Origin: Monocercomonoides exilis PA203
Lineage: Eukaryota > Protista > Preaxostyla
DNA length: 64,000 nt
Direction of reading: 5' to 3'
Assembly: GCA_001643675.2 (NCBI GenBank)
Contig: LSRY02000004.1
Location: 2,239,459-2,303,458 of the forward strand
The translations under genes were made by a program, and so were the position numbers. This document shows, piece by piece, positions 1-64,000 of this stretch (positions within the stretch are counted from its first letter, which is position 1; each line of letters starts with the position of its first letter). The notes beneath the pieces are model-generated. The model was given only the letters and a program-made list of their open reading frames with translations, was not told the origin of the DNA and ran no database searches.

Positions 1-116
1 TTAATTTGAAATATTGAACACTGAATTTATTATTGTGAAAGAATGCTTAAGATTAGAACTGTTAAGATTTTCTTTTTTGAAAAAGAAAAATTGAACCATA
101 AGTACTTATTTTTGTA

Positions 117-2320
117 ATGGTAAGTGAATATCTATTTTCATTTTTCTTGATATTTGGTCTTTTTTATTAACTTTTGATGAAAATCAAAGACTACAATACA
201 TCCACTTTTCCCGCCACAACTATGGAAGCACTTTGAAATGTTGCTAAAAACTCCAAGAGGATCTGGAAATACAAAGGAGATCGCAGAGAAAGTATTCCAA
301 TTTGGAAATTCTCTTAAATATGAAACAATAAGAGATGAAGTTGGAAATGTTTTAATACGAAAGCCAGCATCAGCTGGAAAGGAGGACTCTCCATATGTCT
401 GCCTTCAATGCCATCTTGATATGGTATGATTTTTTGTTATAATTATGATATTTGTTTTTGCAAATCTTTTTTTAATCCAACGAATTATATTATTTAGGTA
501 TGCGAAAAGAGTCCAAAAGTTGATTTAGATATGACAAAGTGCGAAATTACTCCAGTTGTTGTTGAAGATGGTGAGTTTGGACCAAAGTTGATGGCAAAGG
601 ATACAACGCTTGGTGCAGACGACGGGATTGGTGTTGCAACAGTTCTTGCAATTTTGGAAGACAAGGATCTTATTCATGGCCCATTGGAATGCTTGTTTAC
701 AATTGATGAAGTTTGAATCATTGTTGTTACACTTTTTTAACAATTTTTTAATCATACGTATGTTGACATCAAAATATAAAAGGAAGTTGGAATGGTTGGA
801 GCTCGCGGGATTAAACCAGGATTTTTAAAGGCATATTTTTTTTTCTCGAAAATTATGAAGCTTTTATTTTTTTTTTGAAAAATTTATCAATACCAACAGA
901 GTAACTTACTTGTTAATCTCGACTCAGAAGAAGACTGGAGAATTACAGTTGGTTGTGCTGGAGGATTTAACGTGGATCATACTCTTCCAATTGAAGTTGA
1001 AAAAGATGTGAATTCTTTAGAAGGATGCGAAGGTTTGAAGAAAAATATAATTGTGAAAAAAGCAAGAACTCTAATGAAATTTATTCCTTTTCGATGAAAA
1101 ATTCCTCAAAGCAATCCATGTTTCTATATCCGATTGCATGAGCGGTCACAGCGGGTGCGAGATACACTTGGGAAGACTAAATCCGATTATTGCACTTGGA
1201 CGATTGCTCAGACGTGTTGAAAAAAATGGAGTGGAATTGCGTCTTGCTATGATTGCTGGAGGAACAAAGCGAAATGTTATTCCGGCTGATTCGAAAGCCA
1301 TAATTATTGTTAAGAAGGAAGAAAACGAAAAAGTTCTGGACATCATGGAAGTTGAATGGAATGGTTTGTGATCATTTGAAAAAAGAAAAAAAAAACATAA
1401 TATCATTTATGGAACACGAATGATTTTGTAAAAGACGGATAACTTTTTTGCACCAAAGCATTTTTATTGAATATTTAAACATCCACAATTATTCTTTCTG
1501 CTTCTTAACCAAACTGATGTTTCCTCTCTGTTATTTTAGCCATTCGCGAGGAATGCGAAGCGATTGAGCCGAATGTTAAGATGGAGGCGATTGTTGTCTC
1601 AATGCCAAGTGATCCATCTGCTGTGCTGACAAAGGAATCATCACACAAACTGCTGTCTGCTGTCATCACATCTCCACACGGAGTGTTGAGGTTCGAATAC
1701 AAACAAATGAAAGAAACGGAAACTTTTTATTGATAATAACTTTTTTGATTCAATCACAATTTCTTTTTTTATAATGATATAATTTTTATTTTTTATTTCT
1801 TTTGATGCTTCAAAGAATGTCACCTGTTGTCCCTGGACTTGTTGAGTCGTCCATCAACTTCTTTTCGGTGCGTCTCAATCCAGAGTCATCCACCGCTGCA
1901 TCTTCAGAAGCCTCATCGTCTTCTGCAGCGTCCTCCTCAATCGTGCTCTCCTTCTTCGCCCGCTCCTCCAGCGATTCTCAGCTCGACCTCATTTGGGAGC
2001 AGCTTTTGGCGCGGTGCGAGCTCCTCGGGATGACAAGCGGGCCGCAGCAGAACTTCTACCACGGCTGGCAGCCAGACACATCCACGTCGCTCTTCAAGGC
2101 GACCGACAAGGCATTCCGCGAGGCACACGGAAAGGAGCCGGAGATTTATGCTGTCCACGCTGGGCTGGAATGCGGCATCCTCAGCGGAGCACTCGAGGGC
2201 CTCAAGTGCATCTCGCTGGGACCTTATGTCACATCTCCACATACCACACAGGAAAGCTTACATCTTAAATCAATCAAGCCTTTCTACGATACAGTGAAGA
2301 ACCTTCTGAAAGAACTCTAA
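117..2320 (+). CDS. pepD: Aminoacyl-histidine (Xaa-His) dipeptidase, M20C/PepD family, multi-exon
   Basis: Splicing ATG(117-119)|GTAAGT...AG|190 gives MTTIHPLFPPQLWKHFEMLLKTPRGSGNT. Motifs across exons: LQCHLDMV, TTLGADDGIG, FTIDEEVGMVGA, NLDSEED..TVGCAGG, GHSGCEIHLGRLN, GGTKRNVIP, HAGLECG, SLGP..TSPHT..ESL. Stop TAA at 2318-2320. Confidence 0.92.
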
Positions 2321-2668
2321 ACCATTGCTTCGAATGAGTCATACCAATTATTAATTGTTTAATGCAATTGCAGACAGCTTCAACATGAAAGAGGAAAATT
2401 TTATTTGAAAACATTTTATCAACAAATTTATTTGTAGTCTTTTTCTTATTAATTTTCAACAAGATTAATTGCTTCTTTTTATTATCTTCATTGACCTTCC
2501 TCAACACTGAAAAATGAAAACATTCATTAAATTATTTTAATACATCTTCAATATGATACACATTTTTCCTTTCTATTCAAATCAATTAAAGAAAACAAAT
2601 TTCGATAACTTGAAAATAAAAAATTAAAATTTCGATCAAACCAGTATCTGAAACATAATAACCGCTTT

Positions 2669-3164
2669 ATGAGCTCATCTTTTTCTGAAACAAGTAGTTC
2701 AACTTTAGAAGAAGAAAAAGAAAAAACCAGGCAACAAGCTCAAAAATTGTCATATTACCTTTGGAATAGAGTGCGCCATTTGCTTTTTTTAAATTGTTTC
2801 ATGAAAAGAATTGTTTATGAAATCAACAGCTAAATCCAGGATATGTTGATGATACGAGTACTTGGACAACAACAACAAAAGAAGAATTTGGAAGAGATAA
2901 ATTTGAAAAGATGGATGATCCAGACACATTGAACAGATCATTTCACAAGAAACAGGATGAGCATACGGTTTGAGTTTTCAGAATTACACAACCCGCACAC
3001 ATTTTATTTTGCTATTGTTTCTTTATGATATTTGCTATATTAAAGAGATACATGGAAGCTTCGGTGTGTTGTTTTTATCGTAATTTATTTAATAATTTGC
3101 ATATTTTCAGGCAAGACAACATAACATGACTCTTATAAAACCAACAGGAACACCACAGCAATAA
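2669..3164 (+). CDS. Small 4-exon hypothetical protein (~103 aa), not in the ORF track
   Basis: Exons 2669-2770, 2830-2967, 3046-3063 and 3111-3164 join through GT-AG, all phase-0 introns into an open frame: MSSSFSET...YYLWNR/LNPGYVDDTSTWTTTTKEEFG...FHKKQDEHT/RYMEAS/ARQHNM...TPQQ*. Confidence 0.75.
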
Positions 3165-3456
3165 CTTTTGTATTTTGATATATTTTTGTTTTGCTATAAC
3201 CCCTCCTGCATTTCATATCCTTTCATCACCATCTTTAACTAGTTTATTTTCTTTGCTCAGCTTTCAAATGATGAACACTTTATCGCGTTTTTTGATCTTG
3301 TCATAAATACAAGATAATTCCATTTCAAAAACTTTTTTGTGTGAAATTAGAATAGTGTTCTTTTGAACAAAAATACTGTATTTTTTTATTGTAAAGAAGT
3401 GTTTCATTTTGAAAAATAACATAGTTATAAATTACATAAAGGTTTGCCAAAGGTGC

Positions 3457-5573
3457 CTACTCATCGTCTTCTGAAGCAATAACCGTTCTTGTTCCAGCAC
3501 CCTTTGCTGCTTTGTGCGACTTACCTTCTTCATCTTCATCTTCATCACCCATATTATTTCTACGATTTCCTCTGCCTCTGCCTCTTCCTCTACCTCCTCT
3601 ACCTCTTCCCCTTCCAAATCTTCCTTTTCCTGCCTTTTGCTGCTCTTCTTTTCTCTCCATTGCCTTTAATCTCCTGTCCACAATGTTTTCCCACTCTTTT
3701 TTCTCTTCTTCTCCATCCAATATTTTAACTATTGGTGCTGATCCATTAAGGGTATGCACTGGTGTTTCAGCAGCAGCTGATTCCTGAAGAGCTTGGTTTG
3801 CTTGTTGGCAGCCTTCTGGTGTGCGATATCTTGCCAGTCTAAATTATTAGTTGAGATAGCAGTTATCCATAAATAAAAAAAAAAAAAATCATAAAATAAC
3901 ACCAAAAACATTAATTCAAATGAATGTTAATGAATAAAAAGAATAAAAAGGGAAAGAACAACATAATAAGGATGCATATATTATTTGAGAGACAGGGAAA
4001 ACAGGTTTCATTTATTATAAAACGCATTTGAATATCTCCCAATTTTAACAATTACTATTTCCATTTGATACACCACCAGACACATGAACATTTAACCTGG
4101 GGAGAATAATATGGAATATTTTCTTCAAAAATGAACGAAAGAATTTTCATCCAAATCTTTCTTTCAATTCGTTCATAAACGATCAACGACTTTCCGTCTC
4201 TTTCTCTCTCATTTTTATTTATTCATTCATTCATTCGTAAAACTTATTTTATTTCTTTAAAAGCCTTTATGAAACAAACCCGACAAAAGAATCTTCTTTT
4301 TCGTCGAAATCAACACGAGCAATTTCTCCAAAATGCCCAAAGAAATCCTTCAGTGCGATGAGTGAAAGCGATGATGTTGGAGAATTGAAGATAAACGAAA
4401 GAAGAATTCCCTTTTGGTAATCTGAATAAAAGTTTCATATCATTCAAAGAGGGCAAAAATATGAAATAAAATATCGTGAATTCAATCAAAAAATTCATTA
4501 AAACAATCAAAAAATAAAAGTTCATTTTTTTTTATTTATTAATTTCATATTTTATTTTTGTTCACCGATGATTTTCATACTTTCTCTATCATTCTCAATT
4601 TCCTTTCTTCGTTTCTCTCTTTCTTCAGCTTCCGCCTTTTGTCGTTCTTCCTTAAGCCTGCGTTTTTCATTTACGTGTCTGACTGGTTCTCCTTCTACTT
4701 TGCGAAATTGCTCTCTTGAATTTTTCAAAAAAAAAAAAAAGATTATGATTTCAAAAATTTTTACGCATAAAAGTTTAATATTATGATAACAAACATTGTC
4801 ATTCTTTCTAACGTTGATTCTCCGTACACTGGAACTGGATCAAGTGAAGCAAATTTGTCGCATTCATCTTTTACTTTAAAAACAACAAAAGCACTTCCCT
4901 ATCATTATACAAACATAAAATCAAATTTATATCGTTAAAAAATGAAAATGTTAATGTTAATATCATATGATTAAAATTTATGTAACATACAGTAAATTCT
5001 TTGCTTTGCAAATCTCTTCGCATGCGGATAGCTCCTATTTGTCCATATTTCTCGAAAAATTGAATTAATTCTTCTAAAGTTGCTTCCTTTGGCAATCCTT
5101 TCTAAAACAGAAATTTCATTATAAAATAAAAACTAATCACCAAAAAACAAACTATGTAAAGGGTGCGATTGTCAAGTTCTTCTTGAGATGGAGCACTTGT
5201 CTTCCTTCGAACCTTAGTTTTATCTTCTGATAGAACAAGAAGTTCAGAATCAGAGATCGCATCTGCAATCACAGGCACATCCTTACTCAATGCAGCGAGC
5301 TTTTTAAATGTTGTAAGGACAGAAATATCGATCCCTAAAGGAAAAGTCATGTTCATAAATACAGATCAAAACAATATTTGCCATACATCCTTCGGGAGTT
5401 TTTTTGCATTCTGCTTGAAGAAATTTGTCTCTCGGTAAGTTTTCATCACTGAAATAGAATTCTATAAATTTAAAAAGAGAGAAAGAAAATGCAAAATAAC
5501 TTAAAAAATAAATTACCGCACCAATCTGCTTCTTGATTGCAATTTTTGTTTCTGGTGATATTTCTTCACTCAT
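3457..5573 (-). CDS. La/SSB-type RNA-binding protein (La motif, RRM1, C-terminal RRM2/xRRM, RGG/basic tail), multi-exon
   Basis: La motif IKKQI-EFYFSDENLPRDKFL and ISVLTTFKKL...LVLSEDKTKVRR. RRM1 RTLYI..LPKEATLEEL..FFEKYGQIGAIRMRR. The second RRM, LKDFFGHFGEIARVDFDEK...LARYRT...VKILDGEEEKKEW, spans intron 3839-4279. Tail GKGRFGRGRGRGG. Confidence 0.88.
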
Positions 5574-6069
5574 TTCTTAACAAATCAAATTAGATAGATT
5601 TCTGTGGATCTCATTTTTAATGGAGCAAACCTTTCACTTAAAATATCACTCAATTCAAGATCTGTGCTGATCTTTAACGATCGAAACCATAAGAAATATT
5701 AATCACCCAAAATGAACATTCGATTTATCAATTATTTTTTAAGCGAATTGTAACCGTGATTTATTGTTTATGTTTAAAGTTTCAATTTTCGAGAAAGCGA
5801 TGCTTTTTAACTTTGAAAAAAGATTACTGTTATTTTATGCGTTTGTGAAGATAAAAATTTATAAGTTGAAGTTCAATAATTCATGAGCTCAATAAATAAG
5901 ATGAGAAAGATAAATTGATACATTAACACTTATTGCCTTTTGCAATAAAAACAAGTTCATGTTGATTGCCTTTTCAAACAATATATATTCAATTAACAAA
6001 TTGTCCATTCTCTTTTCACAAAGTTTTGAGCTTGTAATCTTCAAATATAAACATATATATATTAATTAT

Positions 6070-6842
6070 TCACAGTCCCTTCCCAGAATCATAATATTCT
6101 TTCTTTGATGAATCATTTTCTTTAAGTTCTGGTGGAGTTTTGAACGTGGAATAGTGTTTAGAGTATGCCTTAAATGATACAGGCAAATCATCTCTCATTG
6201 TGGTCGGAAACTCTGTTGCAGAACCACCTACGAGGGAATCATGAAAAGAGCACGTATTTGAAGTCGAAGACATTTGCAAAGAAGGACTTTCATTTTCCGC
6301 TATCGAATGGCCTGATGCAATCTCTTGTTCGCACTCTAAATTCTCTTAAAAAATTATTTTTTGTAATTCAAAAAACAAAACAATTGAAAAGAATATGATA
6401 CTTTTTTGAAGATAAACAGTCAAGTTTCGAATATCGAATTTTCGAATATTGAACTCTCTTTTAAGGGTTTTGCTTTGTGTTAATTTCTAAGTATGATTTT
6501 TAAAGCAACTTATCTTTTAAGTGTTCTAAATCGTGAGAGAAACCTGATATAATGACTGTGATCTTGCTTTCAGAATAAGATGATAGATACTTCCTAAAAG
6601 TTTTTCAATTTCAGCGTTATGTTTTGAAACAACTTTTTCATCTAAAAAAACTTTTTTTATCAATCTCCAAGGAAGCACATAAGCAGCACACATTTTAAAA
6701 ACATAGACAACGCTTGAACGTTAGAGCGTAATAAAGAAATTTTCTTTTTATGCGTACGAGGCTTGTTTGATGCCTTCAAAATATCCCTAACTTGCTGATG
6801 AAGCTTATTAAGAGAAGGTGTATCAGAAGATATTGAACTCAT
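6070..6842 (-). CDS. Hypothetical 4-exon protein
   Basis: GT-AG splicing links the ORFs 6660-6842 and 6070-6279 through two internal exons into one open frame (..MFLKYEKVVSKHNAEIEKLLGSIYHLILKARSQSLYQKLTQSKTLKREFNIRKFDIRNLTVYLQKKNLECEQ..). No family recognised. Confidence 0.65.
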
Positions 6843-7231
6843 TTTTCGAAAGTATTTTGATTTACGTATAGTCGAATAAATACAAATTACTCATTGTTTG
6901 CAAAATGTTCCTGCTTTCAGCATTGCAGGAGAAAATATTGATCTTTTCTGATCATCAGCAAAAACATATTTTCTTCAACAAATTCATTTCTTATTTACAA
7001 GAAAATATTCTGAGTAACAGTCACCAAAATGGAAACTTTTTAACCATTATTAAATTATCAAAAAAGAAATACATTTGTATTTCCCGATTTTCGAGAAAAG
7101 GTTGCAATGAGGTGTTATGCACATTTTCATTTTTTTTGAGCGTGTATTATTATTAATTTCTTGGAATTCTTTTCTTTTTTAACATTTTTATTGAAAGCCT
7201 TCAATCTGCACATCATTTTTGTTCATCAGAT

Positions 7232-9441
7232 GTGCAAGATGCAGCTGAACTAATTTCGAAAGTCACAATTCAACATCAATTGAAAGAAAATTCTCAAAAT
7301 TCTCAATCTGAAACGTCTTCTTTGCTGTTTAATTATTCAAATGAGCAACAAGAAAAAATTCAATCACAAGAAAATACTGCAAATGATGCCCCACGTTCTA
7401 AGATTACAAATTCTTGCAAACTTATGAAAACAACTCCACCAGTATTTGAGATGCCATCTTCTACAAATTCATCATCACCACCTCGTCAAAGCAATTCAAA
7501 TCCTCTTGGAGGAGCTCGATCAGATGTAACTTTTTCACCAGAAACATCTGGCGATCCAATAAAATCTCTTCATTTTCTAAATCCAACTTCCAATTTTGGA
7601 CTTCCGAACATCGGCAATACTTGTTTTCTCAATAGTTGCATGCAACTACTGACATATTGCTCGCTTTTATCTTCTCACCTGATTCAATGGTTCGATGCTA
7701 AAGTATCAAAAACTCCACCAAATCCAGAGAAGTGGCAGGATAAGCGTAAAAAAATGGAGTATAACCGTCTGTTAAAATTGGCAGTTGCAGCCGTGAATGA
7801 AATGAAAGCAATACGACAAATTCCGAATACATCTCCGTCTTCTGCAACTGCATCATCATCGTCAACTCCATCGTCAACTATGCGTCGTTCTGCGATACCC
7901 ATTCGGAGGCAGGTTGATCGGTGCATTTGCGAAGAGCTTCATCTGAAATTAGGAGCTGCTAACAAGCGATTTAAAGGGTATTCTCAGCAGGACTCCCACG
8001 AAGCGATGGTAACGATATTAGATGCAATACATGAAACAACTCATATGCGGACTAGTTTCAAACAATCTGGTATGAGTTGTGAAGCTGTGCTTATGAAAGA
8101 TCAATTTGCAGAGAAGGAAATGGAAGGAAAGAAAAAAGAAAGTGAATTTAAACAATTTAGTGATCTTAAAGAAAAAGGAGATGCAAAATATGATGAAGAC
8201 GATGAAGACGATGGTGAAGATTCAGATGCTGAAGACAAATACAATCAATTAGATGCATTTGAGATATCTCCTTCATCTACTCCTTCACTCTCCTCTTCTC
8301 AGCTTGTTTTTGCTCGTGCCTGGCAGCAGTTCCTGTCTCAGCACCAATCTCTTGTGGCTGATGCTGCAATGGGCCTTGCCGCAACTGCCGTGCGATGTGG
8401 CGAGTGCGAACAGATTCGCTTCTCGTTTATGCCTTTCACTGTGCTGACTCTGAACTTCCCTCGCAAAAAAGGCGAGCGCTCTTTCTCGTTGGCTCAATGT
8501 ATTAAAGTGTGACGCATTTATAAGCATTAATTTCATTCAAGAAATTATATAATTCTAATGATTTTTTTATCAACTTTTATTTCATATATGCCATTGAACT
8601 TATTGAATAACGCAGAATTTCTACACAGTTCGTTCAGTTAAAGCTGTTCAATGTGGTTTTTGTAAAAAGGCAACATCTTCTCGTCATTGCCTTCTTGTTG
8701 CTCGATGGCCTTCTGTGCTTCTTCTGCGTATGTTCTGTTTATTCATATTTTTGAATTACAACTACTTGTTTTTCTCTCATTCAATTTTATACTGTTTTTT
8801 TTTCAAACTTCAATTGAACTTGCCTTGTGCAATTATTGTTCACTGCTTCATTGCCATCTCATTGCTACTTATGCTTTTTCCCCAAAAGATTTCAATCGTT
8901 TTATTCCTTCCACGTATGGCTTTAGAAAAGATTCTATTCCTGTGTCTATCCCAAGAATTCTTAATCTTTCAGAGATGGGTCTTTCATTTGAAGATCACGA
9001 ATTTAGCACTCTTGTCTCGTTTCCTTTGCCTTCAGTGAATTATCAGCTTGTGGGAGTTGTAAATCATTGCGGATCAATTTCTGGTGGGCATTACACATGG
9101 TATGACGATGCAGCAAAGTTTAATTAACGTAGAATGAGAAAATCCAAAAGAAAAACATCAATAACGATGATGATTGTATTTACGATTTTATTCATTCATT
9201 TTATTTTATTTTATTTTTATTGGATGAAAAGAACAGTATAAAGAAATTTACAAAGAATTTTTTGATTTTCCATTGGTCTTATTTTATTTATGCATTTTAA
9301 TTATTATCATATCTCAGCACTGCACAAACAGATGATGGAAAGTGGCGCAACCACAGCGATACGCATACGTCGAGTGTGTCTCCTCCCACTTGCTCGGGTG
9401 ATTATTATATTGTTGGTTATACACAAAGTCCAGCAGGATGA
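7232..9441 (+). CDS. Ubiquitin-specific protease (USP, peptidase C19), multi-exon; true start probably in an upstream exon
   Basis: Cys box GLPNIGNTCFLNSCMQLL, QQDSHE motif, finger CGEC...CGFC, His box YQLVGVVNHCGSISGGHYT, and a last exon CTAQTDDGKWRNHSD...GYTQSPAG* (TGA 9439-9441). Confidence 0.9.
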
Positions 9442-9915
9442 ACAAAATATAGTTTTTAAATATTTTTGTTGAATTTTTGTTATCCTTTTATTGGATGAAT
9501 GTTTGCCTTTTCTTTTCTTTTTCATTTGAATAATTGAATAATTCCAACATTAAGGATTTCCTAATTTTTATGTACTAAAAGAGAAAACATGAACGGTTAA
9601 TTTTTGAGATAAGGCTTTAAAAGAAATATTTCATTAATCTAAAAAAAAGTCTTTTCTGATTTTCATTTTGATAATGCTCTTTCAAGAAAAAATTGGAAAA
9701 TAATAATTGAAAATAAATGTGAATATTCGAAACATTTTTTTTTCATGAGTGAAATACATTTAATCTTTCTTTTAATGTAAACTTGCTGAGAAAAAATTCA
9801 AAGATCGCAAATACCTTCATTACGTGCTTTATTGTGATCAGTAAAGTTTTGTTTGATTGTTTAAAGTCGATTGTTATATTTATTAACAAAATTGAAAGAT
9901 AAAAGTGCCACATAA

Positions 9916-12900
9916 ATGGGTCCTCAGCATAGTCATAATGTGAATGCTGAAACTATGAACTATGCCGATTACAAATTTCTTGAAATACCAAAGCCTCTTA
10001 TTACCCAAAAACATCCGAATCTAGTTTCTCTTTCGCTATCAGGAAATCTCCTTACAACTGTACCTCCTATAAGAGCATTATTTCCAAAATTGAGGGTTCT
10101 ACTTTTGGGGAAAAACCAAATGCAATCTTTGCCAAGTTCACTTTCAGGGATGGATACTCTAACCAAGCTTGTATGAGATATTTTAAGAATCATTTGAATG
10201 AAAAAAACTCAATTTGTAAAATTTTGAAAAATTTATTTTTTTTGAAATGTTTTTAATCTTTGCTTTAATACAGGATTTGACTTCAAATGTGATTGATACA
10301 ATTCCTCATGTAGTTTTGTCAAATCTAGCTGATCTCATTTTAACCGATAATAAGATTACAACATTAAAGCACGATTTGGGAATTTTATTTCCTAATCTGC
10401 ACAACATTTGGATAAATAGAAATAAGTATAGATAAATGGCTTTTGAAAATTGAAATTAATTCTAACTTGAAACACATTTTTATGAAAACACATTTGAAAC
10501 TTTGCAATATTTTAAGGTTGACAACGCTCCCCGCGATTGCGCATCCAAAATTAGTGCAGATGGGAATTGATGGAAATCTTCTTAAAAGCCTGAAATCTCC
10601 AATGGATTGTGCTTCTCTGATTTCCCTAACTTTGTATTTGAATGAACTGGAAGGGAAATTTTCATTTCCTCATCCATCTTCTTTGCCATCACTTCAAACA
10701 TTGGATCTCCGATTCAATCACATAAGGTCAATTGATCCTGAGGTATTAGATTTGTTTTGGAAACTCAAAGATAATATTGTGCTTTCTTGTTTCGATATAA
10801 CAACTTTTCTTTTCCTCAAAACTTAATATTTGCTTGTTTGTTTTTTATATCAGACGCTTTCTGTCTTTCCGAAGCTGAATCAACTTCTTCTGACACACAA
10901 CGAATTGGAGATGATTCCAATGCAGCTGTGTCAACATCTGCCTCATCTGCGGCTGTTGTGGGTGGGAGAAAACAAGATCACTCAGCTGCCTTCTTCGCTT
11001 GAGCAACAAACAGTTCGATTTTTTTTTTTGGTTGAAGAATCAAAGATGTTTTTATTGATTTAATTGCTTTTTTCTATTTTGACTCATTTTCATTCATTTT
11101 TGTAAAGTCACTGGCTTCCCTTTTTGCCTCGTCAAATTTCATTCAGTGGTGCCCTCCTCTTCATTACCCTCATCACTTTCGGAATGCTTCTTCTTCCTCT
11201 TCTTCTTCCTCATCGTCATCATCGTCATCATCTTCTTCAGCCATTTCGACTGTGCTTCGAATAAACCTGTCAGACAACTACCTTTCCCTCTCTCCTCCAC
11301 TCGGCTCAATCACTCTGCTGTTTGCGTGTGACAGAAACAGACTGACTGAATTGGGACGTATGTTTTATTTAACCTTCTTTTCTTTGGTTTTTATTTTATT
11401 TTATTTTATTTTGTTTTGTTTATTGGAATCTTTAATACGTTCATTCAAATATCATTTTGTTATACCCCATCCATTTCCATTGAATATGATATCTTCATGT
11501 GTATTCTTTATGATATTCTTCTTCTTCTTTAACTTCAGCGATCCAACTGCCATCGAGATTGAATGCTCTTCATCTGCGCTTCAACCAGCTCTGTCGCATT
11601 CCATTTGTCATTTCAGAGCTGACACAGTTGAATGTGCTGTTGCTGAGTGGAAACAGAATAGAAAGAATTGACGATGAAATGGACGAGGCAATGGAAGAGG
11701 AAAAGGCAAAAGAAGAAGAAGAAGAAGAAGGAGAGGAAAATGAGAAGGGAGAAGGAAGCAACAAATGTTGTGAAGATGAAAAGAAGGATGAAAAGAAAGA
11801 TGAAGTTAAAGGAGAAGATAAAGATAAAGATAAAGAAAAAGAGGAAGGAATCAAAGTTGAACAAAAAGATGCAAAAGAAGAGGAAAAAGAAGGCACAAAA
11901 GATGATAACAAGAAAGAGCCAGAAGTTACTTCTAAACAATCATTGAATGCGTCATCAGCATCATCATCTGCTTCTTCTTCTTCTTCATCTTCTTCAGACG
12001 AGACTGTTGAGATGTCATCAGAATCCTCTCCATCTCCTTCTCCTTCCCCTCAGAACACTCAAACAATACCCTCTTCCTTCTTCTCCTTCTCGTTTGCCAA
12101 GCTTTCCTATCTGAAAGTGCTCGATCTCTCCTTCAACCGCCTTCATCGTCTCCCTTCCTCTCTCCGCTGTCTCAATCAGCTGCAGCGTCTCTCTCTCGCC
12201 TTCAACACCCTCACCACACTGCCCTTTTGGCTCTTTCTCTTACCTTCACTCAACTGCCTCGTGCTCTCTGGCAACAGAATAGAAGCACTCCCTTCTTATG
12301 AAGAGATCAAAGAATGTGCTGAGAGAGAAAAGGCACTCAACAAGAAGAAGAAGAAGAAAGAGAAGAAGAAGAAGAAGTTGAAGTCCAAATTGGAGAAGAA
12401 AGAAAAAGAAGCAGAAAAAAAGATGAAATCTCAGCCAGACAAAACAGAAGGGGCATCTCCAACAGAATCATCATCATCACCTTCTTCTTCTTCTTCCTCT
12501 CCTTCTCCTTCTCCTTCTTCATCCAGTTCAGCTGATTCTCATTCATCTTCTCTTCCATCTGATCCACTTTCATCCACAACTGTTGTTTCATCATTGGACA
12601 CATCATCACCTCAACCTCCATCCAAACAGACTCTTCCCCCGCCTCCACCACCTCCTCCCCCTCCTCCTCATTCAAAGACCTCTCTTTCTTCTTCCTCCCC
12701 TTCCTCTTCTCTTCCTCCCAATCCTCCATTCCTCACTGCTTTATCCACCAACCCTTCCATCACTTTGTCTCCTCTTGTCACGTTGACCCTCAACTCCAAT
12801 GCTCTTTCTGAGTTTCCCTCTCTCATCTTCAACTTCGCTGCCACACTCCAATCGCTTCGGCTGGCACACAATCGCATTTCTCTTCTTCCGCCTTGTCTGT

Positions 12901-15900
12901 TTGCTGAGCTGCCTTTCCTCACACGCCTCGACCTCTCCTACAACAGAATATGTGACCTCCCTGACACTTTCTTCAACCTCCACGCACCTGACACTAATGC
13001 TTCTCCTCCTCCTCCTACTTCCCTTTCATCATCATCATCATCTTCTTCTTCTTCTTCTCTTCGTCCTTCCTCTTCCACTCAGAAGGCATCTCCTCCATCC
13101 ACACGCTTCCCCCTCTCTCTTCGCCAAAAGCCACAAAACATCTCTTTCGTCGACTTGTCTCACAACAGAATTCGAGCACTCCCAAAGTCCATTCTATCTC
13201 TCCATCCCTCTTTGGACAGGCAGCAAGAGCTGGTTGTGAACAGACTGCTCCATTCGACTGCTCATCTCATCAATGGACACACCAATGAATGCAATGAACC
13301 TCACACTCTCTCTTCTCATCATTCATCTTCTTCCTCCTCTTCTCCTTCTCCTTCTCCATTTGTGTCTAATTATTCTTCTCTTTATTCTCCTTCTCCTTCT
13401 CCTTCTCCTTGTTCATCATCATCATCTTCTTCATCATCTTCTGCACCGTCTGCTTTGTCTCCATCATATTCTCCATCTTCTTCTTCATCACCCCAACAAA
13501 AGAGATCAACCAGAATTGCTTTTGTTCCATCTTCTTCTTCTCTTTCTTCATCCAACTTGGCTGTTTCACCATCACCATCTCCCTCTCCCTCTCCATTGGA
13601 TGCAAAAGCTGATGAAGATAATTCATCAGAGAAGAAGGAGAAGGAGAAGGAGAAGGAGAAAGAAGAAAAGAAAGAAGAGCCAATCAAAAAAGAAGAGAAA
13701 ACAGAAAAAAGCGAACAGAAAGAAAAAGAAGAGGAGAAAGAAGTGAATGCCATTCTCAAAGAAATTGAAGAGACAGCCAAAATAATATCATCATTCACCT
13801 CATCTATTGTTGATGGAGAAGCAAACACAACAACTTCATCATCATCATCATCACCATCGTCATCATCATCATCATCATCATCATCATCTTCTATTTCATC
13901 AGATGATTCTGTTTCATCACCTGCTCCTTCTCCTTTGAAGATTGTTGAATCATCGCCATCTCCATTGCAATTGTCATCATCATCTTCCTCTTCTTCCTCT
14001 TCCTCTCTCTCTCTTCATTCGTGTTCTGATGATATTCCTCCTCAGCCCCTATCTCCTCCCTCTTCTTCTGAAAGTATTCCAAAAGACTCCAAAGAGATAA
14101 AAGAGATAAAAGAGATAAAAGAGATAAAAGACATTCCATTTTCTCCTCCCTTCTCCACTCAAAATGCTCTCCTGTCTTCTTCTCTCTCAAAAGAGCATCT
14201 TGTTTCTCTTCCTCAAAGCGATGTGGCTGATTCTCCTCCGATTTCTCCTTCATTCTATCCAGACAGACCAATCATTGACATGCCTGACGAGGATGAACAG
14301 AAACAAGATGCAAATGACAGCTCTAATGCATCATCATCATCTGCTTCTTCATCTTCCTCCTCTTCTTCTTTATCACCATCACCATCACCATCACCATCAC
14401 CATCACCATCAACAACAACAACAACATCATCTTCTTCTTCTATTTCATCTGCCTCTTCTAATGCCATCAGCATCTCTTCTGTTCCAATGCCATCCACATC
14501 ACCCACATCACACTCATTCTCCACAAGACACATCTTCTCTGGCTCAAAAACATCTGCTTCTTCTTATTCTTCTCCAAACCCTCCTTCTTCTCCATTCACA
14601 ACTTCTTCCTCTTCTTCTGCTTCCGCCTCCTCATCTTCTTCCTCCTCATCTTCTCCTTCCTCTTCCTCTTCATCATCTATTTATTCCACCACCTCCTCTT
14701 CTTCTCCTTTCTCTTCTCCTCTTTCTGCTTCATCATCATCATCTTCCTCATTAGCTTCATCTTCCTCTTTCTCATCTTCATCTTCCTCTGCTTTGTCATC
14801 ACCTTCTCCAAGTCCATTGAATTCAAACAAAAACATTCAGAAACCATCAAATGCATCTTCATCAAATACAACCTCATCATCAACATTATCATCATCATCA
14901 TCTTTATCATCATCCATAGCTAAACCAAAAATATCATCAACATCATCAACATCTTCTGCTTCATCATCATCATCATCATCATCATCATCTTCTTCTTCTT
15001 CATCTGTTTCAGATATTCCTCCTCATCGCAACTTCCTTTTTGTGGATATTTCATTCAATTTCATCGGAGCAATGAAATGGGGCAGTGAAATGGATTATTA
15101 TTTGGATGAAGAGGAAAGAAAAGAGCAGATGGCACATCTGACAAGAGAAAGCAGAAGGAAGGAGAGAAGAGAGAAGGAGAAGGAGAAGGAGAAAGGGAAA
15201 GAGAAAGAAGGAGAGGAGAAAAATGAAGAAGAAGAGGAAGATGAAGAATTGAAAGGAGAAGCAAAAGGAGAAGAGGAAGGAGAAGAAGAAGTGTTGCCAT
15301 TTGATGCTGTTTCGATGGGAGTGACACTTTCTTTGTCTCCTCCTTCATCTCCTGTGCACAAACAGATACCTCCTCCAACTTCATCATCTTCTTCATCATC
15401 ATCTTCATCTTCTTCATTATCTGCCTCTTCTTCATCATTAGCTTCATCATCTTCTTCATCTTCTCTTTCACAACCAGAAATAAAGAAAAGCTCTTCAACA
15501 TCTTCAGCAGCTCTTTCAACCACATCTCCTTCTCCTTCACCTTCCACTCATTTCCCATCACCTCCCTCTAATCCCTCTTCTAATTCTTCATCTTCTAATT
15601 ATTCTTCTTCCTTCTCTTCCTTCTCCTCTTCTCCCCTTCTCCACTCCTCTACTCTTCAGAACATGCTCTTTCTGTCTTCTCCTTCTCTCTCTCTCATCAT
15701 CCGGTGTGTCTCTTCCACCCAGTGCCCTTCCTCTGACAAGCCATGGGTCTCCTTTTCAATGGGAAAGAGGTTGTTTGAAAGAGAATGGCGGAGAAGAAGA
15801 TTGGAGAGACAGAAAATGAGAGAGGAAGCTGTGAAAGCGAAAGCAGATGAGAAAGAAAGAGAGAAAGAAAGAGAAAAGGAAAGAGAAAGAGAAAGAGGAA

Positions 15901-18900
15901 GAGGAAGAGAAGAGGAAGAGATGAATGTCAGAGAAAGCGAAAGAGGAAGAGAAGACACGATGAATGAGAAAGAGGAAGAGGAAGAAAAAGAAGATAAAGA
16001 AAACTTATCTGCAAAAGAGGCAGACAAAATGAATGAAGATGTTTCATTTGAGGAAACAACAAATTCGTCACAAAATTCTTCTGTCTCGTCCACACCCACA
16101 AAAAGAGAGCATTCCAAAATGAGTTCATTCATCTCATTCATTTCTGCTGGCTACAAATCAAATCCCTCAAAATCTCCTTCAGCTTCTTCTCAACAACTTT
16201 CTTCTTCTCCTTCTCCTTCTCCTTCATCAACATCTCCTTCTTCTTCTCCTCAAAATGACACAATTCCATTGCAATCTTCTCCAAATGCAATTTCTTCTTC
16301 TTCTTCTTCCTCCTCCTTATCATCATCGTCTTCATCGTCTTCTCCTTCTTCAACACAAAACAATTTATCTTCTTCAAATTCTTCTGAAATTGACCACATT
16401 TCAACATCAACAACATCATCATCTTCAACTTCTTCTTCATCTTCTCCTTTCACTTCACTTTCTTCTCTGACTTCAAAATTGTTTTCTCGCTCTCCTTCTT
16501 CTCCTTCTCTTTCATCTTCCTCTTCCTCTTCCTCTTCCTCCTCCTCCTCCTCATCATCTTCATCTTCTTCATTGTCTCTATCTTCCTCTTCCTCTTCTTC
16601 TCCTTCTTTTTCAATTCGTTATTATTCCTCTCTATTTCCTTCTTCTTCTCCTTCCTCTTCTCCTCTCCCTTCATCCTCACCAACATCTTCTTCTGATCAT
16701 CTGCTGATGGCTCCTTTGGATTCCACTTCATCTTCTTCTATTTCATCATCATCATCTTCTTCTTCTCCAACCATTCTTCTTCATCTTCCACATTCCAATC
16801 TTCCTGACTTGTCATTTGTTGATGAAATTGCCAATGAAACAGAACATAACAACACTTCTGTTGATGATGATGACATTCTTTCTTCTTCTTCTTCTTCTTC
16901 TTCTTCTTCTTCTCTTTCTCTAAAGACTCAACAAAAGACAAAATACAACTCAAAACAGAAGCAATCAAAGATAACATCTAATATCTCGCCATCATCTTCT
17001 CTTTCTTCTTCTTCTCTTTCCTCTTCCTCTTCCACTTCTCCTGTGTGTGATGCAGACACAGATGTCTCTCTCTTGTCGATGGATGCAAACGACTTCAACT
17101 TCCTCTTTTCGGCAAAAGAGAGAGAAAACGAGGCAGAAGGCGGTTATGTTTTTGTGAGCCAAAGAAAAAGACCTCTGTCTCCACTTCAGACACAACACAC
17201 GATTTCTCCTGCATCTTTTGGAGAGAACGAGAAGGGAAAAGAAGAGAAGAAGGGGAAGAGAGAGAAAGAGAAGGAGAAAGAGAAGGAAAAGGAGAAAGAG
17301 AAAGATAAAGATAAAGATAAAGAGAAGGAAGGAGGAGGAGAGGAAGAAGAAGATGCAAAATCGAAAGGAAAGAAGAAAAGTGAGAGAGATGCGAAAGAGA
17401 TTTATTCTCAAATGTTTTTGTCGACAGATGAGACAGAACAGAATGACTTGTGTCCGCTTTGCTTTCCTCCATTTCCTTCTCCTCCAATCAGCATCAGAAA
17501 AGAGAAGGAGAAAGAGAAGGAGAAAGAGAACAAAAAAGAAGAGGAACCTCTTTTTGGAAGCATTCCACAAGAAGAGGAAGGGGCAGATGAAGATGATGAC
17601 GAAGAGAAAGAGAAAGAGAAAGAGAAAGAGAAAGAGAAAGAGAAAGAAGGAAAAGAAGATAAGCAAAAAGAGAATACAAATACGAATGCAAATGAAAATG
17701 AAGAAGAGAAAAAAGAAGAGAAAAAACCTGTTCAAGTAGAGCAATTAACAGCAGAAGAACCAAAATGTCTGCCATCCAATTCGGATGAACCGCAACTGCT
17801 GCACAATTCATCAGATGATCATTCATCTGCCTCTGATGACACTCAACAACAACAACAATATGAAGAAGAAGTGAAAGAAGAAGAAGAAAAAGTGAAAGAG
17901 AAAGGAGAAAAAGGAGAAGAAGAAAAAGAAAAGGAAAAAGGAGAAGAAGAAGCAGAATCTGCCATTGAACATCCAACAGAGCCATTAATTCCTTCAGCAG
18001 ATGACACAATTTCTTCATCTTCTGGTTTTTCTGCACAGCCAACATCTGTTTTGAATGAGTCTTTTGGAAGCAAAAAAACTGAAAAACACGAAACAGATGA
18101 AAAAGAAGAAGACAAAGAAGAAGATAAAAAAGAAGACAAAAAGGAAAGTGAACAATCAGACAACAAAAAGAATGAAGCACTTATTCCAAAGAAAGTGGAA
18201 CCAGAAGAAGAAGAAAAAGAAGCAGCAGTAGCAGAAGAGGTGACTTCAGTGAAAGTGTTGGTGACCTCTTCAATCACATCCACCCAGCCGACATCGAACA
18301 AAACATCTTTTACTCGCCACTCGCGCACTCTTTCTCAATCAAACACCAAAAGACGATCACTTTCTCCTTCTGTCTCTTTGTCCTCTTCCCAGTCAGCTCT
18401 TTCTTTTCCTTCCTCTTTCTTCCTCTCTTCTGGCGCTGACTCTGAAATGTTTGGTGCTCTCCCTCCATCTGCTGCTTCATTCGAACCTTCTCATTCTTCC
18501 CTCTCTTCTCTCTCTTCTGCTTCTGCCTCTGCCTCTTCCTCTTCTTCTTCATCCAAAAAACCTCTTTCTTCAATGCCCTTTTCTCCTTTCACTTCTTCTT
18601 CCTCATTCAAATCCAACTCTTCCTCCAAAAAGAGTGCCTTCTTCCTTTCTTCTTCTTCATCCAACAGAAAATCCTCTTTAACATCTTCTTCTTCTTCTTC
18701 CTCCATATACACCTCTATTTATCCTCAGCTGAATGAACTTCCATCTCTTCTGCCGCCCTTCTTGTCAATGGACACCCTCAGACCATCTGTCCATCCACAC
18801 ACGAAGAGTGGAAGATTGAAGGATGACGAAGAAGAAGAAGAAGATAATGATAAGGAAGGAAAAGAAGAGAAAGAGAAAGAAAAAGAAAAAGAAAAGAAGG

Positions 18901-21900
18901 AAAATGAAACAAAAAAGAGTGACAAAAGAGCAAATGGAGAAGAAAAAGAAGAATCAGAGTCAGAATCAGAGTCAGATGATGGAGATAAATCACCTCCGCC
19001 CACACTCATCCACCGACTGGGCACAAAAAGAAAGAATGTTCTGTTTTCAACGCCAATTGCGTCATCTTCATTGGCCACCCCACAAAACAGAACAAGAACA
19101 CCTCTTCTTCACTCGAAGACGAACTTTGCAGCCACAAAAGACGAGTGGAAGACTCTTCTGCTCACCAAAGATGCACATTCAGCTGATGACAGAGAAGGAA
19201 AGAGAATGGAACAGAATGGAAAGAATGGAAAGAATGAAGGAATGAAAAAGGAAGAGAAAGAAGACGAAGATGAGAAAGAGAAAACAGAGAGGAAGAAGAA
19301 AGTATCATTTATGCTATCTTCATCAAGCATTTGGAACGGGTCAATCAAAAAGGAAGAAAAAGAAGAAGAAGAAGAAAAGAAGAAAGAAAAAGAAAGTGAA
19401 GAATCTAAAAGTGAAGATGAGATGGCAATTCCTGTTCTTTTGAGGCATAAAAATGATAAGTCACAAAATGTCAGTCAACAAGAAACGAAGAAAGTGGATG
19501 AAGGAGAAACGAAGGACAAAGAAATAAAAAGCGAAGAAGAAGGAAAAGAAGAAGGAAAAGAAGAACAAAAAGAAGAAGAACAAAAAGAAGAAGAGAAAGA
19601 CAATCAAAATTCATCAACAGACGCAAAAGCAGAAGTTCAAAAAGAAGAGAAGAAAGAAGAAAAGCCGATAGAAATCATAGAGATGGTTTCCTTTGGTGAT
19701 GACTCAGATGCTTCAACTGATCAATCATTATCATCATCGTCTTCTTCTTCTTTATCATCTTCATCATCTTCCAATTCGTCTTTTTCAGTTACAACACTTT
19801 CTGAATTGACTTCTGCTCAAACATCTTCAAACAATTCGTCTCAATCAACCACAAAAGACAACACCACTCAATCCACAGATAATCAAACATCACCACTCAA
19901 TCTACCAAGCACCCCTGATTCCATCACAATTTCTATTTCTACTCCTTCTCCTTCTCCTTCTCTTTTGTCTTCCTCTCTTTCTTCTCCTCTTCCTTCTCCT
20001 TTCATTTCGCCCACTTCACTCTCTCCTCTTCGGCTACCTTCCACAAACACATCCTCTGAGTCTCTTCAGCTTCCTCCCTCTCTCTCCTCTCCTTGTGCCT
20101 CTCCTCCCTCTCTCCTCTCTCCCTCCTACACTTCAACCTCTCCTTCTCTCCCTCCTCTTCCTTCCTCACCCACATCCCCCGTTCCTCTGCTTCCTCCTTC
20201 CTCTCCTCTTCCCTCTGATTCTACTCCCCCACCATCACCCCCAACCCCTCCCACTCCTCCTTCTCCACCCCCAACTCTTCCTTCTCTTCTGCCTCACTCT
20301 GTCTCCTGCTGCGAAACATGCGGTGTGAGACCGACGATGGAAGATGCTGTGCTCATTCTGCCCTGTTCGGGGTGGGACATCAGCACTCTCATCGAAGACA
20401 ACCAAATACCCCTCTTAAGAAGACTGCTTCTGATGCCACAGGAAATAAGGTTCCACAAAGATGGGATGAAAGTTTTCAACGAAAGAGAGGCAGAAAGATG
20501 GCAGAAGAAAGTGGAGAGAAGGAGAGCAATGGAAGAGCAATGGGAGAAGGAGGCAAAGGAAATGATGGAGAAGCAGGAGAGGAAAGAGGCGTTGAGAAGA
20601 AATGACAAAGAGAAAGAAAAAGAAAAAGAAAAAACGGAAAAACTTGAAAGTTCATCCAACAGTGGAAGCAAAGGAAGAGGATTCTGGTCGTCTTTCCCGT
20701 CTTTTGGCTCAATCAAATCGAAGCTTGTGCATCCACTGACATCCGCCAGTGGTTCATCTGCATCTTCATCATCATCGTCTTCTTCTCCTTTCTTCTCCTC
20801 TCATGTCCCTTCTCTCCACTCCCTTTTGTCTCCTCCTCCTGTCCTCCCTCCTTTCACTCGCTACTTCAACCCCAAATTGGAAGGAGGATGTGGCATTTTT
20901 GCGGTGTTTGACGGACACAAAGGACCAAATGCAGCGAATTTCTTGTCTTCGCACTTTGTCTCTGTCTTTCTCGAGGAATGCAGCACATTTGCTTTGGAGA
21001 ACAGAAAGAGGAAGCTGAAAGAGGCTGTTACGGTGAGAAGGTTGAAGGAGAAAGAGAAGGAGATTGAAAGAGAAAGAGAAAGAGAAAAGGAAATTGAACA
21101 AGGAAGCGACGAAAAGAATGAGAAAAGCAAAGATTCAGAAGGCATCCCAATCTGCGTGAAAAGCGAAGAGCAGAAAGGAGAAAACGGCAACTGGGTGTTC
21201 ATTAAGAACGTGAACAACACAGAAGAATCAAAAGAAGAAGGCAAAGAGGAAGAAAAGAAAGCAGATGGAAATTCGACAGAAACAACTGGAACGCCAATTG
21301 TATGCTCTTCATCAGCAGCGCCTGTTCCTGAGCATCCGAATTTTGCTTCTGAAGATCTGTCGAATGTGTCTGCAGACCAAAATGCACCTTCTCTTTCAAA
21401 CGATCGTCCCTCTCTTTCATCGCAGTCGTCTTCTGACTCAACATCTTCATCTGATCCACCGCTGCTGACACGAATTCTGCAGTCCACATTTGCCAAGCTG
21501 CTTGTGCAGATGAAGGAGTTGTGTGTGCCAGACGGTGCATGTGCCCTTGTTGCTGTTGTCTGCCCATCGCGTGTCTACCTCGCTAATGTTGGCGACTGCA
21601 GAGCTGTTCTCGTGTCAAGATTTTACGATGCTTCTGTCTTTGGCTCAAGGAAAAGAGGGCATTGCAAACAGGATGAAGAAGAGAAAGACAAAGGAAACAG
21701 AAGCAACAAAAATGGAGAAACTGAAGATGGAAAGAGAGACAATTCAAAAGAATCTGAAGAAGGAAGTTCTTCGGATACCCATTCAAGCAACTCTTCGACT
21801 TCTCTTTCTCAGTCAATCATTACTCCCACAAAAATGTATTCTTCCTCATCTTCTTCTGGAGTGCTGCTTCAGTCTTCCCCTTCCACTCTACAGGATAGTC

Positions 21901-23378
21901 ACAGCCCAGCTGTATCACCTTCTCCTCTTCCTTCTCCTCTTTCGTCTCTTTCTCTGACCCCATCACCTCTTTCACCAGCAACACCTTATGTTTCATCTGC
22001 TTTGTCTATACAGCCTTTCCATTCGGCTGATCTTCTTCAGCCACTTGTGATGTCTCCAGCAGCAACTTATGCTTCTTCTGCATCTTCATTTTGCTCAAAT
22101 AGCTCTTTCAAACCAACAACCTCTTTCTGTCCAACTTCTCATCTTCATCCTCTTCCTCTTCCTTCTTCTTCTTTGGATACTGCTGAATCTATTTTACCTG
22201 CAAATTCCGCAAATCCACCACCACCACCACCATCACCATCATCATCATCACCCTCGACTCCATCTGACTATCAACCTCATCCTTCGTCTTGTGCTGAATG
22301 CCATCCATCCTTCCATCCTCCTTCTGAATTCTTTCCTCCTCCAAATCCTTCTGCCTCTCTTCGCCATCCGCTCTTTCTGTCGTCTCCTTCCATGCAGATT
22401 GTGGGGAAAGCTGCCACAATCGACCACAAGCCAATCAACAAGAGAGAAGAGAGGTATGTCAAGAGCGTGAACGGCTTTGTGTCGAACGAGCGGCGCATCA
22501 ACGGAATTTTGGCAGTGGGCAGAGCGATGGGCGACTTTGACATGGCACCTGCAGTCAGCAACGAGCCAGACTTGTTCTGTTTGGACATCGACAGATGGAA
22601 TGGACTGCACCTGGGCAGAGAGGAGGAGGAGGAGAAGGAGAAGAAGGAAGAGGAGGAAGAAGAAGACAGCAAGAGAAAGGAAGAAAAGAATGAGAAATGT
22701 GTTGAAGAATGCGGCAAAGAGAGAACGGTTGCTTCAGCCAATTCAGAACAGCCAACAGACACGATGGAATCATCTTACTCAGCCTCGTTCTCAAACACCC
22801 CCTCATCTCCAATGAAACAGCCTCATTCATCTCTTCAGATGCCTCCTGTCCGCAGTTGCGGATGCCAGCGGAGTGAGCCAGTTGAGCTGAATTCGTCTTT
22901 GGCAGCTGTGCTGGACGAATGGATTTCTCCTCCAATTCCTTTCCCTTCTGCTTGCCACGAAGATGTCGAGACAAACCAGCCTCCACATTTGTGTGCTCGG
23001 ATGGCAGAAAAGAAGGAAGAGGAGGAGAACAAGAGCGAAAAGTGCTCTCTTCCACATGCAGCTGTCCAGACATCGTCGTGGGAGCGAGAAGATGTGGCGC
23101 TTGTGATTGGCTGCGATGGACTGTTTGATGTGATGGACAACCAGCAGATCGCTGAAATTGCCTGCCCCTGGATGAACCCTGCAGACACAGATGTGTTCAA
23201 CGACCCAGTCTTTGACAGCGAAGACGAGGAGAACAGAGGAAACGAGAGAGGACACGGCTGCTTCTGCAGGAAAGTCAAGAGAGGCCAGCTGGCTGAGCTG
23301 GCTGCGCTGAGGTTGAGGTCAGCTGCTGATGCATTGGAGTCAACGGATAATTTGAGCGTGATTGTTATAGTTTTGTAA
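9916..23378 (+). CDS. Giant leucine-rich-repeat plus PP2C (PPM) phosphatase protein, PHLPP-like architecture; several 5' exons then an ~11.8-kb last exon
   Basis: Many LxxLxLxxN LRRs from 9916 to ~15060. Ordered PP2C motifs: GVRPTMEDA, FAVFDGHKG, YLANVGDCRAVL, DHKP..EER, RINGILAVGRAMGD, VIGCDGLFDVM, DNLSVIVI. Confidence 0.88.
11690..22700 (+). repeat. Coding low-complexity tracts: (TCT/TCA)n Ser-Pro and (GAA/AAA/GAG)n Glu-Lys, including (AAAGAGATA)x4 at 14091-14126
   Basis: Trinucleotide and hexanucleotide iterations are directly visible within the LRR-PP2C exon. Confidence 0.9.
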
Positions 23379-23726
23379 AGAGAGGTATTAGGCTTTGTTT
23401 TATTTGAGAGTCTGAAAAATAAACAATAATCTATGAAACAAAATGTTTGTTTGTCCAATAGGCAAATTATGTATTTTTATGTATTAATCAATATTTTGAG
23501 CTTTTCCATTTTAATTCTTTAACATTTATTTTTTTTTTCCAACTTTATTTGTAGACATCAAATGATCACCGCATTTTCTTGATGTTAGTTATTAAAATGT
23601 ATTCAAAAATTTTTATGAAAATATAAAATATTCATAATTTGCCTTTTTGAAAAACATATTTCCAAAAAAAAGATGAATGATATTATTATTATATCTCTTG
23701 ATCAAAAAAATCACAAATTATCGAAA

Positions 23727-25051
23727 ATGAGGATTTTCATGATTGCAGTGTTGAGCATGATAGGATTGCTAGGCGCACAGGAGAGCGGAGAGCAGCAGCA
23801 AGAGGAGGAGATAGATGCGGTGACTTTCGGGTCTAACATCAAGCTTCAGCACATCAATTCGCGCCATCGGCTGCATTCTCACGAGGTGCCGTACGGTATG
23901 TTTGCATATATATTGCGGAAATAGTCTGTGCTTGCGTACGATACGTGCATTTTTTCTTTTTCTTTTTGATGATGGTATTTTGCGATTCATTTAATATTTG
24001 ATATTTGTTTTGGAAGTGTTTGAGTTTTGTAAATTCATTTCATTTGTTTTATTTTAATTTTTTCAAACTTTATGTTGCTTGCATGCTTTTGGGCTGAACT
24101 GTTTTGCTGACGGAAAATGGTTCAATTTACATAATAATTATTGTTTTTTATGCACACATGCCAATGAAATGTGTTGCCATGTACTGTCGCATGGACTCAA
24201 CTTGTTGTTGTATTCTGTGTGGCATTCAGGACAGGGCAGTTTCCAGCAATCGGTGACGGCTTATCCGAAGGGAGATGATCCAAACTCGTTGTGGATCGTG
24301 AAAGGAGCTTTTGGGAGATCTGTAAAGAGGGGGTTTGCGCCATTGCTTGTTTTTCAATTTTTTTTATTTGCTTCATTTGAATTCTATTGCAGAACACCTG
24401 TTGAGTGTGGAGATATTATTCGATTGGAGCATGTGAAGACAGGAAAGAACCTTCACTCTCATAGCTTTAAGTCACCAGTATCTGCACAGCAAGAAGTGAG
24501 CTGTTTTGGAGAAAAGGGGGAAGGAGACGTCCGTATGCATATGAGCTGGTTATTTTTTGATATTTTATTTGCTAATTATATTTTGTGCGGGGATTTACAT
24601 GCATTTTTTTCGGACAGTGGACAATTGGAAGTTGATTTGCGAACCAAACAGGCACACGGGGAATGTGTGGAACAGGGGACTGCCAGTGATGCTACAGGTT
24701 TAACACTTTTCTTTTTGGTGTATATTTTGTCTCATTGATATCCTTTCTCTTTTTCTTTTATTGTGTTTGCAACTCCTTGGGAAAGCATGTTGAAACAAAG
24801 CGATATCTGTTTGCACACAAAGCAAACGTTTTTCCATCACCACTTCAAGGGCAGATTGAGGTGACAGGTTTGGACTTTAGTATTTTTAATGACATTTACC
24901 TCCAATTTCACCACTCTTTTTTTTTTCTATTTTTCGTTTTTACTAATCTGATCTGTTCTGCACAAATAAAGCGTTTGACAAGATGGATGATCCAGAAAAC
25001 AAGTGGAAGACAGCTGAAGGAGTGTATTATCCGCCTCCAAAGCCTGAATAA
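23727..25051 (+). CDS. SDF2-like secreted/ER MIR-domain protein, multi-exon
   Basis: Signal peptide MRIFMIAVLSMIGLLGA. MIR repeats VTFGSNIKLQHINSRHRLHSHEVPYG-SGQGSFQQSVTA..DDPNSLW, CGDIIRLEHVKTGKNLHSH..SPVSAQQEVSCFG and HVETKRYL..PLQGQIEV. Ends KWKTAEGVYYPPPKPE*. Confidence 0.88.
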
Positions 25052-25372
25052 AAATAGAGTGCAATGGATTATCATTGTAAGATTGTCTTATTTATTTTTC
25101 TTTTGCTATCGTTGGTTGTCACAATGGCACTGATGCTTCATTTCACAGTCGAAACAATTGCGTGAATTCTAGACTATACACTTTTGTTTACAATCTGATA
25201 ATTGGAAAAAAAATTAAAGAAATATTGTTTCCTTCTGAAACCACAACGCTAAAGAGTTATAATTGTGAAAACTTTGTTTTGAAATGCAGAAGTGCCATAA
25301 TTAAATTTCATGGATATAAAAAGCGTTAAACAGAACTGTGTGAGACCAAATTCGCAACAATTAACGCTTGAA

Positions 25373-27013
25373 ATGAACTGCCCAAAGAAAAGACCGACCA
25401 CGTCAAATCTTAGGAGATGCTCAAGCGTGAATATTTTTTATCAATAAAAATTTAATGAAGCTTTGAAGCATTGGTTTTGGAAAACAAACGATTCTTTCAG
25501 AGACACAAGATATGCTGGAAGCTGTGCAGAGCGCGTCGCGTGAGTGTCTGCTGGGAGATTCGTTTTGCGAGCAATTGGAGCAGCTGAAAAAAGAGTTCGG
25601 GATAAACCGCTCATGCGACAAGGCCGGGAGGGAGATTTTGCGTGTGTTTGCGCTGTTCTCCATCCGCAAGGGGCTGTCGTACAGCACTGTGCAAAAGATG
25701 CGCAATTGCGCTTCTGACCGGCTGTTCCAGAGAGAGCTGATGGATGCAGCAAAAATACCTCACACGCTGATGGATGCTGAGCTCGTCGAGCTTGTGACGG
25801 TGGGAGTGTGCTGCGCCGACGCAGACTGGCTCTTCAGCGAAAAGAGCACACTGATGTTTGGGAGACTGCTGTGTGGCGTGCTTGGGCTGCCCACAAGCGT
25901 GCTGCGCTGGAAACTTCGTGTGAGCCTGGCGTCTCTTGGGCTTTTGTTCCTCACAACATCAACCAGTTTGCAGCAACCCTTTCTGTTTTCCTTGCTGTTT
26001 GTTTCCCCTCCTTGTTTTTTGTTCTTCATTTTGAGAGGACTTTGCTGTGAAGCATGAGATGCAATCTGTGATTTTCTTTTTGGCAAAGGGGTGAGTCTTT
26101 TGGGATTGGGACTGGGAGTGAAGCCATGAGGATGTTTTGTTTGTGCATTTGCTTTCGTTCACCTTCGACTCATTTGCTTCTTTCCCAATTCTTTTGTTTG
26201 GGTTGTGATGCTGCTTGAACAGATTTTGGCTGCCTGAAGTACATTCTGAAAGAGACATTTGAGCTGGCGCTGGAAAGGCACAAAAGAAAGAAGATACGGC
26301 TGCCGGGGATGGCGCTTGCTTGCATGCTTTATTTGAGTGCCATTCCCTTCTTTTTGGGGGTTTCGAAGGAAGACTATGTGATTGCAGAGGAAATGAAGCT
26401 GAGCCAGGGTTGGCTGTGCTTGGAGGCGCTTGTGCGCTCGATGGAGGATGTGAGCGAGGCAGAAGAGGAAGGAAGCGGAAATGCGCTGGCAAAGGAGCTG
26501 AGTCTGTTTGGGGTGAAATGGGTGTTTGTGCATGTTATTGAAAACGGGGTGGACTTCAGAGATGGCAGAGTGGCGCAATCAGACCGCTTTGCCTGCCTTC
26601 TGAGCGAAGCGTTGAAGCGAAAGCTGGTTTGTGTGAAAGAACTGGATTGCTGGGGCGATTTCGAAGAAGCAGAAGAGGGGCTCGAGAGCTTTGTGTTGTC
26701 TTTGCTGAACAGAAGGCGATTCGGTCTTCTTGCGTCTTTTGGGAAAGAAGGGATCAGACTCGTTGCAAACAACATTGCAAAGCTGCTTCGGCACAACGCA
26801 GAACATCTCAAATCCAGAGCTGGGGAAATGGCACATTATCTGAATGAAATGGCCGAGAGCTCGAAGGGGCAGCGGAAGGAGCGTGCGGCATTGCTCAAAA
26901 AGTGTTTGGAAGAAGAAGGGTTTGACGATGTGCTGGTGTTGGCTGCTGGGTTGTGCAACTTAGCAATCGGATGGAATTCTGAATTGCGAGCTTCGATGCT
27001 GGCATTGCTTTGA
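25373..27013 (+). CDS. Hypothetical helical protein, multi-exon; exon boundaries approximate
   Basis: GC-richer coding-like ORFs at 25512-26057 and 26309-27013, separated by T-rich intron-like segments. The C-terminus KKCLEEEGFDDVL resembles the KMEEEGYED ending of the subtelomeric family. Confidence 0.6.
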
Positions 27014-27419
27014 GGATGCTTGCTTCGTTTGCTTTTTTGGGGAAAAAAAAAAAATAATTAAAGAAGCAAAGCTTGTTGCAGAGGCGTCTTTATCCGGATT
27101 CGAATGTTTATTTCTAATAGTTATTCCTCGTCTTTTTCATTCTGTAATCTTGTTCTGTAATCGTCTTTTTTTCACTTTTGATTGTGAGTTTGGTGCAGTT
27201 TCTGTTGGCGAATGTTTCCGTTTTGTTTTGTGTCTGTGTGGCTTCTGAAAAGGAAGCGGGCTTTTTTGAAAATCTGTTGATTATCTTTTGTTTTCTTCAT
27301 TTTCATTTCCAAATTTTCAATCATTCTTGAAACTTGCAAAAAATCAAAAACAAAAACAAAAATCAAATCTTTTCTTTTCCCGTTTGTTCAAAAAGCACAA
27401 GGAGTTGGAGAAAAAGCAA

Positions 27420-27930
27420 TTCATGGCGCACTTAACACGGATGGCATCCTCCAATGACCGTTGCATCGAAAAGCTAATATATCTATTTTCTCAGAGGGAC
27501 TGCATCGCACATAAACTGGCCAGCATTTGCAATTCCAAACTATTGGCAAAGACAAACAGATTTCACCTGAATCAACAAAACAAACAAATAAAAAATTGAC
27601 ATGAATCACCAATGCCATCAAAATCACACCTTTGCCTGCAATTCGCAACGAGCTAATTTTTATGCAAATCAACTTTCTGCACCATTCACACTCCATTGTT
27701 GTTCATGTTCGTCCGCACAATCAACAATGTCTTTTCTTCCATAGCCCTTCCACCAAGCCCAAGAATTGCAGCCTGTGACTCTTTGGTTCGTGAAAATCGG
27801 ACTGCATCAATTCTAAAACTTTCACATGCACTCAGTATGACCTGAACAGCAATTGAGAAGCAATTGTTGCTGCTGTTTTATATCTTCACTTTCTCCGTCT
27901 CAACCATGCACATCTGCGAAAGAAAAAGCG
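27420..27930 (-). pseudogene. Possible degenerate coding fragment
   Basis: Coding-like composition downstream of a ...TTTCTTTCGCAG acceptor-like site, but interrupted by stops. No family confidently recognised. Confidence 0.25.
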
Positions 27931-28230
27931 CATCCACTTATATACAATAAATGATAGTCTGCAAAAATTCTTGATAAAAACATTGCATGGTTTCAGCTCT
28001 TCTGACTCACAAAAATCATCAAAAACAGATGAACCACTCACTCATCGCTGTGAAAAAAATGCATGTTTCATTCAAAATGCTTTATGAAAAATCACAAACA
28101 ATGGCAAACATGCGTTGATGCAATCACATGCTTGGATGAAACAAAACACCAAAAAAATAAAACCAATTGCGATCATGCTCCATAAGAAATAAAAGGAAAA
28201 GATCACATCCAAACTGATTTTTGCTGCAGC

Positions 28231-31200
28231 ATGAAGTTGCTGGTGTATCTTTTGCTCTTGCCAGCTCTCCTACAGTCGCAAAGCAATTTATATTCAGGAA
28301 CTTCAGGAAAATCTGGTGCAGGAGCTTCTGTCGTTGCTGAAAGCGCAAATAAGCATTATTCAATTTTGTTGCAAGAAAAAGAATTGTTGCATGGAAAGTC
28401 AGATAGCAGTAATCCAATATGTACAATATCGCTCGAATATGGTTCTGCCGGATGGAATTTTTGTGAAAAGCGCGAGCACAATCAAAAACACTATTTGTTC
28501 TCAATGCTGAATTCCACTGTGCTTTTTGAGTCAGTTGCGGTGCGAGGGAGTGCGCGTCCTGTTGCACTTTTGAGAGACGTCCAAGCTGAATGCTGTTTCT
28601 GCAATTGCCTTTTTTGGAGAAATTGGGGCTCAGACAATTTCTGTGATTCGTTTGGAGGGCTGCTGAGACTCGAAAATATTTCACTTTTATGTTCAACACC
28701 AAACATTGCATGCGGATTTGTTTTGTCAAACTCAATCGCACCTTCCTCGAGAATCCATCTGAAAAGGAGTGCAATGCATTCGTTTTCTGTGAACTCGATG
28801 AATCCTTTTCTGAGTGCTGGAAATATGGAATCTGTTGCTGTGGACGAATGCCATTTTGAAAACATCACCCATAAGCCCGACGCGATGCGAAGAAAAGGGC
28901 TCGCAGAGGAAAGAGAATTCGTTGGAAATGGGATTGGCATGATTGAAGTGGAGTCTTCAACATTTAACAAAGTTATTGATGCCGATTGCGGATGCATTTT
29001 TGATGGATTTCACACCTTTCATCATTACCTGTCTTTCAATTGCAGCTTTGTCACGAGCAGAGCACAGGTCAACAACACCAGACAGGTGAACTCTTCTGGA
29101 AATGTTATTCTTCGTGATTCGTTGTTTACCGTTGTGAGTGAGGTTTATGATGGAGCAGCAGTGCTGATTACCGGAAATGCAACGCTAACCATTGAAAGAA
29201 CAACATTTCTAAATTGTAAAAGTACTGCATATAGTAGGGACAATGGGGGTGGTGCGATATCGGCAACTGGAACAGGATTCATTACTATTACAAATTCTTC
29301 ATTTAATAATAATTCATGTATTTCCTTAGCTGGCGGAGCTATTCGCATTTATACCAAATCTGCGGGAGATGTTTCAATAACAGATTCATATTTTATTGAA
29401 AATGAAGGTCCACATTATGGAGCATTTCAAATAACGGGACAAAACGACTATGTAATTATTGATTCGTGTACATTCTATCGAAATAAAGCAAATACGTATT
29501 ATTGCGGTTCGATTTGCTTTTGGAATTTTCAATGCAATTATTCGTTACTTTCTAATTGCTTGTTTCAAGAATGCTCAAGCGCAATGTATGCAGGTGCTTT
29601 GTTAATAGGGGGTTACTTCGAAGATATCTATCCAACTGAAATTCGCTTTTTGTATTTTGATCAAAACGCATGCAAAAATAACATAGGAACAGATGTTTGT
29701 ATCAGAACATACAATCTGACTTTTTACGTTGCCAACAACTTCACAACTTGCTTTTCCACATCATTAGAGAAGAGAATTGCATTTTGTACGAAGTCAAGCG
29801 AATGGACCTGTGCGTCATATGAGCCAAAAGAAAACTGGATTCGAACAGATGACCCTTCGTCAATTCATGTGAATCCATCAAAAGAAGATAATGCTGTCTG
29901 TGGAAATGTTGGGCGAGAATGCAAGACAATTGGCTTTGCGATAACAAGATGGCTTCAGCCAGAGCTGCAAAAAGTGTATGTTTCGAGGGTGAACCATTTG
30001 GAGACTTCGATTGCGATAAACGGGCAAGCAGTGGAAACTTCGATAAAAGGAAGTGGAGATCGACCGACGATCACATCCAAAAACGTGGATGGCTGGCTGG
30101 TCACGATCACAACAGGCTCTTTCACTGTGACTGATTTTTCGATTGTTGTGGATACAGGGGTGTCGCTGGAATCCTCACTGTTTTTAGTTTCAAATGCAGA
30201 AGGGAAGCTGAACCTGGTGCAATGCGAAATCTCTGCAGATTCAACAAATCGAGTGTTGGAGCATTCGCAGTTTTCTCTTCTTGGAGGAAGCGTCAACCTG
30301 ACACTTTGCGAAATACGCGGCTTTTCTCTTCAAGAGTGTGGATTGTTTCAGAAGGAGTCGGCAAGCTCGCTTTTGTTTGAAGGAGGCAGCGTGTGCGACA
30401 TTGCCCGAAGCAGAGGAAACGGCACGATCATTGGCAAAACACTGGGCGATGGAGAGGTTCTTGCGATTTCGAACATCACTTTCAGAAACTGCACGAGTTC
30501 AGCTGAAAATGGAGGGGTGTTTGGCTTGTGTTTGGGCAGCGGAAGTCAACTGCGAATTGGGCAGACGAGCGAAGTTGGCTTTGAAGAATGCAGCGCGCCC
30601 AACAGCGAAAGCAAAGGAAAGGGCGGAGCGTTGTATCTTCTTTTCGATCCGGGATCCAATGATTTTATATTGAAGAACATTTCGTTCAGGGGCTGCAGAG
30701 CTTGGAAAGGGAAGAATGTGTTTGTGGATGGGAGCAATCTGTCATCGTTGGTGAAGGCGTCTTCGTTTGCGTTCAAGCCTCAAACAGGGGTGGAGCTGGC
30801 AGATTTGGATGAGCTGAGCGGATATGATGCGGGAGATCGCAGCAAGGTGATTCCTTTGGTGCTGTATTTGCGGACTTTTTCATCGCCAGCGTATGTGTCT
30901 GGAAGCGAGAGCGATGCAGATGACACGTTCTGCGGATACAAAGATTATCCGTGCCGAACAGTCGAAGGCGCAGCTGCCTTTCGGTTTGCGAATTCTGCTT
31001 GCGAGTTGAGTCTGCTGCCATCATTTGCATTTTTGAAGGAGCTGACGTTGGCTTCGCAGTCGTATGTTTTTGGTGCTGCTTCGCAGGGGCAGGCAACAGA
31101 AGTGGGCTCTTCTTCGGTTAAAAGTCGCGAAATGCTTGTTTCGGTGTCCGTTCCAGCAACATTTGCGAACATAACGTTTTTGCTGAGCCATTCGATTGGG

Positions 31201-34200
31201 AACAGGGCATCGTTCATATCGTTGCAAAGTGCGACTCTGTCATTAACCAGCTGCTCGATTGGAAAGACATCTGAGACTGAATCCATTGAATACACAGCTG
31301 TGATGGCATCTGGTGGGGTGCTGACAGTCACTTCGCTGTCGGTGGCTGCTGACCAAGCGCTTTCGTTCAGTGCGCCAATGCTTCTGCTGAGTGGAAGTGT
31401 GGTGTGCAATTTGTTTGGTGCAAATCTGTCGAGCATTGCGACAACCGGTCCTCAGAGCTTCGTTGAGACGAGCTCGTCTGGGCTGGCCAACATCACCAAC
31501 TGTTCGTTTGACAGGTTCTCTCTTGGGAAGCGTGGGATGATACACAGCGAAAACGGCAGTTCATTGTATGTTGGAGGCTCTTCATTTGCAGATGTGAGCC
31601 TTTCGAACGGAAACGGGTCGTGCATCGATTTTGCAGCAGGAGAGGATGTGCTTCATTGTGTGACAGTTTTCAATTGCTCGTTTCAGGGATGTTCAGTGCT
31701 GAATAATGGGCAGTCGGGAGGGGGAATATTTGCCTCTCTGAAAAGCAGCTGCGAGCTGTTGATTAATTCGACAAGCTTTTTGTCGTGCACAGCGCCTTCA
31801 GAAATGCTGAGTGGATTCGGTGGAGGCATTTCGTTGTTTGTTCTGCAGACTGATGCATCGTTTGCGATTGATGCGCCTTCTTTTTCGGATGAGCTTCCCA
31901 ACAAAGCGAAGTGTGGGAATGATATTTTTGTGTCTTCTCCTGACCTTGCATCGAGTGTCAACAGGGAGTCGTTCTGCTTCTACGATGAGCAGAATCCGTT
32001 TTCTACTGCTTCGTGTGTGGGAGTTGACGAGAAATGGGTAAATGCTATGATTCCTCTTGTGTGCTATTTCCGAGTGCTTGGTGATGCTGTTTGCGTCTCG
32101 GCCGAGGGAAGCGATGTGCCTGTCTGCGGGTATGTTGACTTTGGATGCCGGACACTCGACTTCTCATTTGCTCGGCTGCCAGGAAGAAAGAAAGCTGTCA
32201 CGATACCAAGCGAATATGCTGTTGGAGAAAGCTGTGTGCTGAGTGATGCAAAGGGATACAGCATTTCTGGTCTTGAAACGAAGACAAGACTGAAAATGGA
32301 GGGAAACGAGACGCAAGCGACGTCTGTGATGGAGGTCAGAGCAGCAGTGTTCTTTTCGTGTTTCTTCATCGAGATGGTGTATTCTCTTCATTCAACGAAA
32401 AGTGCAGTATTCTCTGTTGCAGATTCCAATGGAGTGCTTGAAATCGAAAACTGTGAGTGCCAGCCAGAATCTGGGGTCTCCTCAATCTCCTATTGTTTGC
32501 TTGCAGCCAAAGCTGGAAAATTGGCGGTGAATGGATTCGTCATGAGCAACGTGCAGTTCTCGGCAGGCGCAGCTGTTGTGGTGAACGAGTCAGGAGCATG
32601 TGAAATAATGAGCATGATGTTTGAAAATGTCACGTCCAGTGCAAATGGAGAAATAATGAAGTATTCTTCGACTGGGGAGATGAATGTCAACAAAAGCCAC
32701 TTTTCTTCTTCAATGGAATCGGCATCCCCAATGATCTTTGATGGGAATGGAGCAGTGTTGTGTGTGAGCAACACAACATTCTCTGAGATTGGCCGATCGG
32801 AAGGGCAAGGCGGGGCTGTTGAAGGGGTTGTGGGAGATGGATGCCGAATGGTGCTGGAAGGAGTGGTGTTTCTCGATTGCTGCACCGAGGAAGGCTGTGG
32901 GGGAGGGCTTGGGTTGAGTGTGTCGGGAACAGGGCATCTCGAAATTGGGAAAGAGGAGCTGAACTCCGCCTTTAAGAGCTGTGCAGCTAAAAAAGGCAAC
33001 GGAAATGGAGGCAATGGCGGAGGGATTTCCATCAGATTCAGCGGCGAGGTGTTTGATTATGTGATTTGCCACACGATTTTCGGAGCAGAAACAGAAAAGA
33101 ACGAAGCAGAGGAGAAAGGAGAGAACATCTTCATTGAGGGAGACGATTTGAGCAGAATTGTCACACAACGGCGTTTTGCAGTTGAGTGCGATGTGAGCAA
33201 GGGGAAGCACAACGAGTTTGTGGGATTCGACAGGAACGCAGATAAATGCGTTCCACTTGTTTCGTTTCTGTCACATTGGACATCGCCTGTGTTTGTAAAC
33301 AGCGAGGAAGGGGCTGATTATCAGTCGTGTGGCTTTTCGTGGTATCCGTGCTCCTCCATCGTATACGCAGCAGAAAACCGTTTTGCGAGTGGTGTGGCAG
33401 CTGTTTGCCTTGAGCCTAATTTTTCGATTGCCGACAAGCTTGTATTGAGCGCAATGCCGATGGTCATCAATGGTGTCTCGAAGCCTGAAAGAGTGAACAT
33501 CGCGGCAGATGGCAGAGAGAGCGGAGATGGACTTGTGATTACGCAGAACGAAGTTGCAATCAGCTGGCTTGAATTTTGTGCTCCGTGTGAGTTTTTGCAT
33601 GTTCAGAGGAAGAGCCTTATTCTTTGTGCTGGATCGAAGTTGGTTGTTGAAGGGTGCAGCATGGTGATGCAAAGCGGCAATCCAAGCTATCGGTTTTTAC
33701 TGATAACTTCGGGAAGCGTGAAACTGACTGAGTTTAATCTGAACTCCATGGAATTCAATGAAGCGCCAGCGATTGAGCTGGTTGGCGCACAAGCAAGCGG
33801 AGTGTTTGACAAGCTGCATCTGGAAAGTGTCAACACAACATGTGAAAGCGGGGGAGTGATTTTTGTGTCTTCGGCATCGGCAGCTCAAATCGAGAATTCG
33901 ACGATAAACTCGACATCCCTTCTGAGGCAGACAGCGATTTGTGTGAAGGGAGGAGCTTCGCTGACTCTGAAGAAGAGCAACTTCAGCGAGGTGAACAGGA
34001 CAGAAGGAAACGGAGGAGTGGTTGTGGGAGAGGTGGACAGCGAAAAGCGCATTGAGATCAAGGAATGCAACTTTGCCAAGGTTATGTGCTACCATACAGG
34101 AACAAAAGGAGGAAGCATGCTTATATCGGTGGCGAAAAGAGGAACTTTTCTGTTTGAGAAGAACTGTGTGAATGAAAGCAGGGTGCCGGGGATTGACGGG

Positions 34201-37200
34201 CTGGGAGGGGGTCTGCACCTGACGTTTTCAGATGTGGACTTGACGTATTCGATGAAGTCGGATGAATTCAACAGCAATGATGCGCTGCTGGGGAAGGATG
34301 TGTATCTTGTGTGTCCGCTTCCGCGGAGGATGATCAACCCGTTGCTCTGGAGCGGGTCTGCGAAAGATGGGAGCGAGTTTGAAAAGACGATGTGGGTGCT
34401 GGATCCGAGCGATGCAGAAATGAACATGTCGCTTCTGAGGTTTTTGTTTCCGTCTGTCGACGATATTGTGTTTGTTGACGACGGGCTGGGGCAGGTCGAA
34501 GCAGGATGCGGAAGCAGCGTCAAGCCTTGCAAGGAATTGAGTTTTGGGTTCACGCAGTTGGGAACAGAAAAGAACATTCTGCACATCACATCATTGGCAA
34601 AGCTGGAAGGGGAAATCAAGCAGAATCTTTCGTCGCTGACGATCAGAGGGGAATCTGTGAAATCAGACATGATTGTGGATGGTGGCGGGTGCATATGCGT
34701 GAGCGACGGAGACTTGTCGACTCAGCTGACCATCCAGAATATCCGCTTTGCTTTTGCCGCAAGCGCTGAGAGCCTGCAAGACTCGCTGATTGTTGGGAAA
34801 GTGGGGAGCATATTCCTGATTTCGTGTGATGTCTCAAAAAGTGCGAATGCTCAAATCTCCAACATAAAGCAGAGCATCTTGTGCGGAAAGGGAAGCACGA
34901 TAACTCTGACGTCTGTGACATTTTCGGAGCTGGTGTTTGAGGCGGATCAAGCGATCTGTGTGATGCAGTCTGGTTCCTTGATTATCAGTGGCTGCACTTT
35001 TGCCTCGATATGCACAAGCAAGAAAAGTCTGATTGGAGGGATGAAAGGAACATGCATTGCAATCAACAACACTCATATCAGCGAATGCTCGTCAGAGTCT
35101 GGAAGTGTTGTGCACTGGGAAAATGCGTTGGAGGTTGAGATCGCAAATACCTCGTCATTTGCGAATTGCTCTTCAGAAAAAGACAACGGCGGGGCAGTTA
35201 ATTTGATTTTCTCGAAGAATTACAGACTTTCGATTGCTGATGTTTCATTCAGCAACAACTCGGCAGACGAAGAAGCGAAAAACGGAGGAGCCATTTTCGT
35301 GCAATTGAGCCAAGATCTGGATGAAGCAATCGAATTCTCATCGTTGCATTTCCTTGGAAACAAAGCGCATCATGGCAAAGACATGTTTGTTGCATGTGCT
35401 GACCTGAATCGAACAGTCCTGCAATCGAGGTTTCGGTTTCCTTTGGTGAATGAGGAAGGCGAATTGATTGTTGATTTATTTGGAAGAGACGAGGTGATCA
35501 CAAACAAGGAAGCAGTCAACCTGACGCTGTTTTTGTTGCAGCTGCAATCCTCGAGCATTCATGTGTCTGCTGCAGGGCGTGATTATTTGGGGTGTGGGAG
35601 CGACGAGTATCCGTGCAACACCTTCTGGAGAGGATACACGAACATGGACAAGACGGGATCAGATCAAAAGCTTTTGACTGTGGATGCTTCGACAGTTGTG
35701 CAAGACACCTACGATGTGAGCTCGTTTTCTATCATCCCGGGATATGGAAGCGCCCGATCGTCGATTGTCGTGAAGAGTGACCTGGAGTTGTGCACTTTGG
35801 ATTCCATATTTTTGAGCGCAAAAAGTCTGTCCATTCAAAACATGTTGCTTTCCATCCCGCCTTCGTTCGCACCTCCTGTTCAGAATCTGCTGAGACTTAA
35901 TCCGCCCAGCGCCTCGGAAGCCCAGTTGGCAGTGAAGGGCTGTGTGTTTGAGTGTTCGTCTGGATCTTGCATTGATTACATCTTGATTTCGTCTGCGAAA
36001 GGGCAGGTGGAATTGGCAGACTGCACTTTGCCATCTTTCTCGTCTGGCGTGGTTCCGCTCGATTTGTCTTCCTCTGTTCTGATCAAAGGAATGAACTTCA
36101 CCAACATTGCGTCTGCATCCAGTGGCGAGGGTGGAGTGGCGAGGGTGGAGCTGACAGAGGAAGAATCGCTGAGCATTAACGGAACGACAGCAGAGGGATG
36201 CTCGTGTGCAGGAAATGGAAGAGGGGGAGCATTCTTTGTGAAGTGTTCAGAATCTCTGCTTCCTGCACCTTTTGTTTTTGGAAGCGAAATAATTCTGGCA
36301 GGTAACGAAGCCATGATTGGGAAGAACGTATTTATTGCATCGAGTGACCTGAATCGAACAGTCACAAAGAGCACTTTTGTGTTTCTTGCTGAAAAATCCA
36401 AGATGGAACACACGCTCTTCTGTGGAAGTGATGCAGTGCATCACGACACCGATCTTTTGCGGTTTTTGTGTGGGTACAAGAACAATACGATTTTTGTCTC
36501 TTCGAATGGGTTCGACATTGCCAGATGTGGAAGCGAAGATGATCCGTGCGAATCGTTCTGGAAAGGGATGGCGCAAATAGAGCGATCTTCTCCGTCAAAG
36601 GTAATAACAGTTGATGGTTCGACTTTTGTGCGTGATGCATTTATTGTGTCGAATTACACAATAGCTTCATATTCAGCGTCGCCTGACGAAGTGAGAAAGG
36701 CTGTGGTCGAGTTCCAGAACAAAACAATCAACGATGGAGAGCCGTTTCTGACCAATGCTGTGAGATTGTCGCTGGAGAGGATGAGCCTGAGGGTTGCAGA
36801 GCATTTTGATGGCTCAGCAAGCTCCATTGTTCACAGCAAGGAAGGCATCCTTCTTGTGAGGATGTGCTCGTTTGAATCGAAAGGGCTGATGGAGGATTTG
36901 AGCAAAGTGCGGTTTGTGACAGTTGAAGGAGGAGAGCTGGCTGTTGATGATCTGACAATAAGCTCCTCCAACTTTGCTGAGAACATATTTGCAGTGAATA
37001 ATATGGCGCAGTTGTGTTCCTTCACGAGCTTATCGGTATCATCGCTGAATCTGTCAGATGGAAGTATTTTTTCGCTTTCTTCGTCAATCGGACAGGAGAC
37101 AAAGCAAAATAGCAACTGGAGATGTGATTTTCGAATAAACGGATCGACATTCTCTTCCATTGCGCGTGTTGACGATGGGTCTGGTGTTGTATTTTCTGGG

Positions 37201-40200
37201 ATCAACAACATTGATCTGAAAGTGGATAAGACGGTGTTCAGCGATGTTAAGGCTGAGCGCAGCCTGAAAGGAGGGGTCATGCTTGTTTCACTTTTGTCTG
37301 AAAGCTCGTTCAAGATGAGCGATTCGACAGTCACGCGATGCTGCTGCTCGAGCAACGGAAAAGGGGGAGGAGTTTATTTGGCAGCAGCAACAGCAGGAAA
37401 ACTGGATTTCCTGTTCAGCCGAGTGAGCTTTATAGCGAATACAGCGTTTGTTGGGAACGACATCTTCATTGAATGCCACAACATCACTGCACAAATCAAC
37501 GAAACGCAGTTTGGGTTTGATGTTGAGAAAGTGACAGACAAAGCGAAAGCGATTTTTGGGATTGACAAGACCGATCACACGGCAGACACGAATCTTCTTG
37601 ATTTCATCACGATTTATCGAGCAGACACGATCATCGTCAGCTCTGATCCGTCGAGAAATGGGAAAGATGACAGACAATGCGGGACGCAATATCTGCCTTG
37701 TCTTTCGATTGATTATGGTCTTCTTCATCTGTCGAATAATTTTGTGAGCCAAATGTTTGTGGACAAAGCATCGTATCTTGGAGGCGAAGCGAAGATGGTT
37801 GAAATGGGGCTGGCATCTCGAACAAAGGCGCAATGCGTTATTGGAGTGCATTCAAATATTCTCCAGCACGAATTGGCGCTCATATCGACAGCTGGTTCTG
37901 TGTCACTGAGCTATCTTCGCTTTGCTTTTGCAGAGGAATTTGTGTCTTTCCATTCAGCATTTCTTTGCCCAGAAACAGGCGTTCTTGAACTGAGCTGTTG
38001 TGCATTCACCTCAGAAAGTGATGGTTCTGTTCAAACTGTTCCATTTTGTCTTGTTTCTGCCAATGGATGCAAGTGCACAGCTTATGAGGTTTCCGTGTCC
38101 TTCTTGGCATTCGCATCTCCTATGTTTCGTGTTGCGAGCTCTGGAAATATGAAGATAACTTCTTCGTCCTTCTCAGAGTCAAGTTTTGAAGGAAGTTTGG
38201 CAGAATGTGGAGAAGACTCTGTTATGCAGACTGTATCTTCGTCTTTCACAAGCATAAATGTTTCGGGAAGACATCCGATGCTTTCGTTTAATGCAGCAAA
38301 TGAAGTGGCCATCGACAATTGCTCGTTCATTTCCTGCTTATCAAGCACTCAGAGAGGGAGCATTGTGTCATTTTCGTTGTGCACGAATGCAACGATCGAC
38401 AAGTGTTTGTTTGATGGATGGAAAGGGGACAATAAAAGCGATGAAAAGAGGAACACGCAGCAGGAGGAGATCTGCCGATGGAATGGGTCGCTGGTTGATT
38501 TTGCTGGAACAAGAGCAGCAATGAAGGACACAGCGGTTGTGAATTCATCAGAAGGAGGAATGTCGATTTGTGGTGGGGAGGTGAGTGTGGAGAAAGGCGA
38601 ATATTACTGGAACAGCAAAGCTATTGATGGATTCCCTTCAGCCAGACGAAACATCATCTGTGAAGGCAAAGGGCAGCTGGCGATGGAGAGCTTGAAAGGA
38701 GGAGATGGGTTACTTCCAAACACATCGCTGTGGATTCTGAATGAGGGATGTGAGCTGTCTGGAATGGCTTCAGAAAGAGCATCTGAATTGTTCATCCCAG
38801 CATTGGAAAGAGTGGAAACAGAAGAAAAAAGAGGGAGAACGGAGCTGACGTTCAGAGGAAACCTTCTTCTGCCATGCAATCTGTCGTGCCAAATTACATC
38901 AACAATTGAAAAAGTCAGCTCGATTGAGGTGTATTTGCTGGAGGAAGATGGATTTGTTTGTGAGAACGAAGCTCGCAGTTCAATAGCATCAGGGATCATA
39001 TCTTCAGCTGAAGAAAGGGCAGAGGTGGCTGTTTGCATCTTGTTTGGCAACCCCGAAAAGAAAGGAAGAACAGAATCGTTTGTGGTGAAGAATAAAACAG
39101 AAAAGAAGAAAGATGAAAATGGAAATAATGAAATCGTCAAAAGTGAGACAAAAGAAGGAGGATCGTGGGCATTGATTGTGATCGTAATGCTGTCTGTGCT
39201 GTTTTTGATAGTTCTAACTGTATCAATAATATTAGCGGTGAGATGGAGAAAACAAAAGAGACGAACAGAAGAATTGGAGGTGATTGTGGAAGACACAGTG
39301 AAGAAGGATCCAAAAGCATTTGAGATGGTGACGATGGAAATGTCACCTGAAGAGCAGTGGAGAAGAGCTGAGAGGGAAGCAGAGAAGAAGAATGAAGAGA
39401 GGATAAAGAAGAGAGTGTACGAGAAAAGCTTGGGACATTCTGAGTCATCAGAACATCTTCTATCTGAGAGTGGTTCGACAGAATATATTTTGGGAAGAGA
39501 CTCAGACAAGATTCCTCAATGGATGCTGGAGAAGGTTGATGACGAGGAAGAGACAAGAAAAAGAACGCCATCTCCATCCATTTCATCCACTTCAACCACT
39601 TCAACCACTGATTCAGATTCCACTTTTGTCCGAGGAGAAGATCTGTGCCCCACAACCTCATCAATGTCAAATCTGGTGGATGCGATGACCTGTTCATCTC
39701 CACATGAGAAACTGATTCTTGATTTTCGAGATTCGTTTTTCATGCTGATGCATGGGAGGAACAAGACGAAGGAGATGCCAATTGGGAATCTTGAGGAGCG
39801 GGAGCTGACAGGAGCACAGGTGCTGTTCTGGGTGGCGAATCTTGCGCTGCACTCATTTGATGAGATGAGCAATCCTCTCTCCTCTCTGGAGAATCTGAGT
39901 CCGCACATTGTGCTGTTCTCGGAGCACATGGACATTGCTGTTGCACTTCGCTCTGAATGCTCCTCTTCTGACGATTCAGATTCATCGTCCATCTCTTCGC
40001 TGACCATTGTTTCGTCTTCCTCATCGAATGTTTCAGTGATGAGTGAGAGGTTTACCGACTCTCCACCACCCTCGTCAGCCTTTGAGGATGAGGCAGACAA
40101 CAGGGATGAGTGCAAGCGATGGAAGGCACCGGAGCTGCTAATGAACAGGAACATGTGTGCGACAAAACAGTCAGTTGCATTCTCGATTGGGATGATGCTG

Positions 40201-40596
40201 TGGGAGTGTGTGACGCTGCAGATCCCGTTTGGGGAGTACGAGGCAGTTATCGCTGGAGATAAGATTGTGAAGGGAGAGCGACCTCGGCTGGATGTGGTGG
40301 AGAACACAACATATGGGAGCCTGATTGGTGTGTGCCTTTCACCTCGGTGGGAGGGGAGGCCGATGCTGAGCGAGCTGAAAAAGGAGTTTTTTGTGCATTT
40401 CCCAGCAGAGGCGAAGATCCTCACAGTGTCAGATGCGATAGACCTGGAAGAGGCGGATGGGAGAAATGAACACAGCGGGGGAGAGGAAAGCATCATTATT
40501 GATGATGGGGACAATGGAAATGACGTTGGGAATGGTGATGAAGGTGAAGGAGAAGAGGAAGACAGGAAAACAACAAAGCAGTTATTGCTGCGATGA
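28231..40596 (+). CDS. 4121-aa intronless type-I membrane protein: signal peptide, repeated parallel beta-helix (Pmp-like GGAI/FxxN) ectodomain, TM helix, degenerate kinase-like cytoplasmic domain
   Basis: Signal MKLLVYLLLLPALLQS. Repeated GG(A/G)(I/V), FxxC/FxxN and CG..xxPCxT modules. TM WALIVIVMLSVLFLIVLTVSIILAV followed by RWRKQKRR (~39166-39260). Kinase C-lobe RWKAPELL, SVAFSIGMMLWECVTLQIPF, GERP and CLSPRWEGRP. Confidence 0.88.
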   Translation: MKLLVYLLLLPALLQSQSNLYSGTSGKSGAGASVVAESANKHYSILLQEKELLHGKSDSSNPICTISLEYGSAGWNFCEKREHNQKHYLFSMLNSTVLFESVAVRGSARPVALLRDVQAECCFCNCLFWRNWGSDNFCDSFGGLLRLENISLLCSTPNIACGFVLSNSIAPSSRIHLKRSAMHSFSVNSMNPFLSAGNMESVAVDECHFENITHKPDAMRRKGLAEEREFVGNGIGMIEVESSTFNKVIDADCGCIFDGFHTFHHYLSFNCSFVTSRAQVNNTRQVNSSGNVILRDSLFTVVSEVYDGAAVLITGNATLTIERTTFLNCKSTAYSRDNGGGAISATGTGFITITNSSFNNNSCISLAGGAIRIYTKSAGDVSITDSYFIENEGPHYGAFQITGQNDYVIIDSCTFYRNKANTYYCGSICFWNFQCNYSLLSNCLFQECSSAMYAGALLIGGYFEDIYPTEIRFLYFDQNACKNNIGTDVCIRTYNLTFYVANNFTTCFSTSLEKRIAFCTKSSEWTCASYEPKENWIRTDDPSSIHVNPSKEDNAVCGNVGRECKTIGFAITRWLQPELQKVYVSRVNHLETSIAINGQAVETSIKGSGDRPTITSKNVDGWLVTITTGSFTVTDFSIVVDTGVSLESSLFLVSNAEGKLNLVQCEISADSTNRVLEHSQFSLLGGSVNLTLCEIRGFSLQECGLFQKESASSLLFEGGSVCDIARSRGNGTIIGKTLGDGEVLAISNITFRNCTSSAENGGVFGLCLGSGSQLRIGQTSEVGFEECSAPNSESKGKGGALYLLFDPGSNDFILKNISFRGCRAWKGKNVFVDGSNLSSLVKASSFAFKPQTGVELADLDELSGYDAGDRSKVIPLVLYLRTFSSPAYVSGSESDADDTFCGYKDYPCRTVEGAAAFRFANSACELSLLPSFAFLKELTLASQSYVFGAASQGQATEVGSSSVKSREMLVSVSVPATFANITFLLSHSIGNRASFISLQSATLSLTSCSIGKTSETESIEYTAVMASGGVLTVTSLSVAADQALSFSAPMLLLSGSVVCNLFGANLSSIATTGPQSFVETSSSGLANITNCSFDRFSLGKRGMIHSENGSSLYVGGSSFADVSLSNGNGSCIDFAAGEDVLHCVTVFNCSFQGCSVLNNGQSGGGIFASLKSSCELLINSTSFLSCTAPSEMLSGFGGGISLFVLQTDASFAIDAPSFSDELPNKAKCGNDIFVSSPDLASSVNRESFCFYDEQNPFSTASCVGVDEKWVNAMIPLVCYFRVLGDAVCVSAEGSDVPVCGYVDFGCRTLDFSFARLPGRKKAVTIPSEYAVGESCVLSDAKGYSISGLETKTRLKMEGNETQATSVMEVRAAVFFSCFFIEMVYSLHSTKSAVFSVADSNGVLEIENCECQPESGVSSISYCLLAAKAGKLAVNGFVMSNVQFSAGAAVVVNESGACEIMSMMFENVTSSANGEIMKYSSTGEMNVNKSHFSSSMESASPMIFDGNGAVLCVSNTTFSEIGRSEGQGGAVEGVVGDGCRMVLEGVVFLDCCTEEGCGGGLGLSVSGTGHLEIGKEELNSAFKSCAAKKGNGNGGNGGGISIRFSGEVFDYVICHTIFGAETEKNEAEEKGENIFIEGDDLSRIVTQRRFAVECDVSKGKHNEFVGFDRNADKCVPLVSFLSHWTSPVFVNSEEGADYQSCGFSWYPCSSIVYAAENRFASGVAAVCLEPNFSIADKLVLSAMPMVINGVSKPERVNIAADGRESGDGLVITQNEVAISWLEFCAPCEFLHVQRKSLILCAGSKLVVEGCSMVMQSGNPSYRFLLITSGSVKLTEFNLNSMEFNEAPAIELVGAQASGVFDKLHLESVNTTCESGGVIFVSSASAAQIENSTINSTSLLRQTAICVKGGASLTLKKSNFSEVNRTEGNGGVVVGEVDSEKRIEIKECNFAKVMCYHTGTKGGSMLISVAKRGTFLFEKNCVNESRVPGIDGLGGGLHLTFSDVDLTYSMKSDEFNSNDALLGKDVYLVCPLPRRMINPLLWSGSAKDGSEFEKTMWVLDPSDAEMNMSLLRFLFPSVDDIVFVDDGLGQVEAGCGSSVKPCKELSFGFTQLGTEKNILHITSLAKLEGEIKQNLSSLTIRGESVKSDMIVDGGGCICVSDGDLSTQLTIQNIRFAFAASAESLQDSLIVGKVGSIFLISCDVSKSANAQISNIKQSILCGKGSTITLTSVTFSELVFEADQAICVMQSGSLIISGCTFASICTSKKSLIGGMKGTCIAINNTHISECSSESGSVVHWENALEVEIANTSSFANCSSEKDNGGAVNLIFSKNYRLSIADVSFSNNSADEEAKNGGAIFVQLSQDLDEAIEFSSLHFLGNKAHHGKDMFVACADLNRTVLQSRFRFPLVNEEGELIVDLFGRDEVITNKEAVNLTLFLLQLQSSSIHVSAAGRDYLGCGSDEYPCNTFWRGYTNMDKTGSDQKLLTVDASTVVQDTYDVSSFSIIPGYGSARSSIVVKSDLELCTLDSIFLSAKSLSIQNMLLSIPPSFAPPVQNLLRLNPPSASEAQLAVKGCVFECSSGSCIDYILISSAKGQVELADCTLPSFSSGVVPLDLSSSVLIKGMNFTNIASASSGEGGVARVELTEEESLSINGTTAEGCSCAGNGRGGAFFVKCSESLLPAPFVFGSEIILAGNEAMIGKNVFIASSDLNRTVTKSTFVFLAEKSKMEHTLFCGSDAVHHDTDLLRFLCGYKNNTIFVSSNGFDIARCGSEDDPCESFWKGMAQIERSSPSKVITVDGSTFVRDAFIVSNYTIASYSASPDEVRKAVVEFQNKTINDGEPFLTNAVRLSLERMSLRVAEHFDGSASSIVHSKEGILLVRMCSFESKGLMEDLSKVRFVTVEGGELAVDDLTISSSNFAENIFAVNNMAQLCSFTSLSVSSLNLSDGSIFSLSSSIGQETKQNSNWRCDFRINGSTFSSIARVDDGSGVVFSGINNIDLKVDKTVFSDVKAERSLKGGVMLVSLLSESSFKMSDSTVTRCCCSSNGKGGGVYLAAATAGKLDFLFSRVSFIANTAFVGNDIFIECHNITAQINETQFGFDVEKVTDKAKAIFGIDKTDHTADTNLLDFITIYRADTIIVSSDPSRNGKDDRQCGTQYLPCLSIDYGLLHLSNNFVSQMFVDKASYLGGEAKMVEMGLASRTKAQCVIGVHSNILQHELALISTAGSVSLSYLRFAFAEEFVSFHSAFLCPETGVLELSCCAFTSESDGSVQTVPFCLVSANGCKCTAYEVSVSFLAFASPMFRVASSGNMKITSSSFSESSFEGSLAECGEDSVMQTVSSSFTSINVSGRHPMLSFNAANEVAIDNCSFISCLSSTQRGSIVSFSLCTNATIDKCLFDGWKGDNKSDEKRNTQQEEICRWNGSLVDFAGTRAAMKDTAVVNSSEGGMSICGGEVSVEKGEYYWNSKAIDGFPSARRNIICEGKGQLAMESLKGGDGLLPNTSLWILNEGCELSGMASERASELFIPALERVETEEKRGRTELTFRGNLLLPCNLSCQITSTIEKVSSIEVYLLEEDGFVCENEARSSIASGIISSAEERAEVAVCILFGNPEKKGRTESFVVKNKTEKKKDENGNNEIVKSETKEGGSWALIVIVMLSVLFLIVLTVSIILAVRWRKQKRRTEELEVIVEDTVKKDPKAFEMVTMEMSPEEQWRRAEREAEKKNEERIKKRVYEKSLGHSESSEHLLSESGSTEYILGRDSDKIPQWMLEKVDDEEETRKRTPSPSISSTSTTSTTDSDSTFVRGEDLCPTTSSMSNLVDAMTCSSPHEKLILDFRDSFFMLMHGRNKTKEMPIGNLEERELTGAQVLFWVANLALHSFDEMSNPLSSLENLSPHIVLFSEHMDIAVALRSECSSSDDSDSSSISSLTIVSSSSSNVSVMSERFTDSPPPSSAFEDEADNRDECKRWKAPELLMNRNMCATKQSVAFSIGMMLWECVTLQIPFGEYEAVIAGDKIVKGERPRLDVVENTTYGSLIGVCLSPRWEGRPMLSELKKEFFVHFPAEAKILTVSDAIDLEEADGRNEHSGGEESIIIDDGDNGNDVGNGDEGEGEEEDRKTTKQLLLR

Positions 40597-41657
40597 ATGA
40601 AATAAAAGACAAATTGATGCTTGTTTTAAAAAAAATTATTGTTTTTAATTTGTGAATATTTTGCGTTTTCTGTTGTGTTTATTCATTGTTCTTCCCAAAT
40701 TTATATTTTTTACTCATTTTTTATTTCGTGTATATGTATGTATTTTAATATTCAAATACTGTGTGAATTGTCTAATTTTTTGCCTCTGCTTTTTGTTGAA
40801 TTTGTCTTTTTTGTTTTTTTGAACAATTTGCTTGTTGAAAATTTCAGTTTTTGAGAGTTGGTTGAAAGCTGTATCTCCAGTTGTGTCTTTTTTTTTTTTG
40901 TGGGTGAGAATCCTGCACCATTGCGTATTGACTTTAGGGAACCAAAACTTGCCATTTTGCATGTTTCCATCACTTTGAGAATTTTCGCTATATTTTTATT
41001 TTGTGAATTAAACAACACCTTAAATTTTTTGTGTGATTGGAAAATGCAAAGAAGGATATTATGATTTTGCTTTTCTTTCTTTTTTCTGAGAATTATTTGA
41101 CTGACGACAACATTACGAAATGTTCGACAAATCATGGAATTCACTTTTCTGGGTGATCCAAAGCTGATTGCAATATTTATTGTGAATTCAGCAAAAGCTG
41201 CTTTCTTTTCTTTTGGAAACACACAAAAATAATCGTTCGTTTCCTTGAAAATGAATTCGTCTGTAAAAAGAATCATGGTTCTAATGAAAGACGATTGATT
41301 TCTTTTGAAACTTATTTCATGTGTGCAATATAAAAATTAAATTGTTGTTTGTTAACTGCCATTGATTTTGCTTTTGAAGAGAAACAAAAACTGAAAATGA
41401 TTCCAAACGTTCAAAATGATTAAACAAAAAATGATTGTTCCTTTTCGTTCTAATTCTTTCGTGAAAGTTTCGATAGATTTTTGTTTTTCGATAGGAATAA
41501 GTTCATAAGAAAATGTAATTTTTGACATTCAAAAAAATCACTAATAAAAAGATAAAAGGCTTTTGACTTCCACTAAAGAAAGAATATTTTATCAAAACAT
41601 AAACGAAAGTGTGATTTTTTTAAAGGATTAATTGCAGGTTTTTTCTTTTATTGGAAC

Positions 41658-41659
<2 letters not shown>

Positions 41660-41708
<49 letters not shown>
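41660..41708 (-). repeat. Poly(T)49 tract (poly(A) on the minus strand)
   Basis: Direct count of uninterrupted T residues. Confidence 0.95.
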
Positions 41709-42434
41709 CGGAATATTATAGCAAAGTTTTGAGCCGAGAAACTTTATTATTGGAATTTATCTTCAAAGATTTTCTGTTAATCATCCTTTCTTGACTCGAT
41801 GATCGGTTTTTGCATCTCCAACATTAAAACTGCTCTTTTTCCTTTCATTGATTGTTGTTCTTTTTCATATTTTACATTTTGTCAATGCTTTTGCCCTGTT
41901 AGTTTTGTATTTTTTTGATTTTCAATTCATTCATCTTTGACAATTCCAAAAAGAATTTTGAAGCAAATGTCAGTAGCAATAGCTCACAAAGCATTTCAGT
42001 CTATCCAATTTCGTTTGTTCTTGATTTCAGCTTCATCATTTTCAATTTGTACGATCAATTCTTTCTCTTTAAGAATTTGGTTGCTTTCTTGTTTTCCACT
42101 TGTGTTCTATCAATTTCGTTTCAATATCATAAATCAATTCAACTCTGAAAAGAAGAAAAAGCATTCAAGATAGATTCCGAATTGAAAAATGTGACAATGA
42201 ATATTTTCTGTTGGTTCGATCGAAAAGAAATTAAACATTTTCTCTTCTGGCCTTTCATTGAAGATACCTGTATTTTTGTTGCGATTTCTTTTGCACATCT
42301 TTTTCTTGAGCAAAGACAAAATATTTTGTGTTGGGGTTATTTTTATTTTGCGAGATTATAAACGATATTTGCATCAATCGATTATTTTGTTTGCTGGTTG
42401 AATTTATCCGCTTTTTATGTAACCAGAATAAATA

Positions 42435-43868
42435 ATGAACACAATGATTGAAGTTATTCATGTTGAGGAGGAGGAAGAAGAAGATAATGATGAAAGTGAC
42501 AAGGAAGTTATAAAATCAGTTCTTACAGAAAATTTAACAAGTTTGCTTTTTTTCCTCTTAATAAATTTTTCAAAGCTTAAAATAATTTTGTAATTTTTGA
42601 AAAATTGTTTGACGAACTTGAGCATTGCAATGAGGATGCGCAAATAGAGAAAATACTTGAAATGAACGAGACAACGGAATATATGAATGAAAAAGAATTC
42701 AAATCTATTTTCATGGGGAAATTGTTCAATAAAATAGATAAAATGATTGGAGAAAAGAACCTGCCAATGGAAAATGCAATTTTGGAGATGAAAAGTGCTG
42801 GTCGTTGCAAAGCGTTGAAAAGAATACTTCTTTGTGGCTTTGAAAAAATTTCTTTGGGTGAAAGAATTGAGAAGATGATTGTTGAAGAAAATCTAAAGAA
42901 AAAAGAGGAAAAGAATGAAAAGTTCTTGGTCGATCTTTGCGAATGCTACATTTCTCTTAGAACTGGTTTCCCACCCGAATTACTTTTAATTTGTGTACCT
43001 TGCCTTTTGAAGGCTGCGTCGGACAAAGAAGAAACCGAGGAAATTCATAAAGATGTGGAAATGGCTTTATTTGCTTTGTGTTGCATTGAAGAAAATCAAG
43101 TTTGAGCATTTATATTTCCTTTTTCATATTGTTGTTATTTTTCTTGTTTCTTATAAGATTTTTGAACAAAAACAATATTTGAAGGAAATGTTAAAAATTA
43201 TCAAAATTCAACAAGAGCATCACAATCTCATGCGGCTTACCTATCAATCCGCTTGGATGCGTTTGATAAACAAATTTTTCTGGGACAAAAGCGTGGAAGA
43301 TATGATTGTGAATGAACTGCATTTTCCGAGAGAAGCTGAAAGAGAACAAGAAGAATCGAAAAAAGTAATGATAATCAGGAGATGGCTGAGCACAATCAAG
43401 TTTTTCATATCCTTGTGCCAATTGAGGAATGAAGAATTTGTTGAGCTAATCGGTGAAATTGTTCAAGTATTTCGAGTTGCAAAAGATAATTACAGAGAAA
43501 TTCACAGTAAATGCATCTATTCATTAAGAGAAGCAGCTGCAGTCAAAGCTGTTGAAATAGAAGACTTGTTGAATGGTGGTGCTTTTGATGCTGTTTTGGA
43601 GGAATTTCAGCGACAAACGTTGAATGACGATATTGCACATGACAGCTTAATATTTTTAATGAACGTTTCAAATCGATTGAAAGAAGAGGATGACGATGAA
43701 AAGGAAGAAGTTAAAAGAAAGGCAACAAAAAGGAAACCGCTTGAAAAGATGGAAGAAGAAGGATACGAAGATAGAATCACAAGCCTTTATGGAGAAATTT
43801 CTTTCATTAACGAAAGATATAATAATAATTTTTCTTTGAATATTTCTGAATATTTTGTGAATATTTGA
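42435..43868 (+). CDS. Member of an expanded lineage-specific helical protein family (ends KMEEEGYED...SEYFVNI); possibly defective
   Basis: ORFs 42605-43105 and 43053-43868 join through an intron at ~43100-43158 and are clearly paralogous to 59150-60655. I found no in-frame AG acceptor for intron 1 near 42600. About 20 aa present in the paralogue are missing after REAERE. Confidence 0.7.
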
Positions 43869-46800
43869 AGAAATGAAATATCATTTTATTAACAAATATT
43901 TCCTTCTTTTCTTTTATCATTGATTAATTATACAAACATAACTTTGAATATGTTTTGTTTTTTAAACAAAAATACTTTTCATTTATTATCTGTAATTTAA
44001 CAGATCATTCTGTTGTGTTTGTGAAAATAAGATGTAATTTAATACGAAACACGAAAATTAAATATTAACTTTTTTTCATCAGTTCACAAAATCGAAAACG
44101 TATATTCATTTGAATCTTTCTCAAACAATATTTTTTCCCTTGAACGATTTCTTTAATTATGTTGCACGCTCCGCAGTTTCATTAACAAATCAATTTTCAT
44201 TTGCTCGTTTTCAAATATGAATGTTTCTCCTCCAGTTTTTTGAGTAATTTTGCGTTTTTCGACTTCTTTTCTTGATATTCCAAATGACATGTGATTTCAG
44301 AGAACTTTAGAAGAGAAATCAAAGATAAGGGATTAATGATTTTGAGGAGAATGTAAAGAATAAAATTCTATTTGTATTTTGTTTTGACTTATATTAAGTG
44401 AAAAGAAGAAATCTTGCTGTGAAAAAATTGAAATTAACTTTTAATTATCAAAAGATACAACGTTAGAAAAATATCACATAAGAAAGATTTTCCTTTCGTT
44501 CTTTTCATCTCTGATTCGTCTTTGACATATGAATTTGTGATGTTTGTGATTGCTCTTTGTTCTTCATTTTTTCCATCAAACTGGAACAGCCCTTTTTGTC
44601 AGATGAATCTACTGTTTGACTACTCGTGCTTCTTTAAGAAAATTCAATTACGCTTTAGGCAATTTCAGATATGTGTTTATCAATTCTTCCTTTAATCACA
44701 AAATTGCTTCATAAACATCAAGTTGTGAATTTATGAATATCATCTTTTTCGTCCTTTCTCATTTCTCTTCGCTTAACTTTCTTTCTTTGATGTTGCATTC
44801 CGTCATAGATAGAAAAATGTCGAGAAGATCGTAAAGATAACTGCTTTTATCCTCTGCAATTGCATTGACATAAAGCAGAAAATTTCTGATGCACATGGGC
44901 GTAAAGATATGAATGCGAGCAACCTGAATTGTGTAATTTTGTAAAATAAATGTATGCGTAAGCGTCTGTATATGTTTATAATTCTTCTTTTCGTACATCT
45001 TTCTTCGGTCACACATCATTCAGCTTGGAGTCTGCTTCTTGCAATGATATTTTGAAGATTTTCTTGAAAGATGAATTGTAATGATAAGTCCAATTCACTG
45101 AAGTACATTTGTAGCGCTGAAGCACAAATCGCAGGAAACTCGGTATGATAGGCAGGTGCTGGGAAATACACTGATATCAGCTTCAAAGTTCTTTTTGAGT
45201 TGATCAAAAATTAAATCATAAGCTGATACAAATAGTTGAAACTATTTTCCGCTTTTGATAACACAAAAAGCACTGTAACGTTGTCCTGAGCAATAGAATT
45301 CATGAATTTTTCTGTTAAATCTGGTCTAAAGCAGCCTGCGTGTCATTATATGTCAAAAATTATAAAAATTCAATATTTTTCAAAATAGGTAAATAACGAC
45401 CTCCAAAAAAATCATGAAAAAATAAGTATACATTGTATATTCTAGGAGTGTATTTTCATTGTCCTACGGTGAAATTTATGCATCACGCGAACACTCCAGA
45501 TTAAAAGAATATTCACGCAGTTGTAACAAAAAGTTAAAGCTTTTTGTTGTTAATAAATTATGAAACATGACCCAGATAGTCCAGATTGAAATTTAAGAAG
45601 GAACAAAAATGTCTATTCTTCAAACAAAATTGGCTAATAATGAATGCAAAGGAAAAGTAATAATAAAAGAACGCAAACTGGTTATATGCAAGGTGGTTGC
45701 ATATATAATGCAGTTGACTACTCAAATATTCAACAAATTAGCAAAATGTTATCGTTTCATAAGCGATGCTGTTGTTTTCACGAAATTATGTAATTAAGTA
45801 TGTATCAAGATCATATTTTTAAAAATTAAGAATTCATGATGAAAACAATTCATTTTCCAGAATAACATTCTAAAATAAATATGGAAGATGTGAATATATT
45901 GCTTTTTTATAATCTGTCACGAATAGGAGAGTATTACCTCATTTTATTTTGCTATTCTAATTTTCTTCGATAATGATTCAAGAACATTGAAAGAAAAAAA
46001 AAAAAATAACTTTGAAAAATTCTTTACCAATGACCGCCAAAGAGATTTCAATGAACAAGGTTGGATCAAGAAATTATCGAAGCGTTGAAAAGATAAATCG
46101 GATTTATTCAAACTTCAACAAAATATTCAAAACAAAGGGAAAACTTCCACAGCAAATAGTTTTTCCTTCAAAGTCTGAAAGATGACAAAATTATATTTAG
46201 TCATTAACATAAAATATTTTGATGATGATAACAATTATTAAATGAAGGTTATTTTGGAGATAAGGTGAAAACTTTTTTGTCTGATCATTTCCGTATATTT
46301 TAATTTTTCTATTTTTTTTCCTTATTTTTAGAAAAAACCTGGTTTTTTGAGATGAAATGGATTATGACATGAATGACATATAACTATTTTGACTTTCACT
46401 CGATCTGTTTAGATTTTTGTTCTTTCATAAATATTTTTTTTATCAAAAATTTGAAAAAATTTCGAAATACATAATATTCTGTATCTCGGTGGGGAAGGGG
46501 AATTGAGCCAAATCCGTTTACCCACGTCTTAGTTGTGAATTATCGGTGATATTCCATAACACAGAAAAATATGAAAAATTACATAATATTCACATTTATT
46601 GACTTTTCTTCACTCAGGTTATCATTGAAAATATGATAATATGAATTTTAATAAATTTGACTCAGAATTCTCATTTCAAATAAAAATATGTATTATGTTA
46701 GCAAAGTGATAAAGTGTTAATAGAAATAATACCAGGTTAATATCTGCATTGTTTGTGGAGATATTAATTTTTGAATGTTTTTTCAGTCATTTTTCAGTAG

Positions 46801-47000
46801 AAACAGAAAATATTTTTTTTCTCACCAAGGGTTGGTCTGACAATGATATGAGTTATCTTCATCTTCTAGTCTACCAAATGTGAATCCCATAGAAAATTTT
46901 CCTTATAATACGACAACTATCCCTCTAGTTATATATTTGAAGTTATCCCCTTTGTAACTTCCATGACGCTCTGACCATTTGTTTCTTCTTTTCTCATAAA

Positions 47001-47121
47001 GATAACTGGCTTGTGGCAGCCAAGCGTTCATAGCGACGTTGCTTTTTGATTCTTCGATGTCGGCTCTTCCTATCATTGCGAAGCAGAATTCGCCAAGTGT
47101 TGGATTGTTCACCCACTAACA

Positions 47122-47159
<38 letters not shown>

Positions 47160-47750
47160 TAGTTTTACCCTACTGATTAAGTATAGTATTGTCAAGATGG
47201 TAATTCTAGTAAGTATGAGAGGAACCCTAGAATCGTATAATTGGCATTTGCGGTTAGTTGAGAAACTAGTGCCGCGAAGCTACCATACGTTAGATTATGA
47301 CTGAACGCCTCTAAGTCAGAATCTATTCCAGATTTTTATAATTAAGACAATTGAAGGATTATATTGATAATCTCCTGGGCATGCCTTTGTTAAAAAGGGA
47401 ATAGTATTTGATAAAAATAGAGATATGGAAATTAAGACCATGGCCATCGAGGATATTTGACAACCCTCCTATCTACGGTCGGCGACGATTGGATAAGGGA
47501 AGATCCTGTAATGGGATGTGTGTAAATGGGGTCGTATCTTCTAGATGTTTGCTGTAGAATAACATATATGACTAGAATATATTGTGATGGGTCTTGTATC
47601 TCCTTTAAATGCCTTGTGGATCGAAGTTGGTATATAGACTGAGATTCTATATTATACTGCTTTGCAAGGGAGTAAATTTTAAGGAAATTGAGATATTTTA
47701 TTTCCAAGTCGAGGATCTTGAAGGATTGGTTGTACCGCCTTTGAAAGATT
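47001..47750 (+). rRNA. 28S (LSU) rRNA 3' fragment, 5'-truncated; 3' end approximate
   Basis: Conserved eukaryotic domain V/VI blocks: GATAACTGGCTTGTGGCAGCCAAGCGTTCATAGCGAC, TTCGATGTCGGCTCTTCCTATCATTG, GGGAACGTGAGCTGGGTTTAGACCGTC, a sarcin-ricin loop region, and TGACTGAACGCCTCTAAGTCAGAA. Upstream of 47001 the sequence is not rRNA. Confidence 0.93.
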
Positions 47751-48289
47751 TGGCCGGAACGGTTGGTCCAATAAAAACATTTGGTAGATGTATTTAAACG
47801 GATTTCATTAGTTTGGAATTAAACGTTTCATCTGCTGGACCATTTTTTTGCCTGGCTATTGTAAAGATAAATGAGAATATTGGTAAAGGGGTCATGCCTG
47901 AGAAGGACGGATTAGACGAATCCTTGTTATCAGAGGGCTGTGCGTCTCAGAGTGTTTTGTTTGCACGATTTACTGAGGCTTAACTCTGAATATTGTCCGA
48001 TATTTTTTTTTTTTGATTAAGTCATTGAATAAAAAAAAGTCCGTCTAATTAATTAACCCCACAAGAAAATGTTTTAAAATTCATAGATATTCTCTTTTCA
48101 GCTTGAAAACGTATGAATGATTGAATATAAAAACATTGAAAAAAACTTTAAGGACGGATGATTGGAAAGCCTTAATAATACCATGGATGAAGTACTACCC
48201 CCCAAAATAACTGTTCTTTTTTTTTTGGGAAAAGAAAAAATAAATGGGAATTTGAGGGAATCCAATGTGGGAAAAAGTCATAAAGGATG

Positions 48290-48785
48290 AAACTTTTTTT
48301 GAGTTAAATATTAATGATTTCAAAAAAATAAGTTTCTATTCTTCCTTTAAAGGAGTAAAAAGAAACATCTTCAAAAAGATAATGATATTAATCAAACAGA
48401 TTAAGTCAAAACTTTTTTGAAGTTATTAGAGTCAAAAAATAGACCCAAGTCAAATGAAAAATTGGGTTGTAATTGACCAAAAGTTAAAAATGTTTCTGAC
48501 TCCAATAGATGAGTGGAGAGGAACTTCTTCAATGGTTTCAATGTAATGATATTAATCAAATAGATCCTCCATTTTGGTTAATATTCATTGTAAAACTTTG
48601 AAGTTTTTTTGACTTTAAGAAAAAAGTTTCTATCCTCTCTTAAAGGAGATAAAAGAAACATCTTCAAAGATGATGAAAGTGCGTGTATATCATGTTTATC
48701 ATGGTTGCACATTGCTTAAGTCATGATGACTTTGAAGTATTTTTTGACTCAAAAATTGATAATTTCAAAAAAAGTTTCTAACTCC
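48290..48785. repeat. Modular AT-rich direct repeats downstream of 28S
   Basis: AAGTTTCTAT..TAAAGGAG..AAAAGAAACATCTTCAAA at ~48330 and ~48624; TAATGATATTAATCAAA at ~48380 and ~48544; several AACTTT(TT)GAAGT..TTT variants. Confidence 0.75.
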
Positions 48786-51189
48786 AAAAAATAGAAAAGA
48801 GAGGGGGAAAATTGGAAATAGAAGGAAACAGCCTCGAGGGGTGGGGGCCGCGCGACAAACGCGGTAAAAGGGCGGGGAGCGAAAGTTACCGAACTTTTGC
48901 CGTGTGGCGCGTCGGCCATTGGGTGGGACTCTTTCCAATCAGAAAAGGCCTTTATTTTCTTCAAAATAACACCACCAAATTGTTCCTCTTGCAATGTACA
49001 AATTTGAGGGTTTTCAAATTTTCATTGAAAATTTTTGCCCTTCTCCCCTAAAATTATTAATAGAATTAATTCTGACCTTTAAAATTTTTAACTCTTTTTC
49101 TTCTATTTTTCGCGAGATGGATGAATATCTGCGCGCAGGAATGATGTGCGCAGATTTCATCCAGCGAGCGCTACCGGAGAAGTAGCGCGAGATTGTTATT
49201 CATAACCTCGCGGTTAGCGAGAAAATTTTGAAAAACAATCAAAAAAAGAGGTCATTTTCAATGAAGAAAATCGACATTTTTGTGTTATTTATTTAATGAA
49301 ATGAATGAAACTTTCCCTGATAAAATATCATTTTTACTACTTTAAATTATTTATCTTTTGATATAATTTTTATTAAAATCTGATATGTATTCCTCATGCT
49401 GTGATCATTTTTTATTTTTTTCAAACTTTATATTTTTTTTATAATTTTTTTCTATTTTTTTATTTTTGATGAAAATTGGATGAAAGATGTATGATATGAT
49501 AACATTAATTGTGATGATATTATTGTAAGAATATTGTTCGTTGTGGTTGAATAATAATGAAAAATAACATTCTGAAATATCAACAAAAATAAGATACTTT
49601 TTTGTTTGCTCAGAACCAACCATCAACATCAAAGTTCTTATATATTATTATCATCTATATTATATCTATTATATTATATATTTTTTCCATCCAACTTTCC
49701 TCATTATTTGAGAAGTTAAATTTTTTTTATTTTTTAAATATTTTTTTATCTCAATAACTGACTTTTTCTTTCCATTGAAAAAATTCATATATAATGTTAC
49801 AATGATATAGTATATTATATATTTTTTTGATGTTAGTCTGTCCACCAAATTTGGAGATAAAAAAATATTTTCATTTTTTCCCTCTTTTTTCGAACAAAAA
49901 TTAATTTTTTTAATTTTTTGTAACTTTCAATTCATCTCAACTTTTTTATCAAATGAATAGTAATCAAGTAATACATCTCTATTATTTTTATTTTTAAAGT
50001 TGAACAACATTTCATTTTTTTATAATTTTTTTTCCAAAATTTTCAATCTTAATTAATATTTTTCTATTTATTCCATGGATAGATAAATTTGAAAATAATA
50101 TTTTATATAGGTTATGAGGGGTGGGGAATGTGTTGGTGTATAGGGAGATTGGTATCAAACTGTTTTTGAGAAGTCGAATTCTTAACATAGAAAAATGGTT
50201 TTGATCTAGATCAAACATTTTTTTCAAAAAAATATTTTTTTCATAAGAAGTAGGAATTAGTGGTTGATGAAAAGTTACGTATATGGGAAATATTATGAGA
50301 GGAATTGATTGGTATTAAAATCAGAAATTAATCGATTCAAATTGTGGAATGATACGTTAATTAAAATTTTTTCAGTCAAAATTTTCGAAATTATTTTTTA
50401 AATATCTCGACAAATAAATTTTTCTAAGCCGTAAGACTTTACTAGAGTGTTAGTTGAACCATTTGTGAATTTTTGAAGTCATGGTCAAATTTTCGAAAAA
50501 TGCGAAATTTTGATTTTTTCTGATTAAGTTGAATTTAGCTCAAGTTAATCAGAAAAAATGAAAAGTTGGTGAAAATCGATTTTTATGAAAGTTGTGATCG
50601 AAACTTATGAAAACACAAAAAGTTCGGATAATTCGCGAATAGTCCGCTGAATTTTTTTCTCGGGCCAGATTGGTCTGGTTAGTGAGAAAATGTGATATGA
50701 AGATTTTGACTGAAAAAGTGGTGATCTTAGATCAAGGACCGAAAAATATGGGGTCTCAGATTCCTTTGATAATTGGCAGGTGGCAAGGACGTGGGCCCCT
50801 TATAAACATACTCGAATCTAAATTTTTTCTACCGAGCGGTTGTGGCTGGGCAGTGCGGACAAGTTGGTGATTTTGACTGAAAAAATGAAAAAAATTTTTT
50901 TTCTCGAAAATTTCAAAGTGGATATAAAATGTGATTCCATGGATGTATATGCATTGTAATGTTGTATATTGGTGATTTTTGGTTGGATACACTCATTTGT
51001 AGTTTTTGAGTTATAATCGAATTTTTGAGTGAAAATGGTCATTTTTGAGGTAAATCGAGTATAACTCGAGAAGTAATGGCCAGATAAATTTGATATTAAT
51101 ATATGATAAATGTGCATATAGTGCAGTAATAGCATGCGTATGGGTGTTGGTGGCGGGGGTCTGGCAGGCTGTCCAGAAAAGAAATAAAA

Positions 51190-54100
51190 AATTTGAAGGT
51201 GACTGGGGGTGCCTTGTTAGTGAAGTCACAGAGAGTGAACCAGGGGCAAGTGGCTGAATCGAAACACATATGACCGGCACAGTAACCCATGCCCGGATGT
51301 GGCCAAACGGCGTTTCGATCGGCCCAGTGGTTGCTGAGAAATCCGAGCGGCTAGTTGTTTTGAGTTCGGTTCTGATTTTTCACATAGAAAAGTGACTGGG
51401 GGGTATTGACTTGGCGATGCTGTGGAGAGTGAAGGGAGGGCAAGTAATCGGAATTAGAGGGATATGTTGGGGAATGTTAGTGGGGGTAGGATGTGGTGTA
51501 ATTGCTAAGAGATTAGTCCAGTGATTGCCAAGTAACCATGTCAGCAATATATTTTTTCTATGAAAATTGTTTTTTTTCTATGATAATTTTTCTATGTGAT
51601 CTTGACTGCCCGACCTCGAAGTGCCATCTTTTTCGAAAAACTCACAGACTCAATTTGAGTTTGACTGAAAAAGGAGTTGAGTGGAAGGTATCTCTGGAAG
51701 GGCTGATGGGCAGGGCTGGCAAAGGCCACAGGGCAAGGAGCGAGTGAGGCGGGCTATGTGCTGGGCCTATGGCTGGGCAGGCCCTGTGGCTTGGCCTGGA
51801 TCTATTGGACATATACTGTATTTCCCCAGTCAGAAAAAGTGACTGAGGGTTCAATGTTCCGGTGGTTATAGAAACTCAGGTGTTGGAGCCAGAGCTCCAG
51901 AAACAAAAGTGACAGTGTGCGCACAGACTGTGGCTGCACGCTGGGCAGGGTGCTGCTGGGCGCCTGTGGATCCTTCTGGCTGGGTGGGTCAGACACTCAC
52001 TTTTTTCACTAGGAAAACAGACTGGAAGACCATCTTCATTGAGCTGTATCTTTTTATCGGTCATAACTTACAGCTTGGCTGATGTGGGCAGAGTGGGCGT
52101 GTGGGCAGTGGCTACAAGGCTGGGTGGTGGGAGTGTGGCTGGGCTGGCTGGCTGGGCGGTGGTGTGAGCAAAAGTGAGTGAAAAATGACTGGGCCAGCCA
52201 TTGAGGTACCCCCTCTCTTTCAACGAACCTATCTCCTCAGGTGTTGGAGGGAGAGCTCCAGAAACAAAAGTGACGGTGCAGCGGGGGACCAGGGCTGTGC
52301 AGTGGGCGGGGTCTGGTTTGTGGGCTGTGGGCCGGGCCGGCTGGGTGGGCTGTGCACTGGGTTTTGTTCTGTCACTTTCATTGAAAAAACCTCAAATATG
52401 GTAAAAGACCCCGGGTGCCCAGACCCGAAAATCCATCTTTTTCGAAAAACTCATAGACTCAATTACACTACACTGAGGTTTCCTCGATTTTTGTGACTTT
52501 TGATACTAGAAATACACTATGAAAATGGGGTGTCTGCAAAACCTGCTTTGATACTAAAAAAAGGGAAAATTACACTACGCCGAGGTTTTCGTTGTGTAGT
52601 GTAATAAGGATGATTTTTATACTAGAAATTTGAGCTCCTAGGAAAAGTGACCAAATTACACTACACTTCGAAAACCTCGGCGTAGTGTATTTCGAGGTTT
52701 TTGATACTAGAAAATTTTGTCTATGAAATTTCTCTATGAAAAATACACTGTGTACCCCTCATGTTCACAGACTCATAGCGCCTCAGGGGCAAGTCAGCGA
52801 AACTTCTCGTTGCCATAGAGGGTCTCGCTGCACACTCGCTCTACACAATGGTGGTAATCTCATTCGGCTCAGTTGGATTGCCCTGAAGATACAGGGCAAA
52901 TACTCATATCGTTCCTATGAAAAACCCTTTCTCAATGATATTTTATGCAATGGACCCTGTATATTCCATGGGTCATAGGGAATCACCTGTAAGAGCTGGA
53001 AAGTTCTAGATGCCATAGGGCAAGTAGCTGTGCTCTTCGAGTATCCAATGGTAGTAATGTCTTTGCCCTCGGTCCATGTGCCTTTTCACTGTACTCAATA
53101 TACTGACATCTTTGAATGAAAATAGTTCATTTTTGATAGGGGACCCCTTATGTTCCCACTCTCATATCTTTTGATCGGTCATAACTTACAGACATGCCAA
53201 TGGTGCTGTGGCGTGGGCATGCCCTGCAGGTACAATGTGGCACACATTCGGCTGGTGGGCTGTGGCTCGGCTGAGGGCAGTGCCAGAAAAAGTGAGTATT
53301 TTGCATTGACTTTTTGAGTGACTTGGACCCCCCTCATTGGCTGGCCAGTAGCGAATCACACAGGAATCTGGGAAAGTTCTCGATGCCATAGGGAAACTCG
53401 CTCCACACTTGCTCTATCCATTGGTGCTATCGCCATTCACACTGCTCAACTTCCCTTATATCTATGGTCGATATACTAGTATCCTTCCTATGAAAAACTC
53501 CTTTTCAATGAAAATTTATACTAGGACCCCCTTATGTTTGTTGGAACGTAGCTCCACAGGGATAAGAGCTGGAAAGTTCTAAATGTTATAGAGGGTCTAG
53601 CTGCACACTGTGCCTAGCCAATGGCAGTATTCCCACTGGGCTCCTATGTAATGCCCTGCCACCACACTCAATATACTACTATCTTTCCTATCAAAAATAC
53701 ACTTACAATATATTGACTGGGACCCTTTATGTTCCAACCCTTGTAGTTCCTCAGGCTTGAGAGTGCGAGACTCGAAAATGTTATAGAGGGTCTAGCTATG
53801 CTCTCCCTCTATCCAACTGTGCTACTGGTATTCCTATTACTCTATGTGCCTTGGAGCCATAGGCAAAATACATGAACTTTTCATAGAAAAAGTGACTGAC
53901 CTCCACTGTGTTCCAACTCTCATATCTTTTTACTGGTCATAACTTACAGCCAACCTGATATCGCTGCAATGTGCCCACATACTGTGCCTGCAATGTGGCA
54001 CACATCCAGTGTCTATGCCCTGCCTGTGTATTTCACTACAGGGTCTACACTCACTTTTCATAGGGAAAGTTGACTCAGACCCCCTTGTGTTCCAGCCCTT

Positions 54101-54600
54101 GTAGCTTGCCAGGCTTAAGAGCTGGAAAGTTCTAAATGCCATAGAGGGTCTAGCTGCTCACTCACTCTATCCAACTATCCAACTACTTTTCCCACCACTC
54201 TTATACCCTTTTCACTATACTCAATATACTAACATTTTTGAATGATTTTCCACTTTTTCATATAAGACCCTCCAATGTTATTGACCTTGTAACTTTTTAT
54301 CGGTCATAACTCACAGGCTAGCTGATGGTATGAGTTTGTGCGTATGCTCTGCCGCTACGCTCCCATAGGCATTCCACTCCACTCCTCTGGCCACTCCAGC
54401 GGCGGTGTGAGAAAAAGTGAGTTTTGATAGGGGCATTTGCTATGGAAACATTGAAGTGGGCATAGCGGGCCAGGCTTAAGAGCTGGAAGGCTGGAACAAA
54501 AAACCAGATGAAAGGCAGTGAGGGCATACACAAGGTGGTGTGGTAGTGGCAAGGCTTTGGTGTGTCCCCATCCCAAGAAACACTATGGAAGGATACTAAA
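51190..54600. repeat. Diverged ~190-bp monomer array in the IGS
   Basis: A GACCC(C)..ATGTTCC-like anchor recurs at ~52753, 52952, 53140, 53325, 53524, 53719, 53897, 54078 and 54266. AAGAGCTGGAAAGTTCT.ATG..ATAG and GGTCATAACTTACAG submotifs recur. Related (AAAGT)GACTG motifs continue to the left as far as ~51200. Confidence 0.8.
52401..52735. repeat. Left arm of a ~330-bp inverted repeat with TTACACTAC and TGATACTAG iterons
   Basis: Colinear with the reverse complement of 54595-54931, for example CCATCTTTT..AAAAACTCATAGACTCAATTACACTAC and CCTGCTTTGATACTAAAAAA. Confidence 0.88.
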
Positions 54601-54931
54601 AAATTTCATTGAGTTTTTTTGTAGTATCATTTTTGGGCATTTTCACTAGGCCGAGGTTTTCGCGGCGTAGTGTATTTGGGGCACTTTTGATACTAGCCGA
54701 TATTTTCTAGTATCAAAATCATCTTTATTACACTACGCCGAGGTTTTCGGGGCGTAGTGTAATTTTGAGATTTTTTAGTATCAAAGCAGGGTTTTCGATG
54801 AGCTCGTTTTCGTAGTGTAATTCTAGTATGAAAAAGGGAAAAAAACACGAAAACCTGGGCGTAGTGTAATTGAGTCTATGAGTTTTTTGGAAAAGATGGT
54901 GTTTGTGGTGCGGGCTGTCGGGGATTTTTAC
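54595..54931. repeat. Right arm of the ~330-bp inverted repeat
   Basis: GTAGTGTAATTGAGTCTATGAGTTTTTTGGAAAAGATGG and TTTTTTAGTATCAAAGCAGG are reverse complements of left-arm blocks, in inverted order. Confidence 0.88.
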
Positions 54932-56487
54932 GGAAGTATACTTAGGGGGACACCCCCCGAAAAAATTTTTTTTCTGACTTCATTTTTTTTCGACAAAAGT
55001 TGTCTGGTGAGGATAGTCTGAGCCAGGGCTTATGTGATATGGGGTTAGTATAGAAGTGTGACTTGTATATGAAACTCCATAGGAAAAATAGTGGATTTTG
55101 ATAGAAAATTTTTGTGTAGGGGGCTGTCTATTAGACTGAGGCATTGTGTAATAGTGGTCTATTGTATATATATGTATATAGTATTATGTCATATGTATAG
55201 CAAATAGGTGAGTAGGCTTTTAATGTTAAGGAAGATAGTATATGGTATTTGAATGGGAATAATATGTATATGTCTCTTTGAATGAAATACCTTTGCATGA
55301 TTATACAGAAACTCACAGAGTGTGAAGTATAAATGAAGGTGGTTCAAAAAGGGTGGGTTTGTTAGGTCTGATTGGAATGAAAAGCAACATGTGATTGTAT
55401 ATAAGGGCATCACAATACATGTTTTATGAAAGCATCTTCTGGTAGCAATGGCTGATCAGATGGGTCGAATAATAAAGTGAGTTGTTTTGAATCTTTGAGT
55501 CTGATGTGTAAAAATGTCAGATGAAGAGGTGAAGATGATTCTAATAAAATCGATGTGTCTGAGAAGTTGTTGTGAGAGAGTGCTATGCTAGTAGTGAATG
55601 TGTAATGTGAGGCAGTATAGTATATGGTTATGTGGAGTGAAGTAGTTTGAGTTGGAACATGATGAATCCATGTTGGAGAACTTCTTGATTTTAGAAAAGC
55701 AATAATGTGGGGATTTGTGTGAAAGTGTTTGGGGTGTTTTTGTTCTTGGAAATACATGTATGTTGACTTGTTTGAATATTGTAGAAAAGAGTACTTCATG
55801 AAGTCGAGACCTTGTCTATATGTATGGTGTGGTCGATATGTATATGTGTATATCATTGATTGAGTTCAGATGGATTGTTATTGCACATTGGAACTATTGG
55901 GTTTGGTTGCCTAATATGTGGGGGTTGGATTTGACTATCGAGAGATAGAATGTGACAATGATGAAATCAAAATGAACAAATATATATTATTGTTTGTTTG
56001 TTTGAAGACATAAATGTCATGTTTCTATTGATTGAAAGTATTTGAACTGTTACAATTATTTGCCACTTTTTCAAAAGGTGAAAATATAATTGTAAGATGC
56101 GAATGAAAAATCATATTGTAATGATCTATCAGAGCTTTTTATATTATCTTCTTTTTGATGATGATGAGAAAAGTGTTTTGATATTGAGATTACATTGTGA
56201 TAATACAAATATTAATGATTATGATTGGATGACTTAAGAACTGACATTAATCAGTTATTAAGTTTATCTGAAAGAAAATAATGTGTTAATATTTGAGAAG
56301 GGAAAATATTGTGTCTATTCTTGAAATATCATCAATCTTTGTGAATGGTGATGTTTTAATAATTATGACTAAAATACTATATTATGTTGTCTTTAACAAA
56401 ACAATATGATATATATTATTTTATATTAGAAAAAAACATTAGTTGAATGAAATATTTAGTTAATGTTTTTTATTCTATATATAAATG

Positions 56488-58011
56488 TATCTGGTCGATT
56501 CTGCCAGTAGTCATATGCTTGTCTCAAAGATTAAGCCATGCATGTGTCAGTATAAATAACTTGTATTTATGAAACTGCGAATGGCTCATTACAACAGTTA
56601 TAATTTATTTGACAATGACAATGTTATATTTTGAATAGAAATATAATTTACTACATGGATAGCCGTAGTAATTCTAGAGCTAATACATGCGAGAATTCAT
56701 TTTTCTTTTTGTTTTTCGGAATGGAAAGAAGGGTGGGTTTGAAAAAGATCCGACTAAGGGTGTTTCAGCAATGAGACACCCTTTGGGGAAGGATTGTATT
56801 TATTAGATCGAAAACCATTAGGAATAGTTTAAATGTTTGATTCTATATGGATCAAAAACTTATTTCGGCACATGTTTGAAGCCTCGTCAGGGGTGTAATG
56901 ATATGTGTCCATTGTGAAAGATAATGGTGATTCATGATAAATGTCGAATTGCCAGGGTGGGTTAAGAGCCCATCGTCTTGGCAATGTGTCATTGAAATTT
57001 CTGACCTATCAACTGATGATGGTAGGATAGAGGCCTACCATGGTATTGACGGGTAACGGAGAATTAGGGTTCGATTCCGGAGAGGGAGCCTGAGAGATGG
57101 CTACCACTTCCAAGGAAGGCAGCAGGCGCGCAAATTACCCAATCCCAATCAATGACGTATATGGGGAGGTAGTGACAAAAAATAACAAAGCGGGGTATCT
57201 AATGGTATTCTGCTATTGGAATGGTTTCAATGTAAATGCTTGAAAGAGAAACAATTAGAGGGCAAGTCTGGTGCCAGCAGCCGCGGTAATTCCAGCTCTA
57301 ATAGTGTATACTAAAATTGCTGCAGTTAAAAAGCTCGTAGTTGGATTTTGGAGTTTTTAATTGTTCGAGGGGGCGAGATGTTTCTCTATACTTAGTCCTG
57401 CTTCATTTTTCTTATTAAATTAGCTTTCGGGTTGATTTAATTTGGAAGTGAAGTGATTGGAGGGTATTAATGAGGGGATATTTGAAAATCATGGTATTGT
57501 TTTTGATCTTGCATCAAGATTTATTTCTTGGTGTTTGATTGATTCAGTATCTTTCATTTATCTTATGCTTGCCTTGAATTTGAATAACCTCGAATCCCTT
57601 TTTGGAGAAGTCCTTGTGGCTTTTTCAAAAAAGGGGTAAATGTTTTCGAAATTATTAATATATCACTTAAATGTTGATTTATATTAATCGTTTCTCTTTG
57701 TCAAAGAAGAGGAAAATTTCGGAGAGTTTACTTTGAAGAAAATGGAGTGTTCAAAGCAGGCGTTTTTTTGTAATGAAAGAAATTCGCTACTGAACACATT
57801 AGCATGGAATAATAAAATAAGACACCTGATGTGTTTTAAATTTGATAATGAGAAAAATATAAGGAAACTTATTTATTTTTTTGTTATCAAACACATTCGA
57901 GTCTTAAACAAAATGAAAGAGGGATTTATTTCTCTTTTGTTTTGTTTATCGATTTGAGTTTTATTGGTTTTTGAAACAGGTGTAATGATTAAGAGGGACA
58001 GTTGGGGGGCA
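56488..58011 (+). rRNA. 18S (SSU) rRNA 5' portion with long AT-rich expansion segments, 3'-truncated
   Basis: Starts TATCTGGTCGATTCTGCCAGTAGTCATATGCTTGTCTCAAAGATTAAGCCATGCATG. Contains GGCAAGTCTGGTGCCAGCAGCCGCGGTAATTCCAGCTC and TTAAAAAGCTCGTAGTTG. Similarity stops after ATGATTAAGAGGGACAGTTGGGGGGCA. No 3' half, ITS or 5.8S follows. Confidence 0.95.
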
Positions 58012-58114
58012 AGTTCCAAGTATTTGGACCATCGATAAAAAATTTTTTACATATTTATAACGAAACAAAATGGAATATTAATTAATTTAAAATAAGTTAT
58101 TTTTGTCGAAAAAG

Positions 58115-58197
58115 TGTTTTTAACAATTTTCAATTTTTCTTTTGATCTGTCCCATAACATTTGCTTGTTTTATAAAGGTTTGAAAAATTGGTTTATT
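58115..58197. repeat. Proximal copy of an ~83-bp inverted repeat (partner 60701-60783)
   Basis: TGTTTTTAACAATTTTCAATTTTTCTTTTGATCTGTCCCATAAC...AGGTTTGAAAAATTGGTTTATT matches the reverse complement of 60701-60783 with few substitutions. Confidence 0.9.
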
Positions 58198-58276
58198 TTA
58201 CGAAATTAACACTCTTCGAACTTTGATGTTGTTTGTTTTGAATTAAAATCGATAGTCCTTTTTATGGCTTTAATAG

Positions 58277-58690
58277 TTGAACGATGAATCCGCTCTGCAA
58301 ATTAACAGCATTGTTCATTTGAATCGGGCATCAATAGATAATTACAGAGAAATTAAGAAGAAATGTGTTTATGCATTGAGAAAAGCAACAGAAAGCAGAG
58401 CTGAGAAAGCTGAAGACTTTTTGCGAAATGGAGCAATTGACGCAGTTTTGGAAGAGATTGAGCGACAAGCGTTGAAGGAGAAAATTGTACAAGTATACTC
58501 GTAATTTTTGTGTTCGTTGCAAGAAGATTGAAAGGAAAGAAGAGAGATGAAACGGAAGAAGTGAAAAGAAAGACATCCAAAAAGAAGACATGTGATGGAT
58601 GGAAGAATAAAAAAACGAAGATTGCGTCATCTGGTTGCTCCATTTCATTGGTCGAGAATTATTTGGAAATTCTAATTTGATAAAGAATTA
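58277..58690 (+). pseudogene. 3' fragment of the KMEEEGYED-family gene, disrupted
   Basis: DNYREIKKKCVYALRKA..EDFLRNGAIDAVLEEIERQAL aligns with 43490-43620. It is followed by stops or frameshifts and lacks the N-terminal two-thirds. Confidence 0.8.
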
Positions 58691-59149
58691 TTCAGATTTC
58701 TTTTTCTATATTTCTAAATTTAATAAATAAATATACACTCCATCTTTTGATATTTCCATTTTATTATTATTCGTGTTAAAGGCATATTCACTCGAGAAAT
58801 AAAAGAACTGTGATTTGCAAAATAGATGAAAGTGTTTTCTCAAAAAATATCAAGAATTATTATGAAAAATGAACATTTGAAATAAAGGAATCTTTTAAAA
58901 AAAGAAATGAAAAAAAATCGATAGAGAAAGAATCAATCCTATCGTAATTTTCTGTTTTATGGAGAAAAGAAAAAAATTACTACTTTAAAAAAGCAATCAA
59001 ATGAAAGAAAAACTCTTACAATTCAAAAAAATTCTGGGCTTTCAAAACTGAAACTTTTTGAGGAAAATAACGGAGTATAAAAAACGCTGGTTTGTAATTT
59101 CATACTTCATCAGATATTTGAGTTACAAAGTGAAATTCCTCTTTCTTCT

Positions 59150-60655
59150 TTAGATATTCACAAAATAATCGGAAATATTCAATAACAATACACAAAAATA
59201 TTTTTCTTTGAAAAAAAATACAGTTTCATTGAAAGTTGTGATGATATCTTCGTATCCTTCTTCTTCCATCTTTTCAAAAACCTTCCTTTTCGTTGACTTT
59301 CTTTCCTCTTCTTCCTTATCATCTTCCTTCTTTTCTTTCAATCGTCTTGAAACATTCGTAAAGAATTGCAAGCAATGAAACATCAAATTGAAATTTAATG
59401 TTGACTGCTGTATCTCCTCCAAATGGTGTCCAATAGTTCCGCTTTTCAAAAAGTTATAAGTTTTCACATCTTAATTTTTTGCTGCTGCTTGAAATACATA
59501 TACACATTCTCTGCGAATCCCTCTGCGATCATCCCCTTTTGCTGCTCGATGAACCTGGACAATGTTTTTGATCGGCACCACATTTTCTTCATTCTTCAAT
59601 CAGCAACTGGGAAAATAAATCACGACTGTAGCAACCCATCTCTTCAATGAAAGCTCTTCGTTCGTTTCTCTTCCTCTTCTTCTTTTTCCATTTTCTTCTT
59701 CTTTTCTATTCCAATCGATGCATTTCATCAGCTCTTCCAATTCCCTTCTCACCTCTCTCGCTAAATGCAGCTCATTCACAATAACTTCTTCCAAGCTGTT
59801 GAAAAACCAAAATCGGTTAATCAAAATCTTCCAAGCAGACTGATAGTCCAGATGAGTAAGATTTCTGTGTTTCTGCTGATGTTCGATGATTTCTAACATT
59901 TCCTTCAAATATTGTTCTTGTTTCAGATTCTATCAAAAATAAAGGGGAAAAAAGCAAACATAATAAAAATGAAATAACAATGTTCATACAAAAACTCCTA
60001 TTTCGCACAAAGCCAGCAAGGCAATTTCCACTTCTTTTTGTGTCTCCTCGTTTTCCTCTCTGCTCAATGAAGCTTTCAGAAGGTACGGAACACAGGTTGA
60101 AATCAATTTCAAAGGTGGAACTCCGCTGTGAAACATAAGATAACATTCGCAGAAGTCAATAAGAAGATGATTGTTATCTTTTTCCTTTTTTTCTTCTTCA
60201 ATAATCATCTTATGCAATCTTTTGCCCAGAGAAGATCTTTTTAAAAATAGATTCCATACATTTTTCAGCTTGATGCAACATCCAATGCGCTTCAGCAAAT
60301 AAAAAGCATTTTCCATTTACATTTTCATTTATTCAATCATTTTTTCTATTTTGTTGAATGTTTCTTCGTTGAAAATTGATTTGAATTCTTCTTTATTCAT
60401 TCCATTAACTATTTCATTCATTTCTTCAATTTTCTGCTTCTGTTCTGCTTCAGAGAATTGTTCCAACTGTGAAAGTTTCACTAAAAAAGTGAAAAAATCT
60501 AAAAAGAAAAAAGAAGCATTTATTATTCAAACCAACTATTTCTAATAACATTTCACAAACCCAGAAACGTTTGTGTTTTTGAAGGTGACTGTGAAATCGC
60601 AAAATGATTTCAACAGCGTAGAAATATCTTTTTTCGAATCACGAAAAATTGGCAT
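59150..60655 (-). pseudogene. Near full-length KMEEEGYED-family pseudogene with four in-frame stops
   Basis: Paralogous to 42435-43868 with the same intron position. In-frame stops: TAA 60329-60331, TAA 60317-60319, TGA 59600-59602, TAA 59471-59473. Confidence 0.85.
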
Positions 60656-60700
60656 ATAACTAAAATCAAATGGTTTTTGACAAAATCCTCACAAACAACG

Positions 60701-60783
60701 AATAAACCAATTTTTCAAACCTGAATAAAACAAGAAAAAGTTATGGGACAGATCAAAAGAAAAATGGAAAATTGTTAAAAACA
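60701..60783. repeat. Distal copy of the inverted repeat, abutting the telomere
   Basis: Reverse complement of 58115-58197. Similarity ends exactly where the telomeric sequence begins. Confidence 0.9.
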
Positions 60784-63700
60784 AACTAGGTTAGGGTTAG
60801 GGTTAGGGTTAGGGTTAGGGTTAGGGTTAGGGTTAGGGTTAGGGTTAGGGTTAGGTTAGGGTTAGGTTAGGGTTAGGGTTAGGGTTAGGGTTAGGGTTAG
60901 GGTTAGGGTTAGGTTAGGGTTAGGGTTAGGGTTAGGGTTAGGGTTAGGGTTAGGGTTAGGGTTAGGGTTAGGGTTAGGGTTAGGGTTAGGGTTAGGGTTA
61001 GGGTTAGGGTTAGGGTTAGGTTAGGTTAGGGTTAGGGTTAGGGTTAGGGTTAGGTTAGGGTTAGGGTTAGGGTTAGGGTTAGGGTTAGGGTTAGGGTTAG
61101 GGTTAGGGTTAGGGTTAGGGTTAGGGTTAGGGTTAGGGTTAGGGTTAGGGTTAGGGTTAGGGTTAGGGTTAGGGTTAGGGTTAGGGTTAGGGTTAGGGTT
61201 AGGGTTAGGGTTAGGTTAGGGTTAGGGTTCAAACTAGGTTAGGTTCAAACTAGGTTTAGGGTTAGGGTTAGGGTTAGGGTTAGGGTTAGGGTTAGGGTTA
61301 GGGTTAGGGTTAGGGTTAGGGTTAGGGTTAGGGTTAGGGTTAGGGGTTAGGGTTAGGGTTAGGGTTAGGGTTAGGGTTAGGGTTAGGGTTAGGGTTAGGG
61401 TTAGGGTTAGGGTTAGGGTTAGGGTTAGGGTTAGGGTTAGGGTTAGGGTTAGGGTTAGGGTTAGGGTTAGGGTTAGGGTTAGGGTTAGGGTTAGGGTTAG
61501 GGTTAGGGTTAGGGTTAGGGTTAGGGTTAGGGTTAGGGTTAGGGTTAGGGTTAGGGTTAGGGTTAGGGTTAGGGTTAGGGTTAGGGTTAGGGTTAGGGTT
61601 AGGGTTAGGGTTAGGGTTAGGGTTAGGTTAGGGTTAGGGTTAGGGTTAGGGTTAGGGTTAGGGTTAGGGTTAGGGTTAGGGTTAGGGTTAGGGTTAGGGT
61701 TAGGGTTAGGGTTAGGGTTAGGGTTAGGGTTAGGGTTAGGGTTAGGGTTAGGGTTAGGGTTAGGGTTAGGGTTAGGGTTAGGGTTAGGGTTAGGGTTAGG
61801 GTTAGGGTTAGGGTTAGGGTTAGGGTTAGGGTTAGGGTTAGGGTTAGGGTTAGGGTTAGGGTTAGGGTTAGGGTTAGGGTTAGGGTTAGGGTTAGGGTTA
61901 GGGTTAGGGTTCAAACTAGGTTAGGGGTTAGGGTTAGGGTTAGGGTTAGGGTTAGGGTTAGGGTTAGGGTTAGGGTTAGGGTTAGGGTTAGGTTAGGGTT
62001 AGGGTTAGGGTTAGGGTTAGGGTTAGGGTTAGGGTTAGGTTAGGGTTAGGGTTAGGGTTAGGGTTAGGGTTAGGGTTAGGGTTAGGGTTAGGGTTAGGGT
62101 TAGGGTTAGGGTTAGGGTTAGGGTTAGGGTTAGGGTTAGGGTTAGGGTTAGGGTTAGGGTTAGGGTTAGGGTTAGGGTTAGGGTTAGGGGTTAGGGTTAG
62201 GGTTAGGGTTCAGACTAGGTTAGGGTTAGGGTTAGGGTTAGGGTTAGGGTTAGGGTTAGGGTTAGGGTTAGGGTTAGGGTTAGGGTTAGGGTTAGGGTTA
62301 GGGTTAGGGTTAGGGTTAGGGTTAGGGTTAGGGTTAGGGTTAGGGTTAGGGTTAGGGTTAGGGTTAGGGTTAGGGTTAGGGTTAGGGTTAGGGTTAGGGT
62401 TAGGGTTAGGGTTAGGGTTAGGGTTAGGGTTAGGGTTAGGGTTAGGGTTAGGGTTAGGGTTAGGGTTAGGGTTAGGGTTAGGGTTAGGGTTAGGTTAGGG
62501 TTAGGGTTAGGGTTAGGGTTAGGGTTAGGTTAGGGTTAGGGTTAGGGTTAGGGTTAGGGTTAGGGTTAGGGTTAGGGTTAGGGTTAGGGGTTAGGGTTAG
62601 GGTTAGGGTTAGGGTTAGGGTTAGGGTTAGGGTTAGGGTTAGGGTTAGGGTTAGGGTTAGGGTTAGGGTTAGGGTTAGGGTTAGGGTTAGGGTTAGGGTT
62701 AGGGTTAGGGTTAGGGTTAGGGTTAGGGTTAGGGTTAGGGTTAGGGTTAGGGTTAGGGTTAGGGTTAGGGTTAGGGTTAGGGTTAGGGTTAGGGTTAGGG
62801 TTAGGGTTAGGGTTAGGGTTGGGGTTAGGGGTTAGGGTTAGGGTTAGGGTTAGGGTTAGGGTTAGGGTTAGGGTTAGGGTTAGGGTTAGGGTTAGGGTTA
62901 GGGTTAGGGTTAGGGTTAGGGTTAGGGTTAGGGTTAGGGTTAGGGTTAGGGTTAGGGTTAGGGTTAGGGTTAGGGTTAGGGTTAGGGTTAGGGTTAGGGT
63001 TAGGGTTAGGGTTAGGGTTAGGGTTAGGGTTAGGGTTAGGGTTAGGGTTAGGGTTAGGGTTAGGGTTAGGGTTAGGGTTAGGGTTAGGGTTAGGTTAGGG
63101 TTAGGGTTAGGGTTAGGGTTAGGGTTAGGGTTAGGGTTAGGGTTAGGGTTAGGGTTAGGGTTAGGGTTAGGGTTAGGGTTAGGGTTAGGGTTAGGGTTAG
63201 GGTTAGGGTTAGGGTTGGGGTTGGGGTTAGGGTTAGGGTTAGGGTTAGGGTTAGGGTTAGGGTTAGGGTTAGGGTTAGGGTTAGGGTTAGGGTTAGGGTT
63301 AGGGTTTAGGGTTAGGTTAGGGTTAGGGTTAGGGTTAGGGTTAGGGTTAGGGTTGGGAGGTTAGGGTTAGGGTTAGGTTAGGGTTAGGGTTAGGGTTAGG
63401 GTTAGGGTTAGGGTTAGGGTTAGGTTAGGGTTAGGGTTAGGTTCAAGCTAGGTTAGGGTTAGGGGTTAGGGTTAGGGTTAGGTTAGGGTTAGGGTTAGGG
63501 TTGGGGTTAGGTTAGGGTTAGGGTTAGGGTTAGGGTTAGGGTTAGGGTTAGGGTTAGGGTAGGGTTGGGGTTGGTTAGGGTAGGTTGGGTTAGGGTTAGG
63601 GTTAGGGTTAGGGTTAGGGTTAGGGTTAGGGTTAGGGTTAGGGTTAGGGTTAGGTTAGGGTTGGGAGTTGGGGTTAGGGTTGGGGTTAGGGTTAGGGTTA

Positions 63701-64000
63701 GGGTTAGGGTTAGGGTTAGGGTTAGGGTTAGGGTTGGGGTTAGGTTAGGGTTAGGAGTTAGGGTTAGGGTTAGGGTTAGGGTTAGGGTTAGGGTTAGGTT
63801 AGGGTGGGGTTAGGGTTAGGGTTAGGGTTAGGGTTAGGGTTAGGGTTAGGGTTAGGGTTAGGGTTAGGGTTAGGGTTAGGGTTAGGGTTAGGGTTAGGTT
63901 AGGGTTAGGGGTTAGGGTTAGGGTTAGGGGGTTAGGGTTAGGGTTAGGGTTACACGGGTTAGGGTTAGTTAGGGTTAGGGTTAGGGTTAGGGTTGGTGGG
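60782..64000 (+). repeat. Telomere (TTAGGG)n, at least 3.2 kb, with TTAGG/TTAGGGG variants and CAAACTAGG units
   Basis: The G-rich strand runs 5'->3' to the window end, which is the orientation expected for a right chromosome end. Confidence 0.98.

What the first reader, a model, noticed from the sequence alone, without database searches (positions are those of the whole stretch)
52401..54931. 2.5-kb IGS cassette bounded by ~330-bp inverted arms carrying 35-bp loxP/FRT-like sites
Seen: four 35-bp sites with inverted arms and an asymmetric core: 52570-52604 TTACACTACGCCGAGGTTTTCGTTGTGTAGTGTAA, 52656-52690 TTACACTACACTTCGAAAACCTCGGCGTAGTGTAT, 54641-54675, and 54728-54762 TTACACTACGCC-GAGGTTTTCGG-GGCGTAGTGTAA (perfect 12-bp arms, 11-bp core). 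Half-sites (~52462, ~54848) and interleaved TGATACTAG iterons also occur. Known: inverted arms around an asymmetric spacer of this overall size is the architecture of tyrosine-recombinase sites (loxP and FRT, 34 bp), and inverted FRT-bearing repeats drive yeast 2-micron plasmid inversion and amplification. Inference: this could be an invertible or amplification-promoting module in the rDNA spacer. Alternatives are a non-autonomous long-TIR transposon or binding arrays for a dimeric Pol I or replication factor. I found no recombinase gene in the window and no target-site duplication.
Basis: partly seen in the sequence, partly recalled or inferred. Interest (0 to 1): 0.8.

Follow-up and report, generated by a model that had tools for sequence, protein, structure and literature searches.

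The report
Palindrome clusters flanking rDNA spacer repeats
The inverted arms and their 35-base palindromes are real, but they are a fixed, selectively conserved part of the ribosomal DNA spacer of the protist Monocercomonoides exilis, most likely protein-binding sites next to the rRNA promoter, not a flippable or mobile cassette.

Summary
Two ~330-bp arms (52401-52735, 54595-54931; about 77% alike, inverted) carry four 35-bp palindromes, two half-sites and interleaved TGATACTAG motifs.

The genome is the Monocercomonoides exilis ONT assembly. The window is a chromosome end with a truncated rDNA unit.

The cassette occurs in 25 distinct spacer copies. In 24 of them both arms and both flanks could be read, and all 24 have the order flank-arm-middle-arm-flank in one orientation. 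All three arm motifs are almost exclusive to rDNA spacers (the 35-bp pattern 44 sites against 0 for the control; the 22-mer 122 against 1; the B motif 93 against 3).

There is no target-site duplication and no copy outside rDNA. The "cargo" subrepeats also lie outside the left arm.

Among copies the 9-bp half-sites are about 8 times less variable than the rest of the arms, while the asymmetric core is not clearly constrained.

The right arm ends 10 bp before an initiator-like box, GTATACTTAGGGGGAC, which occurs once per spacer and is identical in 22 of 24 copies. There the base composition shifts to that of the transcribed spacer.

Best reading: arrays of binding sites for a dimeric factor upstream of the Pol I promoter, duplicated long ago in inverse orientation around enhancer-like subrepeats. 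A recombinase switch is not supported. Interest is modest.

The parts
52401..52735 (+). Left arm: cluster of C box, A sites and B motifs, inverted relative to the right arm
   Evidence: 77% complementary to 54595-54931. 94-98% identical among 25 copies.
54595..54931 (+). Right arm: the same motif cluster, ending 10 bp before the initiator-like box
   Evidence: Residues 54595-54727 are missing in 8 copies, where sites 3 and 4 are fused.
52570..52604 (.). 35-bp palindromic site 1 (core GAGGTTTTCG on the + strand)
   Evidence: It has perfect 12-bp arms in 7 of 25 copies; in this window the right arm reads TGTGTAGTGTAA.
52656..52690 (.). 35-bp site 2 (core CGAAAACCTC on the + strand)
   Evidence: identical in 21 of 25 copies.
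54641..54675 (.). 35-bp site 3, degenerate left half (TTTCACTAGGCC)
   Evidence: It is fused with site 4 by an 87-bp deletion in 8 copies.
54728..54762 (.). 35-bp site 4: perfect 12-bp arms, 11-bp core; about 200 bp upstream of the initiator-like box
   Evidence: as single-stranded DNA it folds at -13 kcal/mol, z = -9.3.
52463..52484 (+). Half-site (22-mer unit), degenerate in most copies
   Evidence: the majority of copies read CTTTACTACACT.
54847..54871 (-). Half-site (22-mer unit, reverse orientation)
   Evidence: (I9, 96% complementary to 52568-52592).
52433..52462 (+). C box CCATCTTTTTCGAAAAACTCATAGACTCAA (left arm, outer end)
   Evidence: 75 matches in the genome against 0 for the control, all listed ones at rDNA spacer loci or spacer relics. 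Diversity among copies 0.009.
54870..54899 (-). C box, right-arm copy, about 45 bp upstream of the initiator-like box
51624..51655 (+). Third, solitary C box copy, with no A sites after it
   Evidence: (D13, I3).
52736..54594 (+). Middle: about five degenerate subrepeats (periods of about 200, 370 and 570 bp), each with an ATAGRGGG initiator-like motif on the + strand. Its length varies between copies.
   Evidence: (D1-D9). Related subrepeats also lie left of the left arm, at 52003-52321.
54937..54957 (+). Candidate Pol I initiator GTATACTTAGGGGGACACCCC
   Evidence: 24 genome matches, one per spacer, 22 of them exact. The composition shift starts here. It resembles the published plant and arthropod start-site motifs. 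The start site has not been mapped.

Best explanation
The two arms are rDNA-specific clusters of protein-binding sites that belong to the regulatory part of the M. exilis rDNA intergenic spacer.

Each arm holds repeats of a composite module: a 35-bp palindrome (two inverted 9-12-bp half-sites TTACACTAC(GCC) around GAGGTTTTCG), flanked at 11-12 bp by TGATACTAG motifs, plus a 30-bp C box at the outer end.

The right arm sits at about -15 to -350 from the likely Pol I start (GTATACTTAGGGGGAC at 54937). I infer that a dimeric sequence-specific factor binds there, as an upstream promoter element and/or a promoter-proximal terminator or fork barrier of the T0/Reb1/TTF-I kind.

The left arm is an ancient inverted duplicate of the same module, about 2.2 kb upstream. 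Together the arms bracket a block of enhancer-like subrepeats that carry initiator-like motifs.

Shown: the anatomy, exclusivity to rDNA, fixed orientation, and selective conservation of the motifs.
Inferred: the start site, the protein binding, and the regulatory role.
For: 1. Context. The cassette lies in the spacer between the LSU and SSU genes, and its right end is 1.56 kb upstream of the SSU gene.

2. Exclusive to rDNA. The 35-bp pattern has 44 sites against 0 for the control; the 22-mer 122 against 1; the B 14-mer 93 against 3; the C box 75 against 0. All listed places are at spacer loci, apart from one B-motif match.

3. Purifying selection. Diversity among 24-25 copies is 0.009 for the 9-mers, 0.009 for the C box and 0.03 for B, against 0.073 for the rest of the arms (Mann-Whitney p = 2e-7). 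The difference survives removal of homopolymer and CpG columns (p = 2e-4). Between the two old arms, motif columns are 93% identical against 71% elsewhere (p = 9e-5).

4. Regular spacing. B lies 11-12 bases from the palindrome on 7 of 8 sides (coordinates).

5. Promoter proximity. An initiator-like box starts 10 bp beyond the right arm, occurs once per spacer and is identical in 22 of 24 copies. The C-poor composition typical of the transcribed spacer starts at about 54500-54900. From the arm onward, copy-to-copy identity is mostly 94-98% against 92-94% in the middle.

6. ATAGRRRR motifs number 20 on the + strand against 9.5 expected, and 10 of them lie in the middle of the cassette. This is what spacer-promoter or enhancer repeats look like.

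7. Precedent. A 28-bp palindrome lies 88 bp upstream of the putative spacer promoters in the stick-insect IGS repeats (PMC2590618).
Against: No transcription start has been mapped and no binding protein is known. The initiator assignment rests on resemblance and composition.

Known Pol I terminator and barrier sites (Sal box, Reb1) are asymmetric, whereas these sites are palindromic. None of these motifs occurs downstream of the LSU gene, where primary terminators would be expected.

An inverted, rather than direct, duplicate of a promoter-upstream module is unusual for spacers.

The copies share ancestry and undergo concerted evolution, so the conservation statistics overstate independence. 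This is a nanopore assembly, so some variation may be sequencing error.
Confidence: 0.55

Rival explanations
1. Neutral relic: an old inverted duplication within a mosaic spacer, with no present function. The short motifs look conserved only because palindromes and repeated motifs are kept alike by gene conversion or hairpin-templated repair.
For: The arms are 23% diverged. The first half-site is degenerate in most copies, and site 3 is lost in 8 copies, including the whole tandem array on C79. The core of the site 1 / site 4 pair has flipped relative to its flanks, which shows conversion or template switching among sites.
Against: The 9-mer and C box are about 8 times less variable than neighbouring arm sequence, across copies and between arms. 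The C box is not a palindrome-paired element, yet it is equally conserved. The spacing between B and the palindrome is regular.
Confidence: 0.15
2. An ancient non-autonomous foldback or long-TIR DNA transposon that landed in the ancestral rDNA unit and was spread by concerted evolution. The repeated 12-mers would be subterminal transposase-binding sites, as in CACTA, Mutator or foldback elements.
For: The arms are long and inverted, and they are built of short motifs in both orientations. DNA transposons are abundant in this genome (PMC8767320).
Against: There is no target-site duplication. Arm similarity fades gradually past 52401 and 54931 rather than ending at a sharp terminus. No copy of the arms or of any of the three motifs was found outside rDNA spacers. 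Subrepeats of the supposed cargo also lie outside the left arm, at 52003-52321. No spacer copy shows an empty site.
Confidence: 0.1
3. Replication element: the palindromes extrude as cruciforms or bind an initiator or fork-barrier protein, marking the rDNA origin or a bidirectional replication fork barrier.
For: The sites have strong hairpin potential (-10 to -13 kcal/mol, z = -4.5 to -9.3 for three of the four). Their palindromic symmetry would suit an orientation-independent barrier. In other eukaryotes, rDNA origins and fork barriers lie in this part of the spacer (established knowledge).
Against: No direct evidence. Site 2 folds weakly (z = -2.2). This reading overlaps the best explanation and cannot be separated from it by sequence.
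Confidence: 0.1
4. Site-specific recombination module: a tyrosine or serine recombinase acts on the 35-bp sites to invert or excise the middle, or to promote rDNA amplification.
For: The sites have inverted arms around an asymmetric core. Sites 2 and 3/4 are mutually inverted, so inversion is geometrically possible. The genome holds at least 98 Phage_integrase-domain matches, and earlier notes report recombinase-Myb elements at chromosome ends. In 8 copies an 87-bp deletion joins sites 3 and 4 at or near the core.
Against: 0 of 24 fully readable copies are inverted. The arms are not homogenised. The core is 11 bp (17 bp between the invariant 9-mers), against 6-8 bp for known tyrosine-recombinase sites, and it is not clearly constrained. 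No recombinase lies in the rDNA unit or the window. The 87-bp deletion is equally explained by slippage between 35-bp direct repeats, and the C19 deletion is mediated by microhomology.
Confidence: 0.05

Closest known systems
Repeated enhancer and spacer-promoter blocks of rDNA intergenic spacers (Xenopus 60/81-bp repeats, mouse 140-bp repeats, plant and insect spacer promoters; stick-insect Bag530 repeats with a 28-bp palindrome upstream of each putative spacer promoter, PMC2590618)
   Same: They lie upstream of the rRNA start and are species-specific. Their subrepeats vary in number between units and carry start-site-like motifs. Palindromes are proposed to be sites for dimeric factors.
   Different: Here the motif clusters form two inversely oriented arms around the subrepeats, rather than direct repeats. 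The motifs have no sequence similarity to any described one. The function is untested.
Promoter-proximal Pol I terminator and fork-barrier sites (mouse T0 Sal box with TTF-I, yeast Reb1 site, Xenopus T3, fission-yeast Sap1/Reb1 Ter sites)
   Same: Short protein-binding sites about 100-300 bp upstream of the start, reiterated in the spacer.
   Different: Those sites are asymmetric and polar, and they also occur downstream of the LSU gene. These are palindromic and absent downstream of the LSU gene. No Myb-type consensus is recognisable. The comparison rests on my own knowledge of those systems.
loxP / FRT and the yeast 2-micron inverted repeats
   Same: About 34-35 bp, with 12-13-bp inverted arms and an asymmetric centre; long inverted repeats flanking a segment.
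   Different: The centre is 11 bp, not 8 bp. The long arms are 77% identical, not identical. No cognate recombinase is nearby, and no second orientation was seen in 24 fully readable copies.
Foldback, CACTA or Mutator-type elements with long terminal inverted repeats made of subterminal motifs
   Same: Arms of about 330 bp built from short motifs in both orientations.
   Different: No target-site duplication, no sharp termini, no copies outside rDNA, no transposase, and the cargo-like repeats continue outside the arm.

Membership tests
Tyrosine-recombinase target site (lox/FRT type) | Two inverted recombinase-binding elements of about 11-13 bp | tested here: met
   Perfect 12-bp arms at 54728-54762, with the outer 9 bp nearly invariant.
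Tyrosine-recombinase target site (lox/FRT type) | Asymmetric crossover spacer of 6-8 bp, kept identical between partner sites | tested here: not met
   The spacer is 11 bp (17 bp between the invariant 9-mers). Core diversity is 0.03-0.056 against 0.07 for background, so it is not clearly constrained.
Tyrosine-recombinase target site (lox/FRT type) | Cognate recombinase encoded with or next to the sites | tested here: not met
   None of the 98 scored PF00589 matches lies in the window or at an rDNA spacer locus. No Pfam match was found in ORFs between the SSU relic and the telomere. Recombinase genes do exist elsewhere in the genome.
Tyrosine-recombinase target site (lox/FRT type) | Recombination products: both orientations, or precise excision | tested here: not met
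   24 of 24 fully readable copies are collinear. The only site-to-site deletion (87 bp, sites 3 and 4) is ambiguous. Rare events in the raw reads cannot be tested here.
2-micron-like inverted-repeat amplification system | Long inverted repeats kept identical by frequent recombination | tested here: not met
   The arms are 76.6-78.8% identical, with indels.
Terminal-inverted-repeat DNA transposon / MITE | Target-site duplication flanking sharp termini | tested here: not met
   The flanks CAAATATG and GGAAGTAT are unrelated. Weak inverted similarity continues beyond the arms.
Terminal-inverted-repeat DNA transposon / MITE | Copies at unrelated genomic sites | tested here: not met
   All matches to the 2.9-kb query and to the motifs lie at rDNA spacer loci, apart from one B-motif match. 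The genome search gives lower bounds.
rDNA spacer regulatory repeats | Located in the spacer upstream of the Pol I start, present in every unit, restricted to rDNA | tested here: met
   The start site itself is inferred.
rDNA spacer regulatory repeats | Sequence constraint on the motifs | tested here: met
rDNA spacer regulatory repeats | Binding of a Pol I, termination or replication factor, and an effect on transcription or replication | not testable with these tools
   This needs EMSA, ChIP or reporter assays.

The most novel reading that the evidence does not exclude
The palindrome, B-motif and C-box arrays could be the recombination- or fork-stalling centre of the M. exilis rDNA: a barrier plus a divergent non-coding promoter (functionally like yeast RFB/E-pro), or a target of one of the genome's many element-borne tyrosine recombinases. 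Such a centre would drive copy-number change and the seeding of rDNA units onto more than 20 chromosome ends.
Probability: 0.07. Interest if true: 0.7.

Novelty: new member of a known kind. Interest (0 to 1): 0.3.

Why it matters
I found no description of the rDNA spacer of any oxymonad, and the M. exilis genome paper does not mention rDNA at all.

This report gives a first map of the spacer: a candidate Pol I start, enhancer-like subrepeats, and three selectively conserved, rDNA-only motifs. These motifs could serve as bait to find Pol I or replication factors in a deep-branching, mitochondrion-less eukaryote.

It also removes a false lead: this is not a lox/FRT-like switch. As biology it is an ordinary kind of feature, species-specific spacer cis-elements, in an unexplored lineage.

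Tried and rejected
- Inversion: I compared flanks, arms and middle in 25 loci and found no inverted middle in any of the 24 where both sides can be read.
- Transposon: I looked for a target-site duplication, for extra-rDNA copies of the arms and of the three motifs, and for empty sites. None was found.
- Relatives in other organisms: two metagenome scans, one with the 21-mer and one with the 12+12 palindrome with a free core, found nothing. No other oxymonad genome is reachable here, so cross-species conservation is untested.
- Known RNA families in the cassette: none.
- Recombinase near the cassette: no Pfam match beyond chance in ORFs between the SSU relic and the telomere.
- Compensatory changes keeping the palindrome: none seen. 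Variation sits at the inner three positions of the arms, mostly CpG transitions.
- TAGGGGRMC as a window-wide motif: not enriched. That test is weakened because the shuffles include the telomere repeats.
Full report
**What and where**

The window's assembly has 82,301,135 bases in 101 contigs. This is exactly the size and contig count of the Monocercomonoides exilis PA203 nanopore assembly (PMC8767320). Earlier notes of this scan name the same organism.

The window is the right end of contig C36. From left to right it holds:
- an LSU rRNA 3' fragment at 46956-47491;
- a 9-kb intergenic spacer;
- the first part of the SSU gene from 56491, with weak SSU matches up to 57852;
- TTAGGG telomere repeats from 60789.

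Homology to complete rDNA units runs from 46995 to 58008. A complete unit on the array contig C79 is 17.2 kb: an 8.55-kb spacer, a 3.0-kb SSU gene, the 5.8S gene and a 5.5-kb LSU gene.

**Check of the observation**

The arms pair as inverted repeats over about 290-330 bp at 77% identity. TACACTAC occurs 10 times in the 64-kb window, only in the arms, against 0.28 expected.

**Anatomy**

Each arm is a cluster of three motifs.
- A: a 22-mer unit, TTACACTACGCC-GAGGTTTTCG, usually completed by an inverted 12-mer to give the 35-bp palindrome.
- B: TTTGATACTAGAAA.
- C: a 30-bp box, CCATCTTTTYCRAAAAACTCATAGACTCAA, at the outer end of each arm.

From the coordinates, a B motif lies 11-12 bases from the palindrome on 7 of 8 sides. 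The working unit therefore looks like B-12-A35-12-B, about 77 bp long.

The middle (52736-54594) is not unique cargo. It consists of about five degenerate subrepeats (families D1-D9). The same subrepeat family continues to the left of the left arm, at 52003-52321. A third, solitary C box lies at 51624-51655. The left arm therefore sits inside a mosaic of spacer repeats rather than at the edge of a discrete insert.

**Copies in the genome**

A 2.9-kb query finds the cassette at 25 distinct loci plus a few fragments.

In all 24 loci where both sides can be read, the order is left flank, left arm, middle, right arm, right flank on one strand. No inversion is present in the assembly. If flipping were frequent, independently assembled chromosome ends would be expected to differ.

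Length differences are deletions or duplications among the subrepeats of the middle.
- Eight copies, including all four units of the array contig C79, lack 87 bp, so that sites 3 and 4 are fused. Slippage between the two direct 35-bp repeats explains this as well as site-specific excision does.
- A 160-bp deletion in the C19 copy lies between short direct repeats, GAAAA(T)TACACT.

**Restriction to rDNA**

| Motif | Matches in genome | Control |
|---|---|---|
| TTACACTAC-N15-19-GTAGTGTAA | 44 sites | 0 |
| 22-mer, up to 3 mismatches | 122 | 1 |
| B 14-mer | 93 | 3 |
| C box | 75 | 0 |

All listed places are at rDNA spacer loci, apart from one B-motif match. I found no target-site duplication. 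The inverted similarity fades gradually beyond 52401 and 54931 instead of stopping at a terminus.

**Selection**

Nucleotide diversity among the 24-25 copies, by column class within the arms:

| Columns | Diversity |
|---|---|
| Outer 9-mers of the A sites | 0.009 |
| C box | 0.009 |
| B motif | 0.03 |
| Core | 0.03 |
| Rest of the arms | 0.073 |

Motif columns differ from the rest at Mann-Whitney p = 2e-7. The difference survives removal of homopolymer runs and CpG positions (p = 2e-4). After that removal the core (0.05) is no longer clearly below background.

Between the two old arms, A and B motif columns are 93% identical against 71% for other columns (p = 9e-5).

The constrained parts are thus two inverted half-sites with a looser spacer. 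That is the pattern of a dimeric DNA-binding protein. It is not the pattern expected if core identity between partner sites were what mattered.

Caveats: the copies are related and evolve in concert, and nanopore errors may inflate the background.

**A curiosity**

Sites 1 and 4 are positional homologues in the inverted arms, yet both carry GAGGTTTTCG on the + strand. The core, or the whole palindrome, has therefore flipped relative to its flanks. Conversion from a neighbouring site or hairpin-templated switching would do this. An 11-bp segment is far too short to be inverted by a recombinase acting on its own arms.

**Relation to the promoter**

Ten bases beyond the right arm lies GTATACTTAGGGGGACACCCC. 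It occurs 24 times in the genome, once per spacer, and is identical in 22 copies. It resembles the Pol I start motifs quoted for plants (TATATAGGGG; PMC6589552) and for arthropods (TATA>TANGRRRR; PMC2590618).

The C-poor, G-skewed composition that runs up to the SSU gene begins at about 54500-54900. From the arm onward, copies are mostly 94-98% identical, against 92-94% in the middle and 82-90% further upstream.

ATAGRRRR occurs 20 times on the + strand of the spacer against 9.5 expected (0 of 300 shuffles reach 20). Ten of these lie in the cassette's middle, mostly in the conserved core of the subrepeats.

This is the familiar layout of spacer-promoter or enhancer repeats upstream of a gene promoter. 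It places the right arm at about -15 to -350. The weak inverted similarity beyond the arms also covers the initiator-like box (ATATTTGAGG, read on the other strand at about 52385), so the left arm may be an inverted, degenerate copy of the whole promoter-upstream module. The start site is inferred, not mapped.

**Recombinases**

The genome has at least 98 matches to the Phage_integrase domain, many of them in open frames of 1,000-1,400 residues. Earlier notes describe recombinase-Myb elements at chromosome ends.

None of these lies in the rDNA unit or the window. ORFs between the SSU relic and the telomere have no meaningful Pfam match. A recombinase source exists in the cell, but nothing ties it to these sites.

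**Verdict**

The structure is real, conserved and specific to rDNA, but it is a fixed part of the spacer. I read it as arrays of binding sites for a dimeric factor (and probably a second factor) at and upstream of the Pol I promoter, acting as an upstream element, a promoter-proximal terminator or a fork barrier. An ancient inverted duplicate brackets enhancer-like subrepeats (confidence about 0.55).

Rivals:
- a functionless relic, 0.15;
- an ancient foldback-type transposon fixed in the unit, 0.10;
- a replication element, 0.10;
- a recombinase switch, 0.05.

It is a new example of a known kind of feature in an unexplored lineage. The same stretch was flagged in other windows of this scan.

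**Limits**

No raw reads, no transcript data and no related oxymonad genomes were reachable. Two metagenome scans and two look-ups for independent assemblies found nothing.

Noticed in passing
G000 contigs C2, C5, C6, C13, C14, C16, C17, C19, C20, C29, C36, C50, C54, C58, C61, C65, C69, C73, C89, C96, C97: Where the contig length or a low coordinate allows a check, every rDNA spacer copy lies within about 3-70 kb of a contig end, on more than 20 contig ends. The SSU side faces the nearest end, except on C19. C14 and C36 carry rDNA at both ends. The genome paper never mentions rDNA.
   Followed up: partly
L060 (G000:C2:1926000-1928000), position 1144: Spacer sequence homologous to window 50642-51791 runs directly into TTAGGG repeats. 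This looks like a chromosome end healed inside an rDNA spacer, upstream of the cassette.
   Followed up: partly
window 46995-58008 and 58009-60788: The rDNA unit here is a relic: only the last ~500 nt of the LSU gene and about the first 1.5 kb of the 3.0-kb SSU gene. It is followed by 2.8 kb of AT-rich sequence whose ORFs have no convincing Pfam match, then the telomere.
   Followed up: partly
window 52570-52604 vs 54728-54762: These are positional homologues in the inverted arms, yet both have the core GAGGTTTTCG on the + strand. The core has flipped relative to its flanks.
   Followed up: yes
L008-L014, L024 (C79 x4, C58, C16, C96, C17); window equivalent 54654-54740: An 87-bp deletion fuses sites 3 and 4 into one hybrid site in 8 copies, including all four units of the tandem-array contig C79. 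The relic in the window keeps the longer form.
   Followed up: yes
L057 (G000:C19:1330800-1333400): This is the only copy facing away from its contig end. It has a 160-bp deletion (window 52578-52737) between short direct repeats GAAAA(T)TACACT, and a rearranged piece of 51573-51800 beside it.
   Followed up: partly
G000, e.g. C20:1013002-1013478, C68:118120-118551, C2:1661124-1661600: At least 98 matches to the Phage_integrase domain, many within uninterrupted frames of 1,000-1,400 residues. These are presumably mobile-element recombinases.
   Followed up: no
window 52579-52581, 52593-52595 and the equivalent positions of the other sites: Variation among copies at the inner three positions of the 12-bp arms is mostly CG to TG or CA (GCC/ACC, GGC/GGT/TGT). 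This is the pattern of CpG decay.
   Followed up: no
L039:2616-5614 and L039:6139 to L033:1621 (C79): The rRNA genes are long: the SSU gene is about 3.0 kb and the LSU gene about 5.5 kb, so they carry large expansions. The unit is 17.2 kb.
   Followed up: no
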